The translations under genes were made by a program, and so were the position numbers. The notes beneath the pieces were generated by a model. That model was not told where the DNA came from. It made no database searches and saw only the letters and a program-made list of their open reading frames with translations. Shown here in pieces: positions 1 to 20,000 of a DNA stretch of 20,000 bases (position 1 is the first letter of the stretch; each line of letters begins with the position of its first letter). The DNA is from Chiloscyllium plagiosum (taxonomy: Eukaryota), in contig NC_057754.1 in assembly GCF_004010195.1 (NCBI RefSeq), forward strand, positions 11,283,996 through 11,303,995, given 5' to 3'.

Positions 1-77
1 TAGTGATTCTTTCGTTATGGACCGCCCGGTAAACAAGAACTGGGTAAATGCTGTGTTTACCCTTTCATGTCCTTTGG

Positions 78-143
78 AATTTTAGAGAATTCTATAAGAT
101 CCTTCCCTCTTCATTCTTCTAAACGCCAGTGAATGCAGTCCAT
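78..143 (-). mobile_element. Short degraded CR1 LINE ORF2 3' fragment
   Basis: 'tctataagatccttccctcttcattcttctaaacgccagtgaatgcagtcc' resembles the reverse complement of the CR1 segment encoding 'LGLYSLEFRRMRGDLIE' (compare 6050-6120 and 12497-12540). Confidence 0.5.
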
Positions 144-1234
144 TGACTTTTACACTCTGGTTTTGGACTGCCTAGTCATTGAGAACATCTTTTTATTGTT
201 GGAAATAACCTGCAACTATACTGATGGATAGTACCCACATGTCTGGCAGTAATTGCCAGGGTCGAACTGAGAGTCTTGACTGCTGTAGTCACCTTCATGA
301 ATGAAATCCAAAAATGGCAACCATGAATTATTCCACAAACCTCTCCATAGATGATTCGTGGGGACATATACCGATTTCTTTTTCTTATATGCAGCAGAGT
401 TCAAAGTGATTTAAAAAAAATTCTGCAAGGATGATGCTACTCTCCATTATCAGATAACGCTGCCTGATTTGTAACACAGCAGTGGAAAAGTTATGTGATT
501 GATAATACATCCATTCCCTTCCTTGATCTAACAAGATTAATTCTGATTAATTCTCATTTAATTCTAAAAGTGCTCAAAATTGGAATCAATACTTTATTAC
601 TTAGCAATATTTTGATGAATGGAAACTTTGTTTTTTGCTTTTCCCGTAGGAATTTATTTCCATAATCCCAAATGATCCTGGAATTATTACAGAAGTTAAA
701 GATATTTAGAATGACTGCCTGAAATTCAATTCCCCAATTTTCCTGATTCTTAGATGCTGGTTGATAGAAAACACAGGAGTAGGTCTCTGTACTGAACAAG
801 AATCACCATTTATTCTGAGTAATGAGACTTTAGCTTTATGTAGACATTTATAAACTATTGGCATATGACATAACAAACTTAAATTGTAATCGCTTTATAA
901 ACTCCTTCCACACAGACAGACAGGCAACAGGCATGGGCAATACATTATGGGCGACGGAAATGGGTAGGAAACGAATTCAGTGGTCCATATTCCCGGGCTG
1001 TCGAGATGATCCTGATGATTCCTACACTGGTCAGTATGTTGTTTTTCGGTCCATCTTCTCCGAATCTCTTCACAGGTTTGTAAGCTGAATTACTTTTGGC
1101 AAGCCATTTAAAACTGAATTACCAGACATCAATTAAATGGTTTGACTGACTGCAAATCGCAGTAGGATGGCAGTTAGGTTTTCAAGCGAGAAACTCTGAG
1201 GATAGCAAGCCACTTTGAATTGAGATTGATGTCA

Positions 1235-1560
1235 CCCTGACTATTAGGGAGTCTATAATACAATCCCACTAATGTGAGCATCCCTTTCTTATTTCTCAGT
1301 TCAACCCAAATAACTTCCCTGGATGTATTTCCAGGAATATCCTCCCTCAGTACAGCTGTAATGCTATCCCTTATCAAATGCCACTACCCCTCCTTTCTTG
1401 CCTCCTTCCTGTCCTTCCTGTAGCATTTGTATCCTGGAACATTAAGCTGCTAGTCCCGTCCATCTCTGATATCCCAGTCCCATGTTTCTAACCATGCCCT
1501 GAGTTCATCTGCCTTCCCTCTTAGGTCTCTTGCATTGAAATGGATGCAGTTTAATTGATC
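1235..1560 (-). pseudogene. CR1 ORF2 N-terminal APE endonuclease remnant
   Basis: LNCIHFNARDLRGKADELRAWLETWDWDI...QLNVPGYKCYRKDR...IRDSITAV...EVIWVELRNKKGMLTLVGLYYRLPNS. The expected 'AITETW' motif is deleted. Confidence 0.88.
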
Positions 1561-1564
1561 AGTC

Positions 1565-2597
1565 CTACCTTGTTCTCTGCTTTGTCCCTACCTGCCCTGA
1601 CTGTTTCGCCTTTGTTCTCAACTGTACCAGTCTCACATTGAAATCTTTCCTCATTATCCTCCTGGGTCTTGCCTCCTTCCCTCCCCACCATACTTCCTCC
1701 CAAGCATCTCTAGCAAATCTCCCTGCCAGTATATTAGTCCCTTCCAATTTAGGTGCAATCCATCTTTCTTGTACAGGTCACTTCTATCCCCAAACAGCTT
1801 CCAAGGATCCAAAAATGTGAATCCTTCTCCTGTACACCAGCTCCTCAGCCATGCATTCATCTGCTTTCTCCTCCTATTCCTGCCATCACTAGCTCATATC
1901 ACCGGGAGTAATCCAGATGGTATTACTCTTGAGGACCTCCTTTTTAAGTTCCTGCCTAACTTTCTGTGATCTCCCTTCAGAATCTCAACCTTTTCCCTTC
2001 CTGTGTCGTTGGTTCCAATGTGGACAATGACCTCCTGCTTGTCCCTCTCCCCCTCTGAGACATCCTTGATCCTGGCACCAGGGAAGCAACATACCATTCT
2101 GATTTCTCGCTGCTGGCTACAAAAACGTCTGTCTGCACCTCAGACTAGAGAGTCCCCGAACACAATTGATCGCTTGGAACCCGACATACCTCTCATTGCA
2201 TTAGAGCTAGTCTCAATACCAGAATTTTGGTTGTTCGTGCTACGTACCCCTGAGTGTCCATCACCCCCTACGTTTTCCAAAACAGCATACTTGTTTTAAA
2301 TGTGGATAGTCACAGAAGACTTCTGCACTACCTGCCTATTTCGCTCAACTTTCCTGGAGTTAAACCATCTATGTGACTGTATCTGAGACATCCCCCCTTC
2401 CTATAACTGCCATCCATCACATCCCTTTGCTCTTGTAAATTCCTCATTGCCTCTAACTGCCTCTCCAACTGATCCATTTGATCTGATAGGATTCACAACC
2501 AATGGCATTTATTGCAGATATAATCCTCACCAACCTGTAAACTCTCCCTAAACTCCCATATCCAACAAGAAGAGCATATAACTCCACTAAGGGCCAT
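1565..2597 (-). pseudogene. CR1 ORF1 remnant: CxxC zinc finger/coiled coil plus SGNH/GDSL esterase domain
   Basis: ATG at 2597 gives MALSGVICSSCWIW...YICNKCHWL*ILSDQMDQLERQLEAMRNLQE. Later blocks are SIVFGDSLV (block I), CFPGARIKDV (block II), VIVHIGTND (block III) and YKKDGLHLNWKG (block V). Disrupted by stops and frameshifts. Confidence 0.88.
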
Positions 2598-2960
2598 TTT
2601 TGCTTCTTTCAATCTACAGATCCAGAAAATAACACTGTCTTATTCTTCTACAAAACACTGCTCTAGGTTAAATTAATACTTATGGCTTAGATTTTAAGTT
2701 TAATTCAGAGACATAGTTCAATAAAACATATAATCCAGAAATAACCCACTCTACTCACTACTGCAGACTTATTTTAGGGCTGCGCTTAAAACCCACTTCT
2801 CTGCTTCTGTGCTCTGACCTTTCCCAAACAGGTCCCTCCAAGATCAGTTGTGAATTACACTGTTTTTAAATTTTCCCAGATGAACTCCGATGTCCAGCGA
2901 TAAATGCATTCAACAGCAAAGGCAGTAACTGCTAACTCTGTCAGTAAGCAATGTGGGTTT

Positions 2961-2979
2961 CTTTCTCTCTCTCTCTCTC
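2961..2979. repeat. (CT)n microsatellite within the CR1 5'UTR
   Basis: ctttctctctctctctctc. Confidence 0.8.
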
Positions 2980-3052
2980 CTGCACTGACCTCACCATGTG
3001 CTTCCTTTTTCCGGTCCTTCATCTTGGATCCTTGTCAAAGATTATATTTCTT

Positions 3053-3302
3053 TTACATTAAATTAGATTCCCTACAGTGTGGGAACAGGCCATTCGGCCC
3101 CACAAGTCCACACCGACCCTCCGAAGAGTAACCCACCCAGTCCCATTTCCCTCTGACTAATGCACCTAACACTATGGGCAATTTAACATGGCAATTCACC
3201 TAGCCTGCACATCTTTGGACTGTGGGAGGAAACCGGAGCACCTGGGGGAAACCCACGCAGACACGGGGAGAATGTGCAAACTCCACACAGATAGTCTCCT
3301 GG
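3053..3302 (-). mobile_element. HE1-type shark SINE (V-SINE core), 5'-truncated
   Basis: The minus strand has the V-SINE core 'tgtgtggagtttgcacattctccccgtgtctgcgtgggtttcccccaggtgctccggtttcctcccacagtccaaagatgtgcagg', then a CR1-like tail 'gggccgaatggcctgttcccacactgtagggaatctaa'. The tRNA-derived head is missing. Confidence 0.88.
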
Positions 3303-3478
3303 AGACATTGCACTCCTACCCGTCCTCTCAATCATTGATATCGATTATAGATGGCTATGGCTTTAGCAGCATTTCCTCCCGACCCTCCCACTAGAGCCAC
3401 CTCCCGAAGCTGGAAATATCTATGTTCACTCTCCACCTGTCAAGGGGTGTTTGTTGGGAACAATGTAGATGGGGTATC

Positions 3479-3643
3479 TCACTCCAAACCAAATACCGTG
3501 CTGTAGCTGTTCTCAGAATGTTTAGTAAAGATGGTGTGGAAGGCGATTTCATCTGTCTCGAACACAGGATTGTTAATTCCCTGGTATCTACACAGGACAA
3601 TGTTTCTCTTTGCATAGCCTCCGGTGTCACTGCCCTGCAAATT
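3479..3643 (-). other. Candidate spliced exon of an unidentified gene
   Basis: Acceptor 'actcatttactccatctcccaacAG' precedes an open frame NLQGSDTGGYAKRNIVLCRYQGINNPVFETDEIAFHTIFTKHSENSYSTVFGLE*. No homology recognised. Confidence 0.25.
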
Positions 3644-3794
3644 CTGTTGGGAGATGGAGTAAATGAGTTCTTGCAAAATTAAATGCACTCGATTAAAGAA
3701 TGCCTGGATGTCAGATTAAGGAAAGACATTCACACAGTTGGTCCAGGCTCAAAACTCATGTCTCAGCCTTACTCTGTGACAAACTGCAAAAAAA

Positions 3795-3935
3795 AAAGGA
3801 GATATTTTAAGAATTTGCAGATGACACGCACATTGGCACTGGAGTAAATAGGGAAAAGTAGAGGAGCGGACTTTAGCAGGATAAAGGCAGAAGATGTTTA
3901 CAGTCAGTCTGAAGCTGGAAGTGATCCACAGTTTT
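3795..3935 (+). mobile_element. Ancient degraded CR1 RT fragment
   Basis: 'tttgcagatgacacgcacattggcactggagtaaatagggaa' translates to FADDTHIGTGVNRE, matching the CR1 RT motif [11 protein letters not shown]. Confidence 0.5.
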
Positions 3936-4066
3936 CCTGATGCCGTATCAGTGAAACAGTCACCCCAAGGCTTTCTTCGCTGGATGGTCAATTGATATGA
4001 ATTCATGTAAAATAGACATGAGCGAGATGAGAGCTTTCTGTTCGTGATCGGGGGCACAACACTCAC

Positions 4067-4074
4067 CCAGCGTC
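4067..4074 (-). other. Candidate 8-nt microexon (GACGCTGG)
   Basis: Minus strand reads 'agcCTGACctcttctccgcAG|gacgctgg|GTGAGT': branch point consensus, pyrimidine tract, AG, 8 nt, then a consensus donor. Confidence 0.3.
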
Positions 4075-4232
4075 CTGCGGAGAAGAGGTCAGGCTTTTAT
4101 TTAAACCAAATCACACCCTGACACTGCAAACCCTCAAAGTAACTAAGGAATGAACATTTATAAAACACACTATATTTGAGGTCGTGTTCCGAATCTGTCA
4201 CAGAGTTTTAATTTAGAATCTAACAAGTGTAT

Positions 4233-6483
4233 AGAACTTCCGAAAGCTGATTGTAGGCAGATGATCGCAAGTAAAGGGACGGTTGGAAAATGGGAAGCCT
4301 TCAGAAGTGTCAGTGGGGGAGCACTTTGGGGCCAGCGACCATAATTCTATCTGTTTTAAAATAGTGAAGGAAAAGGATAGACCAGATCTAAAAGTTGAAG
4401 TTGTAATTGGAGAAAGGCCAATTTTGACGGTATTAGGCAAGAACTTTTGAAAGCTGATTGGAGGCAGATGTTCGCAGGTAAAGAGACGGCTGGAAAATGG
4501 GAAGCCTTCAGAAATTAGATAAGAAGAATCCAGAGAAAGTATATTCCTGTCAGGGTGATAGGGAAGGCTGGTAGCTATAGGGAATGCTGGATGACGAAAG
4601 AAATTGAGGGTTTGGTTAAGAAAAAGAAGGAAGCATATGTCAGGTATAGACAGGATGAATATGAATCCTTAGAAGAGTGAATCCTTAGAAGAGTATAAAG
4701 AAAGTAGGAGTATACTTAAGAGGGAAATCAGGAGGGCAAAACGGGGACATGAGATAACTTTGGCAAATAGAATTAAGGAGAATCCAAAGGGTTTTTACAA
4801 ATATATTAAAGGATATAGAAGATATAGACTGTAGGGAAATAGATGGTGACATCTTGCAAAATGTCCAGATTACAGAGGAGGAAGTGCTGGATGTATTGAA
4901 ATGGTTAAAGGTGGATAAAACCCCAGGACCTGATCAGGTGTACCCGAGAACTTTGTAGGAAGCTAGAGAAGTGATTGCTGGGCCTCTTGCTGAGATATTT
5001 GTATCATCGATAGTCACAGGAAGATTGGAGGTTGGCAAACATGGCGCCACTGTTTATGAAGGGCGGTAAAGACAAGCCAGGGAACTATAGACAGGTTAGC
5101 CTGACCCCAGTAGTGGGCAAGTTGTTGGAAGGAATCCTGAGGGACAAGATGTCCATGTATTTGGAAAGGCAAGGACTATTAGGGATAGTCAACATGGCTT
5201 TGTGCATGGGAAATCATGTCTTACAAACTTGATTGAGGTTTTTGAAGAAGTAATGAAGAATATTGATGAGGGCAAAGCAGTAGATGTGATCTATATGGAC
5301 TTCAGTAAGGTGTTCAACAAGGTTCCCATGGGAGATTGGTGAGCAAGGTTAGATCTCATGGAATACAGGGAGAACTCACCATTTGGATACAGAACTGGCT
5401 CAAAGGAAGAAGACAGAGTGTGGTGGTGGAGGGTTGTTTTTCATACTGGAGGCCTGTGACCAGTGGAGTGCCACAAGGATCAGTGCTAGGTCCTCTACTT
5501 TTTGTCATTTACATAAATGATTTGGATGTAAGCATAAGAGGTACAGTTAGTAAGTTTGAAGGTGACACCAAAATTGGAGGTGTAGTGGACAGCAAAGAGG
5601 TTACCTCAGATTACAACAGGATCTGGACCAGATGGGCCAATGGGCTGAGAAGTGGCAGATGAAGTTTAATTCAGATAAGTATGAGGTGCTGTTTTTTGGG
5701 AAAGCTAATCTTAGCAGGACTTATACACTTAATGGTAAGGTCCTAGGGATTGTTGCTGAACAAAGAGACCTTGGAGTGCAAGTTCATAGCTCCTTGAAAG
5801 TGGAGTCACAGATAAATAGGATAATGAAGAAGGCTTTGGTATGTTTTCCTTTATTGGTCAGAGTATTGAGTACAGGAGTTGGGAGGTCATGTTGCGGCTG
5901 TACAGGACATTGGTTAGGCCACTGTTGCAATATTGCATGCAATTCTGGTCTCCTTCTTATTCGAAAGATGTTGTGAAACTTGAAAGGGTTCAGAAAAGAT
6001 TTACAAAGATGTTGCCAGGGTTGAAGAATTTGAGCTACAAGGAGAGGCTGAACAGGCTGGGGCTGTTTTTTTCTGGAGCATCGGAGGTTGAGGGGTGACT
6101 TTATAGAGGTTTACAAAATTATGAGGGGCATGGATAGGATAAATAGACAAAGTATTTTCCCTGGGGTCGGGGAGTCCAGAACTAGAGGGCATCGTTTTAG
6201 GGTGAGAGGGGAAAGATATAAAAGAGATCTAAGGGGCAACTTTTTCATGCAGAGCGTGGTACGTGTATGGAATGAGCTGCCAGAGGAAGTGGTGGAGGAT
6301 GGTACAATTGCAACATTTAAGAGGCATTTGGACGGGTTTTTGAGTGGGAAGAGTTTGGAGGGATGTGGGCCGGGTGCTGGCAGCTAAGACTAGATTGGGT
6401 TGGGATATCTGGTCGGCATGGACAGGTTGGACCAAAGCGTCTGTTTCCATGCTGTATACCTCTATGACTCTATGACTCTATGA
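4233..6483 (+). mobile_element. CR1 LINE 3' half (end of APE, RT, C-terminus, 3'UTR, tail), disrupted
   Basis: Translates to [69 protein letters not shown] (decayed FADD), LYRTLVRPLLQYCMQFWSP and RGDFIEVYKI...VWNELP. Ends in a (ctatgact)n tail at 6462-6483. Confidence 0.95.
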
Positions 6484-6584
6484 GGTATTAATTTATCAAA
6501 TGCCACACTCTTCCACCATTGATTCAACTTATGAGTTGTATAAACATAGAACTTGCTACTAAACATATCTCCTGGAGGTAATGG

Positions 6585-6630
6585 TGTGCGTGTGTGTGTG
6601 AAAGAGAGAGACAGAGTGTGTGTGAAGAGA
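6585..6630. repeat. Compound (GT)n/(GA)n microsatellite
   Basis: gtgcgtgtgtgtgtgaaagagagagacagagtgtgtgtgaagaga. Confidence 0.75.
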
Positions 6631-7129
6631 AAACTGCTAAGGGATATTTGTATCTTCAGTGAAAGGGAAAATCTGCCACAGAAAGATTCTAAGTAATATT
6701 TCCTCACATCCTGAACACAATCCCCTGGCAATAGCTGGAAATGTACCGTTTGTCCGAAGAATTGTTGTCTCTGCATCATGGAAACTATCTGACAGCATCA
6801 ATGCCCCCTGGACAACAAAGTTTCCTAATCACCATTTTAAACAGAAGCATTGATAATTTTTCTGTTCTTCGTCTGAACATGAATCACATTTCACGTTATA
6901 TTTTCCAGTCAATGCTTTAAGTATAATTCACATTATACAGATGGCCAAATAGATGATGTGATGAGACGTCGTGGCCTCTGTTACACACCGTACCTTCATG
7001 TTACAATGTTATAATATTCAGTCAGAAAATTGCCCACTCTCAGGGACAAATCCTCATTGGATCTGAAAGTTGGCATTTGGCAGGAAATTATGATCTTATT
7101 ATGTCACAAAGTTAGATTGTAAATTTCTG

Positions 7130-7410
7130 CTGCACATGCTCAGTTCTCAACGTTGTATTCCATCTGCCATTACTTGCTCATTCAGTGAACATGTCCATAC
7201 CTGTGAATAGCCTCATTGGTCGTCCCCACAGTTTTCTCTCCGATTCAAAATGATATTTTCCGTGATGCTGGAGATATTAGATTCGTCCCATGCGTCTAAA
7301 TTACTGATAAGGATTTTAAATTGCTTTTGGCTTTAGCAGTGACTCTTCTGACACCAACCAACACCAGCTCATCGGACTGGAAATGACCCCGTTTACTGTC
7401 CCCAGCCAAT
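7130..7410 (-). mobile_element. Ancient, heavily degraded CR1 RT fragment
   Basis: 'ttgtattccatctgccattacttgctcattc' is the reverse complement of the 'WA..WQMEYN' segment. Following blocks 'tctaaattactgataaggattttaaa' and 'tttagcagtgactcttctgacacc' fall in the order expected for IYINDL and GVPQGSVLG. Confidence 0.5.
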
Positions 7411-8309
7411 CCTCGTTGTGGAAGAATCACTCAATGTTCTATAACAAAAAGGTTGCCAGGAGACGCAGAAAATTCTTCAAGAAATTGCACAATCGAAGCT
7501 GTGAGAGCAGCAAAATATTTTCCTGACTCCCCAAAATCTCTTTGTTCTCCTGCAATTTATACAGTTATTCTTCCCGTGCTTATGTGATAGCATTAACATA
7601 CAACATCATCACATTACAACATCATCATCTTCAGCATTAGTTCATCTCCCAGTGATTTAACTAACCTATCACAATGCACCACCATTATCTGTTACTGGAG
7701 GCCTGTAACATGATCCCGGGCATACACTGCAACACTAACTTAACTACATAACTGCCAGAATAACTTCCATGTATTCTATCCCCAACCCTCAACCCCAGGA
7801 CACAGCAAACACTGGTATGCAGTCTGTCTTAACATTGCAATTTTAAAAATATATATTCAGAGAACTGTCAGAGATGGGGACGGTGGAAAACACAGAAAGT
7901 AAGCAGGCAGGCAAATAGAGTGGGAGAGAGGGAGCAGAGGGATACAGAAATGACAGACAAAGCGTGCGAGGGAAAACTGTGGGGGCTCACTGAACCGAAT
8001 CTCATATTGAATGAGGTTACAACATCCAGATTCAAATACACCTCAACTGCCCACAAATTTAAGGTTTTAAACGTGATTATAACTACAAATTCTGAGACTC
8101 ACACTGATTGTTAAAAATTCAATAACGAGATGACCAGGTCTCTCGGGCCAGGTGCCCGTTTTAGCATTGATATCCTTTAGTTTACACTACCTGTCTCAGA
8201 CTTTCACCCGAAATGAGTCACCAAACTTGCCTCAGCATTTTAGTGAGCTTCCATGTGTCTGTCTATTTCATCAACCTGCCTAGAATCCTCTGAATCCCAT
8301 GCCATCACT

Positions 8310-8980
8310 CTAGGTGAACTTGTAAACCAGTCCAGGGAAACGGGAAAGCTGCAGGAAACAACTTGCATGGCAAATGCTACGTTGGCCTTCAATGCAAGAG
8401 AACTGGATTTTAGAAGTAGGGATAACTTCTTGGTACACGGTCTTGGTGAGATCAGAGGTGGATGAATTTATGCAGTGTGGATCTCCCTACTTTAGCGAGG
8501 AGATCCTTGCCATGGAGAGAATACAGCAGAAATTCACTAGGCGATGTCCCATTTGGAGAAGTTGGTTCATCTGGGCCTTGAATCAGAACAATGAGAGGCG
8601 GATCTGATTGAAACTTATTCAGTTTTAACAGGGTGGACAGGCTCGATGTAAGGAAGGTGTTTCCCTTGATGCAGGAGTCTCGAAGCAAAGGTCACAGTCT
8701 CAGGAAACTCGCTCGGCCATTTCAAACAGAGATAGGGAGAAGTTTCTTCACTCAATGGGTCGGCAACCTATGGAATTCTCTCCAACAGAAGGTTGTGGAG
8801 GTCAAGTCACTTAATATAATCTGGAAAGGGACTGCGCATGCTTTTAGAGGTTAAAGACATAACAGGTATGGAGAGAATATGGAAATATGGCACCGGCATA
8901 GAGGATCAACCATGAACTTTTAGAACGGGGGAACATGCTGAAAGGGCTGAATGGCTTATTGATGCTCGTGGTTTCTATGC
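8310..8980 (+). mobile_element. Old CR1 LINE 3' fragment
   Basis: Translates to ANATLAFNARELDFRS, LAMERIQQKFTR and DRLDVRKVFPLMQESRSKGHSLR...FFTQWVGNLWNSL. 3'UTR end 'aagggctgaatggcttattgatgctcgtggtttctatg'. Confidence 0.85.
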
Positions 8981-9343
8981 ACCTGTGGAGGTGAATGTCA
9001 CCGGATCGCAAATTCCTAAAAGTACCAGTGATTGCATTGAGGAAACACATCAATAGTTACTTTCATTCAGACATTCCTGGATCTCGAAAATGTGAATTTC
9101 CTTTGCAGACGCTCTTTACAGTTTTTCTGAGAATGAAAGTGGTCCACAGGATTCCTGACGTCTTCTCAATAAAACAGTCACAGCAAGACTTCTTTACTCT
9201 TGAAAGTCAAACGCTAACAAAGTTTGACACCTGACTAAATTCCTGGTTGCTAGCGGCCCCTGGACATTAACGTACTGTGTCATTCAGGGACAATGTAAAT
9301 ATAAAGAGTAAACGTAACTCAATGTCCTCCTAAAACTGAGGGA

Positions 9344-9465
9344 TTGCCATTTATTACCTTTGTTTCATAACTTAAGGGTATCCCAATGTGTTTTACAGGT
9401 AATCGAACTGTTTTGGAGCTTATTCAGCATTACTGAAGAAATGGGTGGGCAATTTCAGAGACAGA
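9344..9465 (-). mobile_element. Possible degraded DeuSINE-like (SacSINE1-type) 3' tail
   Basis: Loose resemblance to the recalled shark SINE tail 'ttgcatttatatagcgcctttcacgacctcaggacgtcccaaagcgctttacagccaatgaagtacttttgaag'. Compared from memory only. Confidence 0.35.
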
Positions 9466-9639
9466 GAGAGTTGCAGAGACTGGTACAGAGCCAGAGACAC
9501 AGCTACAGGATGAAACTGTCATGGAGATGTTTCAGAGCTGAGTGTGTGACATACACGAGCAGGACAGCAGCAGATAGTAGACAATCATTTCTGGTCATGC
9601 AGAGGAAGCTCTGTTTGTATATGGCACCATATTGAAGGT

Positions 9640-9960
9640 AGGTGGTACCAAAATTAGGAAGGGGCAAATTTTTGTAGGAGCACAACATTTTGGAAGAGTG
9701 TAAAGTAGGGAGTAATATTTTGAAGAGCAAAAATGTGGTAGCACAAATTTGTAAGGCAATATTTTCAGGATTAAAAAATTGGAGAGGAGAGCAATAATTG
9801 ATATATACAAATGGGTGGCACAAATTTGGGAGACACACAATATTGAGTGACAGGAATTTGTGGGGCAGATATTATGTGTGAATATTTGAGGGACAGAAAT
9901 TCAGGGGCAAATTGAATGGGAAATATTTGAAGGGAAAATTTGGGTAAATTGGAAAGACTT
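9640..9960 (+). repeat. Degenerate minisatellite, unit approximately gggca(c)aaatttg
   Basis: Recurring variants: ggggcaaatttttg, ggtagcacaaatttg, ggtggcacaaatttggg, ggggcagatatt, ggggcaaattg, gggaaatatttg, gggaaaatttggg. Confidence 0.7.
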
Positions 9961-10197
9961 GAAAAAAAGGAAAGGAGAGACAGGGGACGATAAAAAGAGA
10001 CAGACTGAGAAAAATAGACAGTGACTACTCCCTGTACCTGGAGCACTCCTCTCCCAGGCATGGAGCTAACTAAGAGGCCTTCTTGTGAGATTAAAGGCGG
10101 GGTGGGTGGGGGGTGAGGGTGGAATAGGTGTAACAGAAAGGCTCAGCTGAACAGTTCACTCTAATTGCTCCCGTCTGTGCCTCCCTCCCTCCCTCCT

Positions 10198-10327
10198 CTC
10201 ATTCCTGAAGAAGGGCCTGTGCCCGAAACGTCGAATCTCCTGTTCCCTGGATGCTGCCTGACCTGCTGTGCTGTTCCAGCAATAAAGTTTCAACTTTGAT
10301 CTCCAGCATCTGCAGACCTCACTTTCT
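10198..10327 (+). mobile_element. Short Penelope-like terminal repeat carrying a hammerhead motif
   Basis: Contains a hammerhead core, has a second copy at 15559-15652, and is flanked by cctccctcct at 10188-10197 and 10328-10337 (possible TSD, but low complexity). Confidence 0.7.
10201..10236 (+). ncRNA. Minimal type I hammerhead ribozyme motif with intact core
   Basis: attc-CTGAAGA-a-gggc ctgt gccc-GAAA-cg-TC-gaat. Stem I is attc/gaat, stem II is gggc/gccc, stem III is the palindrome ACGT, and the GUC cleavage triplet is at 10230-10232. Confidence 0.8.
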
Positions 10328-10347
10328 CCTCCCTCCTTGACCCGCTC

Positions 10348-10386
10348 ATTCACTCACTCACTGACGCGCGCGCGCACACACACACG
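10348..10386. repeat. (TCAC)n then (CG)n(CA)n compound microsatellite
   Basis: ttcactcactcactgacgcgcgcgcgcacacacacac. Confidence 0.8.
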
Positions 10387-10759
10387 ACTGAAAGCACAAC
10401 CATTTGTGTTAATAGCAGTCAAATTTACACCTTCTAGCTGTTTATAAAATCATAAAAGCCATGGACTGGATGAATAGGACAACGCATTCTTTCCTCCTGT
10501 CAATTTTCCAAAGCAATTCTATCTTCCTGCCTTCCACTTCATAAGTACTCTAAACGACTTTTTAACGTCTCCCATATCAAGAAAAAAGAAGCATAATTAA
10601 GAAAAGATTGTTTCATTTCTTTTTTTTTTAAACAAGTCATAACATCATTAACATGAGAAATATAGGCCAGTATCCATAGGGTATACATTACAAAGTAATT
10701 TTGCATACATATTGGTTACATTGGACCGTACCAGTTGCACCTTATCTATACATTTTCCG

Positions 10760-12118
10760 TTAAACCTCTGATAACACATCTCCGATAACGTTTTTAGGAC
10801 CCACAACGGGACAACCTGGAATTTGAAAACCCATAACATACGACTCCAATTAAATAATGTCATATATCTGATTTTAAATCTTTCCAAAAAAGTGTGTTGT
10901 GGTCCATGTACAAAACTGTCTCTGATGCATTGTTCGTAACATAAACATTAAGGCATTGTAAGGCTAGTATTAAACTTCATAATTTTTTTCTGGTGGATTG
11001 AAATTTTCTCTGGTTGATATTGAGTTTCTTTAAAAAAAATAACAAATTGTGCTTTTAATTTCGCTATCACTCTCCTGCGTCTAAAGCTCCAAGCCCTACA
11101 TCGTTAGGGTCGATAGCAACTTTAAAAGGTTTGAAGACATTTGATGTGGCTCAAGCTGGTGTGGCGGTTAACATGGCTTTTAGATTCTCAAATGTCTCCT
11201 GTAATTATTCTGGCCATTGAAATTTCGTGCTCTTCTTTTGAAAATTCATCAAGGGCGCCGCCACTCTCCTAAAGCTTAGTACAAATTTCTGATAGAATCC
11301 ACTCAGTTCCAAAAAGTGAACAACCTCTTGCTTCGAGGATGCTCTTGAAAATTCCTCGATGGCCATCATCTTCATGTTCCTCAGGGTCATTTTCCTATGT
11401 CCAATGGTGTCATCCAACAATATCACCTCTGCCTTCGTGAATTCCATTTATGCTCCAGATATAACCAGATTTGCCTCCCCGAGGTCTTTCAAAGTGCTCC
11501 GCCAAATGCAGCATGTGATAATTCTATGAATGACTAAAGATCACTAAGTAGACGGCTCAAATAGTTAGTAAAATTTGTCAAACAACTCTATTCATCTGTG
11601 TTTGGAATGTGGCAGGTTCGATCTTCATTCCACTTTAATTTTATATCGCCCATTTCGGGTTACAAATGCAGAATCTTCTTTCATGCTCTCAGACGGAGTT
11701 ATTTGCCAGTAACCTGCCAGTAACCACGCAGTAAATCCAACATTGCGAAGTAAGTGGCGTACCTTACATTTACTACACAGTCCTCCAGTTGTGAAATTGG
11801 CTATGAGTCTGATTTACTTCTGGCATTGACCTTCCGATAATCCACACAGAATCTTTGAGTATCATCAGGCTTCAGAACCAACATGACCCGTGAATACCGC
11901 TCATTTGGATTGGTTGGATGATGTCTTCTTGAAGCGTTGCTTCCAATTCTTTCTATACCTGTGCTGCTTTGAGAGGATTAAGCCTATAGGGATGTTGCTT
12001 TCTCCAAACAACATTCCTTACATCAACCTCAAATACAATTCTTTTAGTCCTCACCAATCTTTTACTACACATGTCCTCATATTGCTGCAACAAGCCTTTC
12101 AAATTGGTTTTCTGTTGG
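10760..12118 (-). mobile_element. Decayed Ty3/Gypsy LTR retrotransposon pol (RT plus RNase H), probably Gmr1-like
   Basis: Minus strand translates to KQHPYRLNP, KPDDTQRFCVDYRKVNA, LDLLRGYWQ, FLELSGFYQKFVLSFRRVAAPL, PFKVAIDPNDVGLGA, TVLYMDH and a final VIGDVLSEV* (ADALSR equivalent) with the stop at 10760-10762. Many stops and frameshifts. Confidence 0.9.
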
Positions 12119-13145
12119 AGTCATATAATCATTGAATCACAGAGTCCTACAGAATGGAGACAGGCCCTTTGGCCCAAACTATTCCATGCTGACCAAAATG
12201 TCCACCTACGCTAACTCCATTTCCACGCACTTGGCCATATCCTTCTAAATCTTTCTTGTTCATATATTTGTCGAAATTTGGTTTAACTGCTGTTTATATA
12301 CCTGCCTTAAACACTTCCACTAGCAACTGATTCCATATGTGTTACAGCCTCTGTATAAGAAAGTTGCCCCTCAGGTATCCTTTTACACTTACCCCTCTAA
12401 ACTTAAACTGATGCCCTCTAGTCCGTGATTCCCTAACTCTGAGAAAATGAGAGTGCATTCATCCTATCGATGCCCTTCATGGTCTTACACATTTTTTATA
12501 AGATCCCCCCTCAGTCTCCCAGACTCTAAAGAAGAAAAGGTCTTAGCTAGTCGACCCTCTCCCTATAACTCATACGATTCAGCCCTGGCAACACTCATGT
12601 AAATTTCTTCTGCATTCTTTCCAGTTTAATAACATCCTTCCTAGAGCAAGATGATCAAAACTTAACACAAATCTCCAAGTGCAGCCTCACCAACGACCTG
12701 TATAACTGCAGTATTCACTGAGGACTTCACCCATCTCCTGCGGTTCTACACATACATGCCCACTTACCACTTTGGATTCTCAAAGAAGCCTATCCCGTGC
12801 CCCATTTTCACCTTCCTGATTTCCTTCTTCAGTAAACTCCTGTATCCCCGATATACTGCCAGAGATTTCTTTGATCCCAGCTGCCCGTTCCTCATCCATG
12901 GCTCCTTCTTTTCCTGGTCAAAGTCTCAATATCTCTTGTCATAAAGGGTTCCTTATTCCTGCCAATCTTACCCTTCACCCGCACAGGAATATATAGATCT
13001 TGAACTCTAGCTATCCCACCAAAAAGACCTCCCATTTGTCGGAAGTTCATTTGCCTGTAAACAAACTACTCCAATCAATCCTTGCAAGCTCCTATGCAGT
13101 TCCATCAAAATTCGCCTTGCCCAGGTTAGAACCTGAACCTGTGAA
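12119..13145 (-). mobile_element. CR1 LINE fragment with the RT core deleted, 3' tail abutting the Gypsy remnant
   Basis: 13145-12711 translates to VLNLGKANFDG...IDWSSLFTGK...IPVRVKGK...ENPK...CVEPQEMGEVLSEY. It joins directly at about 12710 to LQLYRSLVRLHLE, then the 3'UTR and a degenerate tail at about 12119-12148. Confidence 0.85.
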
Positions 13146-13257
13146 TACTGGTGGGTAGCGAATTTTGATCCTGGTGCAGATAGCTTCCAATTCTATTCTA
13201 TTCCTTCAGGAACGCCTCATTAGTCAATTTACTCTGAGGTATGTGTATAAATAAAAA

Positions 13258-13274
13258 ACACACACACACACACA
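13258..13274. repeat. (CA)n microsatellite
   Basis: acacacacacacacaca. Confidence 0.85.
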
Positions 13275-13289
13275 TAATTGTGTGTTCTC

Positions 13290-13404
13290 TTGCCTTAGTG
13301 TTCTCTTTAATGTTACTTGCCAAGGTCATTTCAAGGCTCCTTCTTGCTCTTTTAATTCCCTGCTTGAATTCTTTGCTGCCTTCTTCATAGTCCTTTAAGC
13401 TCAA
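13290..13404 (-). mobile_element. Small CR1 ORF2 tether-region fragment
   Basis: SLKDYEEGSKEFKQGIKRARRSLEMTLASNIKENTKA matches SLEEYKESRSILKREIRRAKRGHEITLANRIKENPKG at about 4682-4790. Confidence 0.75.
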
Positions 13405-14086
13405 TGCTTAATCATGTTTTTTTTCCCCCCCAAGATATTCCCTTCTCTTTCATTCTCTCCAACTGGAATGTCGCTGCTTTTGTGGCCATTTTTGCTGAAC
13501 AACCAACAATCTCTGGATCCATTTATTGGAGGAAACACTCTTTCCTATTTTCTGCCGTTGGACAACATCCAAATGAGATAAATTTTGCAGTCATGTCTGT
13601 TGTGGAGTTGGTGCATTTATTAGTGGGGATGTGTTAGTTGCTGCGTGCGTATCCAATTTTTATTCTTTCACGGGGAACAATGGTCATTGGAAAGTCTAAC
13701 ATTATATGTTTCAGATACATTAAGAACACACAATGATACCAGGTGTCGAGAGTCACACATACAACAGATAAAGTCACAAGAAATATTTCCAGACAGCTCA
13801 GTGTTGAACTGGATAATCTTTATCATTTGCCATCTCGCAGTTGGGTTATCTGTGCCAATTTGAAGGGCATCAATAGTCCGGGAAATAGCGAAGGTTGAAG
13901 AGCATGTGTCGGTTGTAGTTGACGTTGATTTTCTTTGTCAATTCAAGCTTCTGTAATTTTACTTGAGTGGATGACACCTTTTGGAAGAATATATCATCAT
14001 TAGATACTTCTTCATGTTGACAGCTTTTGTGATGTAAAAGAAGCTTTGTTTGTAAAAGAAGACATTGTAAGTTGAAGAAACATTAT

Positions 14087-14482
14087 GATGAAGGGGGAAA
14101 CTTATACATTTCCTTAAGATCATGATAGGTATGGATAGGTTGAATGCACTCAGTCTTTTCCCCAGGATTGGAGAATCAAAGACTATAGGTCATTGGTTCA
14201 TAATTTAGAGGGGTAAGAATAAAATGAGTCCTAAGGGGCTACCTTTTTACACAGAAGGTAGTACATATATGGAGTAAGCTGCCAGCAGAAGTGGTTGAGG
14301 TAGTTACACTAACAACATTTAAAAGGCATTTGGACAAATACATGGATAGGAAAGGCTTAGAATGACAGGTCAAATTCATGAAAATGGGGTTAGTGTTGAT
14401 GGACATTTAGTTCAGCACAGAATAGTTTGAGCCAAAGCGCCTGTCTCCGTGCTATAGGATTAGAGTCCTTATGTCTCTATGA
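14087..14482 (+). mobile_element. CR1 LINE 3' end fragment
   Basis: Collinear with about 6088-6483 (for example 'caacatttaaaaggcatttggac' and 'ccaaagcgcctgtctccgtgct'), ending in tail remnant 'tatgtctctatga'. Confidence 0.88.
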
Positions 14483-15062
14483 GAGGGTCCCTATCTTACC
14501 AGTCTGTATTTAGGTGTTTAATTATGTTAAGCATACTATTAGTTTCAAATTGTTGCATTAGTTAGAAAATCTCTCGTAGCCACTTTGTAAAAATAACACC
14601 AGATAAGGTATTAGATAAATGTTGCAATGCATGTTAATATAATCCATTTCAATATCTTAATGTGTCTCAAAAATTAAAAGGGAAAGGGACATCCCTGCGG
14701 ACTACCACTTCACAGACTACATTCACGCAGCCTGAGAGACTGTCGTCACAAAAACAAATTTAATTCCTGCATTGTCAAAAGAGATGATATTGATGAAGTA
14801 AAATTATACTGACATGTTTAGTATAAAAGCTAAGTACGCTTGGCCGCAGACCACTGATGACGTTATTATACCAATATTCCAATCATAAAATTAATTTCTT
14901 CATTTCATGAATGTTTGTTTCATGTTTTCAACTGTACAAACACATGCACAGTCACCACACTAAATTAGTGGAGATACAGTTTTACTGTCAGCAATATGAT
15001 GAAGGCTACCCAGCAAAATTGTGACTTGGAGGCGTTGGTTTTGGATTGAGGTAGACAAAGTT

Positions 15063-15223
15063 AAGAATCACACAACACTAGGGTATAGTCCAACGGATGT
15101 ATTTGGAAACACTAGCGTTTGGGGTGCTGCTTCTTCATCAACCACCTGATGAAGGAGCAATGCTCCAAAAGCTAGTGCTTCCAAATAAATTTGTTGGGCT
15201 AGAACCTGGTGTTGTGAAATTTT
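15063..15223. mobile_element. Palindromic element made of two inverted hammerhead-bearing arms (Penelope-like terminal repeat derivative)
   Basis: Arms 15064-15140 and 15147-15223 are reverse complements (17 mismatches in 77 by hand count) around the 6-nt spacer accacc. Confidence 0.75.
15143..15177 (+). ncRNA. Minimal type I hammerhead motif with one core mutation (GAAA to AAAA)
   Basis: cac-CTGATGA-a-ggagc aat gctcc-aAAA-gc-TA-gtg. Stem I is cac/gtg, stem II is ggagc/gctcc, stem III is the palindrome AGCT. The catalytic G12 is lost, so this copy is probably inactive. Confidence 0.6.
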
Positions 15224-15558
15224 CAGCAAAATTATGCAATGCTTTACATGGAGGCGAGAGCCTATCCAGGGTAAAACCAGGCCAGCCCCAATTCGCCAAA
15301 TGGCCCCTACTTACTCGGAGAGAGATATTTTTTGCAAGGGTCTCCCATTTTAAAAGAGGTAAGCTAGTGAAATGATCATAGTCTAGCTGACAATCAGCAT
15401 TCCGCTCAGCAGCTTACATTTTTCGGAGTTGTAGAGTTTCAAACTGAAATTAACACGGGCACTGTGGAATATACAAAAGAGATTTCTCTGTCAGGATTTT
15501 CAACAGTCGCGGGTGCAAAAAGGCGACAACACTCAAATCAAGTGTAACAAGCCCAAAG

Positions 15559-15652
15559 GTCCTAAAGAAGGGCTTATGCCCGAAATGTCGATTCTCCTGC
15601 TCCTTTGATGCTGCCAGACCTGCTGCGCTTTTCAAGCAACACATTTTTGAGC
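15559..15652 (+). mobile_element. Second copy of the 10198-10327 hammerhead repeat, with decayed core and 14-bp TSD
   Basis: cctaaagaagggcttatgcccgaaatgtcgattctcctgctcc..., flanked by taacaagcccaaag (15545-15558) and taataagcccaaag (15653-15666). Confidence 0.75.
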
Positions 15653-15850
15653 TAATAAGCCCAAAGTCTTGTGCTTCAGAAAGATGCCAGTAGCCACGTT
15701 GGATAGCTTTCAGTAATCATGAATTGACTACTCCTGTATTCGTGCCTACGATGGTCCGTTTATAACATGCTTTGTGCCCATCCCGCATAAACTTCTGGAA
15801 ATCAGTGGTGACTGATATGATTGATTCATTGAATTTCAACATTTTTCCTT

Positions 15851-16188
15851 GTTTCACTCATGGGATGAGGCATCGTTGGACAAGCCAACATTTGTTGTCC
15901 TCCCTAATTGTCCAGAGGGCAGTTAAGAATCAACCATATTGCTGTCTGTCTGGAGTCACATGTAGGGTGGCAGATTCCTTCCCTGAAGGATGTTAGTGAA
16001 CTAGATGGGTTTTTTCTTTGACAATCAGCAATGGATTCACAGTAGTCATAGACTCTTACTTCCAGATTTTATAGAGTTAAAATTACACGATCTGCCATGG
16101 CAGGATTCAAACCTGGATTCCCAGGACATTACTTGGGTCTCTGGATTATCAGTCTAAGCAATAATACCACTCAGCCATTATCTTCCCC
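15851..16188 (-). mobile_element. Apparently full-length tRNA-derived SINE (SINE2)
   Basis: The minus-strand head has pol III box A tggctgagtgg (16167-16177) and box B ggtttgaatcc (16103-16113). The body includes 'ctacatgtgactccagac...ggttgattcttaactgccctctgg' and ends 'catcccatgagtgaaa'. Confidence 0.8.
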
Positions 16189-16242
16189 ACCTGTTGCAGA
16201 TCCACAAACATATTCACAGGAAGGTCTCCACTTTCCAAAAGG

Positions 16243-16312
16243 ATGGAATGCCAAGTTTGTTAAATAAACGGAATTAAATGGAATGCCAAGTTTGTTAAAT
16301 AAACGGAATTAA
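16243..16312. repeat. Perfect 35-bp tandem duplication
   Basis: atggaatgccaagtttgttaaataaacggaattaa twice (16243-16277 and 16278-16312). Confidence 0.95.
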
Positions 16313-17686
16313 ATTCAAGTAGGTGTTATGTGTGACTATCTGATTGCTGATTATACAATGCTCCACCCCATCTCTCATTTCCCCATCACCCCCAAAACAT
16401 CCAGCAAACACCATATTACAACGTCTCCCAGGTGGCATCACTCTAATGTTCAGCATCAACATTTAGTTGCACACCTTCTAGTCTGAGTCAGTGTCAAGAG
16501 CTTACATACAGGCTGAACTGAAATACTAGTACATGGAACTCATGTCTTATTCTACACTGTCTATTGCTTTCGATCCTTACCTCTATTTCTCTTGTGAACC
16601 TTGATGCCGAAACAGAAAGGAATATAATTGGTGTCGGTGTGAGGATATGTTTCCTTTTCTGGGCACATCCAAACAGGTTAATTTTGAAAGAAATGTTTTA
16701 ATTCATTTTTAGAATTCATTTAAATGCAGATTTAGAACTAAATCTAGCTGTGGATATTGTTCACGAGATACTTATTTGTTCAACAATGTACTTCAGCTGA
16801 CTGAACGGAATCTGTGCAGATATAACTACTCAAAACATCAGGTAAAACATCTTTTATAAAACATGTTACACTGAATTTTTTTAAGTAATTGGATTCACAC
16901 AAGGTCAATGTTGTGCACTGTTCTAGCTTTATTATGAACGCGTATGACTTTCTGAGCAGCTTTAAGAAACTGGAAATTGCACCACTGTAATAAAGCAAAC
17001 AGAGAACTTAAGTTACTAGTTCTGTCATATGATGAAGAGAGTCGAGAGCCTTGCTGTCTCTCTGACCCAGACTTCATGCACACTGCTGGTATTATGAAAT
17101 CCAAATAATTACCAGTATTACTAATTTAATAGACATTTGGAATTTAACATGAAAATAAACACTTGTGTTTTTGAGATAGATCTTTGGCTGTTCTCCATCG
17201 TTCACTTTAATTGAATGGTTAACAAAACTGGTTATATCATCATGTTCTTCAGCTGTTATCTAACCCTGGACTGGGTTACCACATAAATAAATGTGCTTGA
17301 GCAGCAAGTTAAATTCATCAGCATATACCTAACTCGTTGAAATATATGTTCAGAAGCATTGTAGTTCTCAATATTTTTACCTGTAACATTATAATACATG
17401 AATTCCGTAACAGAGAGCAACCAGAGCAATATGAAACTGCCAGAAATGGAAAACTATAGACTTGCATCTACTCTCCATCTCTGGGATATTGCATTTCTCT
17501 TCTTTGTTCTGACACTTCAGTCACTTCAGTAGCAGCTAGCCACGAAAACGTTTTGGACTGTCATGACTCTGAGCAATAAAACTAAAGTGAAAGGGAGCAA
17601 CGGGTTTATAATCCTGTCAAACCAATCAAATCCCACCCATCCAGACTCAGTAAAATAGCTCGGCTTTGCTGTACCCAACCAAGGCT

Positions 17687-17854
17687 AAGAATTGGGACCA
17701 AGGAGAATTGGAGCCTGGGTGGGAAGGCCCGTATCTTGTTCTACTAGCCACGTGCACAGTGGTCAGAATCAAAGAAAGACTCAAGTGAATGAACAGAACT
17801 CGATGCAAGAAAGCACCGTCTCAGAGGGAACCTGGCTCCTGGTGGGTCTTGTGA
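17687..17854 (+). pseudogene. Endogenous retrovirus (class I, gamma/epsilon-like) integrase C-terminal domain fragment
   Basis: A frame absent from the ORF track gives KNWDQGELEPGWEGPYLVLLATCTVVRIKERLK*MNRTRCKKAP. It aligns with the MLV-type [21 protein letters not shown]....WIHAAHVK, and the TGA at 17786-17788 sits at the conserved Trp. Confidence 0.72.
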
Positions 17855-18249
17855 AGTTGGGTGGGCTCGTGCTTCGGGTCCTGAGGCAATGCCATTCAAC
17901 AAGGGCTTAACGTCCTTGTTGTTTTGTATTTCTTGTGGTCCTTGTTAGTTTTATTCAGCATGACAGCTGCTACCCTCCATCCCATTACCTGCACAGCAGG
18001 TTAAAATCCCTTTGGCAGTGAGACCCTTCCCTGGCGCTGAGTCCCTGATCCTGGACCTGATCATTGCTGACACTTCAGATTCTGACAACTTATCTGACCG
18101 ACTCTGAGTCTCCCCCTCTGAAAAATCCCCCTGGCCCTGGATACATTTGCCCTTTTGCTGAAGCTCCTGACCTCCTTCTTTGATTGTGAAAAAAAAGAGA
18201 GGGATTGTGGAAGCCACTTTCTTGGATATGGCTTCCCTCCTGATTAAGG

Positions 18250-18873
18250 ATCGCTGCCCATTCATGTAGCTGTCTAGATGCACCTTAAATGACACTATCG
18301 TGCCCACTTCTACCACCTCAACTAGCAACGCATTGCAGGACTCAACACCCCCTGCATTAAGAATTTTCTATGCATATCTCCCTTAAACTTTTCCCCTCTC
18401 ACCTTGAACTCGTGACCCCTAGTTATTGAGACGCCCATACTGGGCAAATGTTTCTTGCGATCCATCCTGTCTATGTCACTCAATCTCCGTCTTTCCAATG
18501 AAACGATCCTGATCTACTCACCTCTATTCATGGCTAGCGCCCTCCATTACAGGCAACATCCTGGTGAACCTCCGCTGCACCCACTCCAAAGCATCCACAT
18601 TCTTTTGCTAATATGGTGATCAGAACTGCACACAGTATTCCAAAATGTGGCCAAACCAAAGTCCTATACAACCGCAATATGACCTGGCAACTCTTGAGGT
18701 CAATACCCCATCAGAAGAAGGAAAGCATGTCATATGCCTTCTTAACCACTCAAGAGACCAGCGTTGCCACCTCCAGGGTACAATGGACCTGAAAACCCAG
18801 ATCCCTCTGTACATCAATTTTCCCCAGGGATTTTCCATTTACTGTATCATTTGCTCTGCAATATAACTTCCCA
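18250..18873 (-). mobile_element. Older CR1 ORF2 C-terminal fragment lacking the 3'UTR
   Basis: Translates to GHILEYCVQF and LVEVVEVGTIVSFKVHLDSYMNG. Collinear with about 5700-6350. Confidence 0.88.
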
Positions 18874-18874
18874 A

Positions 18875-19096
18875 CACATAGACTAAATTCCCCGACTGAT
18901 GAAGGTCAACGTCCCAAAATACTTCTTCACTGCCCTGTCGACATATGACTCCACTTTTAAAGAACCATGCACCTGCCCTCCAAGGTCCCTGTATTCCACG
19001 ACACTCCTTAAGGCTCTACCATTCATCATGAAATTCCTTCCTTGATTTGACTTTCCAAAATGCAAGACCTCACATTTATCTATATAAACTCCATTT
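18875..19096 (-). mobile_element. Separate CR1 RT-end fragment
   Basis: HFGKSNQGRNFMMNGRALRSVVEYRDLGGQVHGSLKVESYVDRAVKKYFGTLTFISRGI. Confidence 0.88.
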
Positions 19097-20000
19097 AGTC
19101 ACAGAGTCATAGAGATGTACAGCATGGAAACAGACTCTTTGGTACAACCCGTCCATGCCGACCAGATATCCAAACCCAAACTAGTCCTACCTGCCAGCAC
19201 CTGGCCCATACCCTCCAAATCCTTCCTATTCATATACGCATCCAAATGCCTATTAAAATGTTGCAATTGTACCAGCCGCCACTACATCCTCTGGCAGCTC
19301 ATGCCATACACGTACCACCCTCTGCATGAAAACGTTGCCCCTTAGGTCTCTTTTATATCTTTCCCCTCTCACCCTAAACCTATGTCCTCTAGTTCTGGAC
19401 TCCCCGACCCCATGGAAAAGACTTTGTCTATCTATCCTATCCATGCCCCTCAAAATTTTGTAAACCTCTATAAGGTCATCCCTCAGCCTCTGACGCTCCA
19501 GGGAAAACAGCCCCAGCCTATTCAGCCTCTCCCTGTAGCTCAGATCCTCCAACTCTGGCAACATCCTTGGGGGTCTTTACTGAACCCTTTCAAGTTTCAC
19601 AACATCTTTGTAATAGGAAGGAGACCAGAATTGCATGCAATATTCCAACAGTGGCCTAACCAATGTCCTGTACAGCTGCAATCTGACCTCCTAACTCCTG
19701 TACTCAATACTCTGACCAATAAAGGAAAGCCTTCTTCACTATCCTATCTACCTGTGACTCCACTTTCAAGGAGCTATGAACCTGCACTCCAAGGTCTCTT
19801 TGTTCAGCATCACTCCCTACACCTTACCATTAAGCGTATAAGTCCTGGTAAGATTTGCTTTCCCAAAATACAGCACCTCGCATTTATCTGAACTAAACTC
19901 CATCTGCCACTTTTCAGCCCATTGGCCCATCTGGTCCGGATCCTGTTGTAATCTGAGGTAACCCTCTTCGCTGTCCACTACACCTCCAATTTTGGTGTCA
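19097..20000 (-). mobile_element. Younger CR1 LINE 3' part (continues beyond the window), same family as 4233-6483
   Basis: Reverse complement of about 5563-6483, with MLPELEDLSYRERLNRLGLFSLERQRLRDDLIEVYKI. Tail 'agtcacagagtcatagag' at about 19097-19114. Confidence 0.95.

Follow-up and report, generated by a model that had tools for sequence, protein, structure and literature searches.

The window analysed here, a stretch of 20,000 nucleotides from the shark Chiloscyllium plagiosum, carries at 10201-10236 a short motif resembling the minimal type I hammerhead ribozyme (min-HHR), and this raises the question of which kind of element brought the motif there and whether it could still cut RNA at this site. 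We consider it likely that it is the min-HHR of the pseudo-LTRs of Penelope-like elements (PLEs), contained in a young, 5′-truncated terminal piece and most probably carried along as a silent passenger.

The hammerhead motif

When read directly, 10201-10236 carries the layout of a min-HHR on the plus strand, with boxes, stems, palindrome and cleavage triplet in type I order. The 5′ strand of helix I, AUUC (10201-10204; seen in the sequence, with RNAfold and with a descriptor), is followed by the catalytic box CUGAAGA, C3 to A9 (10205-10211; sequence and descriptor), by an extra A between positions 9 and 10.1 (10212), and by helix II (10213-10224), in which the four pairs of GGGC (10213-10216) with GCCC (10221-10224) enclose a 4-nt loop and the closing pair G10.1-C11.1 is formed by G10213 and C10224. 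The sequence continues with the GAAA box, G12 to A15.1 (10225-10228), the self-complementary ACGU (10228-10231), the GUC triplet (10230-10232) with a putative cut, by hammerhead numbering, after C10232, and the 3′ strand of helix I, GAAU (10233-10236). According to a dimer model and to the part of PMC4209133 consulted, ACGU would form helix III only between two copies. The boxes, the 4-bp stems, GUC, the palindrome and the extra A are all as claimed in a preliminary description of the locus. The extra A10212 is no oddity and is typical of the PLE min-HHR, for which the same part of that paper gives the consensus CUGANGAH. Judged by its letters, the motif has every sequence feature by which a PLE min-HHR is recognised, the extra A included.

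A descriptor built from the published min-HHR consensus finds exactly one site when both strands of the window are scanned, and 5,000 dinucleotide shuffles contain no such site. When relaxed to allow one mismatch it finds six sites in the window; three of these, at 10205, 15146 and 15562, are copies of the motif in which the downstream layout is complete. The MFE structure of the 36-mer consists of helix I and helix II at an unremarkable folding energy of -7.1 kcal/mol (z -0.81, RNAfold), and helix II reaches pair probabilities of 0.93-0.96 when the unit is folded alone. The check with Rfam and Infernal that the preliminary description had proposed gave no hammerhead match at E ≤ 5 in the window or at E ≤ 10 in 10100-10400. 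The hammerhead families of Rfam have the catalytic boxes and the cleavage triplet in common with the motif, but no Rfam model scores it, and the Infernal check therefore fails for the min-HHR class. That the resemblance to a hammerhead arose by chance is extremely improbable: the missing Rfam match and the low z-score would fit such an origin, but the empty shuffles, the agreement with the published consensus and the occurrence in the window of a second repeat family having the same layout with different stems argue strongly against it.

Four of the 24 listed sequencing runs were aligned to 9951-10550 at 82% likeness, and the reads and contigs recovered in this way show how the motif varies among its relatives; one of the runs, X22, contributed no reads and is no test. 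The differences listed within the motif lie at N7 (10209, A or T), in the letters of the helix II loop, at C11.1, where C is replaced by T in 1-13% of relatives with retention of a G-U pair, and at 10235; core changes, likely at CpGs, are possible beyond these listed variants. At 10235, T is found in 68% of relatives in the DNA run X5, in 75% in the RNA run X21 and in 80% in run X15, and would leave a U-U mismatch in helix I. The 4-bp stem I of the preliminary description is present in this copy, with A10235 as a minority letter, but the perfect helix is a minority variant of the family, the T being found in 68-80% of relatives.

The repeat unit and its relatives

The motif stands at the start of a 133-nt solo repeat copy on the plus strand, 10198-10330, which we take for a 5′-truncated terminal piece of Penelope type. 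The edges of the unit are marked by loose ends at 10198/10201 and at 10328-10331 in the aligned runs. In X5, 43,868 contigs were aligned, 5,068 of them at ≥99%, and the summed depth, which is not a copy number, is 4.6 on the flank but 10^6-10^7 across 10191-10330. The repeat family is thus very abundant, and this depth step together with a second copy at 15560-15647 bears out the earlier claim that the motif lies in a short interspersed repeat. The second copy is the nearest one of the same family, lies on the plus strand 5.4 kb away and is 83% alike over 88 nt (BLAST within the window). Its core is broken by the changes G5 to A and C15.2 to U, and its 3′ end is shorter, ending about 40 nt earlier than that of the 10198-10330 copy, a difference for which the read data are confounded by subfamily divergence at 10281-10299. 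An imperfect head-to-head inverted pair at 15071-15216 belongs to the second family mentioned above, as judged from the four copies in the window. Its members share the min-HHR layout, differ from the 10198-10330 family in helix II, helix I and palindrome, and have their two first boxes 4 nt apart at the centre. Both are decayed: in the plus copy G12 has become A, and decay has gone further in the minus copy.

Downstream of the hammerhead, the MFE structure contains a predicted branched stem-loop at 10249-10311 on the plus strand (z -0.60 for 10190-10330), which may possibly be a region for binding or initiation by the reverse transcriptase. The unit also contains an AATAAA hexamer at 10281-10286, which could serve as a plus-strand poly(A) signal. 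About 75% of the X21 reads that span 10283 have another letter there, so the hexamer is specific to a subfamily. At the loose end at 10328, 175 X21 reads continue into a common sequence (agreement 0.87) in which AATAAA occurs as well, and this is probably one expressed transcript from elsewhere with a copy of the family in its 3′ end.

Among the relatives, head-to-tail joints run from 10328 to 10201 and from 10329 to 10197, with the copies 20-32 letters apart. Contigs of this kind contain natural tandem pairs, which would be the best substrates on which to assay cleavage of a dimer. They would also fit an origin of the unit as an isolated monomer of a non-LTR retrozyme spreading via circular RNA cut from tandem arrays, and hammerhead tandem repeats are reported from one chondrichthyan genome in the portion of a preprint available to us (10.64898/2026.07.22.740005). 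We nevertheless regard this origin as quite unlikely. There is no tandem array at the 10198-10330 locus, the length of the unit falls short of the 150-450 bp that are usual, its motif is a minimal one as in PLEs, and the copies begin upstream of the cut site and not at it. No circular joint of 10232 to 10233 occurs among the rows listed, for which the poly(A) library is unsuited. The preliminary description had called the unit retrozyme-derived. A solitary 133-nt unit does not sit well with that label, non-LTR retrozymes being tandem repeats of roughly 150-450 bp in the sections of PMC7229834 consulted.

All four copies in the window, in two families, begin 0-7 nt before the first catalytic box, and the joints of the relatives likewise cluster at 10197-10202. 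These starting points would suit an alternative in which the ~130-nt unit is a self-contained, non-autonomous mini-element, a SINE-like PLE derivative that is copied as such. In its uncut state the hammerhead fold would then mark the 5′ end or bind the PLE protein, with no nuclease role, and the RNA source would be stubs begetting stubs instead of truncations of a full PLE. The plentiful RNA of the family on both strands (3,051 X21 reads) also fits, as does the finding, in the part of PMC11167929 consulted, that the PLE protein in vitro requires no more than a short region surrounding and following the hammerhead. On the other hand, longer relatives exist, with 188 RNA reads sharing one upstream consensus before 10198 (agreement 0.77, possibly from one locus), loose ends are bound to occur at 10198, where this copy stops, and four copies are too few. 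We therefore treat all parts of this alternative, the unit copied as such, the fold without a nuclease role and the stubs as RNA source, as possible though rather doubtful. Its stronger form, in which a ~130-nt Penelope mini-element that is still mobile starts exactly at helix I, is copied from uncut RNA and presents the fold to the Penelope protein as a handle or a stop signal, seems to us unlikely. Expression of that protein could then switch on latent cut sites across host introns and UTRs, given how very many copies have transcripts from both strands. If a mini-element of this kind were real, its polymorphic young copies would offer a direct test of the purpose of PLE hammerheads.

Insertion age and a putative empty site

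The age of the 10198-10330 insertion, which we prefer to read as a truncated PLE terminus, can be approached through an X5 contig (record 9; 3,826 nt, depth 4.6) that matches 9951-10188 and 10392-10550. This contig comes from a sample with the same species label and has 6 other letters in 397 aligned bases (1.5%) relative to the flank in the window. Where the window has 203 letters the contig has 37, so that ~166 nt are missing, the whole element included; the empty site is one contig, compared by coordinates, and it adjoins a masked microsatellite at 10340-10391. The element is bordered by a candidate 7-bp target-site duplication (10191-10197 and 10331-10337), whose left copy lies inside a (CTCC)n tract, and this low complexity makes the assignment weak. 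Element and duplication together amount to 140 nt of the ~166 nt, and the leftover 26 nt may reflect a change in microsatellite length.

In the 10198-10330 copy, all three CpGs are unmutated in a window with a CpG o/e of 0.35, while each of the other three copies has core changes. Together with the empty site and the candidate duplication this suggests a young, polymorphic insertion, although a subsequent loss of sequence between two CTCC tracts would explain the empty site equally well. We propose that the 133-nt piece was recently inserted into the (CTCC)n tract and that the hammerhead would be intact because the insertion is young, and not through selection at this site. A polymorphic young copy would mean that activity of the family is ongoing or recent and that an intact driver element should be findable.

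Cleavage and transcription at this locus

As a monomer, this hammerhead would lack helix III, and cleavage would require a second copy or PLE protein. In the double hammerhead that we envisage, the strands would swap at ACGU, with each core made up of the boxes of one copy and the cut site of the other, and C10232 would be cut by the core of its partner and not by its own. The available part of PMC4209133 describes no detectable cleavage for a single min-HHR and low activity for dimers and trimers, and the parts of PMC11167929 consulted describe an anole PLE hammerhead that cleaves only with PLE protein and is dispensable for insertion. The preliminary view of the motif as a minimal type I hammerhead of Penelope type, for which a partner is expected to be necessary, is supported. 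Its further suggestion that cleavage after C10232 might occur here finds little to build on, since the cut would be made by the core of a partner and no intact partner copy was found in the window.

In the dimer model, all 20 pairs of the homodimer are Watson-Crick, whereas two of the 20 fail when 10201-10236 is combined with the copy at 15560. The target fold of the homodimer reaches -13.1 kcal/mol, against -14.2 for two monomers and -18.3 for the co-fold MFE, and so is the least stable of the three. In an in-silico tandem the pair probability of helix III stays below 0.01, so that the cis double hammerhead is predicted to be rare; nearest-neighbour folding ignores the non-canonical contacts of the core and may underrate the active fold. 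In the natural flank, competition from a G-rich tract upstream lowers the pair probability of helix I to 0.02-0.07 at 37 °C. This tract, at 10097-10205, is able to pair with C-rich sequence at the point of insertion.

Transcription was assessed with X21, a single-cell poly(A) run of which about 2 in 100 were read. It yielded 3,051 reads, including 178 at ≥99%; they fall on both strands, and the repeat family is thus transcribed in both directions. On the unique left flank, 9951-10190, RNA depth in X21 is zero, which is a weak test of transcription at the locus, and no pile-up of X21 read ends is seen at any place, in a library type that is poor at showing ribozyme ends. It could be argued that the copy is active in its host, C10232 being cut within a transcript by trans-pairing with a transcribed relative or with the help of PLE protein, to the effect that host RNA is altered. 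The intact core, the better-paired minority helix I, the transcription of relatives on both strands and the fully Watson-Crick homodimer all speak for it. We hold it to be highly unlikely, given the silent flank in that small part of one run, the energetic disadvantage of the target dimer and the competition of the G-rich flank for helix I, to which may be added that only 1 of 9 Xenopus retrozyme dimers was cleaved in vitro in the part of a preprint consulted. We infer that this copy is inactive at its locus.

Other repeats in the window

Several further repeats surround the unit. Two broken LINE copies, 5014-6477 (plus strand) and 19097-20000 (minus strand), are 89% alike over 917 nt and are presumably of CR1 type; the former contains an RVT_1 match at 5309-5659. 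More LINE fragments lie at 8326-8854, 12121-12710, 14115-14459 and 18615-19094. A search with the LINE reverse-transcriptase fragment gave 1,627 matches, and among the 120 listed no cartilaginous fish appears by name. A GDSL-esterase-like fragment is seen at 1657-2139 on the minus strand (E 8e-7, below cut-off), and a domain of this kind occurs in ORF1 of some CR1-group LINEs. The translation of 11205-11447 (minus strand) has no Pfam match and resembles what we take to be the decayed C-terminus of a Ty3/Gypsy-type reverse transcriptase, and 3100-3400 (plus strand) is, we assume, probably a SINE copy resembling the V-SINEs of vertebrates.

Probable Penelope origin

A PLE origin of the 10198-10330 unit is what we infer from the type of motif together with the anatomy of the insertions. 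All four hallmark traits named in the part of PMC4209133 consulted that a single copy can display are present or partly seen, namely the extra nucleotide, G10.1-C11.1, the palindrome at 15.2-16.2 and loops that vary within the family. According to the portion of PMC8557442 available, truncation at the 5′ end, partial tandem arrangement and fusion with an inverted copy are frequent in PLE insertions, and a tail of 30-40 bp may be present. The same 5′-truncated, inverted and partially tandem anatomy is found here, with opposite-strand and go-back joints among the relatives (4 of the 15 joints listed are opposite-strand joints at 10200/10201) and with the inverted pair at 15071-15216. We propose that a PLE reverse transcriptase with GIY-YIG endonuclease, acting in trans, probably copied the 133-nt piece from uncut RNA. 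The copies in the window begin upstream of the cut site, which fits uncut RNA as the template, the situation found for the anole PLE (PMC11167929), and the start of this copy at helix I may be taken as a genomic hint of such a template. The product at 10198-10330 would then most likely be a silent passenger.

No driver was found in the window itself. None of its 93 frames of at least 62 aa matched GIY-YIG in Pfam, and the Pfam matches to reverse transcriptase all lie in a fragment of LINE type, 5100-5659. When two reading frames of the unit were compared as peptides with longer proteins, no match emerged, which is weak evidence. The DNA patterns of the motif have 0 matches among metagenome and viral contigs, and plasmids gave no match either. 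A 19-mer from the 3′ part occurs at 86 loci (48 metagenome, 38 prokaryote), none of which extends over more than 28 nt on the element, and we ascribe these matches to chance. The same applies to a zf-CDGSH match on a reverse frame (E 0.003, below cut-off). A scan for bacterial promoters and terminators found nothing and is irrelevant to this host.

Comparison with known systems

The literature search found no paper devoted to shark PLE hammerheads, subscription papers lying mostly outside its reach, and there is no chondrichthyan row in the part of the 2014 min-HHR alignment examined (PMC4209133). Min-HHRs as a kind have been known since 2014, and the combination of a hammerhead with Penelope has already been described in other animals. 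What hammerheads do in PLEs that bear an endonuclease is an open question in the parts of PMC8557442 and PMC11167929 consulted, to which the single copy described here adds little.

Non-LTR retrozymes resemble the unit in having a type I hammerhead in a non-coding repeat, and solo monomers of them occur (PMC7229834 and 10.64898/2026.07.22.740005, in the portions available). They are mostly equipped with canonical hammerheads, and they are defined by tandem units and circular RNA, whereas here the 133-nt unit is solitary, its motif is minimal and no circle is seen. A PLE origin has been proposed for non-LTR retrozymes themselves in the parts of both sources seen.

The min-HHRs of PLEs, as far as the consulted part of PMC4209133 describes them, agree with the motif in CUGANGAH, G10.1-C11.1, GAAA, the C-G palindrome and UH, and in a short helix I (2-5 bp, 4 bp here) without helix III in the monomer. 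Rows from fish, lamprey and Xenopus in that source have the same C G U C ending. The 4 bp of helix II are at the short end by comparison with the 7-8 bp of the Schistosoma min-HHR, and no reading frame is linked to the unit here. PLE min-HHRs are found in that source mostly as single scattered copies, with some pairs on opposite strands. The inverted pair at 15071-15216 corresponds to the inverted, 5′-truncated arrangement described for PLE insertions in the available part of PMC8557442.

The last system to be compared is Poseidon PAc of Anolis carolinensis, as described in the sections of PMC11167929 consulted. Its ORF begins at helix II, whereas no such frame is confirmed in the unit, and protein-assisted cleavage has been measured for PAc but would apply to the motif here only by analogy. 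PAc copies occur with and without the last 30-40 nt, to which the earlier 3′ end of the copy at 15560 may correspond. In PAc, as here, no RNA-seq ends are seen at the cut site, and the hammerhead is followed by the 3′ end of the element ~100 nt later.
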